Positions 1 to 64,000 of a DNA stretch of 64,000 nt are shown piece by piece (position 1 is the first letter of the stretch; every line of letters begins with the position of its first letter). Both the position numbers and the translations under genes were made by a program. The DNA is from Acidobacteriota bacterium (GTDB lineage Bacteria > Acidobacteriota > UBA890 > WLXD01): NCBI GenBank assembly GCA_963666055.2, contig CAXWPH010000015.1, positions 1,216,001-1,280,000 on the forward strand, given 5' to 3'. The notes under the pieces were generated by a model. It was given only the letters and a program-made list of their open reading frames with translations. It did not search any database and was not told where the DNA came from.

Positions 1-118
1 GCGACACCCAGCACGATCCACGAGGATCAGCTGGCGTTGCTGCTGGAGGCTGCAGGCACCGCAAGAGTGCAGGCGCGGGAGGTGCAGGCCAGTAGTAGCT
101 CGTCCCGTAGCGAACGGA

Positions 119-589
119 CTACGAGGCCGGTCGGGTCAATGCCCAAAGCGGTAGAAGACCGAGACAGCCGAAGGTTGCAAGCCTCGTCAACGCGATCTTC
201 TGCCAGGTCGTCCCCCGATCCAAGAGCGCCGCGTCGATCGTCTCCGAATAGGGTGACGATACGAGCGCCGTGTACTCGGGAAAGATGTAGGCGAGCGAGA
301 CGATTGAGATCGCGATCGATCCGACTAGGGCGGAGAGCAGAAGCGTGCGCCGTGTACTGCGCCAATTTGCCGCGAGCGCTGCAACCAGGAACACGATAGC
401 GAGCGTGTTAGTGATCCGCCAGAACGGTGCCGGATTGTAGACGTACTCGCCCTGGTACATCGCAAGAGAGGCCGGCGGCGCGGACAGAGCGACGGGGGTG
501 ATGGACGCCTGGCTGTAGGCATCGGCGCCGACGAGCAGGTAGTGAGTGACGATCGCGCCTATTAGCAGAACGTCTCGGACCCTAGCCAT
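119..589 (-). CDS. Small integral membrane protein (DUF1772/anthrone oxygenase-like)
   Basis: Four hydrophobic segments. Start moved to the ATG at 589 (MARVRDVLLIG), which follows a purine-rich RBS-like stretch. Confidence 0.55.
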   Translation of the reverse strand: MARVRDVLLIGAIVTHYLLVGADAYSQASITPVALSAPPASLAMYQGEYVYNPAPFWRITNTLAIVFLVAALAANWRSTRRTLLLSALVGSIAISIVSLAYIFPEYTALVSSPYSETIDAALLDRGTTWQKIALTRLATFGCLGLLPLWALTRPAS

Positions 590-700
590 GCGGGAATCCC
601 CCTTGTTGCCGCCATCAGGGTCGATTGAGCTACCCTCCGGCGCATGAAGCTCACCCCCAGCACCCAGATAGCCCACCTCGACGGCATCTGGGCCGAGACA

Positions 701-2171
701 TCAAGGGTGAATCACGCCTCCCTCCTCAGCACCGATGTAGTTGGCCGCCGGATTGTTCAGCATGTACGAATAGACGATCTCTCCTGCCGGGATCTGCGGC
801 CGCTGGTCCGCCTGCCACGGCAGGACAGTGCGTAGGCCGGCCAGGGCGTCCTCGGCGACCCGACCGAACGAACGGGCTGGGTTCTGTGCTTTGCGGACCT
901 CGACCCAGTAACTCGCCGAGAGCATCTCCTGGGCGACGAGCCGCAGGGCGATATCCACGGCCTGTCGAGCCCGTGCCACACGTTGGCGGGTGTACGACTC
1001 CATGTCCTCGACGTTGCGGACGAGGCTGAGGCCTTGCGCCGGTACCGGGTTCGCCAGAGTCTGGATCTCGGCCATCAGGTCCGAGATCGCCCAGCTCGAG
1101 CCCCGCGAAGGTGCCTTGGCGCGCACCTCCGCGGAGAGCACATCGGCCGGCACAATCACAGTGAAGAAGGCGTCCGGGAAGCGCATGACGCGCTGCACCG
1201 AGCCGGCCAGACTCTCCGCAAGGGCCATCGAGAACGCCTGCAGGTCGTTAGCCATAGGCTGGGCCACGAAGTTCGCGCTCGAGAGAATGTAGCCGCCTTT
1301 TTCGGAGTACGGCCCGGGCTCGACGTAGTACCGCTTTAGCCAGGGGGTGTCGAGCTCCCACGAGTCGCTCGGTTTGGCGCCGGGCACGACAGCCGGGTTG
1401 TGGTCGGACGAGTTGATTTGGATCAGGACGGTACGCTTTAGCCGGTCGTAAGCCTCCCATAGCGTCCAGGCCGGCCCTCCGCAGAGCCTCCGCCGCCGTC
1501 ATGCGCTCACCCTTCCAGTACGCGTCGCCGACGCCAACCATCGTCCCTGCGACGTTCGACATCATCGGCAGGTCGCCCTCGCCCGGCGAGCCACGCGACC
1601 AGACGACAGGAGTGACCCGCTCGTTGATCAGGTCGATGAGCATCTGAGTCAGACCGGGCGTGGCCGCCTCGTAAACCATGGTGTTGGCGCGCACGACCAT
1701 CATCGCCCGCACGATTTCCTCTTCCCCGACCTCCGGGCCGACCCCCGAGCGCGCCCCACGCCGGAAGCTGGCGAGCTGCCGGTCTCGGAGCAGCTGCTCG
1801 TTGTCGGGCCGCAGCGCGTCCCCCTCGAAGATGACCGTTTCGCGCCCCGAACCAGCGCCACGATTGAAGAAGTAGATGGGCACGTTTTGGCGCGTGCCTT
1901 CGAGCAGGAGGTTGTAGGCGTCGAGGGAGCGCTGACGCGCCGAGGGGCCGTACTCCACCTTCGCTCCACGGCGCGCTACCGCAACGACCTTGTCGATCGT
2001 GAGGTCCTTGCCGGTGAGGACGATCGTCGTCCCCGTGTCGGACGGGTTGATGGGGTTCATCGCCGCCGCTTGACTGGCTACGGGCGGGGGCGCGATCGCT
2101 TGAGTGGCGACGGCGGCGGGTGCGATCGCTAGAATCGCCACGAGCACGCCCAACAGTCTGTGTGAATTCAT
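701..2171 (-). pseudogene. Exported aromatic amino acid lyase (HAL/PAL superfamily), internally deleted and frameshifted
   Basis: Signal peptide, then LTGKDLTIDKVVAVAR, IYFFNRGAG, VRAMMVVRANT, RGSPGEGDL and ALRRAGL. At ~1470 the sequence switches frame to TLWEAYDRL..QINSSDHNP, followed by SANF and NVEDMES. The central helical part of the family fold is absent. Confidence 0.8.
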
Positions 2172-2276
2172 CGCACGTATCCTCTACTGGCGAAGTCGCA
2201 GAACCTAACAGCGGACCGCGGGAGCTTGCAACGTATGCTCTCCGATCACGCCAGGTATGCTCGGGCCAATCGATGC

Positions 2277-2405
2277 GCCACGGGGGTAGAATTCGTGCTG
2301 GTCAACGGCGTGGTGGCCATCGACAATGGCCGCTACGCTGGCGCCCTCGCGGGCAACGTCTTGCTGAAGACTGACGACTACCCACCGAAAAGGAGGGAAG
2401 TATGA
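2277..2405 (+). pseudogene. C-terminal fragment of a D-aminoacylase-type amidohydrolase
   Basis: Reads ATGVEFVLVNGVVAIDNGRYAGALAGNVL, which resembles TGVHTVVVNGEVVLHNGEVSDARPGMVV in the 59290-61812 protein. Its stop overlaps the next ATG (ATGA). Confidence 0.65.
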
Positions 2406-3865
2406 AGGAACAACCGAGGATCTCATTGAGCTCGCGGACGACTTCGTTGGCTTTCTTGTCGCTGCTTATGTTGGTCGGCCTCTTTGTTCAGGGCCGAACG
2501 ATGGCACAGGCACAGGAAGACGACGCCGGCTCTGCGCAATATGTCGGAGAGAACAATCAGATTCGGCGGGACAAGTTTGATCTCGTCCTTCCGTACGTCA
2601 TGCGGAAACGCAATGTCGACATGTGGATCCATGTGATGAGAGAGGCGATTCGCGATCCCTTCGGTGCGCAGGAGCTGGGGAGCACCTCCGGGGTGTTCGT
2701 ATTCACCGACCGCGGCGGCGACCGCATCGAACGCGCGATCCTCGGACGTCGCTGGGGAGCTTCACAGCGCGACTGGAGAAGCCCGGACTATGAAGATCCG
2801 ATGGAAGTGCTCGGAGCCTTCGACATCATCGGCAATTCGGTTCGCGTGCAAGAACCCTTGGCAAGCCCGGTGACTGAGTACGATCTCCGATTCGAGGGCC
2901 TCAGAGAGTTCGTTGCGGCGCGTGACCCTCAAAGTATTGCGGTGAATTTCAAGCGTGAGCTGGGAACGTGGCCGACGCGCTCGGGGCGGCCAGACGGCAT
3001 CTCGTATACCGATTACCTCCTGCTGGCCGAGGAGCTCGGGGAGAAGTATGCCGACAGGCTGATCTCGTCCGAATACGTAATGATGGACTACATCCACAAC
3101 AAGGTGCCGAGCGAGATAGAGCTGCTCCGGCAAATGCGCCTGAACGCAGCCGAGCGAGCAAGAGATGCCTTCGCGCGAGTCGTGCCGGGTGTAACCAGAA
3201 CCCGCGGAGGGGGCGTCACGGTCTTTCGCCGGATGAGCACGGGACAGTCACAGAGGGGAAGGAGCCCGGGTTGGGAAAACAGCGTCGTCGAGGGAGGCGA
3301 CATCCTCGCCGCCCCGAGCGTCGGGATGTACGCCTACGTTCTCCGTGAAGGTGAGACCGAGCCGCCTGCAGAGATCCAGAAGCTCTGGGCGGAGTATTTG
3401 AAAATCGACAAGATCCTGGCAGAGACCATCCGGTCAGGACGGACTCCTCGTGAGATCGTTCGAGCCTACAAGCAGAGATTCGACGCTGAAGGGATCATCG
3501 TTCAGGATGACCAATTGCACATGGTCGTCCCGAAGAACGACTTTCCCGCTTACTCGGCAGGTTTTGACCCCGGCAAAACCCACCTGAGCATCGACGCCCA
3601 TGGCCACATGAAAGGCGCGCGTGCCAGGTCGACCGAGACCTACTTCGGCCCCAGAATCGGCTCCTACGGTCCGGATTGGGCGTTGGACGTACCCCTCGCA
3701 CCCAATCACCACTTCGTTATCGAGTATTTCTTCTACATGCCGTCGCCTGCCCGAGAAGGCGAGGACCAATACTTGCTCTGGTGGGATCATGAGGAAGCGA
3801 TAGCCACCGAGAGTGGAATCGAGTACCTCACTCCACCGCAAGAAGAGTTATTGCTTATTCACTAG
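2402..3865 (+). CDS. Exported M24/Xaa-Pro peptidase-like protein, divergent
   Basis: Signal peptide (..TMAQAQ), creatinase-like N-domain, K..SEIE motif, C-terminal DAHG / VIEY / DHEE motifs and an AGGAGG RBS. Confidence 0.6.
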   Translation: MKEQPRISLSSRTTSLAFLSLLMLVGLFVQGRTMAQAQEDDAGSAQYVGENNQIRRDKFDLVLPYVMRKRNVDMWIHVMREAIRDPFGAQELGSTSGVFVFTDRGGDRIERAILGRRWGASQRDWRSPDYEDPMEVLGAFDIIGNSVRVQEPLASPVTEYDLRFEGLREFVAARDPQSIAVNFKRELGTWPTRSGRPDGISYTDYLLLAEELGEKYADRLISSEYVMMDYIHNKVPSEIELLRQMRLNAAERARDAFARVVPGVTRTRGGGVTVFRRMSTGQSQRGRSPGWENSVVEGGDILAAPSVGMYAYVLREGETEPPAEIQKLWAEYLKIDKILAETIRSGRTPREIVRAYKQRFDAEGIIVQDDQLHMVVPKNDFPAYSAGFDPGKTHLSIDAHGHMKGARARSTETYFGPRIGSYGPDWALDVPLAPNHHFVIEYFFYMPSPAREGEDQYLLWWDHEEAIATESGIEYLTPPQEELLLIH

Positions 3866-3916
3866 CGTCCTGACTCAGGCCACTTCTATGAGAAGGCCTA
3901 GCTCGGTCAAGGGCAA

Positions 3917-3949
3917 CGTGGTGGAAGTGTGGCGGGGCTGGCGACAGGG
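3917..3949 (+). repeat. Remnant end of the CTAG-bounded MITE family
   Basis: CGTGGTGGAAGTGTGGCGGGGCTGGCGACAGGG matches the left end of the 45552 element at 30/33 nt. Confidence 0.7.
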
Positions 3950-4019
3950 CGCCCTCGGAATGCTCGTGCGCATATTTTAATCAGCTACAGAATGTAATTC
4001 TGCTGTCGTCAGTGCTATT

Positions 4020-4046
4020 AAGTCTTTAAGTGATTAATAAAGACTT
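4020..4046. promoter_or_regulatory. Inverted repeat in an AT-rich island; putative protein-binding site
   Basis: AAGTCTTTA-N9-TAAAGACTT with perfect 9-bp arms, inside a ~100-bp AT-rich patch upstream of the coiled-coil gene. Confidence 0.45.
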
Positions 4047-4329
4047 TTAAGTGTCACAGGATAGCCTTTATAGTTGGAGTCTCAGGATCTGAGCCCGCGC
4101 CCCGGCGGGCCCACCAGAGGTAATCGGGGGGACCGGCAGTGCCGACGATAACGCGGAAGATCGAGACCTCTCATCCTGTGCCCAGCCGTCATTCGGGGCG
4201 CGAGAGCGACCAGTTGGGTAGCTTCCCAGATCGGTGGTCGGCATGGTATCGGCCCGCTCGCGGCATGCCCGGCGACTGCCTTCGCGTTCCCTACTGAGGG
4301 CCTGTGTTAGGGGATCAATGCGCGGATCA

Positions 4330-7300
4330 ATGCTTGATGAGGTCGTGCTGGGCTTGCGCCAACGGTCGAGGAAGCGACAACTGGAAGCCACGGCTCTGAC
4401 CCAGCGTTCACCGGACGAGCGTCGACCCACGGAGGCCGAGCAGGCATGTCTCGCCGCAGCCGAAGCAGCGCGGGCGGCGGAGCAGCTAGCCTACAAGGTC
4501 CGAGCACGTACCGCCGAGCGCGCCGGGTTCGAGCGAGAGAAGGTTGCCCTGCTCCGGGAGAGGGCCGCCGAGGTGGAGATCGAGCTTGCTGCGGCCGAGG
4601 CAAGGCTCGTGAGCGATGCATCGGGTAGCCGCTCGGCTCGCGCCGCGGAAACGGCCATCGAGCGCGCCGTGGGTCGGGCAGAGCTCGAACGCGCCAAGGT
4701 GACCAAAGCGCAAGTCCACTTCCGGAAGGCCGAAGCCAGAGCAGCGAAGGCCGAGAAGGTCTGGCGTGCGGAGGCCGAATGCGCCACGGTTGCCGACGAG
4801 GCCTTGGAGGCGGCGCGTCGGGAGGCGGCCGAGCCGGCGGATCTCGACAGCCCGGCGACCGCAGACGCGCTGGCCAAAGCCAAAGCGGCCGAGGCTGCGG
4901 CTCAGGAAGCCAAGCGGGCCGCGGAGACAGCCGAGCAAGCCCGGGCACAAGCTGCCAAGCGTGAAGAGGTGGAGCGCACCAAGGCTGCCGAGGCCGAGAC
5001 CAAGCTTGCCGACATCGAGGTCAAGCTCGCCGATATCGAGGCCAAGGCGGCCGAGGCCGAGACAAAGGCCACGACGGCAGAGACGGCACGCGTGGCGCAG
5101 GACGCCAAGGCGAATCGTACCGTCTCGCGGCACGCCAAGGCGGCCGACGCTGCTGCACGGGAAGCGGAGCGAGCTACGGCGGCGGCGAAGCAGGCCAGGG
5201 CAGAGGGAGCGGCGCGCGCCGAGACCGAGCGACAGAGAGCGGCCGAAGCCGAGGCGAAGCTGTCGGAGATCGAGGCCAAGCTCGCCGATGTGGAGGCCAG
5301 AGCCACCGAAACCGAGATCTCGGCACGGCAGGCCGAGGCGGAAAGGGCCCGCTTGGCGGACAATCGCAAGGCCGACCTCGTCGCCGCGGAGCAGGTGAAA
5401 GTTGCCGAAGCCGAGGCGCACCAAGCCAAGTGTGCAGCCGAGGAGGCAGACCGAGCAAAGACAGCGGCCGCCGAGCGCGCTGAGGTCGAGCGCGTCAAGG
5501 CGGCGGACGCTGAGGCCAAGCTGTCGGAGATCGAAGCCAAGCTGGCCGATGTCGAGGCCAAGGCCGCCGAGGCCGAGGCCAAGGCTGCCGCTGCGGAGAA
5601 GGCGCGCGTCTTCGGCGACATGGAGGCCAACCGCGCCGCCGGCGAGCAGGCCCGGGCTGCGAAAGCTGCCACACGGCAGGCCAATCTTGCTACCGCCGCT
5701 GCTGAGCGTGCCAAAGCACAGGTGGCAGAGCTCGCGGACGCCGAACGCGCCAGGGCCGCCGAGGCCGAGGCCAAGCTGACCGATATAGCGGCCAAGCTCG
5801 CCGATGTCGAAGCCAAAGCGGCCGAGGCCGAGGCCAGGGCAAAGCAAGCCGATGCCGAGAAGACCCGCATGGCGCGAAACGCCAAGGCCAATCGTGCGGC
5901 CGCCCAGCAAGCCAAGGTTGCCGAGGCCGCGGCACTCCAAGCCAAGCGTGCCGCGCGAGCGACCGAGCGGGCCAAAGGGATGGCTGCGGAACGTGCGGAG
6001 CGAGAACGCGCCAGAGCTGATGAAGCCCGAACCAGGGCCCGGGACGCCGAGGCGAAGGCCGCCGAGACCGAGCAGCAGAGGCATGCAGAGGCCGAGCGGG
6101 CCAGGACCGCCGAACGAGCCGCCGAACGGGCTCATGCCGGCGCGGCAGAACGCGAAGAGTACGAGCGTGCCAAGACCGCCAAGGCACAGGCCAAAGCCCA
6201 GGAAGCGGAAGCCAAGCTTGCGAAGGTCGAGCCGAAGCTCGCCGAAGCCGAGCAGAGCAAGGCCGCCGGCCGGATTGCGGAGAATGCCCGAGCCGAAGCC
6301 GCCGAGCGGGCACGACGCGAACGCGCCAAGGCCACAGCTGCACAGGCGAAACTCGAGGAGGCGAGCGACCGGGCCGCGGCGGCTGAATCCAAAGGCGAGG
6401 ACGCAGAGCGCGCCCGCCGTGCCGAAGCGCAGAAGGCGGCCGCCGCCAACGCCGCCGCCGAGCAAGCGAGGGCCCGTGCCGTTGAGTGTGCACAGCAGGA
6501 GCGCTCCAAGGCCGTCGAGATCGTTGCTCAGGCCGAGCGAGCGCAGGCCGAAGTAGCCAAGCGCCTCGAGCGGGAGCGAGCAAAAGCAGACGAGACTCAG
6601 GCAAAGCTGGCGGCGACCGAGGCCAAGCTCGCCGCGGCAGAGGCCAAGGCCACTGCGGCCGAAGCCAGGGCTGGCGAGGCCGAAACTGCGCGGAAGACGG
6701 CTGCGAAGAAAGCCGTTCGCCTAGAGTCCCGGGCGGCCCGGGCGCGCGCTTCCGGCGCTGAGGCGAAAAACACGAGTCGCCGCCATCGTCGTAGGCCCGC
6801 GACCTCCAGGCGACAGCCGACGCTCGGCAGAACGCCCTCCGCTAAACCGGGCGCGCTCAACCTCGGCAGGAGCGCGTCAAAAGCTCGCCCGGATCCCGTT
6901 TCTCTCGATGTACCGGCCGCCGCCGATCCGGCTGCAGAAGTACGCCAGGCGTTGGCTGCGGTGCGCAACAAGTCTCTCGAAAGCCCTCGTCTGCAGCGGG
7001 TCCTGAAGCAAGTGGCGCGCCAGGTGGACTTGAAGGACGCCTCGCCTGAGGATCACTCACTGCGAGTCAGCCGGATGGCGCGGAAGCTTGCCGAAGCCAA
7101 GGAAATCACCGGGCCGCATCTTCTGGCGATCACAATCGCGGGGCTCGTGCACGACATTGGCAAGTCGTGTATTCCTGACGCGATCATTGAGAAGGCTCGG
7201 CCGAGTCGCGAGGACATGGAGCTCATCCGTCGCTACGCGGAGTTCGGGGTGGAGCTACTCGAGCCGTTGCCCTGCATGGAGCCTGTCCTGCCGATCGTTG

Positions 7301-7557
7301 GAGGCCAGCAGGAGCGCTGGAATGGCTCCGGGTACCCAAGGAGCCTGTCGCGCAAGGACATTCCGATCGGTGCCCAGATCGTGGCGATTTGCGACATTTA
7401 TAACGTGTTAAGGATGGATCGCCGTTATCGGCCAGCCCATTCGGAGGAACGCGCGCGTCAGATCATCCACGAAAACGTCGGTGGCCTCTGGAGCCCGGCG
7501 GTCGCCCAGCTCTTCCTCAAGCGTATTGTCCCCAAGATGGCGATGCGGAGCGAGTGA
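4330..7557 (+). CDS. Long Ala/Glu/Lys/Arg-rich repetitive coiled-coil protein with a C-terminal degenerate HD-GYP domain
   Basis: About 800 aa of helical repeats, then DHSLRV..HDIGK..QQERWNGSGYP..IPIGAQIVAICD..RRYR. Start uncertain (4234, 4318 or 4330). Confidence 0.8.
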   Translation: MLDEVVLGLRQRSRKRQLEATALTQRSPDERRPTEAEQACLAAAEAARAAEQLAYKVRARTAERAGFEREKVALLRERAAEVEIELAAAEARLVSDASGSRSARAAETAIERAVGRAELERAKVTKAQVHFRKAEARAAKAEKVWRAEAECATVADEALEAARREAAEPADLDSPATADALAKAKAAEAAAQEAKRAAETAEQARAQAAKREEVERTKAAEAETKLADIEVKLADIEAKAAEAETKATTAETARVAQDAKANRTVSRHAKAADAAAREAERATAAAKQARAEGAARAETERQRAAEAEAKLSEIEAKLADVEARATETEISARQAEAERARLADNRKADLVAAEQVKVAEAEAHQAKCAAEEADRAKTAAAERAEVERVKAADAEAKLSEIEAKLADVEAKAAEAEAKAAAAEKARVFGDMEANRAAGEQARAAKAATRQANLATAAAERAKAQVAELADAERARAAEAEAKLTDIAAKLADVEAKAAEAEARAKQADAEKTRMARNAKANRAAAQQAKVAEAAALQAKRAARATERAKGMAAERAERERARADEARTRARDAEAKAAETEQQRHAEAERARTAERAAERAHAGAAEREEYERAKTAKAQAKAQEAEAKLAKVEPKLAEAEQSKAAGRIAENARAEAAERARRERAKATAAQAKLEEASDRAAAAESKGEDAERARRAEAQKAAAANAAAEQARARAVECAQQERSKAVEIVAQAERAQAEVAKRLERERAKADETQAKLAATEAKLAAAEAKATAAEARAGEAETARKTAAKKAVRLESRAARARASGAEAKNTSRRHRRRPATSRRQPTLGRTPSAKPGALNLGRSASKARPDPVSLDVPAAADPAAEVRQALAAVRNKSLESPRLQRVLKQVARQVDLKDASPEDHSLRVSRMARKLAEAKEITGPHLLAITIAGLVHDIGKSCIPDAIIEKARPSREDMELIRRYAEFGVELLEPLPCMEPVLPIVGGQQERWNGSGYPRSLSRKDIPIGAQIVAICDIYNVLRMDRRYRPAHSEERARQIIHENVGGLWSPAVAQLFLKRIVPKMAMRSE

Positions 7558-7711
7558 GCCGCCTGACGTAGCATGACGGCTGTGGGCGCGACGAGGATCG
7601 AGGCCCGTAGATCGTCCCTCGGAAACAGCTAACTCGAGCTCAGATAGAGGTGTAGATGGTCGGAGGGTGATACTAAGCCCTGAGCGCTAGGCCTGAGCAC
7701 TAGGGGAAAAC

Positions 7712-9076
7712 ATGACCACCGAGACCGACAAGACCTGCTGCGGCCCAGGCTATGCGTCGCCCGCGGAGGCGATGAAGGCGCCGCGCGAGAAGCTCCTCTA
7801 CACCGTCGCGCTCTACATCGGCACGGGCATCCAAAAGCCAGACTATCTGGCCACCATCGACGCTGACCCGGAAAGCCCCACCTACAGCCAGGTTGTCAGC
7901 CGGCTCGAGATGCCCGGCATCGGCGACGAGTTGCATCACATGGGCTGGAACGCCTGCTCGTCTTGTCACCATGATGCGAGCAAGGAGCGACGCTATCTGA
8001 TCATGCCGGGAGTGCGCAGCTCCAACCTGCACATTGTCGACTGTGCGGCCGATCCCAGGAGCCCGCGCCTTCACAAGGTGATCGAGGGGGCCGAGATCAA
8101 GGCGAAGACCAATCTGTCGGCGCCGCATACGGTTCATTGCCTTGGCTCGGACATCATCATCTCGATGCTCGGCGATGCGAAGGGCGAGGCGCCCGGCGGA
8201 TTCCTGCATCTGAACGAAGATCTCGAGATCGTCGGGCGATGGGAGAACGACCTGGGCGGCATGAAGTTCAACTACGACTTCTGGTACCAGCCGCGCCACA
8301 ACGTCATGGTCTCGAGCGAATGGGCGGCGCCCAACACCTTCATGCCGGGCTTCGATCTGGAAGAGGTCGGGCTGCTCAAGTACGGCCGCGAGATCCACTT
8401 CTGGGATTTCGAGAACAGGAGAGTCGAGAACACGGTCTATCTGGGCGAGGACGGCCTGGTGCCGCTGGAGGTGCGTTTCCACCACAACCCGAGCTCGAGC
8501 CACGGCTTCGTCGGCGCGGCGCTTTCCTCCAACGTGATCCACTGGTTCAAGAAGGACGACGAGTGGATCGTCGAGAAGATCATCGACGTCGAGAACGAAC
8601 GCCATCCGGAGTGGCCCATCCCGGTACCCGGCCTGATCACCGTGATCCTGATCTCGATGGACGACCGGTTCCTCTATTTCTCCAACTGGCTGCATGGAGA
8701 CCTGCGCCAGTACGACATCTCCGATCCATCCAATCCAAAGCTCACCGGTCAGGTCTGGATGGGTGGCCTGCTTGGCAAGGCGCCGGAGGTAAACGGCCAC
8801 AAGATCACCGGCGGCCCGCAGATGCTCCAGCTGTCGCTCGACGGCAAGCGGCTTTATGTGACCACCTCGCTCTTCTCGACCTGGGACAATCAGTTCTACC
8901 CGGAGATTCGCGAGACGGGCGGCTGCATGCTGATGGTCGATTGCGACGCCGAGAACGGCGGCATGTCGATCAACGCCGGCTTCTTTGTCGACTTCGGCAA
9001 GGAGCCGCACGGCCCGGCGCGTTGCCATGAGACGCGTTATCCGGGCGGTGACTGCACCTCGGATATCTGGCTGTAG
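7712..9076 (+). CDS. Selenium-binding protein SBP56 / methanethiol oxidase family
   Basis: CCGPGYASP, DELHHMGWNACSSC, PHTVHC, YDFWYQPRHNVMVSSEW, GGPQMLQLSLDGKRLYVT, WDNQFYP and GGDCTSDIW. No signal peptide. Confidence 0.93.
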   Translation: MTTETDKTCCGPGYASPAEAMKAPREKLLYTVALYIGTGIQKPDYLATIDADPESPTYSQVVSRLEMPGIGDELHHMGWNACSSCHHDASKERRYLIMPGVRSSNLHIVDCAADPRSPRLHKVIEGAEIKAKTNLSAPHTVHCLGSDIIISMLGDAKGEAPGGFLHLNEDLEIVGRWENDLGGMKFNYDFWYQPRHNVMVSSEWAAPNTFMPGFDLEEVGLLKYGREIHFWDFENRRVENTVYLGEDGLVPLEVRFHHNPSSSHGFVGAALSSNVIHWFKKDDEWIVEKIIDVENERHPEWPIPVPGLITVILISMDDRFLYFSNWLHGDLRQYDISDPSNPKLTGQVWMGGLLGKAPEVNGHKITGGPQMLQLSLDGKRLYVTTSLFSTWDNQFYPEIRETGGCMLMVDCDAENGGMSINAGFFVDFGKEPHGPARCHETRYPGGDCTSDIWL

Positions 9077-9083
9077 TGTCGCC

Positions 9084-9527
9084 ATGACCAACCCGCAGGA
9101 CAACACCCCGAACGGCCCAGCGCCGACCCGCCCAGCGCCGACCCACACAGGGCGCTTCACCATCACGCTCGCCAATCAAGGGGGCAGTGCGTTCGAGGTC
9201 GACGCGGAGGCGCCGCTTCTCGAATCGCTCGAGCAGCATGGCGTTTCCCTGCCGTATGGCTGCCGCTACGGGGGCTGCATCTCCTGTTCGGCAAAGCTGC
9301 TGGTAGGCGAGGTCGACCAGAGTGAAGGTCGCGCGCTCAACGGCCGCCAGCTGGCGGACGGCTATGTGCTGTTGTGCGTGGCTCGTCCCGAAACCGATTG
9401 CACGCTCGACGTCGGCGTCGAGAGCCACGACAAGCTCTATCGCAACCCGTTCCAGAGTCCGCTCAGCCCGAATGAGCTGAAGCCCTCCCTTGTTGGCGAA
9501 CCGGGATCCCTGCAGGACGCACCATGA
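9084..9527 (+). CDS. Plant-type 2Fe-2S ferredoxin
   Basis: LPYGCRYGGCISC...VLLCVA cluster motif; starts 7 bp after the SBP56 stop. Confidence 0.9.
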   Translation: MTNPQDNTPNGPAPTRPAPTHTGRFTITLANQGGSAFEVDAEAPLLESLEQHGVSLPYGCRYGGCISCSAKLLVGEVDQSEGRALNGRQLADGYVLLCVARPETDCTLDVGVESHDKLYRNPFQSPLSPNELKPSLVGEPGSLQDAP

Positions 9528-9985
9528 GCCATGCCTTAGACCACGACGAGGACTATCCACCGGAATACCTGGCCGGGATTCTCCAGGAGGTGAAGACCAT
9601 CGCCATGGTCGGAGCCAGCTCCGACCCGGCGAAGTTCAGCTACGGGGTGCTGCGCGTTCTGCACGAGATCGGCTACGACATGATTCCCGTCAACCCCAAG
9701 GAAGCCGGCAACGAGATCCGCGGACTGCCGGTTTACGAGTCACTGGCCTCGATCGATCGACCCGTCGACATGGTGCAAGTGTTTCGCACCTCGGAAGCGG
9801 CCTACGGCGTTACCGAGGAAGCCATCGAGATCGGTGCCAAGGTGGTCTGGATGCAAATCGGCGTGCGTAATGACCAAGCAGCAGCGCTGGCGGAAGCGGC
9901 CGGCTTGAAGGTGGTCATGAACCGCTGTCCGAAGATCGAGCTGTTCCGCCCCTTCTGGAAACCCCGCCTCAACCAGACGATCTGA
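9524..9985 (+). CDS. CoA-binding protein (YccU-like)
   Basis: TIAMVGAS..PVNP..VDMVQVFR..VWMQIG..VVMNRC; ATGA overlap with the ferredoxin gene. Confidence 0.9.
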   Translation: MSHALDHDEDYPPEYLAGILQEVKTIAMVGASSDPAKFSYGVLRVLHEIGYDMIPVNPKEAGNEIRGLPVYESLASIDRPVDMVQVFRTSEAAYGVTEEAIEIGAKVVWMQIGVRNDQAAALAEAAGLKVVMNRCPKIELFRPFWKPRLNQTI

Positions 9986-10038
9986 GCTGAGATAGCATGA
10001 CATGGTAGTTCCGAGGCTCGTCTGGCAAGAGGCTCGAA

Positions 10039-10503
10039 ATGCCAGGCAACAGCGTGGCCAGGTGGGCCGCGTTCGAGGTGCTGGTGGAATTCGCCAAAGT
10101 CCAGCGCGTCGTTGCGCGCCATCTGGACGCCGAGCAGGCCGACTGGGCAGTGATCGGGGGACTGGCCTTGGCCGTTCATGGTGCCGGCCGCCTCACGCAC
10201 GACGTCGACATCATTACGGAACGTCGAGCTCAGCCTGCTCTCATCGAGTATCTCGAGTCGCTGGGTTACGAAACGTTGCACCGCTCCGAGGGTTACTCGA
10301 ACCACGCGCATTCGGAAGCGGCGTTCGGACGGCTCGACGTCGTGTATGTGGACGGCACGACCGCCGATGACCTCTTCGCGGCGGCTACGGAGTCGGAGGT
10401 GTTGCCCGAGGTGTTCGCGAAGGTGCCGCGTCCCGAGCATCTCGTGGCCATGAAGGTACTGGCAGCGAAGAACGATCCTAGGAACCAAGCAGCGCCAACG
10501 TAG
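10039..10503 (+). pseudogene. Nucleotidyltransferase-fold protein, probably C-terminally truncated
   Basis: WAVIGGLALAVHG..RLTHDVDII and PEHLVAMKVLAAKNDPR, then an abrupt end without the usual D..D helix. Confidence 0.6.
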
Positions 10504-10533
10504 GGGCTGTTCTTATTCAAGGAGAGGCAACCT

Positions 10534-11037
10534 ATGGATACGCTAGCAGTTTTTGTTCTACAGGTCGTCCTGAGTCTTCTTGTTTACGCTCTCATTGCGA
10601 AGTGGTACGTGACGCCATGGCTCGCAGAAAAACCAACCCATGCGGCGTTGATGGTGCTGATCTTCCCCCACGCGTTTCGGCATCTGGGGTTGGCGTTCTT
10701 GGTCCCAGGGTTGGTTGCCCAACCCCTGCCGAGCTCCTTTGCCTCCGCGGCTGCCTATGGGGACTTTGTCAGCGGCCTGCTCGCACTGCTGTCTCTGGTG
10801 GCTCTTCGAGGACGTTGGGGCGTGGCGCTCCCGTTCGTTTGGCTGTTCAACATTCTCGGCACGGTGGATCTGCTAAATGCACTGAGCCAAGCGGATGCTG
10901 TACCGCATTTGCTGACGACCTGGTACATCCCGACATTTGTGGTCCCACTACTCCTGGTGACTCACTTCATGATCTTTGCCCGGCTGATCAGACGGCGAAC
11001 AGGTACCGCCCGCCTTGGGACCAATGGGCACGACTGA
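10534..11037 (+). CDS. Hypothetical integral membrane protein
   Basis: AAGGAG RBS, about five TM helices, HAFRHLGL motif. Confidence 0.75.
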   Translation: MDTLAVFVLQVVLSLLVYALIAKWYVTPWLAEKPTHAALMVLIFPHAFRHLGLAFLVPGLVAQPLPSSFASAAAYGDFVSGLLALLSLVALRGRWGVALPFVWLFNILGTVDLLNALSQADAVPHLLTTWYIPTFVVPLLLVTHFMIFARLIRRRTGTARLGTNGHD

Positions 11038-11106
11038 AGCAGGAACTGCCGAGAACCTCGTCGACGGCGTCGATAAGGAGAGATAGGCACTGGCCGGGAG
11101 GGCGCG

Positions 11107-11511
11107 ATGCGAGCGATGTTCGGTTTCTTACGGACCATGATGACAATGCGCAAGCCCGTGGTGGGCTGGATCATGCTGTTGATGCTAGTCAACTTGGTCA
11201 TTCCCCTCTTCTTCGCTGGGACTCTAGAAGGTAAGGCAGTCCTGGGAGCCTTTGTGGTTGGGGCACTCCTTCAGGGGTGGATTTTCTCTGCGAAGGGTTT
11301 CGTTCGTCTGCTGTGGATTGGCCACATCGTCTGGGTTCCGATGGTGGCCTGGCTGTGGATACGGCTGGAGGTCGCCCCTGCCGGTAGTCTCTTCAGATAC
11401 TGGCTGCTCGCGACCATTGTCTTGGTGAGCCTGTCTCTGTTTATCGACGCCGTCGACATCATCCGCTATCTGAGAGGTGAGCGGGACCCTTATGTCGAGA
11501 CTCCGGCCTGA
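11107..11511 (+). CDS. Hypothetical integral membrane protein
   Basis: GGAGG RBS and about four TM helices. Confidence 0.7.
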   Translation: MRAMFGFLRTMMTMRKPVVGWIMLLMLVNLVIPLFFAGTLEGKAVLGAFVVGALLQGWIFSAKGFVRLLWIGHIVWVPMVAWLWIRLEVAPAGSLFRYWLLATIVLVSLSLFIDAVDIIRYLRGERDPYVETPA

Positions 11512-11537
11512 CACCAAGATGCGCCGCTCGGGCTAAC

Positions 11538-11672
11538 CCAGGGGTAATGGAATCCGGACTGACTAGCCCCATCTTCTGGCTGGGTATGGGCCTGGCCCTC
11601 ACGGCCGGCTTCATTGCGGCTTGGCCTGTAAACTACTGGCTGGTGGGCAAGGGCATACGCCAGGTCCATTAG
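11538..11672 (+). pseudogene. C-terminal fragment of a DUF4396-like membrane protein
   Basis: PGVMESGLTSPIFWLGMGLALTAGFIAAWPVNYWLVGKGIRQVH*. The TAG stop coincides with the left end of the MITE. Confidence 0.6.
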
Positions 11673-11947
11673 CAGGGTGCTGAAAAACTCTGATGGGTCT
11701 GGCGGGTGGGTCTTGCTGGCGAGATCAAGGAAGAGCGACGAGGGCGATGCCAGGGTCATCGTCGAGGAGCTGTAACGCTGAGATCGCCAGCAACCCCCAC
11801 GCGCCCGAAGGGTTACGGCGTCGTGGAGCCATCTGCAGCGTTGGCCCTCCTGGACGATACGACAAGCATCGCCTGCGTCGCGCCGCCTTGCATCTGGCCC
11901 CACGACGCCGTAACCAGACCCACCAGAGTTCTTCAGCACCCTGCTAG
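11669..11947. mobile_element. 279-bp non-autonomous MITE-like element, copy 1
   Basis: Terminal IR TAGCAGGGTGCTGAAAAACTCTGATGGGTCTGG / CCAGACCCACCAGAGTTCTTCAGCACCCTGCTA (33 bp, 2 mismatches), TTAG and CTAG ends, internal hairpins. Inverted homolog of 14144-14422. Confidence 0.85.
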
Positions 11948-12162
11948 GTGCGTGTCGCAGCCCCACGCGGCTTCTGCTCTGCTCTTCCTGGAGAGGGTCA
12001 ACCGGCTCTGGTCGCGCCTGTTGTGGGTGCCGGATGACGGCCGAACTTCCCAGGACTTCGCCGCTGAAGACTATGCGCTCCCGGAGGAGCCGCGCACCCA
12101 GGTCGACGCGGCCGCCGCCCGGCGTGGGGCGCTGACGGCCCAGACAGAAAGAGGAGTGTGTC

Positions 12163-12978
12163 GTGTCCAAAGAGAGTCTGAATGCCGTAGTGACCCAGAG
12201 GATCGAGATGTCACCCGAACTGGTTCTGCTCCGGGTGGCTCCGGATGGCTGGGAGTTGCCGTTGTTCGAGGCCGGACAGTTCGCTGTCCTTGGGTTGCCG
12301 GGGAAATCGGCACGCATCACCTGGTCGGATCCGGAAGAGGAGCCGCCTGAGCCAGAGCGGCTGATTCGTCGAGCCTATTCGATTGCTTCTTCATCGGCGT
12401 CGAGCGAGTACCTGGAGTTCTACATCATGATCGTCCGTTCTGGACGGTTGACTCCCAGGTTGTTTTCGCTGGAGCAAGGAGATCGCGTTTGGCTGGGGCA
12501 GAAAATTGCTGGGATGTTCACCTTGGAGGATGTGCCAGAAGACAAGGACATCGTGCTGGTCTCCACTGGGACGGGATTGGCACCCTATGTCAGCATGCTG
12601 CGTAGCCATCTGGTTTGTGGAAGCAAGCAGCGCTTCGCGGTGCTTCACGGAGCTCGACACTCTTGGGATCTGGGATACCGGGCAGAGCTCACCACCATGC
12701 ACCGGCTCTGCGACAACTTTGACTACTTCCCTTTGGTCAGTCGTCCGGCTGAAGAGCCGGTGCCGTGGCAGGGCGCCACCGGATACGTCCAGGACCTGTG
12801 GACCGGAGGGGTCCTTGAAGAGGCCTGGCACAGCCGGCCGACACCAGCGGACGCCCACGTGTTCCTCTGCGGAAACCCACGCATGTGCGAGCAAATGGTC
12901 ACACAGCTGGAAACAGAGGGATTTAGGGAACACACGCGTAAAGAGGCGGGCGAGATTCACGTCGAACGCTATTGGTAG
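12163..12978 (+). CDS. fpr: Ferredoxin-NADP+ reductase (bacterial type)
   Basis: RRAYSIAS, GRLTPRL, STGTGLAPYVSM, LCGNPRM and terminal ERYW; GAGGAG RBS. Confidence 0.88.
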   Translation: MSKESLNAVVTQRIEMSPELVLLRVAPDGWELPLFEAGQFAVLGLPGKSARITWSDPEEEPPEPERLIRRAYSIASSSASSEYLEFYIMIVRSGRLTPRLFSLEQGDRVWLGQKIAGMFTLEDVPEDKDIVLVSTGTGLAPYVSMLRSHLVCGSKQRFAVLHGARHSWDLGYRAELTTMHRLCDNFDYFPLVSRPAEEPVPWQGATGYVQDLWTGGVLEEAWHSRPTPADAHVFLCGNPRMCEQMVTQLETEGFREHTRKEAGEIHVERYW

Positions 12979-13055
12979 AAAACCTCGCCGCGGGCGAGCC
13001 TCTCGGTATCCTTGGCGTTCTCAAACATCGTATCGCCGCGCCCGGCCAGTGTGAT

Positions 13056-14090
13056 CTACGCAGCCCACGGCTGCAGGACGATGTTGCCCTTCACCTGGCC
13101 CTCGGCCAGGAGCGTGTGAGCAGCGCCCGCCTGGCCCAGGGGCAGGACGGTATCGAGCAGCGGCTTGATCTTGCCGGCCCTCACCTGCTCGAGGCCCCAT
13201 TCGAGATCCTCGATATCACTGGCCATCACGCCGCGGAGCTGTTTCTGGGCAAAGAAGAGGCTGCGCACGTCGAAAGTCGCCTCCGGGCCTGCCACGAAGC
13301 CGAAGACCACGACCACGCCGAGCGGCTTGACCGCCTCGATACTCTTGGGCAGCACATCACCCCCCAGGTTGTCGATCACGACGTCGGCGCCAGCGCCACC
13401 ACTCCACTCCTGAACCTTGGCCACGAAGTCCTCCTCGCGCGTGTTGATCACCAGGTCCGCCCCAATGCTCTTTGCGAACGCGGCCTTCTCGGCACTCCGA
13501 ACCGTGGTGGCGACCTCGGCCCCCAGGGCCTTGGCGACCTGGATCTGCATCGAGCCCGTACCCGACGCACCGCTGTGCACCAGCACTTTGTCGCCAGCCT
13601 TCACTTCACCGACGCCCCTGACGGCGCGGACGCCGGTCGAAAGCACCATCGGCAGCGTCGCGGCTTCCTCAGGTGAGAGGCCCGTGGTGTCCTTGACGAC
13701 GAAGCGAGCCGGCACAGAGATGTATTGGGCATAGGTGCCCGGTCGGTGCAGGCCCGGCAGGTTGAAGCTGGCCGTTGCGGCTCCAGGACGGGTCTCATAC
13801 TCGGCCGGATCCGTTGGGAATCCCGGCTGCGGGATGACCCGCTCGCCGACGGTGAAGCCCGTCACGCCTTCCCCCACGGCCGCTACTTCACCTGCAGCGT
13901 CGGCGCCCAGGATATGCGGCCATTCCAACTCGGGCACGATCAATCCCTCGCGGATGTAATCCTCCAGGCGGTTCAGCCCGGCGGCGAGGATCTTGATAAG
14001 TACCTCGCCCGCTTGTGGCTCGGGTGTAGGAACTTCTTCAACCTGTAGGACATCGGAGTCGCCGAATTCGCGAATGATTGCTGCTCTCAT
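13056..14090 (-). CDS. MDR-family NADPH:quinone oxidoreductase / zinc-binding dehydrogenase-like protein
   Basis: MRAAIIREFG, ILGADAAGEV, VLVHSGASGTG, GNIVL. Confidence 0.88.
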   Translation of the reverse strand: MRAAIIREFGDSDVLQVEEVPTPEPQAGEVLIKILAAGLNRLEDYIREGLIVPELEWPHILGADAAGEVAAVGEGVTGFTVGERVIPQPGFPTDPAEYETRPGAATASFNLPGLHRPGTYAQYISVPARFVVKDTTGLSPEEAATLPMVLSTGVRAVRGVGEVKAGDKVLVHSGASGTGSMQIQVAKALGAEVATTVRSAEKAAFAKSIGADLVINTREEDFVAKVQEWSGGAGADVVIDNLGGDVLPKSIEAVKPLGVVVVFGFVAGPEATFDVRSLFFAQKQLRGVMASDIEDLEWGLEQVRAGKIKPLLDTVLPLGQAGAAHTLLAEGQVKGNIVLQPWAA

Positions 14091-14143
14091 TTCCGTTTCC
14101 CTCCCTTGTCCGGATCCCCAGACAACTGGTTTCCGATCACGCA

Positions 14144-14422
14144 CTAGCAGGCCGTGGTGAAAGTGTGGTGGGTCTGGTTACGGCGAGTTGGGGCCAGATG
14201 CAAGGCGGCCTGACACAGGCGATGCCCTAGCCATCGTCGAGAAAGGCCAACACCGCAGATGGCCCCAAATCGCCGTAACCCTTCGGGCGACAGGGGGTTG
14301 CGCGCGTATGCTGCGTCGTTCCTCGTCAACGATGGGGTAACCATCGCCTCCTCCTCTCTCCTTGCCTCCACTTCGCAAGACCCTGTCGCCAGACCCACCA
14401 CACTTTCACCACGGCCTGCTAG
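14144..14422. mobile_element. 279-bp MITE-like element, copy 2
   Basis: Perfect 34-bp terminal IR CTAGCAGGCCGTGGTGAAAGTGTGGTGGGTCTGG, CTAG at both ends, two internal stem arms and a CCCTTCGGG hairpin. Confidence 0.9.
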
Positions 14423-14468
14423 TGCATTGGATCGGTTGGTGATGAATTCCCAACGTCTGCTGGTCTCC

Positions 14469-15167
14469 TCACGCGGCGGCTTGCTGGCCCACATAGCGGT
14501 GCTCGTACCGACGCACCGTCGCTTCTCGGTTGGGCAGCGTCTCGAGCAGCGCCGGGATACGCGCGGCGCGGTCGAGCCATTCCCGCAGCTGCGGCCGTCC
14601 ATCCACCAACTCGGGCAGGCCGGTGTATGACTGTAGCCAGACCATGCGGGCCCAGTGCGTGGCGACGTGGAAGGCGAGCAGGCTCTCCACCTCAGGGCCC
14701 ATCTGCTCGATCGTCCGGGCGAGCTCGTCCAGCTCCCTTCCGACCTCCTCGCGCCGCTCCACATCGAGCCACGCCGGGTCGCGCAGCGAAGCGTAGAAGG
14801 CCTGCAGGATCTTGGCGTCCCACTGCTTTATGGCCAACCGCTGCCGGGCTCGGAGGCGTGGGTCGTCAGCGAAAGCGGCGTCCCAGTCGTGAAGGTCGGC
14901 GAGGTACTCGTTGATGATCTGCGACTCATACAAGGTGAAGTCGCCATCGACCAGCAACGGCACCCGGCCGGTAGGGCTGAGCTTCAGGAAGTCGGGGTCG
15001 CGGTCGTCCAGGTCGATCTCGTGAAGCTTGAACGGCACCCCGAGATAGGTCAGCAAGGCGCGGGTCCGGTGGGCGAACGGGCAGCCGTGAGCGCTGTAGA
15101 CCTCGAGCATCGAGTATCCACCATTGGAGTGGTCGAGTGACGGTTCATTCGGGAATGTGTAGGACAT
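14469..15167 (-). CDS. Glutathione S-transferase family protein
   Basis: CPFAHRTR, SPTGRVPLL and LYESQIINEYL. The GST domain itself starts at 15110 (MLEVYS). Confidence 0.85.
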   Translation of the reverse strand: MSYTFPNEPSLDHSNGGYSMLEVYSAHGCPFAHRTRALLTYLGVPFKLHEIDLDDRDPDFLKLSPTGRVPLLVDGDFTLYESQIINEYLADLHDWDAAFADDPRLRARQRLAIKQWDAKILQAFYASLRDPAWLDVERREEVGRELDELARTIEQMGPEVESLLAFHVATHWARMVWLQSYTGLPELVDGRPQLREWLDRAARIPALLETLPNREATVRRYEHRYVGQQAAA

Positions 15168-15187
15168 CGGCTTCTCCTTAGGGCGAT

Positions 15188-15205
15188 CTACTTACTAATA
15201 CGTAG
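15188..15205. promoter_or_regulatory. Degenerate TetR operator upstream of the GST gene
   Basis: CTACTTACTAATACGTAG matches CTACCTACTAGTAGGTAG at 15/18 and sits within a 13-bp hairpin (15179-15214). Confidence 0.6.
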
Positions 15206-15229
15206 ATCGCCCTAGCAAAAAAACGAACT

Positions 15230-15604
15230 TCAGGCGTGCAGGTGGAAGACCTTGTTCATGATCTTCCAGTGCCCGTCGACTCGCAGCAGTGTGAACAGGT
15301 CGGTGTAGCGGTAACCGCCCAGGTTGCCGAGCTCGAGCCGCATGGTGGCGACCGTGTCAGCCGAATCGATGCTGGCGATCCGTGCCTGGAGATCGGGCGA
15401 TGGGTCGCTCGCGTCAGCCCATGTGAAGAGCCGCTCGATGGGACCGGCGAACAGCTCGGCCCCGGCGTAGCCGAAGATCGTCGCCTCCTTGTGGAAGGCA
15501 GGTCTCATGGCGTCGCCACTACCAGATCTGGCGCCATCGATGTATGGCTGAACGGCCTCGGCGATGGCGTCGTGCTCACTGACTCTTGCAGGTGCGGTGC
15601 TCAT
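15230..15604 (-). CDS. NTF2-like / putative lumazine-binding protein
   Basis: YIDGARSG..AFHKEATIFG..YTDLFTLLRVDGHWKIMNKVFH; ATGA overlap with the OYE gene. Confidence 0.85.
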   Translation of the reverse strand: MSTAPARVSEHDAIAEAVQPYIDGARSGSGDAMRPAFHKEATIFGYAGAELFAGPIERLFTWADASDPSPDLQARIASIDSADTVATMRLELGNLGGYRYTDLFTLLRVDGHWKIMNKVFHLHA

Positions 15605-16725
15605 GCTGCCCTCTCGGTGCGCGCCGCAGGCGCGTAGTTGGGATAGTCCGTGTAGCCGACGGGTGTCGGCTCGCCGGAGTACCAGGTTGCGGGATCGGGG
15701 ACGGGAGCGAGCGGCCAGCCGTTGCGGAAGCGCTCCACGAGGTCGGGGTTGGCGAGGAACGGGCGGCCGATGGCGATCAGATCCGCAGCGCCACGGACGA
15801 CGGCCGCCTCGGCACTCTCGGCGTCGTAGCCGCAGTTCCCCATCAGCGGACCGCGGAACACGGAACGGAACTCGTCGAGCGTCATCGGCTCCCCATGTTG
15901 GTGGGAGCCGAAGTCGAGGCCGTCCATGACGTGGAGATACGCCAGACCATACTCGACCAGCTGCTTAGCGGCGTATGTGAAAGTGTCCCGGAAGTCGGGT
16001 GAGCCCATGTCGTTAACCACACCGTTTGGTGAGATCCGCACCCCTATGCGCGCTGCCGGGAGTACCCCCGATACACCCTGGACGATCTCGCGCAGCAGGC
16101 GGAAGCGGTTCTCGACGCTGCCACCGTAGATGTCGCTGCGCCTATTGGTCCTGGATTGCAGGAACTGGTCGAGCAGGTAGCCGTTGGCCGAATGGATCTC
16201 CACCCCATCGAAGCCTGCCTCGCGGGCACGCTTGGCAGCGGCGACGTAGTCGGCGACGATTCCCGGGAGCTCGCTCGTCTGCAGAGCGCGGGGCGTTTGG
16301 TGGAGTTTCCTGCCGAGCGGCGTGCGCACACCATCGCCGGTGATCGGGATGGCCGACGGAGCGACCGGGAGCTCGCCACCCAGGAAGTCGCTGTGAGAGG
16401 CGCGCCCGGTGTGCCAGAGCTGGATAAAGATCCTGCTGTCCCGTTCATGGATGGCGTTGACGATCTGCTTCCAGGCCGCGCCCTGCTCATCGGTGTAGAT
16501 GCCCGGGCTGCCGATCCAGCCGTTGGCCTGCGGGGAGATGGTGGTGGCCTCGGTGATGAGTAGGCCGGCACCCGCTCGCTGGGCGTAGTACTCGGCCATG
16601 AGGGCGTTCGCCAGACGTGAGTCACCGGCGCGGGCACGTGTGAGGGGAGCGAGAACGACGCGGTTGTCGATGTGGAGGCCACGCATCTCGAACGGGCTGA
16701 GAAGTGCTTGTGGAATGGGGATCAT
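15601..16725 (-). CDS. nemA: Old yellow enzyme family alkene reductase (NemA-like)
   Basis: NRVVLAPLTRAR, QLWHTGR, GFDGVEIHSANGYLLDQFL, GRPFLANPDL and GYTDY. AAGGAG RBS before 16725. Confidence 0.88.
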   Translation of the reverse strand: MIPIPQALLSPFEMRGLHIDNRVVLAPLTRARAGDSRLANALMAEYYAQRAGAGLLITEATTISPQANGWIGSPGIYTDEQGAAWKQIVNAIHERDSRIFIQLWHTGRASHSDFLGGELPVAPSAIPITGDGVRTPLGRKLHQTPRALQTSELPGIVADYVAAAKRAREAGFDGVEIHSANGYLLDQFLQSRTNRRSDIYGGSVENRFRLLREIVQGVSGVLPAARIGVRISPNGVVNDMGSPDFRDTFTYAAKQLVEYGLAYLHVMDGLDFGSHQHGEPMTLDEFRSVFRGPLMGNCGYDAESAEAAVVRGAADLIAIGRPFLANPDLVERFRNGWPLAPVPDPATWYSGEPTPVGYTDYPNYAPAARTERAA

Positions 16726-16821
16726 GGGTGGCTCCTTTCGGCTTTGGCCTTTGGTGTTGTCGGCTGGCAAATCAGTCGGGGTGCTCGCCATGGGTCTGTC
16801 TAGTTGACGAGAATCGGTCGG

Positions 16822-16839
16822 CTATCTACTAGTAGGTAG
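16822..16839. promoter_or_regulatory. TetR operator upstream of the OYE gene
   Basis: Near-perfect palindrome CTATCTACTAGTAGGTAG. Confidence 0.75.
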
Positions 16840-16870
16840 TTGAAGAGAACAAAAAAACTCACGGTCACCT

Positions 16871-17434
16871 TTATGCCGCGGGACGGAGGTTGTCTTTCAC
16901 TTGTCGAACGATCGCTTCCAGCTCCTCTCGGCCATGAGCACGCCCGTACTGCAGTGCCCCCTGCATGGTGGAGAAGATCATCATCGCCTGGGTTTCGGGG
17001 CTGCCGGGGAACTGCATCAGACCCCTGCGCCTGCCCTCCTGTAACACCTGCGCGATCCAGTCGATCACGTATTGGATCAGCTCGCACCACTTTGTGCGCA
17101 TGCTCTCCGGGATGACGTTGTAATCCGACTGCACCGCGCCAGCGGCACAGATGCGGTCGCCGGAGCCAAAGGCACCGAAGACGACACGTTCGTACCCCTC
17201 AAACCGCTCCCATGGATCGTCATGCTCGTCGGCCTCCCGGAGAGTCTGGCGTACTAGCTCGAAGTAGCGCTCCGACAGCGCCACACCGAGCGCCTCCTTG
17301 CTGCGGAAGTGGTGGTGGATGCTGGCCTTGGTAATACCCAGACGCTCAGACAAGTCGGCGTAGCTGAACGAGGCGTAGCCGCGTTTTTGCAGCAGCTCTA
17401 GTCCAACCTCGATGATCTGTTCCTTGCGGTCCAC
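16871..17434 (-). CDS. TetR family regulator (NemR-like)
   Basis: GYASFSYADLSERLGITKASIHHHFRSKEAL helix-turn-helix; a Cys (RICAAG) in the ligand domain. Confidence 0.9.
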   Translation of the reverse strand: MDRKEQIIEVGLELLQKRGYASFSYADLSERLGITKASIHHHFRSKEALGVALSERYFELVRQTLREADEHDDPWERFEGYERVVFGAFGSGDRICAAGAVQSDYNVIPESMRTKWCELIQYVIDWIAQVLQEGRRRGLMQFPGSPETQAMMIFSTMQGALQYGRAHGREELEAIVRQVKDNLRPAA

Positions 17435-17476
17435 GGGTGGCTCCGTCGAAGAAATGCGACAGCGATTGAGAGATGA

Positions 17477-17502
17477 TTACCTACTAGTAGGTAGTGTGTC
17501 AA
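17477..17502 (-). promoter_or_regulatory. tetR promoter (-35 TTGACA) with an overlapping operator
   Basis: Minus strand reads TTGACA-CACTACCTACTAGTAGG-TAATCA, with a perfect 16-bp palindrome TACCTACTAGTAGGTA at 17478-17493. Confidence 0.75.
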
Positions 17503-17609
17503 CCCGCTGCGGGACTTTCTTGCACCATCTCGTCGGAGAGCTCTTCGAGCCTGCTGGACTAGCCGCCCCCTCAGGCCAGGGAGCCAGGGCAGCTGGAAGA
17601 TGCTTCTCA

Positions 17610-17858
17610 GCGGGCAACGTGCCCGATCTCGAGCAATTCAGTCCGATGGGCGCGATCCCGTCCACGGTGAGCCTGACCACTTATGCGGGCGGCGACCGGG
17701 ACTTCATCGATACACCGCTCCAGACTGTGGTGAACGAAGTAGAAGCGGGGCTCATAACGCCCAAGATCGGACGCGTCTTTCAACTTGATGACATCGTGGA
17801 AGCGCACCGCTGCATGGAAGACAACGCAGCTGGCGGAAAGATCGTCGTCCTCACCTGA
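17610..17858 (+). pseudogene. C-terminal fragment of an MDR-family oxidoreductase
   Basis: FSPMGAIPSTVSLTTY..KIGRVFQLDDIVEAHRCMEDNAAGGKIVVLT; no N-terminal part. Confidence 0.75.
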
Positions 17859-18141
17859 CGTCGGGAATCTTGACTCTAGGCAATCCCACGAACTCGGGAT
17901 CGCCTCCCATATCTGCGAGACGGTGGTGCCCTGTGCCCCGGCTGAGGTTCGTGTCCCAGAAGCGGACTGACGAACTCGGCAGCCGAGTTGGATCAACTGA
18001 ACTCTCGGCGCACCAACGTAACCAAATGGCGAGGCGCGTACAAGTTACTGGTAGAGCCCGAAAAAGCCGGAGCCGACCGATCTCGCTCAGCTACCGGCGC
18101 CAATGATCCGTCCCCTACGAAGATCACAGGAGGGAAACGAC

Positions 18142-18789
18142 ATGAGAGTTCTATCCGCGACCGCACTGGCGCTGGCATTGATGCTTACGCTGCCCACAAG
18201 GGCGCCGGCAACCGACCGCGTCGAATACCCGACCACGGGCGCTGCAGCGATCGCGTACTACGAAAGCGACGCCGATCGCTGGCTGGACGGACCGGTGGAG
18301 TACCTGATCCTGGACGAGGAGCGTGACGCCTGGAACGAGTTGGTGGCCACGGACCAACGCGCCTCCTTCATTACCCGCTTCTGGGAGCGTCGCGACAACG
18401 AGCACCGAGCGAATCTGTTCAGGGATGCGTTCTACGAGCGTGTCGCCTACGCCAACACCCACTACCGGGACACGCCGTGGCGCGGCTGGAGGTCCGACCG
18501 CGGGCGCATCGCGGTGACGCTCGGGCTGCCGGATCGCGTGCGGCCCATCGGCTCTGGCACCGGGGTCGTCTGGACCTACTTCACGTTCGGGGCACACGCT
18601 GAGGGCAAGGGCTTCAGCAGCGTCACCGGGAGGGTGGAGATCGCGTTCGTGTCGCGGCTTACCAGACGCAACAATTACAGGATCTCCGGGCCACAGGGTA
18701 CTGGCATCTACCCTGCCTACGTGCTGTATGCGCTCGACTGGAGTCGACTGGCTGCGGTCGGGGCGTCAAGCAGGCGGCCCGTCTCTTGA
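18142..18789 (+). CDS. Exported GWxTD-domain protein
   Basis: Signal peptide, WLDGPVEYLI..FITRFWERRD..YERVAYAN..GWRSDRGRI..LGLPD; AGGAGG RBS. Confidence 0.85.
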   Translation: MRVLSATALALALMLTLPTRAPATDRVEYPTTGAAAIAYYESDADRWLDGPVEYLILDEERDAWNELVATDQRASFITRFWERRDNEHRANLFRDAFYERVAYANTHYRDTPWRGWRSDRGRIAVTLGLPDRVRPIGSGTGVVWTYFTFGAHAEGKGFSSVTGRVEIAFVSRLTRRNNYRISGPQGTGIYPAYVLYALDWSRLAAVGASSRRPVS

Positions 18790-18827
18790 GCTGATCGAAC
18801 CCTGAAAGCTGGCGAACGCACACACAG

Positions 18828-18852
18828 AAAAAGCCCCGAGAGGGGTTTTTTC
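18828..18852. terminator. Intrinsic terminator, probably bidirectional
   Basis: AAAAAGCCCC-GAGA-GGGGTTTTTT. Confidence 0.75.
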
Positions 18853-18990
18853 TTCTGGTCTCACTTGCTGTGTGAGAGTGAGTTCCTACTTGTTCCCATT
18901 CCTTTCCCGCCGCAAGGTACGCCTAGAGCGCCTCATCAAGAAACGCCGGCAAGGTCGAAAGTCGCTCGCACGACGTACTGTTCCCTCGCT

Positions 18991-19039
18991 CTCACCATCG
19001 AATGGGGCACTTGGCTCACTCTCGATCCGACTCGATGGA
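18991..19039 (+). repeat. 49-nt 5-prime leader element, copy 1
   Basis: 41/49 ungapped identity to 26035-26083; outer stem CCATCGA/TCGATGG. Confidence 0.75.
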
Positions 19040-19058
19040 TCCCCGATGGACTATCTGA

Positions 19059-19721
19059 ATGCTCTGGAATGCCACCGTGAAACTGCTTGCGCTGCAGATT
19101 GCCGCCGCGCCCACCGTTGGTGCTACGCGGCTGCCCGCCGCAACGACTCATGATCAGGGGCCAGTGAACGTCGTAGTTTCCGATCGCTTCGGCTTTAGAG
19201 AGAGCTTCCTAGCGGCGATCAGCAAGGATGTGCTGGAAATCCTTCGCAGCGTCGGTATCGACGCCACATGGTCTCCCGAAGAGCCGGTGAACGCGGAGGC
19301 TGGAAGCCACCGGTGGAAGCTCGACGGCGCGGGATCTTTCCTCGTGGTTTTCTCCGGCAAATCGCCTTCGGCGTGGGGGGTGAAGCGCCGGGGAATGGGT
19401 ATCGTGGTATCGGAGCCCCGTCCTCGCCGGCACGTCATCATCTTCCCGGAGAGAGTGCTGCGAGTATTGGATGCGGATCGACACGCGGGCCGGCCGCTGG
19501 CCGCCAGGCGCAGCCAGCAGATAGCTCGGGCGTTTGCCAGAGTCGTCGTGCACGAGCTCGTCCACGCGATCGCACCCGAGCACTCGCACGCCAAGCAGGG
19601 TCTGATGCGCGGCACGCTGAATCGCCAGCTTCTGTTGTCTCGGGAGCTGCCAGTTGACCCTGCATGTCACGCCGCCATCGTCGGGGCGCTGCAGTCACCT
19701 GGGGCCGGCGTGCTCCCGTGA
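19059..19721 (+). CDS. Putative secreted zincin-like protein
   Basis: ARVVVHELVHAIAPEHSHAKQGLM gives HExxH, a third His and a Met-turn. Confidence 0.65.
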   Translation: MLWNATVKLLALQIAAAPTVGATRLPAATTHDQGPVNVVVSDRFGFRESFLAAISKDVLEILRSVGIDATWSPEEPVNAEAGSHRWKLDGAGSFLVVFSGKSPSAWGVKRRGMGIVVSEPRPRRHVIIFPERVLRVLDADRHAGRPLAARRSQQIARAFARVVVHELVHAIAPEHSHAKQGLMRGTLNRQLLLSRELPVDPACHAAIVGALQSPGAGVLP

Positions 19722-19763
19722 GTCGCAGGTGGTGAGGCAGTCAGACCCGTTGGCATGAACGAA

Positions 19764-19794
19764 GACGCCCTCGAGCCTATGACCCGAGGGCGTC
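19764..19794. terminator. GC-rich hairpin between convergent genes
   Basis: GACGCCCTCG-N11-CGAGGGCGTC; no clear U-tract. Confidence 0.35.
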
Positions 19795-19849
19795 GTTCGG
19801 TCCGGTCGGGCTCGGCGTTCCGGAGGAGGCGCCGAGCCTTCCGGGGTTG

Positions 19850-20290
19850 TCAGTGTGAGTGCGCCAACACGTCAGCGCTGCCCTGCAGCCGGCTGTACAC
19901 CCAGCCGAGCAAGGCGCCGAACACCAGGTGGCCCACCAGGCTGGGCAGCATCTGGGTAGCGGCCTGGAAGCTCCAGTTCACGCCCAGTCCCATACCCATG
20001 AACAGCGGCATCAAGGTGAGGGGACCGAGCACCCACCAGGTGGCGCCAAAGGCGAGGCCGTATCCGACCCCCCGCCCGGCGCCGTCGATCCGGTTGCCGA
20101 GCAGGACCGCGAATGTGGCGCCGATCACGGCGCTGATGACCAAGTGTACGAACATCCCGTACACCGCCGAAGCATAGCCGGCCATGGCACCGATCATCGG
20201 AAGCATGCCCATCATCGCCATCATGGCCCCGAAGACAACACCGCCGGCCAGACCGCCGAGGATTCCGTTCTTGAGACTCGAGCTATTCAC
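19850..20290 (-). CDS. Met/Gly-rich four-helix membrane protein
   Basis: MMAMMGMLPMI, VHLVIS and GHLVFG; GAGGAGG RBS before the GTG start. Confidence 0.75.
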   Translation of the reverse strand: MNSSSLKNGILGGLAGGVVFGAMMAMMGMLPMIGAMAGYASAVYGMFVHLVISAVIGATFAVLLGNRIDGAGRGVGYGLAFGATWWVLGPLTLMPLFMGMGLGVNWSFQAATQMLPSLVGHLVFGALLGWVYSRLQGSADVLAHSH

Positions 20291-20380
20291 TGAGATATCC
20301 TCCTCTGATTCCGTGAGCTTGGAAGCGACGTCATTCCTTCGATCGCCTCCTGGCCGGCTCTGAGTGCCAGCCTCGCTTAG

Positions 20381-20409
20381 TGAGTGCGCTCGGGTGCCGA
20401 GTTCTTACA
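20381..20409 (-). promoter_or_regulatory. Putative ECF sigma promoter A
   Basis: Minus strand TGTAAGAA-N14-GCACTCA, pointing at the 20290 gene. Confidence 0.7.
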
Positions 20410-20429
20410 GCGGCGAGTTGAGTCCCTCG

Positions 20430-21038
20430 GTGAAGTCAGCAGCCCGTAAGCATCGCTCCGACTCCTTTGGGGACGCCGCGTTCGTGGAACGCCTGCGCGC
20501 CGGCGATGAGCAGGCGACACGGGCCGTAGTGACGACCTACTTGCCGCAGATCGTTCGAACGGCCCGCGGCGCAGGCTTCAGCCCGTCGCAGGCAGATGAC
20601 GTCGCCCAAGCCACCTTTGTCACCTTTCTGGAGGTCGTGTCTCGCTTCGAAGGCAGGTCGCACGTGCGCACGTTTCTCTTCGGCATCCTCTATCGGAAGA
20701 TCGCCGAGGCGCGTCGAGGTCTGGGCCGCGATCGGCGAGCGGATGCGATCGATGAAGTAATGGAGGACCGCTTCGCGCCCGACGGTCAATGGCTGAAGGC
20801 ACCGCGCCCGATCGACCTGCGCGTCCACGATGCCGAGGTCCGGCAGAAGATCGGCGAGTGTCTCGAGAGTGTGCCCGTCGCCCAGAAAATGGCCTTCCTC
20901 CTGCGCGAGGTCGAAGAGCTCGAAACCGCCGAGATCTGTAAGATCCTCGAAGTCTCACGCACTAACCTGGGTGTGTTGCTGTATCGGGCGCGCAACCGCC
21001 TGCGAGAATGTCTCGAGAGCCAGGGCGTGAGGGGCTAG
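20430..21038 (+). CDS. ECF RNA polymerase sigma factor (TIGR02943/ECF13-like)
   Basis: ADDVAQATF, FEGRSHVRTFLFGIL, FAPDGQW and LREVEELETAEICKILEVSRTNLGVLLYRARNRLRECL. Start uncertain. Confidence 0.9.
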   Translation: MKSAARKHRSDSFGDAAFVERLRAGDEQATRAVVTTYLPQIVRTARGAGFSPSQADDVAQATFVTFLEVVSRFEGRSHVRTFLFGILYRKIAEARRGLGRDRRADAIDEVMEDRFAPDGQWLKAPRPIDLRVHDAEVRQKIGECLESVPVAQKMAFLLREVEELETAEICKILEVSRTNLGVLLYRARNRLRECLESQGVRG

Positions 21039-21041
21039 GAC

Positions 21042-21329
21042 ATGAAGATGATGCTCAGCTGCGAGGAGGCCTGCCGTAAGATCGCCAGCGACGAGTACGC
21101 CGAGGCGGGCCGGTGGGAGCGCCTCCAAATTCGATTTCACCTGTGGTTGTGTGGCGATTGCCGCGGCTACGCGCGCCAGCTGCGCGAACTCGGTACCTCG
21201 GTACGGCAGCTGGCACACGACACGCAGCCGCAAGCCTCCGACATCGAGCGCTTGGAAAGCGACATCCTCGCGGGTCTGAGCTCGCCCGACAGCGGCTCTG
21301 ATGATCTCCGTCGGGTCCCCCGCCCGTAG
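21042..21329 (+). CDS. Small soluble ZAS (zf-HC2) anti-sigma factor
   Basis: LSCEEA..HLWLCGDC (HxxxCxxC), no TM helix, 3 bp after the sigma gene. Confidence 0.88.
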   Translation: MKMMLSCEEACRKIASDEYAEAGRWERLQIRFHLWLCGDCRGYARQLRELGTSVRQLAHDTQPQASDIERLESDILAGLSSPDSGSDDLRRVPRP

Positions 21330-21445
21330 TCCCGTCGGTAAGTCGAGCTGGCGAAAGGAATCTAGACACTGCAGGTGTGCCGGAGACTGGGTCAGCGAGC
21401 CCACGCGGGTTGTCTCTCGAGCCACTGACCACGCCCGGCGTCGAA

Positions 21446-22354
21446 TCACGCCGCCGTCGAATTGGATAGGCCGGTCGTCGATTTCCGGATCACGGCCGTG
21501 CCTGCCGCGCGTGACTGGCCTGTCGCGGCGGGAACTGCGGGTTCGCGGTACGCGGGAACCTTGATGATCGCGAAGTTGCAACTCAGGTCGAAATCCCTCG
21601 GGGTAATGTGGGAGAAGTGTTTCATGACGGGCAGCAGTTGAGGCACCTCGTCCTCCGCTACTGAGCCCAAAGGCAGAAGCTCGCGGGTCGGCCGTATCAG
21701 AAAGCCGACGCTCTGGAAGGCCTTGGCGATCACCCCGGAGCACATCACCGCGAGGTCGGTACAGGCACCGATGCAAACTTGTGCACCCTTCTTCCTGAAC
21801 GGCCCGAAGTTGATCGGTAACAGCTGGAGCGCGAGGTCGATGATGTTGCGGTTGTCGTATTGTTTGCCCAAGTCGTTGATGGCTGTGTTGAGCACTCGTT
21901 GCAGCGCTCTGAGCTCGACGCCGATCGGCCGGCAGATACGCAGCTCGTGGTCTTCGTACTTGTTCAAGGGAACCGTAACGACGCCGTCTTTGACCAGCGC
22001 TTCGACAAGCAGCTTGTCCGCATAGTCGCCATACAGCTGCCGCAGATCGGCGCGTCGATCCGGATACCGCTCCCAGATCTCGTCACCGATGTACAGTGCC
22101 GCGTGCGTCCATTGGGATTGGGTGAACAATCTGACCCCTCGACTGAACCGTGTACGACCCTCGACCAGTATCACGTCGCCTTTGTGGAGCGTGCGAGCCA
22201 GCGCCTCCATGCTGTTTGCGACGATGTAGGTCGCGCCCGACTCTTCCGCGTCGAGGAAGCTGGCGACGCGCTCCTCGAGGTAGCAGACGATCCGGTTCCA
22301 CAACTTTTTCATGCCGCCCACGACGACAATCCGAGTCTCATGCCTGGCGTTCAT
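21446..22354 (-). CDS. Permuted papain-like NlpC/P60 (YiiX/YebB-like) cysteine hydrolase
   Basis: GDVILVEG, QWTHAALYIG, MCSGVIAKAF and HITPRDFD. His precedes Cys, as in the permuted family. Confidence 0.8.
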   Translation of the reverse strand: MNARHETRIVVVGGMKKLWNRIVCYLEERVASFLDAEESGATYIVANSMEALARTLHKGDVILVEGRTRFSRGVRLFTQSQWTHAALYIGDEIWERYPDRRADLRQLYGDYADKLLVEALVKDGVVTVPLNKYEDHELRICRPIGVELRALQRVLNTAINDLGKQYDNRNIIDLALQLLPINFGPFRKKGAQVCIGACTDLAVMCSGVIAKAFQSVGFLIRPTRELLPLGSVAEDEVPQLLPVMKHFSHITPRDFDLSCNFAIIKVPAYREPAVPAATGQSRAAGTAVIRKSTTGLSNSTAA

Positions 22355-24705
22355 GCTGCTGCTTCTCCGCCGACCCGTTCGGTCGGTGAGATTGCCGGCT
22401 GGACGATGGGAATCGGCGCCGGGGCTCCGGCTTCATGCCCTGTCGCCGCTTGCACGAGCCCCTCCGACGCGAAGGAATCGACCTGTACGGCTTCGTTGCG
22501 CGCTGTTTCGGCCACCGCGACCAACTCGGCCTCGGAGGCGCTGATGACGCCGGCGGCCACCGCCTTGGCAACCAAGCGGTCCGGGGCGTCCTTCACCAGC
22601 GTGCCCTGGCGCACCGCGACTTTGATTTTCCGGGCCACCGGTTCGGCCTCGAAGCTGGTGCGGAAGGCCCGTTCGAGGCGACCGAGGCTCTCGGTTTCGT
22701 CGACGGGAACGTAGACACCATCGGTAAGAGCGTCGCGCTGCGCCCCCGGCGTCTGCAAGATGCGGGCAACCTGACTGCCGAGTCGGTCGGCAGGTTGGCG
22801 CCCGATTGGGTTCAATCGTGACCACGTTGCAACCGGGCCGCGCAGGAACGCTCCGACGACGGGAATGTCGAGGTTCTGGAAGAGACCTTCGAAGCCTTCC
22901 TGAATGCGGGCTAGCGCATACTGCATCGACCAGTGGAGCAGCGGCAGATCCTCTTTGCGGCGACCCTCCACCTCGAACCGCACCAGGACCGAATTGCTCA
23001 GGTACATCCACGAGAAGATGTCGGCGAAGCGTCCGGTAAGCGCTCCCCTGCGCTTGAGGTCACCGCCCAGCGCCGCCATTGCCAGGTCTGCGAGCAGCGC
23101 AAAATTGGCCGATGCCCATGCCAGCTTCCGATAATAGGGTGCCGCGGGACCGGCAACTGGAGAGCTGGCCAACCGGCCGCGGTTGAGGCTCAGACCGATT
23201 GCCCGGCCGAGGTTACGGGCGATGTGGACCACATGACCCCAGAATGCTTCGTCGAATGCCTCGAGGTCGTTTGCCGCCAACGCCTTGATCTCCCGGTAGG
23301 CGTACGGATGCGAGCGAATAGCACCCTGGCCGAAGATCATCAGAGTGCGGGTCAAGATGTTGGCGCCCTCGACGGTGATGCCGATGGGTGTGCCGATGTA
23401 GCCATGGGCCAAGAGGTTGCGAGGCCCGCGGGCGATTCCGGCTCCGCCGAGGATATGCATGCCGTCGTTGATTGCCTGGCGAGCGAGCTCGGTAAAGCTG
23501 TACTTGGTGATCGCTGTGACTACGGCAGGCTTGGCGCCGGCGTCGAGGCCACCGTTGGTGTAGCGCCGCGCCGCCTCCAGCAGGTAGGCGAAGCCGCCGA
23601 TGCGCGCCAGGGGCTCTTCGATGCCTTCGAACTTTCCGATCGATGTGCCGAATTGCTGGCGCACCGCAGCATAGGCTCCGGCGACCCGCGCCACCATCTT
23701 GGTGCCGCCCGCGCTGAGCGCCGGTAACGAGATCCCCCGGCCGGCCGCCAGGCTCTCCATCAACATTTGCCATCCGCGACCGGCACCCTCGGCGCCGCCG
23801 ATGATGGCGCTGACAGGCACCACGACATCCGCTCCCTCAGTCGGACCGTTGTGGAACGGCACGCCGAGCGGATCGTGCCGGCGACCGATCTGTATGCCCA
23901 TCGTGTCGCTGGGAATCAACGCACAAGTGATTCCCGGATCGGTGCCGTTGCCGAGCAGATTGTCGGGATCGCGAAGCTTGAAAGCGAGCCCGAGCACAGT
24001 AGAGATGGGCGCCAACGTGATGTACCGCTTTTCCCAGTTCAGTCGCAGGTAGAGGTCGCCGTCCTCGCCGCGAAAGACGGTCCCTTCCGACGACAGGGCG
24101 CCCGCGTCGGAGCCGGCGCCGGGCTCGGTGAGAGCGAAACAGGGAATCTCTTCGCCTCGCGCCAGCCGCGGTAGGTAGTAGCTTTTCTGCTGCTCGGTCC
24201 CGTAATGGATGAGCAGCTCGGCAGGCCCCAGGGAGTTCGGCACCATGACGGTGACGGCCAGAGGCATCGAGCGCGACGCGAGCTTGGCAACCACGGCGCT
24301 GTTCGCTGAGGCGGAAAACCCGAGACCGCCGTATTCTCTCGGAATGATCATGCCCAAGAAGCGGTTGGCCCTGAGATGCTCCCAAACCTCCAGGGGCAAG
24401 TCTCTCTGCTGGTGAACCTCCCAGTCGTCGGTCATGCGACAGACCTCTTCGACCGGTCCGTCGAGAAACGCTTGCTCCTCCGCACTCAAGCCCGCAAAGG
24501 GCTCACCGAGGAGCCGCTTGAAGTCGGGCTTACCCGAAAACAGCTCGCCGTCTACCCAGACCGTGCCGGCATCGATGGCGGTGCGCTCGGTCTCGGAGAT
24601 TTTCGGTAGAAGCTCGAGGCGTCTCAGCAGCTTCATGACCGATGCCGTGAGCAGACGACGGCGCAGCGTGACGAGGATCCCGTAGGCCGATTTGAAGACG
24701 TTCAT
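22351..24705 (-). CDS. fadE: Acyl-CoA dehydrogenase, FadE type
   Basis: TVMVPNSLGPAELL, PCFALTEPGAGSDA, KRYITLAP, GRGISLP and ITVEGANILTR, plus a long FadE-type C-terminus. Confidence 0.9.
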   Translation of the reverse strand: MNVFKSAYGILVTLRRRLLTASVMKLLRRLELLPKISETERTAIDAGTVWVDGELFSGKPDFKRLLGEPFAGLSAEEQAFLDGPVEEVCRMTDDWEVHQQRDLPLEVWEHLRANRFLGMIIPREYGGLGFSASANSAVVAKLASRSMPLAVTVMVPNSLGPAELLIHYGTEQQKSYYLPRLARGEEIPCFALTEPGAGSDAGALSSEGTVFRGEDGDLYLRLNWEKRYITLAPISTVLGLAFKLRDPDNLLGNGTDPGITCALIPSDTMGIQIGRRHDPLGVPFHNGPTEGADVVVPVSAIIGGAEGAGRGWQMLMESLAAGRGISLPALSAGGTKMVARVAGAYAAVRQQFGTSIGKFEGIEEPLARIGGFAYLLEAARRYTNGGLDAGAKPAVVTAITKYSFTELARQAINDGMHILGGAGIARGPRNLLAHGYIGTPIGITVEGANILTRTLMIFGQGAIRSHPYAYREIKALAANDLEAFDEAFWGHVVHIARNLGRAIGLSLNRGRLASSPVAGPAAPYYRKLAWASANFALLADLAMAALGGDLKRRGALTGRFADIFSWMYLSNSVLVRFEVEGRRKEDLPLLHWSMQYALARIQEGFEGLFQNLDIPVVGAFLRGPVATWSRLNPIGRQPADRLGSQVARILQTPGAQRDALTDGVYVPVDETESLGRLERAFRTSFEAEPVARKIKVAVRQGTLVKDAPDRLVAKAVAAGVISASEAELVAVAETARNEAVQVDSFASEGLVQAATGHEAGAPAPIPIVQPAISPTERVGGEAAA

Positions 24706-24809
24706 TTCGCTCCTCTTTCCCTCGACGAGGGCATGTCGGGTTGGCGGCCTCTCGGGTGGACGGTCGGGCGGCGCTCGACCCGGGCTGATTGTTCGCTCAG
24801 CTTCGTCGG

Positions 24810-24839
24810 TGAGTGGCGGGTGTCCGGAGAGTTGTTACG
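24810..24839 (-). promoter_or_regulatory. Putative ECF sigma promoter D (variant)
   Basis: Minus strand CGTAACAA-N15-CCACTCA, ~105 bp upstream of fadE. Confidence 0.5.
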
Positions 24840-25064
24840 GGACGAAGCGCGTAGCTGTAAGCGCACCCACATGGAGGGTGACGCTGGGCATCGGCGGAAC
24901 CGACCCTACGACCGCGGCGCCAGCTCGAGGTACCAGGCTAGCTCGTTCCTGAGCTTGCCGTTGAAGCTCTCAACCTCGAGCACGCGCGCGACGCGTTCCT
25001 CCTACTGGGCGAGTGGAGTTCGATGTCGGGGCCTCGTCAGGATCGCACTCGGGAGCGGCGCAGG

Positions 25065-25093
25065 TGTAAGAAACCGCGACTCGGCCGCACTCA
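25065..25093 (+). promoter_or_regulatory. Putative ECF sigma promoter B
   Basis: TGTAAGAA-N14-GCACTCA, ~50 bp upstream of 25145. Confidence 0.7.
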
Positions 25094-25144
25094 TCACACG
25101 GAGCGCGGCAATGGAGCGCGCGCACTGGGCAGGAGGATACTCTC

Positions 25145-25654
25145 ATGCGAAAGACGCTAGGAGCGTTGGCGCTGACGGCTTTGGCGGCGGTGACAATATC
25201 ACTGTCGTTTCCGGCCGCGGCTGATGCTCAGCATCACTATCGTGGTGGCTACTACGGGCATCACTACAGTTATGGATACTACGGGCACCCCTTCTACGGC
25301 CCTGGCTACGGTTTCGGCGGCTACGGTTCCTTTGGCAACCGGACGGAGCGGTCGCACCTAGGAGCCGTGCGGATCGAGGTCAACCCGAAGAAGTCCCGCG
25401 AGGACATCCAAGTTTTCCTTAACGGAGCGTACGCCGGGGTCGTCGATAACTTCGACGGGTCCGCGCAGCGCCTTTACCTGGTGCCAGGAGAGTACGAGCT
25501 GGAGCTCAGGCTCGATGGGTATGACTCCATTCGCATGACCCTCTACGCCAGTGCCGGCACCACTCACAAGATTCGCGGCGAGATGAAGCGTCTGGTCGGA
25601 GACGGCGGTAATGAGGCCGACGACGTGTCATCCACGGCGCGGTCCACGAGCTGA
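25145..25654 (+). CDS. Exported PEGA-domain protein with a Tyr/Gly/His-rich linker
   Basis: Signal peptide, YGHHYSYGYYG tract, VFLNGAYAGVVDNFDG..LVPGEYELELRLDGY. Confidence 0.8.
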   Translation: MRKTLGALALTALAAVTISLSFPAAADAQHHYRGGYYGHHYSYGYYGHPFYGPGYGFGGYGSFGNRTERSHLGAVRIEVNPKKSREDIQVFLNGAYAGVVDNFDGSAQRLYLVPGEYELELRLDGYDSIRMTLYASAGTTHKIRGEMKRLVGDGGNEADDVSSTARSTS

Positions 25655-25871
25655 ACGGAACGCCGACGGTAGCCCCGGGGTCATCAGAGCCGGGTCTGAA
25701 GAGCCTCTCCGACCGGAGGGGCTCTTCGAGTTTGTCACACGCCAGTTCCCGAGAGCACACTGCGATCCCCATGCCGCTCGATCTGCGAGGAGCTTGGACG
25801 AAACGACCACGCCTGGCCCCCGCGTACTCAGCCGGCGGAGAAAGTCGTGTCGCCGGATCTCGTCTGGGGTG

Positions 25872-25929
25872 CGACGATGCGCCGCGGCATCGCCAGCCTC
25901 GCCGCGCCTTGATCTCGCCCGCAAATCCC
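25872..25929 (+). repeat. Degenerate internal module of the MITE family
   Basis: CGACGATG..GGCATCGCC..CCTTGATCTCGCCCGCAA aligns with the reverse complement of copy 1. Confidence 0.6.
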
Positions 25930-26009
25930 ATCTGCGGCGCTATCGATTCCCCTGGTACAGGCCACTAGTACGCTATGTAAGCGACGATACGGGCGCCTCG
26001 ACGCGCAGC

Positions 26010-26038
26010 TGTAAGAAACCCCGATAGCCTTGCACTCA
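26010..26038 (+). promoter_or_regulatory. Putative ECF sigma promoter C
   Basis: TGTAAGAA-N14-GCACTCA, ~55 bp upstream of 26092. Confidence 0.7.
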
Positions 26039-26083
26039 CCATCGAGTGGCGCACTAGACCCACTCTCAAGCCAACTCGATGGA
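26035..26083 (+). repeat. 49-nt 5-prime leader element, copy 2
   Basis: 9-bp stem CCATCGAGT/ACTCGATGG whose 3-prime end overlaps the GGAGG RBS. Confidence 0.75.
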
Positions 26084-26091
26084 GGATGGAA

Positions 26092-26427
26092 ATGACCAAG
26101 CTGCGCAGTTGGATGCTGTTGTCCCTTGCCCTACCCACCATGGCCATTGCCAGTTCGGCCACCCCGCTGTCGCACCAGGTGCCTCAGTACCGCGGCGAGA
26201 TCAACGCGATCCAGACGGACGTGCTGGTTCTGGACGACCAGGGACTGCCGGTGGTCGGTCTGACGTTGGACGACTTCGAGCTCTACGAGGACGGCGTCAG
26301 ACAGCGGCTGTCCAGTGTCCAGATGATCGGCTCGCGCTCTGACGAGGCGACGGTGGAGGTTACGCCACGCCGATTTGTCTTCGTCATCAACCGGCTGGGC
26401 GCCAGGCCCGTATCGCCGGGCCCTTGA
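26092..26427 (+). pseudogene. N-terminal fragment of an exported VWA-related protein
   Basis: Signal peptide and DVLVLDDQGLPVVGLTLDDFELYEDGVRQ; ends just as the VWA domain begins (RRFVFVIN). Confidence 0.7.
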
Positions 26428-28162
26428 AGGTTCCGATTCAGCGGTGGTCGTTTACTCGGATGGACGGGACGTGCGGGTTATTCAGCCGGATCGGCTGCTC
26501 TACCAGCTGACGCCGACGCCGGCGATGTCCGGTTCTTCCTCGCCTTCGTTTTCCATGGGGCCGTCGGCGGGCCTGGCCGAGGCGGAGCGTGCCGAGCTGC
26601 GCGAGAAGGATTATCAGCGCGCAGCTCAGCTGTATGAGGCACTCCTGGCCGGCGCCGAATCGAGCCAGCGCCCTCTGTTGCTGCATAGGCTGGCGCGCAC
26701 CTCGAGGAAAGCCGGACTCCGAGACGACGCCCTCCGTTACTATCGCGAGCTCGAACTGGCGGGGGCGGACCTGATCGGGGCGCTACCTTCCGATCTCGTG
26801 GCCAACTTCGAGCTCTGCTCGATCTGGGCGGACGAAGCCGCCACCGATAAGCTGACGGCCAGCGCTCTGGCGCTTTACAGAGGCCTGGTCGAGGGCCGCT
26901 GGCGGTTGGAGAGGCCACGGTATCTGTTCTACGCGGACGCCGCCTGGCGGTGGTTGCAAACCGGCCCGCAACTACCGAATGAGGCTCTGCGCCTGCGCGA
27001 GGCGGAGCAGCAGAAGCTCCCTCTGAGCGAGGCCGTCGAGGGGTTCTTGCAAAGCCCGCGACGTCTGATTTCAAGTGACGGCGGGGTGTCGTTGGCTTTT
27101 TGGCGCTCGGATCCGCTTGTCGCTTTGCTGCTGCCAGACGAGTTTGTCAAAGCTCGGATCTGGGAGCGGCTCTCGGCGCCCACGACCGCCGCGGGGCTCA
27201 GGGTAGCTCTAGTGGGGTCAGATCGGAGAGTAGTATTCGGCGACAGTCTTCCGTCCAGGGCGCGCCTCGACGTGAGGCGCGATCTGGCCGAGATCGGCAT
27301 GCCTTTGCGGTTGCACGTCTGGCCCGTGGATACGGCGCTGCTGTACGCGGACTTGAATCGACGTCAGAATCTGTACTTGTCGATGCTGGCGTTCGTGATC
27401 GCTTTCCTTGGCTTCGGCAGCTACCTCACGGTGCGTACGGTCAGAAGGGAGCTGCAGATCGCGACGCTGAAATCGGAGTTCGTCTCCGCCGTTTCGCACG
27501 AGTTCCGCTCGCCCCTGACCGGCATCCGTCAGCTCGCGGAGATGCTGCTGCGGGGTCGAATCAAGAGCGAGACAAGGCGTCAGGACTACTACGAGATGAT
27601 CGTACGCGAAAGCGGCCGCCTGACTCGGCTTGTCGAAAACGTCCTCGATTTTTCCCGCATCGAAGAGGGCCGCAAACACTATGACTTCCAGCGGCTCGAT
27701 CCCACCGAGTGGTTGCCGTCGCTGGTGGAGGAGTTCCGGTTGGAGGTAGCCGACCGGCAGGTTTCTGTCGTGGCCGAGATCCCGGAGGCCTTGCCCACCC
27801 TTCGGGGCGACCGCGAGGCGCTGACCTGCGCTGTGCACAACCTGCTGGACAACGCGGTCAAGTACGCCGGGGAGTCGAACAGGGTGTGGCTGAGCGCCGC
27901 GGCGGTCGATGAGACGCTGTCGATACGGGTCCGCGACGAAGGTGTCGGGATCTCCGAAGAAGACCAGCAGCACGTCTTCGAGAAGTTCTTTCGGGGCGGG
28001 GGCGAGACCCCGCAGGAGGTGAAAGGAGTGGGGCTCGGGCTTAGTTTGGTGCAGCAGATCGTGAAGGCGCACGGCGGCTCAATCGCGCTCGAGAGCCGGC
28101 TCGGCCACGGCAGCACGTTTTCGATCCAGCTGCCGGCGGCGCCGACGGTGAGGCAAGCGTGA
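26375..28162 (+). CDS. Sensor histidine kinase, probably 5-prime truncated
   Basis: TM helix, H-box VSHEFRSPL, NLLDNAVKY, DEGVGI and GVGLGL. No first TM helix and no clear start. Confidence 0.85.
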   Translation: MSSSSTGWAPGPYRRALEGSDSAVVVYSDGRDVRVIQPDRLLYQLTPTPAMSGSSSPSFSMGPSAGLAEAERAELREKDYQRAAQLYEALLAGAESSQRPLLLHRLARTSRKAGLRDDALRYYRELELAGADLIGALPSDLVANFELCSIWADEAATDKLTASALALYRGLVEGRWRLERPRYLFYADAAWRWLQTGPQLPNEALRLREAEQQKLPLSEAVEGFLQSPRRLISSDGGVSLAFWRSDPLVALLLPDEFVKARIWERLSAPTTAAGLRVALVGSDRRVVFGDSLPSRARLDVRRDLAEIGMPLRLHVWPVDTALLYADLNRRQNLYLSMLAFVIAFLGFGSYLTVRTVRRELQIATLKSEFVSAVSHEFRSPLTGIRQLAEMLLRGRIKSETRRQDYYEMIVRESGRLTRLVENVLDFSRIEEGRKHYDFQRLDPTEWLPSLVEEFRLEVADRQVSVVAEIPEALPTLRGDREALTCAVHNLLDNAVKYAGESNRVWLSAAAVDETLSIRVRDEGVGISEEDQQHVFEKFFRGGGETPQEVKGVGLGLSLVQQIVKAHGGSIALESRLGHGSTFSIQLPAAPTVRQA

Positions 28163-28905
28163 GCGATCCGAAGGAAAACCGAAGGGTGAAGAAGATCCTG
28201 ATCGTCGAGGACGAGCCTACGATTGCCGCCGCGCTTCAAGACGATCTGGAGCTCGAAGGGTATGAGGTCGAGGTCGCGCGCGACGGTGCAACGGGTGCGA
28301 CGCGAGCCCTGGCGCGCACGCACGACCTGATCCTCCTCGACGTGATGCTGCCACAGAAGGACGGTTTTTCGGTCTGTCGGGAGCTGCGGGCGGCGGGGCT
28401 TGGTACACCGATCATCATGTTGACCGCCAAGGGTCAGGAGGTCGACAAGGTGGTCGGGCTGGAGCTGGGTGCCGATGACTACGTGACCAAACCGTTCAGC
28501 CCGCGGGAACTGATGGCGAGGATCAAGGCGGTACTCCGCCGCGCCGACGGTTCCCACGAGTCAGAGCGGGTCCAGCAGCCCCTGCAAATCTGCGAGTTCG
28601 GCAATGTGAAGGTCGACTTCGGCCGCTGTCAGGCGTGGCGCGAGGGCAAGGAATTGGACTTGACGGCGATGGAGCTCAGGTTACTGGGGGCCTTTCTGGC
28701 CCGCCCGAGCCGCGTGCTGAGTCTCGACGAGCTGATCGAGCAGGCATGGGGCGCCGATGTTTTCCTGTCTGACCACGTCGTCTACACGCACATCAACAAC
28801 CTGCGCAGGAAGATCGAGGCCGACCCCTCCCATCCCCGCCATCTGATCACGGTGCGGGGCATGGGCTACCGATTCGATCCTGAACCAAACTTGAACTCAG
28901 CTTGA
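28159..28905 (+). CDS. OmpR-family response regulator
   Basis: ILIVEDE, LLDVMLP, GADDYVTKPF and ITVRGMGYRF. Confidence 0.93.
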   Translation: MSDPKENRRVKKILIVEDEPTIAAALQDDLELEGYEVEVARDGATGATRALARTHDLILLDVMLPQKDGFSVCRELRAAGLGTPIIMLTAKGQEVDKVVGLELGADDYVTKPFSPRELMARIKAVLRRADGSHESERVQQPLQICEFGNVKVDFGRCQAWREGKELDLTAMELRLLGAFLARPSRVLSLDELIEQAWGADVFLSDHVVYTHINNLRRKIEADPSHPRHLITVRGMGYRFDPEPNLNSA

Positions 28906-29010
28906 TGCACCGGGCCAGGAGCCCCCGCTATCGTGGCGACATGTCCCAACACCTTCAGGAGGACCGCTGCCATGATGAGAATCCGAATCGCCCTCACGCT
29001 GCTGGCCGCG
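28877..29010 (+). repeat. Duplicated promoter/RBS/signal-start block, copy 1
   Basis: 134 bp closely similar to 29421-29553; contains 11-bp-periodic CTGAAC / TTGAAC / TTGATG boxes. Confidence 0.9.
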
Positions 29011-29205
29011 TTTGTGGTTTCCGGCGTCGCAGCACAGCAGGTGCAGACCCCCGAGACGCTGCTGGGTGGGGCGCTCCACCAGGAGGAAGTGGAGGGGAAC
29101 CTCGAGGCAGCGATTGAAACCTACGAGATGATCCTCGCCGGACCCTCCATGAGCCGCTACGTCGCCAGCCGAGTTTTGCTGCACATCGGCTTCTGTTACG
29201 AGAAG
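28972..29205 (+). pseudogene. N-terminal fragment of an exported TPR-containing protein
   Basis: Signal peptide and ALHQEEVEGNLEAAIETY..LLHIGFCYEK, after which similarity collapses (the ORF runs on to 29427). Confidence 0.65.
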
Positions 29206-29420
29206 GCGTCTCGACAGCGATCCCTTCGATCTCTACGGCGACTGTGCTACGGAACCCCGCCGCCTCGAACCCTAGATCCAGACCGACAGCGCCGGCGTAC
29301 CGTTACCCGGATGGAGTTTGCGCGCCTGCTCGATGAGTTCGAGGGTGCGTTCCAGGCCGCCCATGAGAATGGCACCAAAAGCGTGAAGCCACCGGTAGTG
29401 ACACGACAAGGGATCAAACA

Positions 29421-29553
29421 ATCCTGAACCAAACTTGAACTCAGCTTGATCCGCCGGGCCAGGAGCCCCGCTATCGTGGCCACAGGTTCCAACACCTTCA
29501 GCAGGAACGTTGCCATGGTGAGAATCCGAATCGGCCTCACGCTGCTGGCCGCG
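29421..29553 (+). repeat. Duplicated promoter/RBS/signal-start block, copy 2
   Basis: 133 bp; the RBS CAGGAGGA has become CAGCAGGA. Confidence 0.9.
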
Positions 29554-31449
29554 ATGGGTTTCTTGAAACGCTGCACGCCAGGGAGCGCGTGGCTACTGGC
29601 GCCGCTCGCGTTGCTGATTCTTGTCGTCCCGGCGTTGGCCGCGGTTGGAAACAACAGCACCGTGGCGGGGAATGGGGCCGGAGGCTTTTCCGGGGACGGT
29701 GGTTTGGCCACATCGGCACGGCAGCAAAGCTGCCGGGGCCTTAACACAGCTCCGACGGTGAACCGAAGTGGAGACGTGGCGGTGATCGAGGATGACGGTA
29801 CCCTCTCGATCCCAGCCAACGACATCGACCTTGCCGGGCACGGCATCGACTTCAAGCGCCGCAAGGATGGCCTCCGGGCCACCATTAAGAGCTCCGTCTC
29901 AATCAAGAAGAGTCTGGGTTCGAAGCTCGACATGGGGCTTAGCACAAGCATCTTCGTGGAGTTCCCAGCGCGCTTCGAGTTCCCCTTCTTTGGCAACAAC
30001 TACGACGGTGTGTACGTCAACACGGACGGCAACCTGACCTTCACCCAGCCCGACACTGTCTCCCTGGACACAAACAGCGTGGCTCGGGTGCTCACCGGCC
30101 CGCCGCGAATCGCACCGCTGTTCTTCAAGCTCGATCCGAGCAAGGCGGAAGGCACCGCCGGCATCTACTCGAAGCTCACCGCCAAGAGTCTCCAGATCAC
30201 CTGGTTGAGGGTCCCGCAGTGGGGCTCCCTGCGGGACCGAACCAACATTTTGGGGTTCCCGGTACGCTCCAACGAGAACACCTTCCAAGTCACCTTGTTC
30301 AAAAACGGTCGAATCCTCATCGCCTACGGGGAGCTGGCCCTGCTGGATTCCAACTCGGGTAGTAACAACCTCCTGCACAGATCTGCGGTGGTCGGCGTGG
30401 CGCCCGGCGGTGGAAGCGAGCTGCAGTTGCTCGACTTCACCGCGGACCTACCGGTCGCAACGACTACCGGAGCGCTCCTGGAGCGCTTCAGCCAATTCCG
30501 AATACTGGACGATCAGGCGATCGCCCAGGCCTTTTACAGCCGCTTTGCGGATGTCTACGACCAGCTGATCGTCTGGCTAGATTTTCCCTTCGCCGGAGGG
30601 TTCTTCTTCCCGGCCTACGCGCTCATGCCCAGCAACGCGGTGCAAGGCATCGGTCGCGACCGCCATGACCTCTCGGCGGCCTACGGTAGCGATGGCAATC
30701 TGAGAAGTTACGCACAGATGGGGACGCTGGCCAACTACTCGCTCGATCCAGCGGAGAGCGTTACTGGTTTCATCACCAGCAACACCTGGGATGTGGTGGC
30801 ACACGCAGTAGGGCATCGCTGGCTGAGCTACGTGCGCTTCCGGGATGCGGAGGGTAACGCGAGTAACCTCCTCAGGAGAGTGGATGATGATCCGCTCTCT
30901 GCCGGCATCGGACCCGCGGCGATGAGCGTTGAGAGTCACTGGAACTCGCCCACGGTCGTCCAGGTTGGCACTGGCGTGCCGGTGTTTCTTGATTCGGATG
31001 CTTCGGTCATGGGTGGCTACGACCTACGCGACAACGGCAATGGTTTTTTCACCACGATCGCCACCACCGACCGCTACAGCCGTCTGGATCGATACCTCAT
31101 GGGTTTGATCCCGGCCCAACAGGTGGGCGACATTTCCCTGGTCACCGTAGTCTCGCGCACGGGCTTGACAGGGTTTCATACTAGCGACGGGCTCAATCTC
31201 ACCTTCGAGGGCAAACGGCTGGACCTCAGCGTCCACGACATCATCGCGATCGAGGGTGAGCGGGTGCCGAGTAGCAAGGACGCCCCAAAGCGTTTCAAGA
31301 TGGCCTTCATCGTCGTGGGCCGTGAGGGAGCGCCGCCCTCGAAGGCATCGATCGACAAGGTCAACACGATTCGCAAGGGCTGGGGACCCTATTTCCGTAA
31401 GGCCAGCGGGAATGGGACGGTCACGACGAATCTTGTCGAGAGAAACTAG
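29515..31449 (+). CDS. Mosaic exported protein: nidogen-like domain plus zincin-like domain with HAVGH
   Basis: Two successive hydrophobic leaders, one NHL-like repeat (STVAGNGAGGFSGDGGLATSA), FPFFG..VNTDGNLTF..RIAPLF..NTFQVTL, and AHAVGHRW..YSRLDRYLMGL. Confidence 0.65.
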   Translation: MVRIRIGLTLLAAMGFLKRCTPGSAWLLAPLALLILVVPALAAVGNNSTVAGNGAGGFSGDGGLATSARQQSCRGLNTAPTVNRSGDVAVIEDDGTLSIPANDIDLAGHGIDFKRRKDGLRATIKSSVSIKKSLGSKLDMGLSTSIFVEFPARFEFPFFGNNYDGVYVNTDGNLTFTQPDTVSLDTNSVARVLTGPPRIAPLFFKLDPSKAEGTAGIYSKLTAKSLQITWLRVPQWGSLRDRTNILGFPVRSNENTFQVTLFKNGRILIAYGELALLDSNSGSNNLLHRSAVVGVAPGGGSELQLLDFTADLPVATTTGALLERFSQFRILDDQAIAQAFYSRFADVYDQLIVWLDFPFAGGFFFPAYALMPSNAVQGIGRDRHDLSAAYGSDGNLRSYAQMGTLANYSLDPAESVTGFITSNTWDVVAHAVGHRWLSYVRFRDAEGNASNLLRRVDDDPLSAGIGPAAMSVESHWNSPTVVQVGTGVPVFLDSDASVMGGYDLRDNGNGFFTTIATTDRYSRLDRYLMGLIPAQQVGDISLVTVVSRTGLTGFHTSDGLNLTFEGKRLDLSVHDIIAIEGERVPSSKDAPKRFKMAFIVVGREGAPPSKASIDKVNTIRKGWGPYFRKASGNGTVTTNLVERN

Positions 31450-31931
31450 ACGTACCGGGGGAGGGTCTCGAACCCTCACTCCCTTGCGGAAACAGGAGTG
31501 ATGTCGAAGAAATGTGATCGCGCGCGACGATCGCTCTCTGGCCCCGTTTCGCTCGCTTCTGCGCCTCCATAGGAAAAAGGGATTGGCGGATCCCTGTGGT
31601 GCGAGCTCACACCAACACGGGAGGACCACGAGAAGTGCAATGACGGGATTGACACCGGCGGCGCCCGACCACTTCCGGTCGACCTGTCGCTTTCCTTAGT
31701 GAAGGCTGTTCGTGCTTGCCCCACTGCGGCGGGGTCACCGAACAGCTGGCTTCCGCCCCGGGTCGTTGCGGACTAGCTCGAGCTACCTGCGCTCAAATGA
31801 GCCCTTTTGGCGCGGTTTGTGGCATAAGAGATCAAATGAGGGACGCAGAAGCGTCCTGTTAACCTGCCCTGATGAAAACTTCGGGTAGTCCTCACGTTCG
31901 GCTCAGGCAACCGGGACCCAGGAGCCCCACA

Positions 31932-32024
31932 ATGATGATGCGCAGGCGCACGTTGCTGGCGACGCTGGTCCTTGTCGCTACCCTGGGCGTGACTTCGAGG
32001 ATGGCTCTGCCGTACGACCCATGA
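31932..32024 (+). other. 30-aa ORF consisting almost entirely of a signal peptide (gene relic or small peptide)
   Basis: AGGAG RBS, MMMRRRTLLATLVLVATLGVTSRMALPYDP*, ATGA-coupled to 32021. Confidence 0.45.
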
Positions 32025-33235
32025 GAATGAAACGTTCCCGTTTCCGCTGGCTGAAGCGAAATAGGGTCCCCGAGTCGCTCCTGCTGGTTCTGATCGCAGT
32101 CACGCCCGCGCTTGTGCTGGGACAAGCGTCGGCGCAAGAGCCGCAGATCCGCATCGTCACTCCGAGGACCGCTGACGACCCTGAGTCGGTGGGCCGCATC
32201 CAGGTGCTGGTCCGTGCCGGCGACGGCCCGGTTGTATCGGTTACGGCGTTTGTCGACGGGATACCGCTGGAACCACTCGCGGGGCCGCCGTACCGGTGGG
32301 ATATGCCTCCGCGGGCCGGTGACTCTACGATTAGCGTGCGGGTCACAGCTCGCGACGAGCACGGCCATCAAGCATCTGAAGAAGTGCTGGTTGGAGGAGC
32401 CAACGAAGTCCCGTTGTTCCACTCCGATAGCCAGGCCGTCACACTGAACATCGGTGTTTTCGACAGCTGGAAGCGACGGATTCTCGACTTGCAGCGGCAC
32501 GAGGTCATCGTTCGCGACAACGGCCGCCCCCAGGAGATTCTGGGGTTCGGGCGCGAGAACATTCCGCTCCGGGCTCTGGTGCTCCTCGATCACAGTGGCA
32601 GCATGGATGGCCGTATGGAGATGGCGCGTCAGGCGCTCGATCAGCTCCTGAGTAGGCTCGATGCCCGGGACCAGTTGAAGCTGGTGGCATTCAACGACCG
32701 CATCAACCAGATGGTCGATTTCACCCAAGACCGTGATGCGATCCGCGTCAGCGCAGCCTCTCTGGAGGCTGGTGGCGGCACGGCGCTTTACGACGCGATT
32801 CTGTTCGCGCTGCAGAGCTTCGAGACCGACACCTCATCGCCGACCCGGCCGGCCATGGTGATTCTCTCGGACGGTTGGGATCAAGACAGTGTCAACCCAA
32901 TGAGCCGCGTCATCGATCGGGTTCGAGAAGTGGGCGCTACGATCTTCGCAGTGGGGCACGGTGAGGCGCTCGAGAGCGACAAGCTGCGTGCCACACTGCG
33001 CGAGATTGCCCGTTCTACGGGGGGTGAGGCGTTCTTCGTGCCCCGCGCCGACCACCTTTCCCCGATCTTCGCGCAGATAGCCAGGCGCATGCGGGCCATG
33101 TACTTCGTTTCCTTCATATCCGACACTCGGTCGTCGGGGTGGCACGAGCTGACGGTCGAAGTGCCGGAGCGTCGTCGTTTGACGCTCCTTCACAAGCTGG
33201 GCTACGTCGCCGTGGGCGACGACGGGGGACGGTGA
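32021..33235 (+). CDS. Exported Ig-like + VWA domain protein
   Basis: Signal peptide, MIDAS motif LLDHSGSM, GGTALYDA and ILSDGWD. Confidence 0.88.
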   Translation: MRMKRSRFRWLKRNRVPESLLLVLIAVTPALVLGQASAQEPQIRIVTPRTADDPESVGRIQVLVRAGDGPVVSVTAFVDGIPLEPLAGPPYRWDMPPRAGDSTISVRVTARDEHGHQASEEVLVGGANEVPLFHSDSQAVTLNIGVFDSWKRRILDLQRHEVIVRDNGRPQEILGFGRENIPLRALVLLDHSGSMDGRMEMARQALDQLLSRLDARDQLKLVAFNDRINQMVDFTQDRDAIRVSAASLEAGGGTALYDAILFALQSFETDTSSPTRPAMVILSDGWDQDSVNPMSRVIDRVREVGATIFAVGHGEALESDKLRATLREIARSTGGEAFFVPRADHLSPIFAQIARRMRAMYFVSFISDTRSSGWHELTVEVPERRRLTLLHKLGYVAVGDDGGR

Positions 33236-36200
33236 AGTTGGGGAGCCGGCAGTTGTGGGTCCACGCCCTTGCTGCGCTGCTGGTCAGCGGGTTCCCGGCA
33301 CTGGACCTTTACGGTTCGGTTGCTCCCCAGGAGACGGTTGCCGCGCAGGAGGGCGTCGTTGTTCCTGGCGGTAAAGAATTCGCCCGCTCGTATCTCGGCA
33401 TGGTGGAGGGGCGTAGCAAGGACTTTCTTCACGAGCTTGCCGAGTACCTCCAGGAACCCGGCATGCGCACGCGTGCCTTGCGTCTGGACAAGGCGATCGA
33501 CGAGCTCCTTGATTACGAGAAGCTGCAGCAACAGCTCCGTGGCAAGCACGGTGCGGAGCCGCCGAGCTTCGCGCACCCGGATGCTTCTGCCTATGCCAAG
33601 GCTCGCGACCTGGTTGGTTGGTTCGGTGTTCGGCCCGTCGAACTTGACGGCCCTCTGAGCCTGGAGCTGCGTGGCGGCGACTCACAGAAGCTCAGGCGCG
33701 AGGTATTTGCTCACCTCGGCTACGACATCCCCGAGCTGATCGCGCTCTGGGCGAGCGGTGAGCCCATCCACATGCCCGTGCCGAAAGAGACGGCTGCCGT
33801 GATGTTCGGTGGCGGCGCCTGGAAGCAGGAGGTCTTCGACAAGCAGTTCACGCCCACAGAATTGTTCCGCGAGTTCCTGCGCGACAACGAAGCGCGCTGG
33901 GTGATGCTCGGCTACGTACGACTCGACCCCGACACTCGCGATCTGTTGCGGGCGACGATGGGGCTGCGTGAGCCGTATCGGGACCGCCGCTTGAGCAGCG
34001 TGTTCGCCGAGCTGGCCCACTACCTCCGAAGTCATGACGGCGCGCTCGTGCTGCCGGGCGAATCGCGCCTCGCCTGGACGAAGATACTGGGCTCCTGGAA
34101 CTCGCCCTCGGATCTCGTGCGACGGCTCGTGGATCGCGACGACGGACGCGCACTCCACCTGTGGCGGGCGCTTTCCCTGGTGCCACCACGCCGGGCCCGC
34201 TTCCTGCTGACACACGGTGCCACCGACCGGGAGAGCATCGAGCGGTGGGCGAGCGATCTCTACGGCAGCATCCGCATCCCCGGTCGCCAGCAGGCGCTGC
34301 GCTGGCGGGGTGACCTGGCCGACCTGTTCCTGCAGCTGCGCCTCCGTCCCGACGGCGAAGGCATCAGCTGGCTCGGCGGCGGCAAGGCATGGATCGCGGC
34401 ACTCCGGAGCGACCGCGTGGTGAGTGACCGCGCCGCCCTGGACAAGGAGCTGCGCGACGAGCGGGTTCGAGAGGCGGCGGATCACGGTGCTGCCGTCGAT
34501 GCCGAGATCTTGCGACGACTCGTCCAGGGGTTCGAGGGCTCCGAGCTTCAGCAAGGTACCCACGCGATCGAGCGGTTTGTCGCCATTCAGGCGGCCTTTC
34601 GGTACCAGCCTGCGGCCGCCACGCCCAGGACGGTCACCCTGTTGTATCGAAACTACGATCGCTTGGCGCAAGCCTACGGGTTTCTTGTCGGCCCCACTCC
34701 CATCCATGCCGATAGCGTCGAACGCCTGATCTACTTTCTGGGGCGTGCGGCAAGCCCGCACGACGATAAGCAACGGGAAGCCGCGGCAAGGCAGGCGCAG
34801 GCGACGCTGCTCATCCTCAAACGACTCCTGGATAACGGCCGGGTGCCCGCGGAGCAACGCCACGAGGTGCTCGGGCAGCTTTTGGATCTGCCGCTCGATC
34901 AAGAAGCCGGAGGCTTCGGCCGCGGCCTCGCCGACTGGTGGCGGCAGACACTCCTCCCTGCCATCGGCCACCAGGGCAACTTCGCCGACGCCGAGAGCCT
35001 CAGCCAGAGTCTGGTCGCAGCCCTGGCGGACCGGGCACCGGCAGCTGAAGTGACGGTCGACGGCATCCAACTCCGCTTCTCCACCGGCGACATGTGGGTC
35101 TCACGCATTCATGACAGCCTCCAGATGCAGCGGTTGGCACCGTTCGGCCACGTACTCGAGCTCGATGCGATAGCCGCCGAATACGGGGACAAGTCGAGCG
35201 CCGAGCTGGGGCAGCTGGGCAACGAGATCGAGGCACGGGTACGTCCCGTCTGGAACGCGCTGCGGGATTCCGTCGCCACGGCGATCTATGAGGGCGACGG
35301 CGATGACGAGGTCCCTCTGCCGCTCAAGCGCCAGGATCTCCCGGACCAGGTGGGGCGCCTACTGCGCGATGCCGGCAGGAACGAGAACCGTCCCGAGGAC
35401 TTCGCGGACGTCCGCAAGCACCTCACGAGCTGGTTCACCGACTCCCTGGTGGCGGTTGCCTACGCGATTCATATCAACGATCCGAGGGGGCTCTACTTTG
35501 ACGATCGCCAGCCCGCCTGGCTGCATCGACTCGGTCCTCTCCAGGAGTCGCCTAGAGACACCGGGCCGTGGCTGCACACGCGGGAGGTGCGCGACCAAGC
35601 ATCAGGTCTGCAGCTGCAGAACAGCTTGCTGGGCGTACCCGGTCACCTTGGCCACTGGGCGCTGCGCATGCAGACACTGCAAAGCGGGGTCAGCTTCGCG
35701 GCGGGGTCGGCGGCGGAGTCATGGAGTGAAGCGGTGTTCGCCGTCCATCCCGCCGCGCTGAGTGCTCCGTCGCTGCAGGCTCTGACGGCACGGCTAGATC
35801 GCGCCGCCGAATGGGTGGAGGCCGCCGCGGCGGTCTCCGATCCGGCGCTCCCTGCACCCTGGCTCGAGTCGGCGCATGCCGTGTCCACGCTGGAGGGGAT
35901 GTTGAACCTGTTGCACCGTCCGGCGGACGCTTGGCGGTTGCGCCAGGACATCGCGGCGGGCGATGCCCAGTCTGCCTTGGAGCGCATGACGCCAGGCGAT
36001 CGCTACCTGCTCGTCTGGGGGGCGGAAGATCTCGCGCACGCGATCGATCCAGCGCCGCGCTGGGAAGCGGACAACCTGGTGGGATTACCCTACTGGCGCG
36101 GCGCCGGAACTCTCGGTCTGACCCACCCGAGCTTGGTCCCGAAAGGTGAAGCCGCCAATGCGGTCACCGATGGTCTGCTGTACGCGCGCGTGCTCGGGAT

Positions 36201-36435
36201 TCGAGTCGAGCTGGCGCGGGGCCTCGCCGAAAATGGCTACCCCGCCGCTCTGGCAGCGCCATTGCTACTTCCTGCCATGGGCGCGGCGCTCCAGGCCATC
36301 GATCCGGACACTGCAACCGTCTGGGACGAGATCGCCATCGCGGTGCCCAATGTGGTGACTCCCGAAGCGGTTCGCAACTGGGTTCTGGAGCTCGCCTTCA
36401 ACGAAGACCTCACACCCGCGAGGATACCCTTCTAG
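33232..36435 (+). CDS. Large exported hypothetical protein (~1067 aa, helical)
   Basis: GTGA overlap with the VWA gene, signal-like N-terminus, long open frame; no motif recognised. Confidence 0.75.
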   Translation: MKLGSRQLWVHALAALLVSGFPALDLYGSVAPQETVAAQEGVVVPGGKEFARSYLGMVEGRSKDFLHELAEYLQEPGMRTRALRLDKAIDELLDYEKLQQQLRGKHGAEPPSFAHPDASAYAKARDLVGWFGVRPVELDGPLSLELRGGDSQKLRREVFAHLGYDIPELIALWASGEPIHMPVPKETAAVMFGGGAWKQEVFDKQFTPTELFREFLRDNEARWVMLGYVRLDPDTRDLLRATMGLREPYRDRRLSSVFAELAHYLRSHDGALVLPGESRLAWTKILGSWNSPSDLVRRLVDRDDGRALHLWRALSLVPPRRARFLLTHGATDRESIERWASDLYGSIRIPGRQQALRWRGDLADLFLQLRLRPDGEGISWLGGGKAWIAALRSDRVVSDRAALDKELRDERVREAADHGAAVDAEILRRLVQGFEGSELQQGTHAIERFVAIQAAFRYQPAAATPRTVTLLYRNYDRLAQAYGFLVGPTPIHADSVERLIYFLGRAASPHDDKQREAAARQAQATLLILKRLLDNGRVPAEQRHEVLGQLLDLPLDQEAGGFGRGLADWWRQTLLPAIGHQGNFADAESLSQSLVAALADRAPAAEVTVDGIQLRFSTGDMWVSRIHDSLQMQRLAPFGHVLELDAIAAEYGDKSSAELGQLGNEIEARVRPVWNALRDSVATAIYEGDGDDEVPLPLKRQDLPDQVGRLLRDAGRNENRPEDFADVRKHLTSWFTDSLVAVAYAIHINDPRGLYFDDRQPAWLHRLGPLQESPRDTGPWLHTREVRDQASGLQLQNSLLGVPGHLGHWALRMQTLQSGVSFAAGSAAESWSEAVFAVHPAALSAPSLQALTARLDRAAEWVEAAAAVSDPALPAPWLESAHAVSTLEGMLNLLHRPADAWRLRQDIAAGDAQSALERMTPGDRYLLVWGAEDLAHAIDPAPRWEADNLVGLPYWRGAGTLGLTHPSLVPKGEAANAVTDGLLYARVLGIRVELARGLAENGYPAALAAPLLLPAMGAALQAIDPDTATVWDEIAIAVPNVVTPEAVRNWVLELAFNEDLTPARIPF

Positions 36436-36457
36436 CATGTCCTCCACGGCCTGCTAG
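36432..36457. mobile_element. Collapsed MITE footprint between convergent stop codons
   Basis: CTAGCA-TGTCCT-CCACGGCCTGCTAG. The last 14 nt equal the right end of copies 2 and 3, and each CTAG supplies the TAG stop of one flanking gene. Confidence 0.6.
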
Positions 36458-38463
36458 TGATCCGGTTGGGCTAGTCCGGTAGGTAGCGCCACGGCGGCGA
36501 GCGAACCGGAGTGGGCCGGCCCGCCTATGGGCAGCACGATGTACTGCCTGCCCTCGTGCATGTAAGTCATCGGCGCGCTGTTGCTCTGCGCCGGGATATC
36601 CACCGTGCCGAGTCGCTCGCCGGTGAGCTTGTCGACCGCGTGCAACAGTGGAGCGCCGCGGCGGCCCTCGGCGTAGATGAGCAGTGTCTTGGTAATCACC
36701 TTGGTGGCGTGCGACGGCTTGCCGGTGTTGGGGATATCGAGGCCTTGCAGTGCCGGGTGATGGATAATCGACTCGGGTGTGTCGCCGTTGGGGATCCACC
36801 ACAGATGCTCGCCGGTGTTCAGATCGATCGCCGTGATACGACCGTAGGGCGGCTTGAGGTAGGGCAGTCCCTGGACCCGGCCAGGCCCGACGCTCGGTCC
36901 GCTCGCCCACGCCATGACTGTCTTGCCGATCGGGTTGGGATCGTTGGCATCTGCCTCGATGCCGGGGATCAGCGATTGCCCGGAGCAGGTCTTGGTAGAC
37001 GCGACGTAGAGGATCTGGGTCTGCGGGTCGACCGCTGCTCCTCCGGGGATGTTGGTGCCGCCGCCCCCACCGGGGCAGATCAATGAGGTCTTGAAGCCCA
37101 GGTTGTTGTCGCGGTGTAGCGGTGGGTTGAAGAGCGGGCCGAGCTGGAATTCGCTGAGCATCTCTACCGCCGCCTGCCGGAGCTCTGGCGTGAAGTCGAT
37201 CAGGTCGTCCTCGGTGACGCCCTGCATCTCGTACGCTGCCGGCCTCGTCGGGAACGGTTGCGTCGGCGATGTTTGCTCCCCGGGGATCTTCGACGACGGA
37301 ACCGGGCGCTCCTCGATCGGCCATACCGGCTCGCCGGTCTCACGGTTGAGCACGTAGGCGAAGCTCTGCTTGGTCGTCTGTACCAACGCCGGGATCTTCT
37401 TGCCGTCGACGGTGATGTCGACGAGGTTCGGCGCGGTGGGGTTGTCGTAGTTCCAGATGTCGTGATGCACGGTCTGGAAGTGCCAGCGGCGCTCACCCGT
37501 CTTGATGTCGACGGCGATGATGGAGGTGGCGAAGAGGTTGTCGCCGGGAGAGAAGCCGCCCCAGTAGTCGTTAGTCGGCGGATCGGTGACGAAGTAGACC
37601 AGCCCGAGCTCCGGGTCAGCGGCCATCGGTGCCCATGCCGAGACGTTGCCGGTGTACGACCAGGCATCGCTTTCCCAGGTGTCGTGGCCGAACTCGCCGG
37701 GCTGCGGGATAACGTTGAACTTCCACAGGTGATCGCCAGAACGCGCGTCGTACGCCAGCACGTGCCCGGGCACGTTCTCGCGTCGGGTCTGCCGGTAACC
37801 CTGCTCGTGCGAGTTGCCCACCACCACCACGTCGTTGACCACCATCGGCGGCGAGGAGTTGGTGATGTAGCCGGTTTCCGTGGGAAGCCCCTCGTAGGCG
37901 TCGTACTCGTAGCCGAGGTCGGCCAGCAGATCTACGGTGCCCTCGTTGCCGAACTGCTCGATTGGCTTTCCGGTGACGGCGTCGAGCGCGTGCAGGAAGA
38001 AGCCCGGCGAGATCATGTAGATCACACCGCGGCGGTCGATGTTGGCGTACCCGACGCCCTTGCCATAGTTCTTCCGCATCGAGTCTTCCCAGCGCGGCGT
38101 GTAGGGCTCGCGGTAGGTCCACAACGTCTCGCCGGTGGCCGGATCGATAGCGACGACCGTGCGCCGCTGACCGGCGACGGTGTACAGCACCCCGTTCGCG
38201 TAGGTCGGCGTGGAGCGCATGATGTTGTCCACCGAGGGGCCGTAGTTGTCGCCCCGCCACACCCAGGCGACCTCGAGATCCTCGAAGTTGTCGGCGTTGA
38301 TCTGGTCGAGCGGCGAGTAGCGTGTGCTGAAGGTATCGCCGCCCCAGTGGCGCCATTCGCCGTTCTCGGTACCAGTGCTCGATCCGCCGTTCTGACCGAC
38401 CGCAGGCATCGACATCAAGCACAGGGTGAGCGCAATCGCGGCGCCCATCGCAGGTTTCGTCAT
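36454..38463 (-). CDS. Exported PQQ-dependent dehydrogenase (glucose/quinate DH-like, no multi-TM anchor)
   Basis: RYSPLDQIN, WAPMAADPELG, WHFQTVHHDIWNYD, PPYGRITAIDL and PMTYMHEGRQY; AGGAGG RBS. Confidence 0.9.
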   Translation of the reverse strand: MTKPAMGAAIALTLCLMSMPAVGQNGGSSTGTENGEWRHWGGDTFSTRYSPLDQINADNFEDLEVAWVWRGDNYGPSVDNIMRSTPTYANGVLYTVAGQRRTVVAIDPATGETLWTYREPYTPRWEDSMRKNYGKGVGYANIDRRGVIYMISPGFFLHALDAVTGKPIEQFGNEGTVDLLADLGYEYDAYEGLPTETGYITNSSPPMVVNDVVVVGNSHEQGYRQTRRENVPGHVLAYDARSGDHLWKFNVIPQPGEFGHDTWESDAWSYTGNVSAWAPMAADPELGLVYFVTDPPTNDYWGGFSPGDNLFATSIIAVDIKTGERRWHFQTVHHDIWNYDNPTAPNLVDITVDGKKIPALVQTTKQSFAYVLNRETGEPVWPIEERPVPSSKIPGEQTSPTQPFPTRPAAYEMQGVTEDDLIDFTPELRQAAVEMLSEFQLGPLFNPPLHRDNNLGFKTSLICPGGGGGTNIPGGAAVDPQTQILYVASTKTCSGQSLIPGIEADANDPNPIGKTVMAWASGPSVGPGRVQGLPYLKPPYGRITAIDLNTGEHLWWIPNGDTPESIIHHPALQGLDIPNTGKPSHATKVITKTLLIYAEGRRGAPLLHAVDKLTGERLGTVDIPAQSNSAPMTYMHEGRQYIVLPIGGPAHSGSLAAVALPTGLAQPDH

Positions 38464-39344
38464 CGCATTCCACCTCCTGAAACGGACACCGGCACGTACC
38501 CATTCGTCCAGCAACATTGATCACCTGAACTGCTGTCGTTGGCAGCCCAGTTGTCCACCCGGACGCGAAGCACATAGTCGCCGGCTTCGCTGAACGTCGC
38601 GGTTGTAATCGCTTCGCCTATGCCCTCCTCCAACACGATCTCGCGATCCTCGAACACCACCGCGCCGGGGGGGCCTTGATGTTTGAACCAGGTCAGCTTC
38701 ACCGCGACACCATCCCTGTTCGCGGTGTCGTGGTCAAACCGTTCCGAGATCTCGCTAGCCCATACCGTCAGCGCTAGCGGGCTTCCCACCGTCGCGACCC
38801 GTGGCTGGTTCAGCCTGACACCCGTAGGGTGCTGGCCCTCCATCCCGTTGGGCTCAAGCCTCAATAGAGGTGGTACGGACCCCATACCCCGCGGTCCGTA
38901 GTCGAGCTGAAGGGCGTCGATTCCCACCCTTGCCGGCACCGAATAGGTCACGCCGTTGGCACGGATGGTCCACACAACTCGCCGCTCTCCATCTCCATAC
39001 GACGCTGGCACCGTCACCGTGAAAACACCCCTGTCTCGGCGTGGATCGACCGGGAAGTGCGTCGGCTGCTCACCATTGAACACGGCTGGTTCGACGAAGT
39101 TATCCGGCCCGATGGGAATCTCGAGTATCTCCTCCAAATTCAAGTTGAAGTACCCGAACGAGAACGTGTAGGTGCCGTCTGAGTTCGCGTACCAGCCTTC
39201 AAAGAACGGAGCTACCGGTTCGCCTGCTGGTGGTCGCGGCGCCAGCGGAAGCCGCTGCACCTGCTGTGCCCCGACAGGTGCCGAGCTCATGATGGCGGCG
39301 ATCAGCGCCAAGCAAGGACTGACCCGGAGCAGGCGGCCCTTCAT
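38460..39344 (-). CDS. Exported protein with a C-terminal PKD/Ig-like domain and a CC motif
   Basis: Signal peptide, PFFEGWYAN..FGYFNLN, TATFSEAGDYVLR and DQCCWTN; ATGA overlaps on both sides. Confidence 0.8.
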   Translation of the reverse strand: MKGRLLRVSPCLALIAAIMSSAPVGAQQVQRLPLAPRPPAGEPVAPFFEGWYANSDGTYTFSFGYFNLNLEEILEIPIGPDNFVEPAVFNGEQPTHFPVDPRRDRGVFTVTVPASYGDGERRVVWTIRANGVTYSVPARVGIDALQLDYGPRGMGSVPPLLRLEPNGMEGQHPTGVRLNQPRVATVGSPLALTVWASEISERFDHDTANRDGVAVKLTWFKHQGPPGAVVFEDREIVLEEGIGEAITTATFSEAGDYVLRVRVDNWAANDSSSGDQCCWTNGYVPVSVSGGGMR

Positions 39345-40696
39345 CTCTGAGCTGCCACCTCTGCGTTTGCTTTCCTGTTGGCAACCTGTTGCTCGTAGCC
39401 CGCCTCGTCCAAGTGGGTTACCGCAAGCCAGGCGTGCGACATCTCGTCCATCGTACGGGCGCCTCGCGCATACCAGATTTCTGGATCGGGATTCAGCGGG
39501 TTGTTCTCCGTGTTGTCGTACCACGCGGTGATAACCAAGACGGTACCCGTGGGCAACAGCGGAGCCGCGTCGTCCTCATAGATATAACTGTGGTGCCATC
39601 TGGCGTTGAAGTTGGTCACCATGCTCAAGAGTTCCTGCGAGCCATCCGGATAGATCGCCCGCATGGATTTCGCATGAAGATGCACATGCCCGTGGGGCTG
39701 GAAGCTGTCGATGCGGACCGGATGATCCCAACGGTGGAAGCCCTGGGTCATCGCGGTTCCACCGGGTGCCAGGGCAATATCACCGTCCAGACGGTACATC
39801 GCCAGGTCTTGTGTGAACTCCGGCTCGTAGTCCTCGGGATATAACCAGAGGCCAAGCTCGATCTGATCGTCCTCGACGACATAGCCCATCGGGTAGTAAT
39901 GCACGTCCCATTCGATTAGCGCGTTCACCGGCAGCAAACGGGCTGCGTCTGACGGGATGATCTCGCCGATCTTGCCCATGGCATATTCCGAGAGCATCGC
40001 CGTCCGGACCCATTCACCATCCTCGTCCTGGGTCATTAATCTAGGGATGGCGTGGTGCACGACTTGACGGCCGGCGGGGAAGGAAGGCCGTATTTCGAAG
40101 GCCCGAATCAGCCTGTCCGCGTTGAGCCCCGTCTCCACTCTCGGACGCCACCAGATGTCGCCTCCCTCGGCCGGCACCGTATAGGGTCTCGACTCGATGA
40201 CGTGATCCGGCTCGCCCAGCTGGTCTTCGAGCTGCCACTTGTTGCCCTCCGGCCATTCCACCGGGGGCGGCATATCCGCCACGTCCCCCCTCGGCGTGCC
40301 GCTATCCACCCATGCGACGATGGTCTGGATCTGTTGCTCACTCAGCCTCCAGTCGTTCTTGATTGCCTGGATCCCGACACGTGTATCGAGGTGATACGGA
40401 GGCATTTCCCTGGCGGCCACCTGATCCTTGATCCGTGTTGCATAGCGTTTAGCCTGAGCATAGGTAAGAAGAGACATCGGCCCGACTGAGCCCGGCCGAT
40501 GGCAGATCTGACAGTTCTCCTGCAGAATCGGCGCCACGTCCCGAGTAAACGAGACAGCGTTTCCCTCGCCCGACACTGACTCATCGGACTGCTGCATCGA
40601 GAAAGCGTCGCCGCGGAAAGTCAGTAGGAAGAGGAGCGCTAACAGACAGGTCCCCAATAGCCCTGGATGCCTTGCGCGTGCCGATTTGTTGCCCAT
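39341..40696 (-). CDS. Exported heme-c / copper type II (PHM/DBH-like) monooxygenase
   Basis: CQICH plus MPP (heme c); VVHHA and DVHY (CuH site); PHGH and DEM (CuM site). Confidence 0.85.
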   Translation of the reverse strand: MGNKSARARHPGLLGTCLLALLFLLTFRGDAFSMQQSDESVSGEGNAVSFTRDVAPILQENCQICHRPGSVGPMSLLTYAQAKRYATRIKDQVAAREMPPYHLDTRVGIQAIKNDWRLSEQQIQTIVAWVDSGTPRGDVADMPPPVEWPEGNKWQLEDQLGEPDHVIESRPYTVPAEGGDIWWRPRVETGLNADRLIRAFEIRPSFPAGRQVVHHAIPRLMTQDEDGEWVRTAMLSEYAMGKIGEIIPSDAARLLPVNALIEWDVHYYPMGYVVEDDQIELGLWLYPEDYEPEFTQDLAMYRLDGDIALAPGGTAMTQGFHRWDHPVRIDSFQPHGHVHLHAKSMRAIYPDGSQELLSMVTNFNARWHHSYIYEDDAAPLLPTGTVLVITAWYDNTENNPLNPDPEIWYARGARTMDEMSHAWLAVTHLDEAGYEQQVANRKANAEVAAQR

Positions 40697-40872
40697 GATG
40701 CGCCCTCCTGACAGAAAAGACTGGCGTCGCATTTTGGCCGCCCACGTGAAGCAGGCTAGATGTCGATCATCGCGACCGTCAAGGGACGTTGTAAAATCGC
40801 CGGGGTCGTGATACCGCTCGTTGTGGCAAATGGAAGGAACTGCAGTTTCAGGCTCGACGGATGGAGGGTGGC

Positions 40873-42420
40873 ATGAGCAAGCGAGACACGGGCGAAACAA
40901 ACGGTGCGGAGACCAAACTGAGTCGCCGGACCTTCGCAAAGACCTCGGTCGCCGCGGGTACCGCGGCTGTTGCCCTGCCTAACACGTTGCTCAGCGCGAC
41001 CCCGGCCAAGACCGCCGCGACGAAGGCAACCTACGGTCGCGCCGTCCGTGTCGAGATGCGGGACGAAGGCTTTGGATACGGCGGTAGGGGTGCGCCTCCC
41101 TTGACCGCCCCGGTCCCCCGCACCGCCAGCGTCAACGGCTGGAAAGAGGGCACCACGATTCCCGCCGAGTACTACTTGGACGCAAAGCACTTCGCCGCCG
41201 ACGAGGCGTTCGTGGCGGAGAACTTCTGGCAGTACACCGATCAGGCGAGCCGTATTCCGAATCCCGGCGATTTCTACGTGTTCGAGTTCGGGCGCTCCGA
41301 ATCTATTCTGATCGTCCGCGGACAGGACAACGAGATAAGAGGCTTCTACAACGTCTGCCGCCACCGTGGCTCGCGACTGTGCCGCCACGACGCGGATGCC
41401 AAACCGAGCGACCCGCGCCTGTCGGTCAAGCAACTTGGTCAGAGCGGTAGCTCACCGGTGTTCCGCTGCCCATACCACGCCTGGACGTACGACACCGAGG
41501 GCAGCCTCATCTACGCCTACGGCATGCAGGACGATTTCGACCCGGCGGACAACGGCCTGATTCCCTGCCACTTGCGGGTCGCCGAAGGCCAGGTTTTCGT
41601 CAATCTCTCGAAGTCGGACACGCCGCCGGACTTCGAGTCGGTTGCGAGCCGACTTGGTGCTCTGGCCGACAAGTGGAGCCTGAAGGATCTGAAGGTCGTG
41701 GCCCGTGAGTACTACCCGATCAACGCCAACTGGAAGCTGGCGCTGGAGAACTTCAAGGAGTGCTACCACTGCGGGGCAGCGCATCGACCGCTGGTAACGA
41801 CCCACAACTGGGACAACGACGTCACCGACGAGCAGAGGGCCGAAAGGGCCGCTGCGGTTGCCGCGTGGGTTCCAGAGAAGAACCGGCGGCGGCGGCAGCA
41901 GCCCGCATCAACCGGCATGGGTGGCGAAGGCATGGACGGCGAAGGCATGGACGGCGAAGGCATGGACGACACTCCCGCCTACGGGAGCATGGGCGGGTTG
42001 CTCAATCCCGGCTTCGTCACCGGGTCGATCGATGGCAAGCCCGTGTCGATACTGTTGCCCAACATCACGGAGTGGAACCATGAGACCGGCGGCACCACGA
42101 CATTCGAGTCGACGGGCTACTGGCAAACCTACGACGATCACGTTGCGGTAGCACGGTTCACGCCGCGATCGGAGAAGTTCACCGATTGCGAGATCGTCTG
42201 GTTAGTGCATCCCGATGCCGTCGAGGGTCGCGACTACGATCCCGACAACGTGAAGGCGCTGTGGCACGTCACCATCCAGGAGGACATCTGGATCACCGAC
42301 AACAATCACGCGGGCATCGAGTCTAGCGCCTACGCCGCTGGGCGCTACTCCACCCACGAGGGCGGCCCCTCCCGCTTCATCGACTGGTACATGAAGGAGG
42401 TCGTCAAGGTCGGGGACTAA
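40873..42420 (+). CDS. Rieske non-heme iron oxygenase alpha subunit (GbcA/Stc2-like) with a twin-arginine leader
   Basis: LSRRTFAK plus an Ala-rich h-region; NVCRHRG, CPYHAW, ENFKECYHCGAAH and TIQED. Confidence 0.9.
   Translation: MSKRDTGETNGAETKLSRRTFAKTSVAAGTAAVALPNTLLSATPAKTAATKATYGRAVRVEMRDEGFGYGGRGAPPLTAPVPRTASVNGWKEGTTIPAEYYLDAKHFAADEAFVAENFWQYTDQASRIPNPGDFYVFEFGRSESILIVRGQDNEIRGFYNVCRHRGSRLCRHDADAKPSDPRLSVKQLGQSGSSPVFRCPYHAWTYDTEGSLIYAYGMQDDFDPADNGLIPCHLRVAEGQVFVNLSKSDTPPDFESVASRLGALADKWSLKDLKVVAREYYPINANWKLALENFKECYHCGAAHRPLVTTHNWDNDVTDEQRAERAAAVAAWVPEKNRRRRQQPASTGMGGEGMDGEGMDGEGMDDTPAYGSMGGLLNPGFVTGSIDGKPVSILLPNITEWNHETGGTTTFESTGYWQTYDDHVAVARFTPRSEKFTDCEIVWLVHPDAVEGRDYDPDNVKALWHVTIQEDIWITDNNHAGIESSAYAAGRYSTHEGGPSRFIDWYMKEVVKVGD
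41923..41967 (+). repeat. 15-bp in-frame tandem repeat x3 (GEGMD)
   Basis: GGCGAAGGCATGGAC, three exact copies. Confidence 0.95.
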
Positions 42421-42472
42421 GGCGCGCCGAGCCCCCCTGGGTACGACTTAGAGCTCGAGACGGAGGAGTGTC

Positions 42473-43714
42473 GTGAGGCCAATCACGCGGGCGATCGCGA
42501 TTCTGCTGGTGCTGGCGTTGTCGGTTGCCTGTACGCCACAGCCGGCCTCCGAGCCCGCCGAAGCCACTGCGGAGCCGGGCTCCGACCAAGCCGAGCCAGC
42601 GGAAGGCGAGGAGCAGGGCGAGCCGGAAGTGGATCCTGAGCTGGCCATCATTCGGCTGGACCCGAACGACGAGAACCTCGAGGTGTGGAGAGATCGAGAC
42701 ATCTCGGACGATCCACCACGAGAGCCCGGACCGGTTGGAATCGGGGCGGCCCTGAGCTTCTTCCGGCTGCCCATCGCGGTGACCGTCGAGGACCTGATCG
42801 CTGGCGAAGTGGAGGTGGCGTTTATCGGAGCCCCGGTCGACATGGGGGTCGGCTATCGAGGCGCTGGCGAGGGACCCACCGCGATGCGCGCGCTCCGGCG
42901 CGGCGTCGGCAGCATGGAGACGATGATCAGCTGGAAGGAGGAGCTGAAGGCCGTGGACTACGGCAACGCGCCCATCGACAATCTGAGCGTCGAGCGCAGC
43001 ATGCCACCGATTCGGCGGATGGTTCGGGAGATCGCCGAGACGGGGGCGATTCCCATCATCATCGGCGGCGATCACTCCATCGAGTTCGCCAACGTTGCCG
43101 GGCTCGCCGACGTGTACGGCAAGGAGAACGTCGGCGTCATCCACTTCGATGCTCACTACGACGCCGGCGGCACGCGCAGCGGCCACCTGATCTCCCATGC
43201 CCAGCCGGTACGTCGGCTCGTCGACGACGGACACGTCCTCGGCCGGAACTTCATCCAGGTGGGCCTTCGGGGCGCCTGGCCGGGGGAGGCCGGATTCGAG
43301 TGGATGCGGGCCAACAACCTTCGCTACCACACGATGGCGGAGATCAATCGCGATGGTTGGGGGGCCGTCATGGAACGGGTTCTCGACGAGGCGAACGACG
43401 GGCCGGAGTACCTCCACATCTCCTTTGACATCGACGTCATGGACCCGGCGTACACCGAGGGAACAGGTACGCCGGTGCCGGGCGGCCTGATGCCCCGCGA
43501 GGTGTTCCCCCTCATCCGCGGCCTCTGCGCCGAGAACAACGTCGTTGGATTCGACCTGGTCGAGTTGAACCCTCTCCTCGACCCCGGCTACACGACCGTG
43601 CTCAACTCCAAACAAGTTGTCGACGAGTGCCTGACCGGGATTGCGATGAAGAAGCTAGGGCTCAGCGGCAGGGACTACCTGAGCCCGCTCACGGCGACCG
43701 ACGGCCGGCGGTAG
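42473..43714 (+). CDS. Lipoprotein ureohydrolase (agmatinase family)
   Basis: Lipobox LSVAC; GGDHS, HFDAHYD, HLISH and SFDIDVMDP..GTGTP. Confidence 0.9.
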   Translation: MRPITRAIAILLVLALSVACTPQPASEPAEATAEPGSDQAEPAEGEEQGEPEVDPELAIIRLDPNDENLEVWRDRDISDDPPREPGPVGIGAALSFFRLPIAVTVEDLIAGEVEVAFIGAPVDMGVGYRGAGEGPTAMRALRRGVGSMETMISWKEELKAVDYGNAPIDNLSVERSMPPIRRMVREIAETGAIPIIIGGDHSIEFANVAGLADVYGKENVGVIHFDAHYDAGGTRSGHLISHAQPVRRLVDDGHVLGRNFIQVGLRGAWPGEAGFEWMRANNLRYHTMAEINRDGWGAVMERVLDEANDGPEYLHISFDIDVMDPAYTEGTGTPVPGGLMPREVFPLIRGLCAENNVVGFDLVELNPLLDPGYTTVLNSKQVVDECLTGIAMKKLGLSGRDYLSPLTATDGRR

Positions 43715-43794
43715 CAGGCCGAGTCGCGGGCCCGTCGCGAATGAGTGAGACGAGGTCGGAACCCTCGTCAGTTACTGACCCAGTGAGGCTCCAA

Positions 43795-45534
43795 ATGCAC
43801 CCGCAACGTGCCCTCATTTTTTCACTGACTCTGCTCACGACCCTCGTCTCTGTCGCCTGCAGCGATCCCGCCGATGAGACGACCCCCGCCACTCACGCGG
43901 ATTTGGTTGTCGTCAATGCCGACGTTCGTACCGTTGACCCAGCCATTCTTGCGGCAGAAGCGTTTGCCGTCGGAGATGGCCGGATTATCGCTATTGGCTC
44001 GACCGTCGAGATCGCTGCGCTCGCTGGCGACACAACCACGGTCGTCGACGCGGCTGGCTCAACGGTAATACCGGGTCTTGTCGACGGACATACTCACCTT
44101 GTTGGCGGCGCCGGGCTGGCCGTCGGTGTTGATCTGTCCGAAATAGAAGACAAGAGCGAATGGCTGCGCATCATTCGGGACAAAGCCCAAACTCTGCCCG
44201 ATGGCGCGTGGATCCTGGGCGGCGCCTGGGACCACAATCTCTCCGACGGTGTGTTGCCGACAAAGGAGATGCTCGACTCCGTCGCCCCCGACAACCCGGT
44301 GCTTCTCTGGGACATTGATCATCATTCGAGCTGGGCCAATAGCCTCGCCATAGAACTCGCCGGCGTGACGGCCGACAGCCCCGTGCCGACGGGCGGTCAA
44401 ATACTGGTCGACTCGACCACCGGTGAGCCCACCGGAGTGTTTCTCGAAACTGCAGCGGCGCTGTTCGACGATGCACCGGGCCTACAGGAAGCAGCGGACC
44501 CCGAAGCCGGAATCAGGGCGGCTGTGGCGCTTGCGAACAGCTATGGGATTACTAGCGTGCACGACATGAGCGGCAACCATGACGCGTTCCTGTCGGTCAT
44601 GAAGGATGGGGCTCTGACGGTACGAATCTGGCAGGGAGCGTTCTCAAACAATGCGAGCGCCGAGTCAGCCGTACAGTTTTTCCGCGATCTAGACGTCGAG
44701 AGAAGCCGGCTGCGGGAGACGATCGCGGAGTTCACTGGAACGAAGACAACCGGGCCGCTATTCGAGCTCGGCTATGTGAAACTGATGATCGATGGTGTTC
44801 TTTCTACGCACACCGCGTTGATGAAAGAACCGTACGCCGACAACCCGGAGGCGCAGGTCGAGCCATTCGTCAGTCGCCAGGATCTGGACACTATGGTGGC
44901 AGCGGCACACGACGCTGGCTTTCCGGTAGCAGTGCACGCCATAGGTGATGAGGGGGTGTCCTGGGTGCTGGATTCGTTCGCCGCGTCGCCGAGGCCGCCC
45001 GGTGTGCCGATAGATCGCGTCGAACACATAGAGGTCGTCACTCCTGATGATGTGCAGCGATTCAGCTCACTCGGTATAGCGGCCTCCATGCAGCCGCATC
45101 ACGCCACCTGCTGCGTCGGTAGCTACGTGGTCGATCGCATCGGCCCAGATCGCCTGCCGAATGCATATGTGTGGCGGCAAATGCTGGACAACAACATTCC
45201 CCTGGTGCTTGGGTCCGACTGGCCGACTTCTCCATTGAGTCCGCTGATCCAGATCGCCGATACGCTACACCGTGAAACCCAGATCGATGGTGCCGTTCGA
45301 CCGTGGGATGAGGGCAATAGGCTGACGTTTGAGGAAGCGCTGCACGGTTACACCCAAGCCGGCGCGAACATGACGGCCTGGGGCGATGAAATCGGCAGCA
45401 TTACCGTTGGCAAGTGGGCCGATTTCGTCATTCTCGATGAGTTGCTATCCGCTGAGGCCGACCGCAGCATCGAGAATCGCCGGGTGACGGCAACCTACCT
45501 CGCCGGCCGGCAGGTCTATCCGAGAGACCCATAG
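43795..45534 (+). CDS. Lipoprotein amidohydrolase 3 (YtcJ/NfdA-like)
   Basis: Lipobox VSVAC; DGHTH, KLMIDG, HAIGD, RVEHIE and GSDWP. Confidence 0.88.
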   Translation: MHPQRALIFSLTLLTTLVSVACSDPADETTPATHADLVVVNADVRTVDPAILAAEAFAVGDGRIIAIGSTVEIAALAGDTTTVVDAAGSTVIPGLVDGHTHLVGGAGLAVGVDLSEIEDKSEWLRIIRDKAQTLPDGAWILGGAWDHNLSDGVLPTKEMLDSVAPDNPVLLWDIDHHSSWANSLAIELAGVTADSPVPTGGQILVDSTTGEPTGVFLETAAALFDDAPGLQEAADPEAGIRAAVALANSYGITSVHDMSGNHDAFLSVMKDGALTVRIWQGAFSNNASAESAVQFFRDLDVERSRLRETIAEFTGTKTTGPLFELGYVKLMIDGVLSTHTALMKEPYADNPEAQVEPFVSRQDLDTMVAAAHDAGFPVAVHAIGDEGVSWVLDSFAASPRPPGVPIDRVEHIEVVTPDDVQRFSSLGIAASMQPHHATCCVGSYVVDRIGPDRLPNAYVWRQMLDNNIPLVLGSDWPTSPLSPLIQIADTLHRETQIDGAVRPWDEGNRLTFEEALHGYTQAGANMTAWGDEIGSITVGKWADFVILDELLSAEADRSIENRRVTATYLAGRQVYPRDP

Positions 45535-45551
45535 CATCAGTACGAACGGGG

Positions 45552-45715
45552 CTAGAGGCCGTGGTGAAAGTGTGGTGGGTCTGGCGACAGGGTCTTGCGA
45601 AGTGCAGGCAAGGAGAGAGGAGGAGGCGATGGATACCCCATCGTTGACGAGGAACGACGCAGGATACGCGCGCCACCCCCTGTCGCCCCACCACACTTTC
45701 ACCACGGCCTGCTAG
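45552..45715. mobile_element. 164-bp single-arm MITE, copy 3
   Basis: Same IR as copy 2 with CTAG ends. The interior is the reverse complement of arm B of copy 2; arm A is deleted. Confidence 0.88.
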
Positions 45716-45914
45716 GCCCACCCCGGCGTAGGAATCGCGCCCGTCGTTTGACATGGCCCCGCAGCGTCGAAGGCACTGGTGTCAACGCGTCGATGAGGGG
45801 ACTGAATGATAGTTTTTGACACAGTCCAGAATTGGGCAGATGCTGAGGTCATGACCGACAAGGGGCCGCTGTTCCGAGTGTATCGAAGAACCCCCGGTTC
45901 CGGCCGGGGGCTGA

Positions 45915-48233
<2,319 letters not shown>

Positions 48234-48416
48234 CGCCCGACTTCGACCCCCGCCCGAGTGCCACTCTGGCCCTGTTGACGTGCCCGACCGAGGCCGCGAA
48301 GATCGGCGACTGACAGTTCGCTTTGCGTTCGACAAATTCTTGGGCTCCATGGCCCATGTAAGGAAACACTGGCGGGCCCCGCAAGCTAGCGTGGGTCCCA
48401 ATGTTTTCGGGGTAGC

Positions 48417-49025
48417 ATGCGCATCGCCTCCGACGGTTTTCCGTTCATCTTGCCGCCGGCGCTTATGGCCGCCGGCGCGGTCGCCGCCCAGCTACCCTCG
48501 GTGGCACTTGCCAGCGCGGTTGTCGCGGCGGCGCTAGCGGCTTTCTTTCGCGACCCCGATCGTCTCGTCGTCGCGGTGGCGAACGCCGCACTCTCACCCG
48601 TCGATGGCAGGGTGATAGGTGTGCAGAGCGAGGCCGAGGGTATCTCCATCACGGTTTTCCTATCGCTCTTTAACGTCCACGTGGCGCGCTCACCGATCGC
48701 CGGCGAGTTAGTTAGGTGCGAGGCCAAAGGTGGCGGATACGCTGCGGCGTTTTCACCGCGAGCCGGGCACAACGCGCGTGTGGAGATGGACATAGCCTCG
48801 GACACCGGCACGGTGCGGTTGTCGTTGATGGCAGGATTGGTGGCCCGTCGTGTGCTGCCTTGGGTCGGAGCTCCCGCTGCGTTGCGCCAGGGCCAGCGGA
48901 TCGCGATCATCCGGTTCGGGTCTCGTGCCGAGATCAATCTACCGGCTGGATTCGAGGCTACCGTGCGGGTTGGTGACACCGTGCGCGCCGGTCTCACCAC
49001 CGTGGCCCGGTGCACCGAGGCATGA
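48417..49025 (+). CDS. psd: Phosphatidylserine decarboxylase proenzyme
   Basis: FFRDP, SPVDG, FLSLFNVHVARSP and the RFGSR self-cleavage motif. Confidence 0.9.
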   Translation: MRIASDGFPFILPPALMAAGAVAAQLPSVALASAVVAAALAAFFRDPDRLVVAVANAALSPVDGRVIGVQSEAEGISITVFLSLFNVHVARSPIAGELVRCEAKGGGYAAAFSPRAGHNARVEMDIASDTGTVRLSLMAGLVARRVLPWVGAPAALRQGQRIAIIRFGSRAEINLPAGFEATVRVGDTVRAGLTTVARCTEA

Positions 49026-49813
49026 CCACGTCAATGCCGGAGCACCGCAAGGACCGCAGGCGACGGCGTTTTCGCCGCGGCGTTTTCATGCTGCCGTCGC
49101 TGCTCACTACAGGCACTCTCTTCGCGGGCTACTACAGCATCGTTGCTTCGCTGCAGGGTGAGTATCGATCAGCCGCCATCGCTATCGGGGCTGCCTTCAT
49201 CATCGACGGGCTTGACGGCCGGATCGCCCGCCTCACCAACTCACAAACCGACTTCGGCAAGGCCTACGACTCGCTCGCCGACGTCATCGCCTTCGGGGCA
49301 GCGCCCGCCGTCCTGATGCTGTCGTGGGGCCTTTGGAATCTCGGGCGCGTGGGCTGGCTGGCCAGCTTCTTCTTCCTGGTGTGTGTGGCGCTGCGGCTCG
49401 GACGGTTTGGGGTCGAGGGCGACAGACCCTTCTTCGTCGGGCTCCCCTCGCCTGCAGCTGCCAGCCTGGTGGGTGCTGGGGCTTTCTATTGGCCCGCCCG
49501 CGTCGAGTCCTTGCTGATGGTACGCGTGCTGCTAGCCTGCTTGCTGTTGGTCTCGCTGCTTATGGTGTCGAGACTCCGATACCGTTCCTTCAAGTACTTC
49601 GACCTGCGCCGCCGGCGACCCCATATCGTAATCGTGTTACTGGCCAGCGTGATCGTGCTGATCGTGCTCGACCCGGAAAACGTGCTCCTGCTAACGGCGA
49701 CGACATACGCGCTGTCTGGCCCTGTGGACAAAGCTCTGAGCCGAATCGCTCGCCGGCGCGCGTCGAGGACCCAGCACCGCTCGGCCTCGCACTCTTCGGA
49801 GCCGGGCGCGTGA
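49022..49813 (+). CDS. pssA: CDP-diacylglycerol--serine O-phosphatidyltransferase
   Basis: DGLDGRIAR..FGKAYDSLADVIAFG and FFVGLPSP; overlaps psd. Confidence 0.92.
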   Translation: MTTSMPEHRKDRRRRRFRRGVFMLPSLLTTGTLFAGYYSIVASLQGEYRSAAIAIGAAFIIDGLDGRIARLTNSQTDFGKAYDSLADVIAFGAAPAVLMLSWGLWNLGRVGWLASFFFLVCVALRLGRFGVEGDRPFFVGLPSPAAASLVGAGAFYWPARVESLLMVRVLLACLLLVSLLMVSRLRYRSFKYFDLRRRRPHIVIVLLASVIVLIVLDPENVLLLTATTYALSGPVDKALSRIARRRASRTQHRSASHSSEPGA

Positions 49814-49849
49814 GCCTCAGCTGTGTGCCGCGACCTCGTGCGATCGTAG

Positions 49850-50027
49850 GGATCGCTTGGGCACGGCACGTCACGGCCTCGCGGGGGCCGTCCGTCCAAA
49901 CGATGCCCATGTCCGGGTCGGAGATAGCATCGACGATTTCGATCCGAGCATCGCCGACATCGCGTAAACGGCGCTGCGGGTCTTTCTCCAAACAGCGGCG
50001 CATCACGTGTCGAACGATGGGCGGGGC
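49850..50027 (-). pseudogene. Internal fragment of a Ser/Thr protein kinase
   Basis: PPIVRHVMRRCLEKDPQRRLRDVGDARIEI (kinase subdomain XI). Ends approximate. Confidence 0.7.
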
Positions 50028-50160
50028 GTTAGAGGAGGGACTCTGGGACCTTATTCTACGGCCGGAAGAACGATGCTATGTGTCAACGCGGCCCCACCCT
50101 GGCCGGGTAGTCCGCCGGATCTTTAGCGCCAAGGAAGCAGCCTACAAGGCTTGGTACCCC
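50028..50160 (+). pseudogene. Internal fragment of a 4-phosphopantetheinyl transferase (EntD-like)
   Basis: LILRPEER..RRIFSAKEAAYKAWYP. Ends approximate. Confidence 0.7.
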
Positions 50161-50313
50161 TGCCCCCCTCGCTTTCCGGATCGGTCCGGAATCCGTGTAA
50201 CGCAAAACAGCTCAACAAAAGGCTGAGTTGTCACGGCGCTTACTATAGTGATCGACGTCTCGACGTAACCGTTTGCGTGTGAAGCGTATCCATCGGTCGC
50301 CAAGAGTATAAGA

Positions 50314-50811
50314 ATGCCCGAATCGCACGACATTCGACCAGTCGCCACGGAAGACCACTCCGATTGGCTCACGCTGTGGCAGCACTACCTCGTTTTCTAC
50401 CAGGCGTCACTACCTGAGGTCGCGACGGCGCTGCTGTGGCAGCGATTGCTGGATCCGGTACACCCGTTTCGCTGCTTCGTCGCCGTGGATACGAATACTC
50501 AGCGCCTGGCCGGCATTGTGCACTTCTTCGCACATCCTGATACGTGGGAGTCCGAGCTCATCTGTTACCTGCAAGATCTATACGTCGATGAACCCGCGCG
50601 GGGCGGCGGCGTGGGCGCCGCACTTATCGAAGCCGTTCGCGACGAAGCGGAGCGTTGCGGTTGGTCGGTCGTTTACTGGCAGACCATGCACGACAACACG
50701 CGGGCACGCGGGCTATACGACAAGCTCACCGGCGGGACGGATGGCTTTGTCACCTATCGGCTGAGCCGAGCTCCGCGCCCCGCGGCCACGTCATCGGACC
50801 AATTGGGTTAG
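50314..50811 (+). CDS. GNAT family acetyltransferase
   Basis: CYLQDLYVDEPARGGGVGAALI and NTRARGLYDK. Confidence 0.9.
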   Translation: MPESHDIRPVATEDHSDWLTLWQHYLVFYQASLPEVATALLWQRLLDPVHPFRCFVAVDTNTQRLAGIVHFFAHPDTWESELICYLQDLYVDEPARGGGVGAALIEAVRDEAERCGWSVVYWQTMHDNTRARGLYDKLTGGTDGFVTYRLSRAPRPAATSSDQLG

Positions 50812-50842
50812 GAGCACTGCAAAATGGTCGCGAGATCGTCTG

Positions 50843-51592
50843 TTACTTGAGGCTGCTACGCATTCGCGATCGCGAGTTCGATTTACCCGACAAGCCGCTC
50901 TCTTGTTGATCCGATGCGATCAAGCTCATCGCGAGGCCGCCGTTCGCGTCCGCCTGCACCTGCACCTCGCGCTGGAGGATGCGGTCACCCGCAACTCCCC
51001 ACGCTGTTAGCAGGTACGACCCCTTCGGGATGTCCTCGACGCGAAAGCTCCCCCGATCATTGGCGATCGCCGCATACGGGTGCGAGACCACGAGGATGAG
51101 CGCCATCATCCCCGGGTGCATGTCGCAGCGGACGCTATAGGGGCCCGTCTGCTCGAACCGGTGCTCGATCTCGTCGTCGTGCCTCAGGTCAACGTTGATG
51201 ACCACGGCCTGTGTCTGCGTCTGCGTCACGCGCACGTTGTGCTCGGTGTCGTCGCCGTTGCCGAACCGCACCTGCTGACCTCTCGCGGCGATCGCCATCC
51301 GCGGATAGAAGGTGCGGGCGAACTGCTCGATCACGATCGCCGCTGCCGGCACCTCGCGTTCCGGTGCAACCGACGCTGCCTCTGCGAGGGGCTCCAGCGA
51401 TACGACCGCCGGGCCGAGCCCATCGGGGAGCGTCGCGAGCAGCGTTGCCGCCGCCGCGTCGGGTGCAGCCGACCTGTCGGGCTCGGGACCGGCCGATCGC
51501 GAGCCGCCGGGAGCACACGACACCAGGACGAGCGTGATAACCGTCGACCCCACCATCGGCCGTCGTTCCCGGGGAGCACGTCGCGAGTTCAT
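50843..51592 (-). CDS. Cupredoxin-like putative lipoprotein
   Basis: LVLVSC lipobox-like sequence; HNV..CDMHPGM type-1 copper ligands. Confidence 0.75.
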   Translation of the reverse strand: MNSRRAPRERRPMVGSTVITLVLVSCAPGGSRSAGPEPDRSAAPDAAAATLLATLPDGLGPAVVSLEPLAEAASVAPEREVPAAAIVIEQFARTFYPRMAIAARGQQVRFGNGDDTEHNVRVTQTQTQAVVINVDLRHDDEIEHRFEQTGPYSVRCDMHPGMMALILVVSHPYAAIANDRGSFRVEDIPKGSYLLTAWGVAGDRILQREVQVQADANGGLAMSLIASDQQESGLSGKSNSRSRMRSSLK

Positions 51593-51737
51593 GCCGCGAA
51601 GTCTAACGAACTGTCGGTCTTCCAGTCAGCGGGCACGGCGTGTGAGTCCGGCGCGTCTGCCGCCCGGATCGGTCGGGATCCCGCTTGACAGTACCGTCGT
51701 TGCGGTGGATTTGATCTGGCATTGGACCTGGAACTGA

Positions 51738-52625
51738 TCAGCGGCCGCGGGCCATGAACGCGTCGACCTCGGCGGCGCGATAAGGCAAGCCGCTGCTGAG
51801 GACCTCGTGACCGTCTTGTGTCACGACGATCATGTCCTCTAGGTAGAAGGCATCGGGGCCCACCGAGACCATGGGCTCGTAGGCGAGCACCGTGCCGGCG
51901 CGCAGCACCGGAAGCGCCTCCTCGCCACTCTCGATCCCGACGCCGTGCAGGTGCCATGCGGCGTCCACATCCAGGAGCACGGCGGCCTGTCGGGCCCCGT
52001 CAGAGCTCAGGGACGGCGTCAACTCGCGCACCCGCGCCCGGCTCGCGGCCCGGACCTCGGCGACCGTTACGCCGTCGGCGATGACCTCGAGACCGGCGAG
52101 GTACCCCTCGATGAGCAGATCCCAGACGTCCGCCTGGGCCGCATCGAAATGCCCGCTCACCGGCAGCGTGCGCCCGATGTCGGCTCCGTAGCCGGACCCC
52201 GCGCAACCGATATCGAGGCGCACCAGCTCTCCGGGCCGCATCTCACGATCGAGGTGCTCGTAGCTGTAGGAGGAGCGCACGAGCTCGTCCAGATGTGCGT
52301 TGGGTCCGGACATGCTCCAGGGCCAAAAGGACGGTCCCTGGCCGTCGGCCTCCAGGCAGGCCGACACGACGGCGGCCTCGACACGACGCTGTGTGGTTCC
52401 CGCGTCGATGCGTCCGGCCGCGGCCCTAAAGGCGGCAACGGTAGCCTGTGCGTTGGCGCGGAGCAGCTCCACCTCGGCGCTCGATTTCACCCAGCGAAGC
52501 TCCCGGATCACCCTGCAGTGCCGAGGCGATAGTCGCCTCCGGAAAGGCCTCCTCGAGGGCAGTGCGCCACAGCGCCATGGGCCCCGCTACCGGGCGCAAG
52601 CCCGCCGGCGAGCCGGTCGACTCGA
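51738..52625 (-). pseudogene. Xaa-Pro aminopeptidase (M24), 5-prime truncated and probably frameshifted near 52512
   Basis: LRWVKSSAEV, DIG..ADIGRT, HGVG, YEP and LED. Upstream coding-like sequence lies in another frame. Confidence 0.7.
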
Positions 52626-52629
52626 CCCG

Positions 52630-53920
52630 GCGGGCTTCACTGGCGATACCTGGGAATGGGATGGGAAACAGTGGAGGCAGGTAGCCTCGTCGGGGCCCTC
52701 GTCGCGAGTCGCTTCGATGGTCTACGACAGCGCGCGTGGGGTGAGCGTTCTGTTCGGGGGTATAGGCGATTCGAGCTTTAGTGACACCTGGGAGTGGGAC
52801 GGCAAAAGCTGGGCCCAAGCTAGCTCGACCGGACCTAGTCAGCGCTTCAACACGGCCATGGCCTACGATGAACGACGCGGCGTGAGCGTTCTGTTCGGAG
52901 GCTCGACTACCGGCGCGAACGGCTTGGGTGACACCTGGGAGTGGGATGGCGACAGCTGGACCCAGGTCAGTGATGGCGGGCCGCCGGCTCGCCATCTGCA
53001 CGCGATGGCCTACGACAGCAGGCGCGGCGTGGTGGTCCTGTTTGGAGGCGAGCGCTTCGGAACGAAGTTTGACGACACCTGGGAGTGGGACGGGAATAAG
53101 TGGAATCAGGTCGATGTCGGCGGTCCGCCGCCCCGCGCGTTTTCCGGGATGGCCTACGATGCTGCGCGCGGCCAGATGGTGGTCTTTGGAGGCAACGCTG
53201 GAGACGGCGATCTGGGGGATACGTGGATCCTGCGTTCGGGCATCTCCTCGGCGCACTCCGACTACACCGGTGACGGCAGCACCGATCTCGGTGTCTACAA
53301 CGCCAACACCCGCCGTTGGAACATTCAGGGCAAGAGAAAGAAGGTCAAGTTCGGCGCGCCGAATGCGCTACCGGTTCCAGGCGATTACGACGGCGATGGC
53401 AAGACTGATGCAGCCTACTTTGATGCGGCCAACAGCCTCTGGAAGGTACGCAACCAGTTCACCGTCGCAGACTTCGGCCAAGCAGGGGATCTGCCCGCCC
53501 CGGGCGACTATGACGGCGACGGCAAGACCGACCCGGCGTTTTTCCGACCCGCTACCGGGACCTGGCACATCGCCGAAGGAGCGGACTTGGAGGGTGCCGG
53601 AGCCGCCACGGCGACCGGTGTGGCCGATTCGTCGCTGAGGCGAGTCGAGGAGGTGTCGTTCGGGCAGATGGGCGATGTCCCGATACCGGGTGACTATGAC
53701 GGCGATGGGATCTCCGATTTGGCCGTCTATCGCCCTTCGGGGAGCCTGTGGATCATCAAAGATCAGGGGCAGTTCAAGTTCGGCAAGAGCGGCAGCATTC
53801 CGGTGCCGGCCGACTACGACGGCAATGGCACCACCGACGCCGCGGTGTGGATCCCCACGACAGGCCAATGGCTGGTGCGCCGCGGCGCCAAGGCCAGATT
53901 CGGTCAGCTGGGCGACGCCA
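52630..53920 (+). pseudogene. Kelch-like + FG-GAP/VCBS repeat protein fragment
   Basis: Four DTWEWDG..MAYD..VLFGG repeats followed by five GDYDGDG.TD-type repeats. No proper start, and it breaks off mid-repeat. Confidence 0.8.
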
Positions 53921-54508
53921 ATCGCGAGCCCACACAATTTCGGAGAACGAGCGGGAGTCGAATCCTTGGCGGACGCAATGCTTACCGGATTTCGAGTCGG
54001 ATGAAGACTGATGCTGGCCGTTTCTCCTGATCTCGTTACTGCGGCTGAACTTCGCGCCACTCGTTGAAGTTATGGGACTTATGAACGGTTGGAATGTGTG
54101 GATGAGGTCGGGATTCTGGAGCCTATAGCCCCGGAACTGCTACCCGAACTGCTACGCGAGATCCCTCGGTAATGGCCGGAGCAGTCCCGCGCACTGGTTC
54201 CGTAGACGGCAGGCCGCGGGGAGCGCAGGGACAATTCGGGGACAGGGCCACACATCGTTCGCGTGCCGTAGCCGATCCCAGTGGCACGCGCGACGTGACC
54301 AGCGCAACGACACCCCAGCATCTTTGTCTCTCGAGCCCAGCCATCTGGCATTCGCTGGTCACGATCGGGCAGATCATCGGCTCTAGCGAAATGCTGCGGG
54401 AGGAAGCCGACACCCCACACTGTTTTCCCGCGCGTGAGCCGTTCGCCCTTGGCGGTTCTGCGAGGGCGTATGTACTGTAGGAGCTCCGTCGGCGTGGAGG
54501 AGATTCGG

Positions 54509-55579
54509 ATGAGCACGGAACGACGTACCTGGCTCCGATTCGGGCCGTCGATCATTGCGCTGGCGATCCTGACATCGTTGATGGCACTCGGAGCTTCGAA
54601 CGCCCAGGAGACCGCCACAGCCTCTGCGACGTGGGAGGTGCCCAGGACACGCGACGGTCACCCGGACCTGCAGGGCAACTGGACCAACGCGACGCTGACG
54701 CCCATGGTGCGGCCGGAAGGACAGGGACCCGTGCTCACGCGGCAACAGGTCATGGCGATCGAGCAGATGCAGGCGGATGCGGTCGAGCGGGGCGCGGCGC
54801 CGAGCGATCCCGACCGTCCGCCGCCGCCGGCCGGGGGTGACGACCCGGAATGCATCGATACCGCGACCGGCTGCTACAACGAGGTCTACCGTGAGCCTGG
54901 CGAACGCGTGGCGGTCGTGAACGGCGAGCCACGCAGCTCGCTGATCACCGTCCCGGCTGACGGCCGGCCGCCAACTCTCACCGAGGAAGGCGAGCGACGC
55001 GTCCAGGCGCGGCGCGATTTTCGCGCACAGTTCGGGCGGCGAGACCATCCGGAGCTACTGCACGTGGGGCAGCGCTGCCTGGTTTCATTCGGGTCGAACG
55101 CCGGCCCGCCGATGTTGCCCAACTACTGGTACAACAACAACTACACGATCGTGCAAGCTGCCGACCACGTGATGATCATGACCGAGATGGTGCACGACGT
55201 GCGCGTCATCCGCCTCGGCGACCACAAGCGGTTGCCGACGGCGTTGCGGCCGTGGTTCGGCGATTCGTGGGGGCGCTGGGAGGGCGACACGCTGGTGGTC
55301 GAGACCACCAACCTCAACCCCGACCAAACGCTGAGTGGAGTGCCGCCTACGACGGAGCGTCGCGTCATCGAGCGCTTCACCCGCGTGGACGAAGACACCA
55401 TCCACTACGAGTTCACGATCGACGACCCGACGATGTACACGGCCGCCTGGGGAGGCGAGGTCCCCTTCGAGCGCTTCAACGACCTGCTGTACGAGTACGC
55501 CTGCCACGAGGGCAACTACTCGATGGCCAACGTGCTGAGCGGCGCCCGCTACGAGGAACAGACCGAGGAGCGCCGCTAG
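54509..55579 (+). CDS. Exported conserved hypothetical protein (GHPDLQGNW...YACHEGN family)
   Basis: Signal peptide, PRTRDGHPDLQGNW, WFGDSWGRWEGDTLVVET and YEYACHEGN. Confidence 0.8.
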   Translation: MSTERRTWLRFGPSIIALAILTSLMALGASNAQETATASATWEVPRTRDGHPDLQGNWTNATLTPMVRPEGQGPVLTRQQVMAIEQMQADAVERGAAPSDPDRPPPPAGGDDPECIDTATGCYNEVYREPGERVAVVNGEPRSSLITVPADGRPPTLTEEGERRVQARRDFRAQFGRRDHPELLHVGQRCLVSFGSNAGPPMLPNYWYNNNYTIVQAADHVMIMTEMVHDVRVIRLGDHKRLPTALRPWFGDSWGRWEGDTLVVETTNLNPDQTLSGVPPTTERRVIERFTRVDEDTIHYEFTIDDPTMYTAAWGGEVPFERFNDLLYEYACHEGNYSMANVLSGARYEEQTEERR

Positions 55580-55605
55580 GCTCGGCGCCAATCCGACTCC
55601 ACCGC

Positions 55606-55662
55606 GCCGCCCGCGCCGAGCGGTTCGATGATCTCGTAGTGGCCGAGCGTCTTGCCGATCAT
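55606..55662 (-). pseudogene. N-terminal stub of a Ser/Thr protein kinase
   Basis: MIGKTLGHYEIIEPLGAGG, cut off inside the Gly-rich loop. Confidence 0.7.
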
Positions 55663-55744
55663 CCTCTTCAACTCACTGGATGTAGCCAAGTGCCCGAAGA
55701 GTGCGTAGTTGCTCAGGCGTCAGTGGGGCACCATCGGATCGTGT

Positions 55745-56414
55745 GGGCTCCCCATCGCTCATCAATGACTTCGATCAAACTGCTGAACTCACCGGTCTCG
55801 GGATCGACATAGAACTCATCTAGAATCACCGGCCGCGGTTCCCAGCCTTTCTCCCCCAGCAGCAATGGTGCCAGCGATTGCCCCTGCACCACCTCGGGCA
55901 TGGAAAGACCCGCCAGGTCCAGGATCGTCGGCAACATGTCGATCATCGACACCGGCTGGCTGAAGCGCTGCCCTGCGGCAATGCGTTCGGGCCACACAAC
56001 GATCAACGGGATACGCGTCACCGAGGGCCTGAACATAGGACCCCAGCAGCGGGGCGGTAGAGGATCCAGCAGACCGAGGTAGAAGTTCTTCTACCCGGCG
56101 GCAACACCATGGTCGGCCGCGACGATCAACAGCGTCTGATCCCACTCACCGGTAGCCTTGAGGCGTTCGACGAGCTGGCCAAGCTGAAAGTCTTGGTGGG
56201 TCATGGTCTCATCGTACAGACCACGAACGATGTCGAAGTAGGCGAGCCGGCTGATACCGGTCTTCTCAAAAGAGGCCGAGTAGGGACCGGCCACTGTCGA
56301 TCTCGAACTGGGGTAATCGCCACCCGCCGCTCGCAGCTGTCGCATCCAGTCCTCGTGGGTCGCTCGCTGGTCGGGGCTAACGAACAGGCCGGCGAATGGA
56401 GCCAGGGGCTGGTG
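55745..56414 (-). pseudogene. Sulfatase-like fragment with an in-frame amber stop
   Basis: LYDETMTHQD..LIVAADHG..TRIPLIV..VSMIDMLPTIL..QGQSL, with TAG at 56091-56093 in frame. Both ends missing. Confidence 0.8.
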
Positions 56415-56605
56415 TGCGATTGCCCGGTGGCGAGTTCGAGACCCATCTGGCCCGAGTGCGCGCCAACCTGCACTTCTCGGATCGAGTGCTGATCGACTCG
56501 CTCGCACAGTACAGCACGATTAGCGACCAGGTATCGCTGTTCGCGCGGCTGCGGTACATCTACCGCACCGGGCGACGACTTCTACCTCGTCTATCGACAG
56601 ACGAC
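56414..56605 (+). pseudogene. C-terminal fragment of a beta-barrel protein (DUF5916-like), frameshifted
   Basis: VRLPGGEFETHLARVR..SLAQY..ARLRYIYRTG, then DDFYLVY in a shifted frame. Confidence 0.55.
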
Positions 56606-56618
56606 CGCTTACGAGGGC

Positions 56619-56852
56619 GTGTTCGTTGTCTGGCTCGTGCACCCGGACGCTCGCGAGGGCATCGACTTCGATCCCGACAACGTCAAGGCGCTCTGGCACG
56701 TGACGATCCAGGAGGACATCTGGATCACCGAAAACAACCACGCCGGCATCGAGTCCGGCGCCTACACAGCAGGTCGATACTCCAGCCACGAGGGCGGCTG
56801 CTCCGGTTTCATCAGCCGGTACATGAAGGAGATCGTCACGGCTGGGGACTAA
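56619..56852 (+). pseudogene. C-terminal fragment of a paralog of the 40873 Rieske oxygenase
   Basis: VWLVHPDAREGIDFDPDNVKALWHVTIQEDIWITENNHAGIES..YMKEIVTAGD is nearly identical to the last ~75 aa of 40873-42420. Confidence 0.9.
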
Positions 56853-56915
56853 CGCGTCCGAAGTGCTCGTCACAGCAACCCGGGTATGAGACGAGTGGCC
56901 CTGGAGAGCGGTTGC

Positions 56916-58070
56916 TCAGGTGGATCGAGCGAGGATCTCGTTCAGGCGATCGCCCACAGTCAGCTCCTGGCCGTGGAGCATCACGTCAACGGCCACGACG
57001 AGACTCTCATCGTGAACCATCGTCGCGATGCTCGGCTCACCCCGCAGCAGGGCATCGTTGACCGCTTGGGCTGTGGTGTTCGAGTTGGCGTCGAAGGTCA
57101 GGGCGACGCAGTTCACCGGTCGCTCGAGTAGAGTTTCCTCCATCGTGAAGTAGCGTGCCCGCGCTGTGACTCCCTGGACCTCTTCGAGTCGTGCACGTTC
57201 GAGCAACCGATCGACTCTCTCCGCATAGCCCGCCCAGCGTTGCGCCGGGTCGACTGACAGCCACTCTTGCAGCGCTACGACTACACCAACGATGATCTGG
57301 CGGTCCAGCTTGAAGGGTCGCCCGAAGGTTCTGTAGTCGCCTGATTCGAACCCCGTGAAATCGAGACCGGCGACCGCGTCGATCAAGTCCTTGCGGCCGC
57401 AGATGAAACCTCCGGAGTTGGGGCCGCCGAAGTACTTGGCACTGAAACAGACCAGGTCGGCCCCCGCGGTACTGAAGCTTTGGATCGTCTCGGCCGAGTC
57501 GATCTTGTAGGCGGCGTCAACCAGCGTCGGAACGCCATGCATTCGGCTGAGCGCTGCGACTTCGGCGAGCGGCAGTGTTCCCGCTAGCCCATCGAGATGC
57601 GCCGGGAACACCACCACGGCGGTATTCCGGTCCAGGCTGGCTTTCAGCTGCGCGGCGGTCGTTTCATTTTCGTCGCCAACCTGGTGCAGGGTGGCACCGG
57701 TCATCCGCGCACAGCGGTCGTACATGTAATGGTGCGCCTGCTGGATGACGATCCGATCGGGCATGCCCGTAGTGTCGGGCAGTTGCTCCCATTTTCGTCC
57801 ATCGATGCCGGTCATGCAGGCGGCGGTCCCCAACGTAATTGCGGCGGAGGCGCCGGAAGTGACACGCGCCGCCTCTGCGCCGGCGATCTCAGCGAGGGTC
57901 TCGCCGGATCGGTCGAGCAACTCCGCCATGTTGACGAATGACTGGTTGCTCTCCTCCATCGCCGCCCATACAGCTGGCGAGAGAATGGAGCCGCCGAGAC
58001 CCGTATAGACACCACAGGCATTGATGACGGGCGTAACCCCGAGCGTTTCGTACAGGCGGTTCTGGTCCAT
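56916..58070 (-). CDS. SelA/DgaE-like PLP-dependent enzyme
   Basis: INACGVYTGLGGS, LVDAA, FSAKYFGGPNSG and GRPFKL. Confidence 0.85.
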   Translation of the reverse strand: MDQNRLYETLGVTPVINACGVYTGLGGSILSPAVWAAMEESNQSFVNMAELLDRSGETLAEIAGAEAARVTSGASAAITLGTAACMTGIDGRKWEQLPDTTGMPDRIVIQQAHHYMYDRCARMTGATLHQVGDENETTAAQLKASLDRNTAVVVFPAHLDGLAGTLPLAEVAALSRMHGVPTLVDAAYKIDSAETIQSFSTAGADLVCFSAKYFGGPNSGGFICGRKDLIDAVAGLDFTGFESGDYRTFGRPFKLDRQIIVGVVVALQEWLSVDPAQRWAGYAERVDRLLERARLEEVQGVTARARYFTMEETLLERPVNCVALTFDANSNTTAQAVNDALLRGEPSIATMVHDESLVVAVDVMLHGQELTVGDRLNEILARST

Positions 58071-58153
58071 CCGTTATGGCCTCTCGTCGCTTCTCGAACG
58101 TGTTCGGGGTGGGTGGATAGCGCGATTGGAGGTGCGGGCGGCGCTAGTAGCCT

Positions 58154-59293
58154 CTAGTACGTGGTCACCTGGTCGATGATGGTCAGGGCTCGCTCAATGT
58201 CCTCCTCGCCGTTGAAGAGGTGAGGCGAGAATCGGACGAAGTCGTTGCGTGGCGACGCCAGCACTTTCTTCGCCTTGAGACGTCGTGCGATCTCTGGATT
58301 GTCGCCCTCGAAACGCGCCGCCACGATGGCGCTTCGCTCTGAGATCTCTTCTGGAGACAAGACCTGAACGCCACGTTCCAACAGGCCGTTCCTGAACATC
58401 GAAGCACTGTTTTGATTGTGTTCGGCGATCCTGTCAATCGATACGTCCAGCAGATATGCGAGTGATTCGCAGGCCGCGATGGCGGCCCCGTAGGACATCG
58501 TGCTGAATTCGAATCGGCTTGCCGAAGGCGGATACTCCAGTCGATCGGCTTGGAAGCTCCACATGTCGACGTGGCTGCGCCATCCGACGATTCCGGGGTT
58601 GAGGGTCTGCAGCGCAGGCGCCACATACATCACGGCCGCCCCGAAGGGTCCGCATAGCCACTTGTACGTCGAACAGGTGACCGCGTCGATGCCCATCGCC
58701 TGCGCGTCAATGGGCACCTGGCCGGCGGATTGGGTTGCATCGACGATCAGCAAGGCGCCGTGCTCGTGCGTGGCTTTCGCGATTCTCTGCAGGTCGTATC
58801 GTTGGCCGGCGCCGTACTCGACGTGCGACAGGCACACGACCGCGACATCGTCCTGGATCGCGGCCAGTATTTCATCCGTGTTGACGTATTGATCTTCCGC
58901 AGCTACCCAGCGGATGTCGGCACCTGTGTGCGCGGCGACTCGTACCCAGGGGTAGATCGTGCTCGGATGGCATATGCGTGTCGCAACGATGCGCGTGCCT
59001 TTTTCCGGGGCGACGGCCCAAGCCAGAGAGCTCATCAGGATGGTCTCGCTCGACCCGATTGCGATGTCCTCGGGCCGGCCGTTGAACAGCCTGGCAGCCT
59101 CCCGGTGGAAGTTGATGAAGACGCTCTCTTCGTCCGACTCGTCGAAGGACCCAGTGCCTTCTTTGGCGAGTCGCCGCTGCCAGTCGATCGCAGAGGCCGC
59201 CGCGTCACGATGCATCAGCGCAATCGAGGCGGAGTCGAGGTACGTCGACGTTGCAGCGGCGGGGAAGACGTCGGTCCCTGCTAGCGGCTTCAT
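58154..59293 (-). CDS. Class V PLP enzyme (cysteine desulfurase / kynureninase / C-S lyase-like)
   Basis: YLDSAS, VDATQSAG, STYKWLCGP and RFSPHLFN. Confidence 0.85.
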   Translation of the reverse strand: MKPLAGTDVFPAAATSTYLDSASIALMHRDAAASAIDWQRRLAKEGTGSFDESDEESVFINFHREAARLFNGRPEDIAIGSSETILMSSLAWAVAPEKGTRIVATRICHPSTIYPWVRVAAHTGADIRWVAAEDQYVNTDEILAAIQDDVAVVCLSHVEYGAGQRYDLQRIAKATHEHGALLIVDATQSAGQVPIDAQAMGIDAVTCSTYKWLCGPFGAAVMYVAPALQTLNPGIVGWRSHVDMWSFQADRLEYPPSASRFEFSTMSYGAAIAACESLAYLLDVSIDRIAEHNQNSASMFRNGLLERGVQVLSPEEISERSAIVAARFEGDNPEIARRLKAKKVLASPRNDFVRFSPHLFNGEEDIERALTIIDQVTTY

Positions 59294-61812
59294 GAACGCC
59301 TCTGGTCTCGCGTCGCGCGAGCCCTGTTGCCGGAAAGAATCCCCACCAACTCGTCGTCAATGCTCGAGGCGAGCGTTCCCGCGGGCCGGATAGCCGCTCC
59401 TTCGAACTCGAAGTCGATTCGTCGAACCGAGCCATCCTCTATCTCGTGCGGCATCGCGATGTTGTGTCGGAACGGTGGCTTCTCTTCTGACAGATCCGTG
59501 AACTCGGTCCTCGTCATGCCCAGAGGCGTCAGGATGCGGTCATGGATGACCTCCTCGTAGGTGCTGTTGGTGACCTGGCCCGCGACATAACCGGCCGCCA
59601 TGAACATGGTGTTGTTGTACTGGAAACGTTCCCTGAATCCGACGCTGAGGTCGGCGTTCCGGATGCTGCCGACCAGGTCCTGTCGCGACAGCGTGCTTCC
59701 CATCCAGCTGACAGCGCTCTCGGGAACGCCGGTGCGATGGGTGACCAGGTCTTCCACGGTGAGGTGTGCCGACACGTACTCGTCATTGTGGACGGCGAAG
59801 CTCGGCACGTACGTGCGCACCGGAGCCTGCCAGTCGATCAAGCCGTCGTCGACAAGCATGGCTAGCGCAGTCGTCGTGAAGGCCTTCGTCGTCGAGCCGA
59901 TCAGGAAGATGGTCTGGGAGTCGATCGGACGACCCGTGCTCGTGTCCCTTGTTCCGAAGCCTTCGGCGAAGATCACTTCGCCGTTGCGCACGATTCCGAC
60001 ACCCAATCCGGGCACCCCGGCTTCCGCCACCCTCTGCTCGATCGTCTCCCGGATCGCTCCGAGTTGTCTCTCGAGTGTCGGAGTTGGCTTCGCTAGATTC
60101 GGCTGGCGCGGCGTGTGTCCGGGACCTCGCACAACCATGCCCGGTCGAGCGTCCGAGACCTCGCCGTTGTGTAGAACGACCTCCCCGTTCACGACGACGG
60201 TATGGACCCCCGTCGATATTTGATGCGGGTCAATATAGGTGGCCCGATCGATGATGGTGGCGGGATCGAAGATCACCACATCGGCATAGAAGCCTTCCCT
60301 GAGCAGCCCTCGGTCACGTATCTGGAGGATTTGTGCCGGGAAAGACGTAGCGCGCCTCACTGCCTCCTCCAAACGCACCAGGCCAAGCTCGCGGACATAC
60401 TTGCCCAAGATCTTGGGAAACGAGCCGTAGCTGCGCGGATGCGTAAGCCCCCCGGACAGCGGCCCGTCGGGAGCGATCGTTCCCCCATCAGTGCCGAATG
60501 CTACCCAGGGTTGCTGGATCGCCAGTTGAATGTCGTTTTCATTGTTGATGTATGACGTGAATCCGGGGTCGCCCTCGAGGACGAGGTCCATGACGGTGTC
60601 GCGCGGATCCTGATTCTTGGCGCGCGCGATCGCATCCAACGTCATGCCTTGATACGGGGCCAGGTTCGGGTTGTCAGCCCCGCCGACGAGGGTGATTCCC
60701 CGCGGACCGCCACCTGCCCCCATGTACTCTTTCTCCCACTCGTCGGTCTGCGTCGCCAGGTCCGTTTGAATCCGCTCACGGATCTGCTCGTCGTTCAGGC
60801 GGCGGACGACCTCGTCCCAGCCACCCTCCAGTGCCCAAGGTGGCAGCAGCGCCGAGAAGCTCGCGGCCCCTTGCTCGTAGGGATACATGTCCGCGGTGAT
60901 CTGCAGGCCTTCCGCTCGAGCATCCTCCACGCGCTGCACGATCTCGGGCATGCGGCCCCAGTTCTGCTCGTAGGCGATCTTCAAGTGCGTAATGTGCGCC
61001 GGAATGCGCGCCTCGCGGGCGATTTGAAAAACCTCATCCAGGGACGCGTGGAAGGCGTTGCCCTCGCTTCGGGGGTGCGTCTGATACACGCCGCCGTACG
61101 CGGAAGCGACCTTTGCCATCTCGACGAGCTCGCTCGTCCGGTTGTAGCGGTCCGGGGAGTACATGAGCGCCGAGTACACACCCAGGGCCCCGTCCCGCAT
61201 CGCTTGGTCGACGATCTCGCGCATTTGGTCGAGTTCTTCAGGAGTCGCGAGGCGGTTATCGTGACCCACAGTCATCACGCGGACGTTCTCGGTACCGAGA
61301 TAGGTGGCGAAGTTGATCGTTGCCGGCGTTGCTTCCAGGTGGCGAAAGAACTGATCGAGCGAGCGCCACTCGAGGTCGACACCGTAGCGGGCGAGCCTGG
61401 CCTCGTGGCGGGCCGCCATGGCATCGTTCAGCGGTGCTACCGAACTGCCCTCCCCCTCGATTTCCAGGGTGATTCCCTGCGTGACCTTGCTCACCGCGCG
61501 TGGATCAACGAAGTAGTTGGTTCCGGGATGGGCGTGCATATCGATGAACCCGGGCGAGACAGCATACCCCTGTGCGTCGATGCGACGCCTCGCCAATGCC
61601 TGGGAGAGGTCGCCGACGGCAGCGATCTTCTTGCCGCGGATGCCTACGTCGGCCTCGAACCAGGGATTCCCCGTACCGTCGATGAGCCGTCCGCCATGGA
61701 CGATCAGATCGAACGGCTCCTGTGCGGCGTGGGAATCTGCCTGAGGGATCAGGTATCCGAAAAGCAGAACTCCGACGGATAGGAGGGACAGCGGCAGCGT
61801 GGTTCTAGACAT
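59290..61812 (-). CDS. Exported D-aminoacylase fused to a beta-lactamase-like serine hydrolase, apparently C-terminally truncated
   Basis: PGFIDMHAH, HPRSYGSF and FYADVVIFDP, then IGSTTKAF (SxxK), FQYNN and AGTLASSIDD, followed by an unrelated 20-aa tail. Confidence 0.8.
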   Translation of the reverse strand: MSRTTLPLSLLSVGVLLFGYLIPQADSHAAQEPFDLIVHGGRLIDGTGNPWFEADVGIRGKKIAAVGDLSQALARRRIDAQGYAVSPGFIDMHAHPGTNYFVDPRAVSKVTQGITLEIEGEGSSVAPLNDAMAARHEARLARYGVDLEWRSLDQFFRHLEATPATINFATYLGTENVRVMTVGHDNRLATPEELDQMREIVDQAMRDGALGVYSALMYSPDRYNRTSELVEMAKVASAYGGVYQTHPRSEGNAFHASLDEVFQIAREARIPAHITHLKIAYEQNWGRMPEIVQRVEDARAEGLQITADMYPYEQGAASFSALLPPWALEGGWDEVVRRLNDEQIRERIQTDLATQTDEWEKEYMGAGGGPRGITLVGGADNPNLAPYQGMTLDAIARAKNQDPRDTVMDLVLEGDPGFTSYINNENDIQLAIQQPWVAFGTDGGTIAPDGPLSGGLTHPRSYGSFPKILGKYVRELGLVRLEEAVRRATSFPAQILQIRDRGLLREGFYADVVIFDPATIIDRATYIDPHQISTGVHTVVVNGEVVLHNGEVSDARPGMVVRGPGHTPRQPNLAKPTPTLERQLGAIRETIEQRVAEAGVPGLGVGIVRNGEVIFAEGFGTRDTSTGRPIDSQTIFLIGSTTKAFTTTALAMLVDDGLIDWQAPVRTYVPSFAVHNDEYVSAHLTVEDLVTHRTGVPESAVSWMGSTLSRQDLVGSIRNADLSVGFRERFQYNNTMFMAAGYVAGQVTNSTYEEVIHDRILTPLGMTRTEFTDLSEEKPPFRHNIAMPHEIEDGSVRRIDFEFEGAAIRPAGTLASSIDDELVGILSGNRARATRDQRRS

Positions 61813-61899
61813 ATGCGATCCTCCCCACCTCATGTCTACGTGCCCGGCGCGTGGAAAGACGAAGTGGGATGACAAAGCGGATGGCTGTGTGGAGATGGT

Positions 61900-63282
61900 T
61901 CATTGCTTCCGTGACCAGGCGTAATAGACGGGAACGCCGAGCCCAAGAACGGCGAGTCCGGAGAATGCCTCGACCGGTCGCTCGAAGAGGCTCGTGATCC
62001 CGATGGCGACAACGGACGTGAGGAAGAACGCTGGAACGATCGGGTAGCCCCACACCCGATACGGCCTTGGGAGGTCGGGTCGTGTGCGCCTGAGCGTGAA
62101 GACGCTTGCCGCGGCGGCCGCGTAGAGGAGGATCACCGCGAACGTGGCGTAGGTGAAGAGTTGCTCGAACGTCGCCGAGAGTGCCAGGACACACGCCCAG
62201 GCGCACTGAAGCCACAGGGAGACGTGGGGTGTGCGGTACCGCGGATGCACACGAGCCACCGAGCTAAAGAACAGTCCGTCCTTGGCCATGGCGTAGTAGA
62301 CGCGGGCCCCTGCCAGGATCGACCCGTTGGTAGACCCGAATGTGGAGATTACGATGGCCGCGGCGATAAAAACCGCGGCGCTTGGACCCAGGAGTGCCGA
62401 CGCGGCCCTCTCCGCCACTGTGAGCACCCCTTGCATCTCAGTGATCGGTAGCGCCAGGACATACACCACATTCACGAGAAGGTACGTGACCGTGATGGTG
62501 GCGGTTCCGAGCACGAGAGCCCGGGGCAGAGTCCGGGCAGGATCCTTGATCTCGCCGGCAGAAAAGTTGAGGTTGCTGAACCCGTCATATGACCAGAGGA
62601 CCGCGATCAGGGCAATCAAGAACCCGCTGAGCAGTGAACCGCTGTCGACACCTCCTACCGGTGTCGGGAGCTCGCCCGCCGAGCCGCTGCCGGCCCAAAG
62701 TCCTAGAGCGATGAAGATTGCGATCGCTGCAACCTTGAGTATTGTCGAGACGTTCTGGATCAACGCGCCGAACCGGAGGCCGAGCACGTTCATCGCGGTC
62801 AAACCGATGATCGTCGCCACCGCGACGAACTGCCCAGCCGACAAGGACACGGTGGCTCCAGCGAGCGATCCGGAAACCAATACGTTGTCGATGGCGAGAG
62901 CCGGCAAGAAATAGCCGAGGTACACCGCGAAGCCCGTCGCCACCGCGGCGATGGCGCCCGGTTGATAGACCAGAAAGATGATCCATCCGAACAAGAACGC
63001 CGGCAGAGGCCCGTAGGCCTCCCGGAGATAGACGTACTGGCCGCCAGCCTGCGGCATCGCTGCCCCGAGCTCTGCGTAGGTCAGGGCTCCCGCCATGGCC
63101 AGCAATCCTCCCACCAGCCACGCCGCAAGCAGCAGCATCGGATCGGGCAGTGATTCCGCCATGATTCCGGTCGTGAGGAAGATCCCGGAACCGACGGTGA
63201 TTCCGATGACCAAGAAGGTGGAGTCGAGTAGACCGAGTTCGCGTACCAGCTCTCCACCGGCTTCGTGCGGGTCGGGAGTCAT
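61900..63282 (-). CDS. APC family amino acid permease
   Basis: VGSGIF, YAELG..AGGQYVYL, WSYDG and RPYRVWGYP; about 12 TM helices. Confidence 0.93.
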   Translation of the reverse strand: MTPDPHEAGGELVRELGLLDSTFLVIGITVGSGIFLTTGIMAESLPDPMLLLAAWLVGGLLAMAGALTYAELGAAMPQAGGQYVYLREAYGPLPAFLFGWIIFLVYQPGAIAAVATGFAVYLGYFLPALAIDNVLVSGSLAGATVSLSAGQFVAVATIIGLTAMNVLGLRFGALIQNVSTILKVAAIAIFIALGLWAGSGSAGELPTPVGGVDSGSLLSGFLIALIAVLWSYDGFSNLNFSAGEIKDPARTLPRALVLGTATITVTYLLVNVVYVLALPITEMQGVLTVAERAASALLGPSAAVFIAAAIVISTFGSTNGSILAGARVYYAMAKDGLFFSSVARVHPRYRTPHVSLWLQCAWACVLALSATFEQLFTYATFAVILLYAAAAASVFTLRRTRPDLPRPYRVWGYPIVPAFFLTSVVAIGITSLFERPVEAFSGLAVLGLGVPVYYAWSRKQ

Positions 63283-63977
63283 ATCCCCGCGACGACAGAC
63301 GCGTCGGGCTGGACGGCGACCACTGCCCGAAGCTTGGCCTCGGCTGCGTTCAGGTGGCGCAGCAGAACCTCAGCGCACTCACCCTGTCGACCGCGGGCCA
63401 GGAGGTCGGCGATGGTCCGGTGCTCGGCTACTTGCGTAGCCGCAGCATCGTCGCTGTCTGCACCGTCCACCAAGACCAGAGCGAGACGAAGCTCGGCCAG
63501 GGTGGTCTGGAGAAGGTTGCTCATCCGTTCGCTCTTCAGGAACTCCACCAGGTACTGATGAAAACGCATGTCTAGCTCGACGGCGCGTGGCCAATCCCTT
63601 GCCAGGCTCGACGGGCCCATCTCCTCGACGAGCTTCCCCATTCGCTCGAACTCAGCGATGGGAGCACCACGACTCGCGTTCACAGCAGCAAGCTCGAGCA
63701 GCCTGCGTACCCCGTAAATGTCGGCCACGTCCCCTTCCGTGAGCGTCATCACAGCAGCGCCGCGATGTGGGCTGTGCTGCACCAACCCCTCGTAAACGAG
63801 GAGCCGGAGCGCCTCTCGCATGGTGTTGCGCGAGATCCCAAAGACAGACGCCAGCGACACCTCCTGCAGCGGCGTCCCCGGTCGAAGCTGCCCCTGGAGG
63901 ATCTGCTCTCTCAGCGCGCCGGCGGCCTGGTCGGAGGTGCTCTTTCGGTCGATTCGTAGGCCCTGCGGGTCGCTCAC
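63279..63977 (-). CDS. GntR family (FCD) transcriptional regulator
   Basis: GQLRPG..LASVFGISRNTMREAL; FH and EH motifs of the FCD domain. Confidence 0.92.
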   Translation of the reverse strand: MSDPQGLRIDRKSTSDQAAGALREQILQGQLRPGTPLQEVSLASVFGISRNTMREALRLLVYEGLVQHSPHRGAAVMTLTEGDVADIYGVRRLLELAAVNASRGAPIAEFERMGKLVEEMGPSSLARDWPRAVELDMRFHQYLVEFLKSERMSNLLQTTLAELRLALVLVDGADSDDAAATQVAEHRTIADLLARGRQGECAEVLLRHLNAAEAKLRAVVAVQPDASVVAGI

Positions 63978-64000
63978 GCTGGTGTTGCTCCGTAGAAGAG

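Follow-up and report, generated by a model that had tools for sequence, protein, structure and literature searches.

The six genes at positions 36454 to 45534 of the analyzed DNA (a stretch of 64,000 nucleotides from an Acidobacteriota bacterium, referred to as the window) are a juxtaposition, specific to the lineage, of two oxygenase modules that are independent of each other, and not one conserved system. The two real modules are a heme c-PHM enzyme with its PKD-like partner and a clade of Rieske oxygenases with a twin-arginine (Tat) leader; the six-gene cluster is the wrong unit of study. In the reading that we prefer (probability about 0.55), the two juxtaposed modules are accompanied by two lipoprotein hydrolases, and the Tat-Rieske enzyme would likely act in the periplasm, where it would N-dealkylate a methylated amine using electrons from a separately encoded SpdH-like enzyme.

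All six ORFs were found as described in an earlier sequence-only reading and are arranged in two divergent trios. The trio on the minus strand (36454-40696) encodes a PQQ-fold dehydrogenase-like protein (36454-38463; Pfam PF01011, E 2e-181), a PKD-like protein (38460-39344; weak Pfam PKD match under the cut-off) and the heme c/copper monooxygenase (39341-40696; weak Pfam Cytochrome_CBB3 match under the cut-off), with ATGA overlaps between the first two genes at 38460-38463 and between the last two at 39341-39344. The trio on the plus strand (40873-45534) encodes the Stc2/GbcA-like alpha subunit of a Tat-leader Rieske non-heme-iron oxygenase (40873-42420; Pfam Rieske and Ring_hydroxyl_A), a lipoprotein ureohydrolase of the arginase fold (42473-43714; Pfam Arginase, E 9e-72) and a lipoprotein amidohydrolase_3 (43795-45534; Pfam Amidohydro_3, E 7e-92). 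As read from the sequence, the products of the minus-strand trio carry Sec-type leaders, the leader of the Rieske protein carries SRRTFAK, and the ureohydrolase and the amidohydrolase have a lipobox-like SVAC (Cys20 and Cys22, respectively). The presence of six genes with export-type leaders and, by Pfam and fold search, the identities of their products were borne out, as was the statement that no NAD(P)H reductase or transporter is encoded among them.

Six leaders in a row are less special than they seem, since a crude export-leader filter flagged 24% of the 3814 called genes of at least 150 aa in the genome and returned 7 further runs of at least six flagged genes elsewhere; the same filter missed two of the six genes of the cluster. 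Five of the six families are rich in paralogues, with 23 PQQ, 11 heme-Cu, 21 Rieske, 11 ureohydrolase and 32 amidohydrolase ORF matches in the genome, counts that include some fragments. The PKD-like family has six ORF matches. The scan for promoters and terminators is uninformative (one promoter-like and three terminator-like sites; shuffle means 1.6 and 4.8). No cassette-type repeats were found at gene boundaries within the cluster; a MITE is located after it.

The complete six-gene unit was found at none of the three congener loci, and the minus-strand trio is whole at all three. In the closest congener (G002), the trio adjoins the ureohydrolase and the closest Rieske match lies about 420 kb off. 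In G003 and G004, the trio, the Rieske gene and the ureohydrolase are kept within about 15 kb, as in the genome of the window (G000), and in G004 the Rieske-ureohydrolase pair forms one DNA block. The homologous DNA blocks of these congeners break at 40786/40787 (blastn), between the two halves and inside the divergent intergenic region (40697-40872, assigned to no strand). Among 401 genomes of the phylum, the Tat-Rieske gene was found in 8 and the PKD gene in 30, both only in five genomes of this genus and in none of the 396 sampled genomes outside it. The three Tat-Rieske genomes outside the genus are without the heme/copper gene, and neither a Tat-Rieske nor a ureohydrolase gene was found near any of 20 heme/Cu-PKD loci. 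The exception is the metagenome contig L056, on which the heme/copper and PKD genes lie 1.3 kb from three Tat-Rieske genes. The sequence-only reading had proposed one six-gene system and had named as its refutation that the two halves never occur together elsewhere, which is largely the case; with no complete congener locus, no shared genome outside the genus and DNA blocks that break in mid-cluster, a conserved system of this kind was rejected.

The Rieske protein carries the motif CRH-x34-CPYH, with ligands that are invariant in the family alignment; the range given for such motifs is C-x-H-x(15-47)-C-x2-H (PMC12445004, section 7). Its mononuclear iron motif is ECYHCGAAH with QED, and E296-C-Y-H299...H304 and D471, which make up the 2-His-1-carboxylate site and its bridging acidic residue and were aligned to 3n0q and 4qup, are invariant in 33 rows. 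The AF2 model (pLDDT 89.6) has the two-domain oxygenase fold, for which Foldseek returned 3n0q (E 4e-35, TM 0.79) and Stc2 (TM 0.76-0.77, 29% identity). The best NCBIfam match is GbcA with 229 bits, which does not reach the cut-off of the GbcA equivalog NF058607 (670 bits). Betaine-type neighbors were found at other Tat-Rieske loci, namely carnitine catabolism (L061) and a homocysteine-methyltransferase-like gene (L155), and together with the closest structures, 3n0q and Stc2, they favor the amine/betaine substrate class that had been proposed earlier.

By regex, a Tat motif was found in 111 of the 120 top homologues (one match being spurious), and the other nine start inside or past the leader; at the level of sequence, the Tat leader noted before is a conserved feature of the clade. 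The Tat rows group together as a single clade (SH-aLRT 100), in which the Rieske spacer has 34-44 residues, compared to 17-19 in 61 of 63 untagged rows, and [STND]-RR-x-F is retained across about 50% identity. With mean hydropathy values of mostly 0.5-1.2, the leader has a weak hydrophobic core. The genome of the window encodes TatC, cytochrome c assembly genes and 16 Tat-Rieske copies, of which three are identical. The Atlas cluster consists mostly of Acidobacteriota. A literature search for Rieske oxygenases combined with twin-arginine and periplasmic, which covered few subscription journals, gave no result, and 'Tat signal' was absent among the matches listed in another search.

Neighboring genes were counted at 13 Tat-Rieske loci outside the genome of the window and at 69 non-Tat control loci. 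A small cytochrome c gene is located within 130 bp at 9/13 Tat-Rieske loci and 0/69 controls, several of the pairs having an overlapping start and stop; the nine are not independent cases, since most of them belong to one subclade. An SpdH-like gene lies within 3 kb at 4/13 loci (controls 0/69), and one or the other gene is near 11 of the 13. In G258 (C182), a single operon contains all the partners, namely an SpdH-like gene, two Rieske genes and a cytochrome c gene. A GbcB-type reductase adjoins none of the 13 loci and 8/69 controls. As the remaining 61 controls are likewise without one, its absence is not distinctive by itself, and 'no reductase in the cluster' was dropped as stand-alone evidence. 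The genome of the window was also searched for a GbcB-type reductase and none was found, with no match to PF00970 (distant GR-type reductases being outside this search); PF00175 gave two matches, an FNR-like one and one that belongs to a pyrimidine operon. The window itself contains a 2Fe-2S gene at 9084-9527 and an FNR-type gene at 12163-12978.

In the same genome, an SpdH-like gene adjoins seven of the 16 Tat-Rieske copies (random draws: mean 0.2, maximum 2) and lies within three genes of ten (random: mean 0.6, maximum 3). There are 30 full-length SpdH-like genes, and each heme-His motif is present in 29; their products are spermidine-dehydrogenase-like Tat proteins with FAD and heme b. The window's own Rieske gene adjoins neither a cytochrome c nor an SpdH-like gene, G061 and G345 have the Tat-Rieske and cytochrome c genes without an SpdH-like gene, and 31 of the 37 genomes with SpdH-like genes are without Tat-Rieske. 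Judged from these neighborhoods, cytochrome c and SpdH-like proteins, and not the neighboring PQQ protein, probably supply the Tat-Rieske enzymes with electrons. The linked cytochrome c appears to be His/Met-ligated. Hemes of this type usually have potentials well above those of Rieske clusters in oxygenases, so electron flow from the cytochrome to the cluster would be uphill. High-potential Rieske proteins have a Ser and a disulfide (PMC12445004, section 7), both of which are missing from the Rieske motif found here.

The heme c/copper protein consists of an N-terminal cytochrome c (CQICH), in which Met98 is the likely axial heme ligand, fused to a copper monooxygenase of the PHM/DBH fold. 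His214/215/266 and His335/337/Met419 are invariant in 71/71 rows, and we take these HH..H and HxH..M motifs to correspond to CuH (His, His, His) and CuM (His, His, Met) of PHM. A fold search was needed because the sequence search of the PDB gave one weak cytochrome match; the Pfam copper monooxygenase models gave no match over threshold. The AF2 model (pLDDT 90.9) matched 1sdw in Foldseek (E 4e-13), and VIA-align against 1sdw (Z 19.1, rmsd 3.1, 246 aligned; next unrelated structure Z 7.8) confirmed the PHM-type copper fold.

The PKD-like gene adjoins the heme/copper gene in all six copies in the genome of the window and at 20/20 loci in other genomes, and its vicinal QCCWTN motif is present in 20 of 21 aligned proteins, the PKD-like protein being a likely second subunit or accessory of the copper monooxygenase. 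A PQQ-fold gene is near six of the 20 loci. Furthermore, a cyt c-PQQ-PKD-heme/Cu operon occurs elsewhere in the genome of the window and in G001, which fits the idea of electron transfer from a dehydrogenase to the heme of the copper enzyme. With regard to a PAL lyase partner, as expected for peptide amidation by PHM, an NHL-repeat gene follows one heme/Cu-PKD pair of the genome (C12), and no NHL match was obtained in 38 scanned of 68 listed neighbors from other heme/copper loci. In a search that covered few subscription journals, no relevant literature on bacterial PHM-like/cytochrome c fusions was found. Heme proteins recur as neighbors of both oxygenases, and both enzymes, which carry export signals, likely take their electrons from extracytoplasmic heme proteins instead of NADH.

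The PQQ-fold protein is eight-bladed and mGDH-like, with a secreted-type leader and without membrane anchor or heme. In the alignment to 1yiq/1kv9, the position of the catalytic-base Asp is occupied by Asn (HHDIWNYD), and Arg is found in place of the PQQ-binding Glu. W-N for W-D is common to the window protein, its C7 paralogue, L188 and L197. The best NCBIfam match, TIGR03074 with 355 bits, is under all three cut-offs. No pqqE was found in three genomes of the genus by a search that was positive in G127, and no pqqC in five genomes, in a search with a silent positive control; the single PF03070 match in the genome of the window reads as TenA. PQQ uptake is a possible supply route. The proposal that a PQQ dehydrogenase powers the oxygenases is plausible for the copper enzyme, with the operon in two genomes, and falls for the Rieske enzyme, where the PQQ gene adjoins 0/16 Tat-Rieske copies and Asn replaces Asp; the PQQ protein was rejected as Rieske donor, the recurring neighbors being cytochrome c and SpdH-like genes.

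The lipoprotein ureohydrolase has intact metal motifs (GGDH, DAHYD, SFDIDVMD), scores under the NCBIfam cut-offs of agmatinase, arginase and HutG, and belongs to a subfamily found only in this family of bacteria (6/401 phylum genomes). The amidohydrolase_3 has the metal motifs HTH, Lys, HAIG, EH and GSD. Its orthologue is located elsewhere or missing in the congeners, and the gene is a local addition to the cluster. Both hydrolases probably belong to the same exported repertoire for amine and amide scavenging, rather than being fixed steps of one pathway.

In the proposed mechanism, the Rieske protein would receive its cluster in the cytoplasm and then be exported in folded form via Tat. SpdH-like enzymes would oxidize polyamines or other amines, with the electrons moving on from FAD to heme b, which may reduce the Rieske cluster directly or via the small cytochrome c. 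The mononuclear iron would then activate O2 and hydroxylate an N-alkyl group of a betaine or other methylated amine, with release of an aldehyde. In the heme c-PHM module, the enzyme's own heme likely takes the place of PHM's ascorbate and is filled from the cytochrome c pool of the periplasm, which PQQ-fold dehydrogenases can help to supply. Tentatively, the Rieske clade as a whole may have relocated to the periplasm, with heme wiring by a dedicated cytochrome c and an SpdH-type flavin/heme b dehydrogenase in place of the NAD(P)H reductase, and together with the heme-fused PHM-type enzymes it may form an NADH-free network in this genus, in which amine oxygenation is powered by the dehydrogenation of amines.

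That all six genes form one periplasmic pathway, with electrons passing from the PQQ protein via heme c to the Rieske oxygenase and the hydrolases finishing the products, is very unlikely. The clustering of trio, Rieske gene and ureohydrolase in G000, G003 and G004, the trio-ureohydrolase adjacency in G002, contig L056 and one cytochrome c family that adjoins both PQQ-fold and Tat-Rieske genes argue for it. These are set against the incomplete congener loci, the 20/20 heme/Cu-PKD loci without a Tat-Rieske or ureohydrolase gene nearby, the missing PQQ-Rieske adjacency, the exchanged catalytic Asp with pqqC and pqqE not found, and a transfer from PQQ or heme c to an oxygenase-type Rieske cluster that would be uphill by the potentials commonly assumed.

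The Tat-Rieske enzyme might instead run in reverse, its iron site oxidizing the amine and the Rieske cluster passing electrons to cytochrome c and the respiratory chain, so that no reductant would be needed. Cytochrome c as the tightest partner, flow that is downhill from a low-potential Rieske cluster to a His/Met cytochrome, the missing reductase partner and SpdH-like neighbors that are themselves electron-releasing amine dehydrogenases agree with this, but the protein keeps the intact fold and iron motif of an oxygenase, cleavage of an N-methyl C-H bond of a betaine is hard to explain without activated O2, and we know of no Rieske oxygenase acting as an O2-independent dehydrogenase. On balance, reverse flow is improbable. 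A leader that is a membrane tether or unused, with the oxygenase on the cytoplasmic side and a general ferredoxin and reductase encoded elsewhere, is quite improbable as well: the weak hydrophobic core, the FNR-type and 2Fe-2S genes of the window and the many control loci without adjacent reductase would suit it, but the Tat motif is retained at such divergence, the genome has genes for TatC and cytochrome c assembly, and secreted c-type cytochromes and Tat flavoproteins are neighbors that are absent beside the 69 controls.

A review in which the word 'periplasm' is absent describes flavin reductases and ferredoxins as the electron suppliers of Rieske oxygenases (PMC12445004). If true, export of a Rieske clade and its wiring to a flavo-heme dehydrogenase or a cytochrome c would give the class a new route of electron supply, and an electrode or a cheap amine could replace NADH in driving such enzymes. 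For electron delivery to the two coppers of PHM and DBH, the heme-fused PHM-type enzyme would offer a self-contained bacterial model. The neighbor analysis names the genes worth co-expressing.

PHM (1SDW) and dopamine beta-hydroxylase (4ZEL) share the two-domain copper fold and the HH..H and HxH..M ligands with the heme c/copper protein, which differs by its low identity (12-14%), bacterial origin, fused N-terminal cytochrome c and constant PKD-like partner. The eight-bladed propeller is shared with membrane-bound PQQ glucose dehydrogenases, quinoprotein alcohol dehydrogenases and the TIGR04528 acido-empty quinoproteins, whereas the window protein is soluble, has WN for WD and R for E in E-x-T-P, and occurs in a genus in whose searched genomes PQQ synthesis genes were not found (the pqqC control being silent). 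Cellobiose dehydrogenase or PQQ pyranose dehydrogenase couples to LPMO, the analogy drawn in the sequence-only reading, and the logic of a secreted dehydrogenase, a heme and a copper monooxygenase is the same; the folds, however, are unrelated, the heme is here fused to the monooxygenase and the PQQ link is loose (6/20 loci). SpdH of Pseudomonas aeruginosa (PDB 7D9F-7D9J) matches the SpdH-like proteins over the full length (E 1e-122) and shares their twin-arginine N-terminus, and the equivalents of its heme ligands His54 and His562 (PMC12564564) are kept. No SpdH-oxygenase link was found in the literature search, and spermidine dehydrogenase is not mentioned among the matches listed in the habitat search; here, 30 full-length paralogues in one genome are tied to Rieske genes. 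Finally, the whole fold and the Rieske and mononuclear iron ligands are common to the stachydrine demethylase Stc2 (PDB 3VCA, 4QUP/4QUR), the uncharacterized 3N0Q, the glycine betaine monooxygenase GbcA, the carnitine monooxygenase CntA and the window's Rieske protein. Unlike the other four, the latter has a Tat leader and belongs to a clade with the long spacer, and where GbcAB and CntAB rely on an NAD(P)H flavin reductase, with or without a ferredoxin, the Tat-Rieske loci have cytochrome c and SpdH-like neighbors and no adjacent GbcB-type reductase.

The six open reading frames of the sequence-only reading could be confirmed at their positions. The left arm comprises genes for a PQQ-fold protein (36454-38463), a PKD-like protein (38460-39344) and a heme c/Cu monooxygenase (39341-40696), with ATGA overlaps on both sides of the PKD-like gene. 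The right arm encodes a Rieske oxygenase (40873-42420), a ureohydrolase (42473-43714, after a 52-nt gap) and an amidohydrolase (43795-45534, after 80 nt). Pfam and NCBIfam agreed on all six family assignments, with no NCBIfam cut-off reached by any product; the export signals were judged by visual inspection and hydropathy. According to a crude filter, exported-type proteins are common in the source genome (24% of 3814 genes, with seven further runs of at least six such genes), which also contains many paralogues of these families. The six genes are real, but the six-gene cluster is the wrong unit.

The proposal of one exported amine-catabolism system was not upheld in the three congeners with an orthologous left-arm trio (G002, G003 and G004; it is absent from G001), whose corresponding regions were compared. 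In all three the trio is complete. In the closest congener, G002 (92-97% identity), the ureohydrolase gene lies tail to tail with the PQQ gene and the best Rieske match (87%) lies at a distance of about 420 kb. The arms of G003 and G004 are split by two or three genes, among them one for a CocE-type hydrolase and one for an M24 peptidase, both Tat proteins. DNA homology ends at 40786/40787 in all three regions, and among the congeners an orthologue of the amidohydrolase (81%) was found only in G001, in a different context. In a survey of 401 genomes of the phylum (3-6 candidates scored per genome), the twin-arginine-leader (Tat) Rieske oxygenase was detected in 8 and the PKD-like gene in 30. 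The exported-type ureohydrolase occurs in 6, all of the family of the source bacterium. Tat-Rieske and PKD-like genes occur together only in the five genomes of the source genus. None of the three Tat-Rieske genomes outside the genus has a heme/Cu homologue, and none of 20 heme/Cu-PKD regions from other genomes contains a Tat-Rieske or ureohydrolase gene. Against a reading as two modules, a stretch of about 15 kb holds the trio, Rieske and ureohydrolase genes in both G003 and G004, and at the metagenomic locus L056 one PKD gene and a pair of heme/Cu genes are found 1.3 kb from three Tat-Rieske genes.

The first module consists of the heme/Cu enzyme and its PKD-like partner, whose genes adjoin in all six copies of the source genome (one truncated) and in 20/20 regions from as many genomes, out of 25 others with the PKD-like gene. 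The AF2 model of the enzyme (71 sequences, pLDDT 90.9) matched PHM (Foldseek E 4e-13; VIA Z 19.1, rmsd 3.1, 246 aligned) and DBH (Z 16.2), and residues 9-99 resemble the monoheme cytochrome 4rlr with a middling score (Z 7.1). The family alignment shows CxxCH, one Met downstream of it and six candidate ligands of Cu without variation, and a vicinal QCCWTN motif is present in 20 of 21 aligned PKD-like rows. Electron supply from heme to copper is a reasonable inference. More distant heme/Cu homologues (L203, L206) adjoin redoxin genes, which suggests thiol-based donors in other subfamilies. On contig C12 of the source genome, a secreted NHL-repeat gene (L213:6888-7895), whose product could be a PAL-like lyase, and a cytochrome c gene lie beside a heme/Cu-PKD pair.

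The PQQ dehydrogenase that was thought to feed heme c is best supported by a cytochrome c-PQQ-PKD-heme/Cu run in the source genome (L048, C6:423353-429670, beside a second, divergent heme/Cu gene) and in G001 (L217). This run is the most complete version of the module, and its PQQ protein keeps W-D. Against this wiring, the PQQ protein of the window aligns an Asn with the W-D Asp of quinohemoprotein ADH, the catalytic base, as is typical of a small subgroup to which it belongs (4/25 aligned PQQ-fold proteins), and no pqqE was found in three genomes of the genus, while the control G127 gave a match. The search for pqqC was negative in five genomes, but its control was also silent; the single PF03070 match reads as TenA. 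PQQ-fold genes adjoin two of the six heme/Cu-PKD pairs in the source genome, and in the other genomes are adjacent in 4/20 regions and present anywhere in 6/20.

The second module is built around the Tat-Rieske oxygenase. RR-x-F/L occurs within the first 60 residues of 111 of the 120 best homologues (one spuriously), and the other nine begin inside or past the leader. In a tree of 104 rows, 41 Tat rows group with two short-start rows on a single branch (SH-aLRT 100, no bootstrap). The Rieske spacer has 34-44 residues on this branch, versus 17-19 outside. The source genome has 16 copies, three of them identical, and the congeners have similar numbers of Rieske matches. A Tat flavoprotein gene related to spermidine dehydrogenase (SpdH) adjoins 7/16 copies (random mean 0.2) and lies within three genes of 10/16 (0.6); a PQQ-fold gene adjoins none and a heme/Cu gene only that of the window. 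SpdH is matched at E 1e-122, both heme b histidines are retained, and each heme-His motif is found in 29 of the 30 full-length paralogues of this genome.

Outside it, 13 Tat loci were compared: 10 of 79 metagenome loci, from a scan covering 5 of 64 parts, and those of G258, G061 and G345. A small CxxCH cytochrome gene lies within 130 bp of the Rieske gene in nine and an SpdH-like gene within 3 kb in four, counts that are not independent, since most cytochrome cases fall in one subclade and L052 and L057 group with copies of the source genome; L060 has almost no flank. Neither neighbour was found at the other 69 metagenome loci, those of non-Tat relatives, eight of which have a GbcB-type reductase gene alongside, and SpdH-like genes are absent from the G061 and G345 genomes. 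Substrate hints are carnitine catabolic genes 3 kb from the L061 copy and a homocysteine-methyltransferase-like gene 3′ of the G258 operon.

An orphan 3′ Tat-Rieske fragment (56619-56852; 96.6% identical to the C7 copy), a sign of recent shuffling, lies beside a broken sulfatase-like ORF. A MITE-like element of about 160 nt (45556-45710) with perfect 24-nt terminal inverted repeats has 114 genome matches of at least 110 nt, and one also in G002. Partial extra tatA/tatC copies of the source genome (C2:401688-402416 and C15:1363372-1363689) adjoin IS remnants as well as SpdH-like and Tat-Rieske genes and are probably duplication debris. Elsewhere in the window, a secreted protein of about 1060 aa without Pfam match is encoded at 33253-36435, 3′ of a VWA gene; this block recurs in truncated form on C5. 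An SBP56 (methanethiol-oxidase-like) gene precedes a 2Fe-2S ferredoxin gene (7712-9527).

The Rieske enzyme would N-dealkylate a betaine or methylated amine in the periplasm with electrons from the SpdH-type FAD/heme b dehydrogenase, delivered either directly or by way of the small cytochrome c. In SpdH, FAD hands its electrons on to a heme b at the protein surface (PMC12564564). Less likely alternatives are a reversed electron flow through the Rieske enzyme and a cytoplasmic site of action. The weak step of this mechanism is thermodynamic. The potential of a His/Met cytochrome c is usually more positive. The Tat-Rieske cluster motif lacks the Ser and the disulfide of high-potential Rieske proteins (PMC12445004). 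The long spacer, a loop in the model (pLDDT 75-85), could create a novel docking surface or adjust the potential.

In the literature searched, which omits most subscription journals, neither a Tat-exported Rieske oxygenase nor a bacterial fusion of cytochrome c with PHM was found to be described, and the accessible part of bioRxiv 10.64898/2026.07.10.737718 contains nothing on these proteins. The structures nearest to the Tat-Rieske enzyme are those of 3n0q and of stachydrine demethylase. This enzyme and the heme/Cu enzyme are unstudied oxygenase variants with predicted export, of which the Rieske clade, with its proposed heme wiring, is the more surprising.
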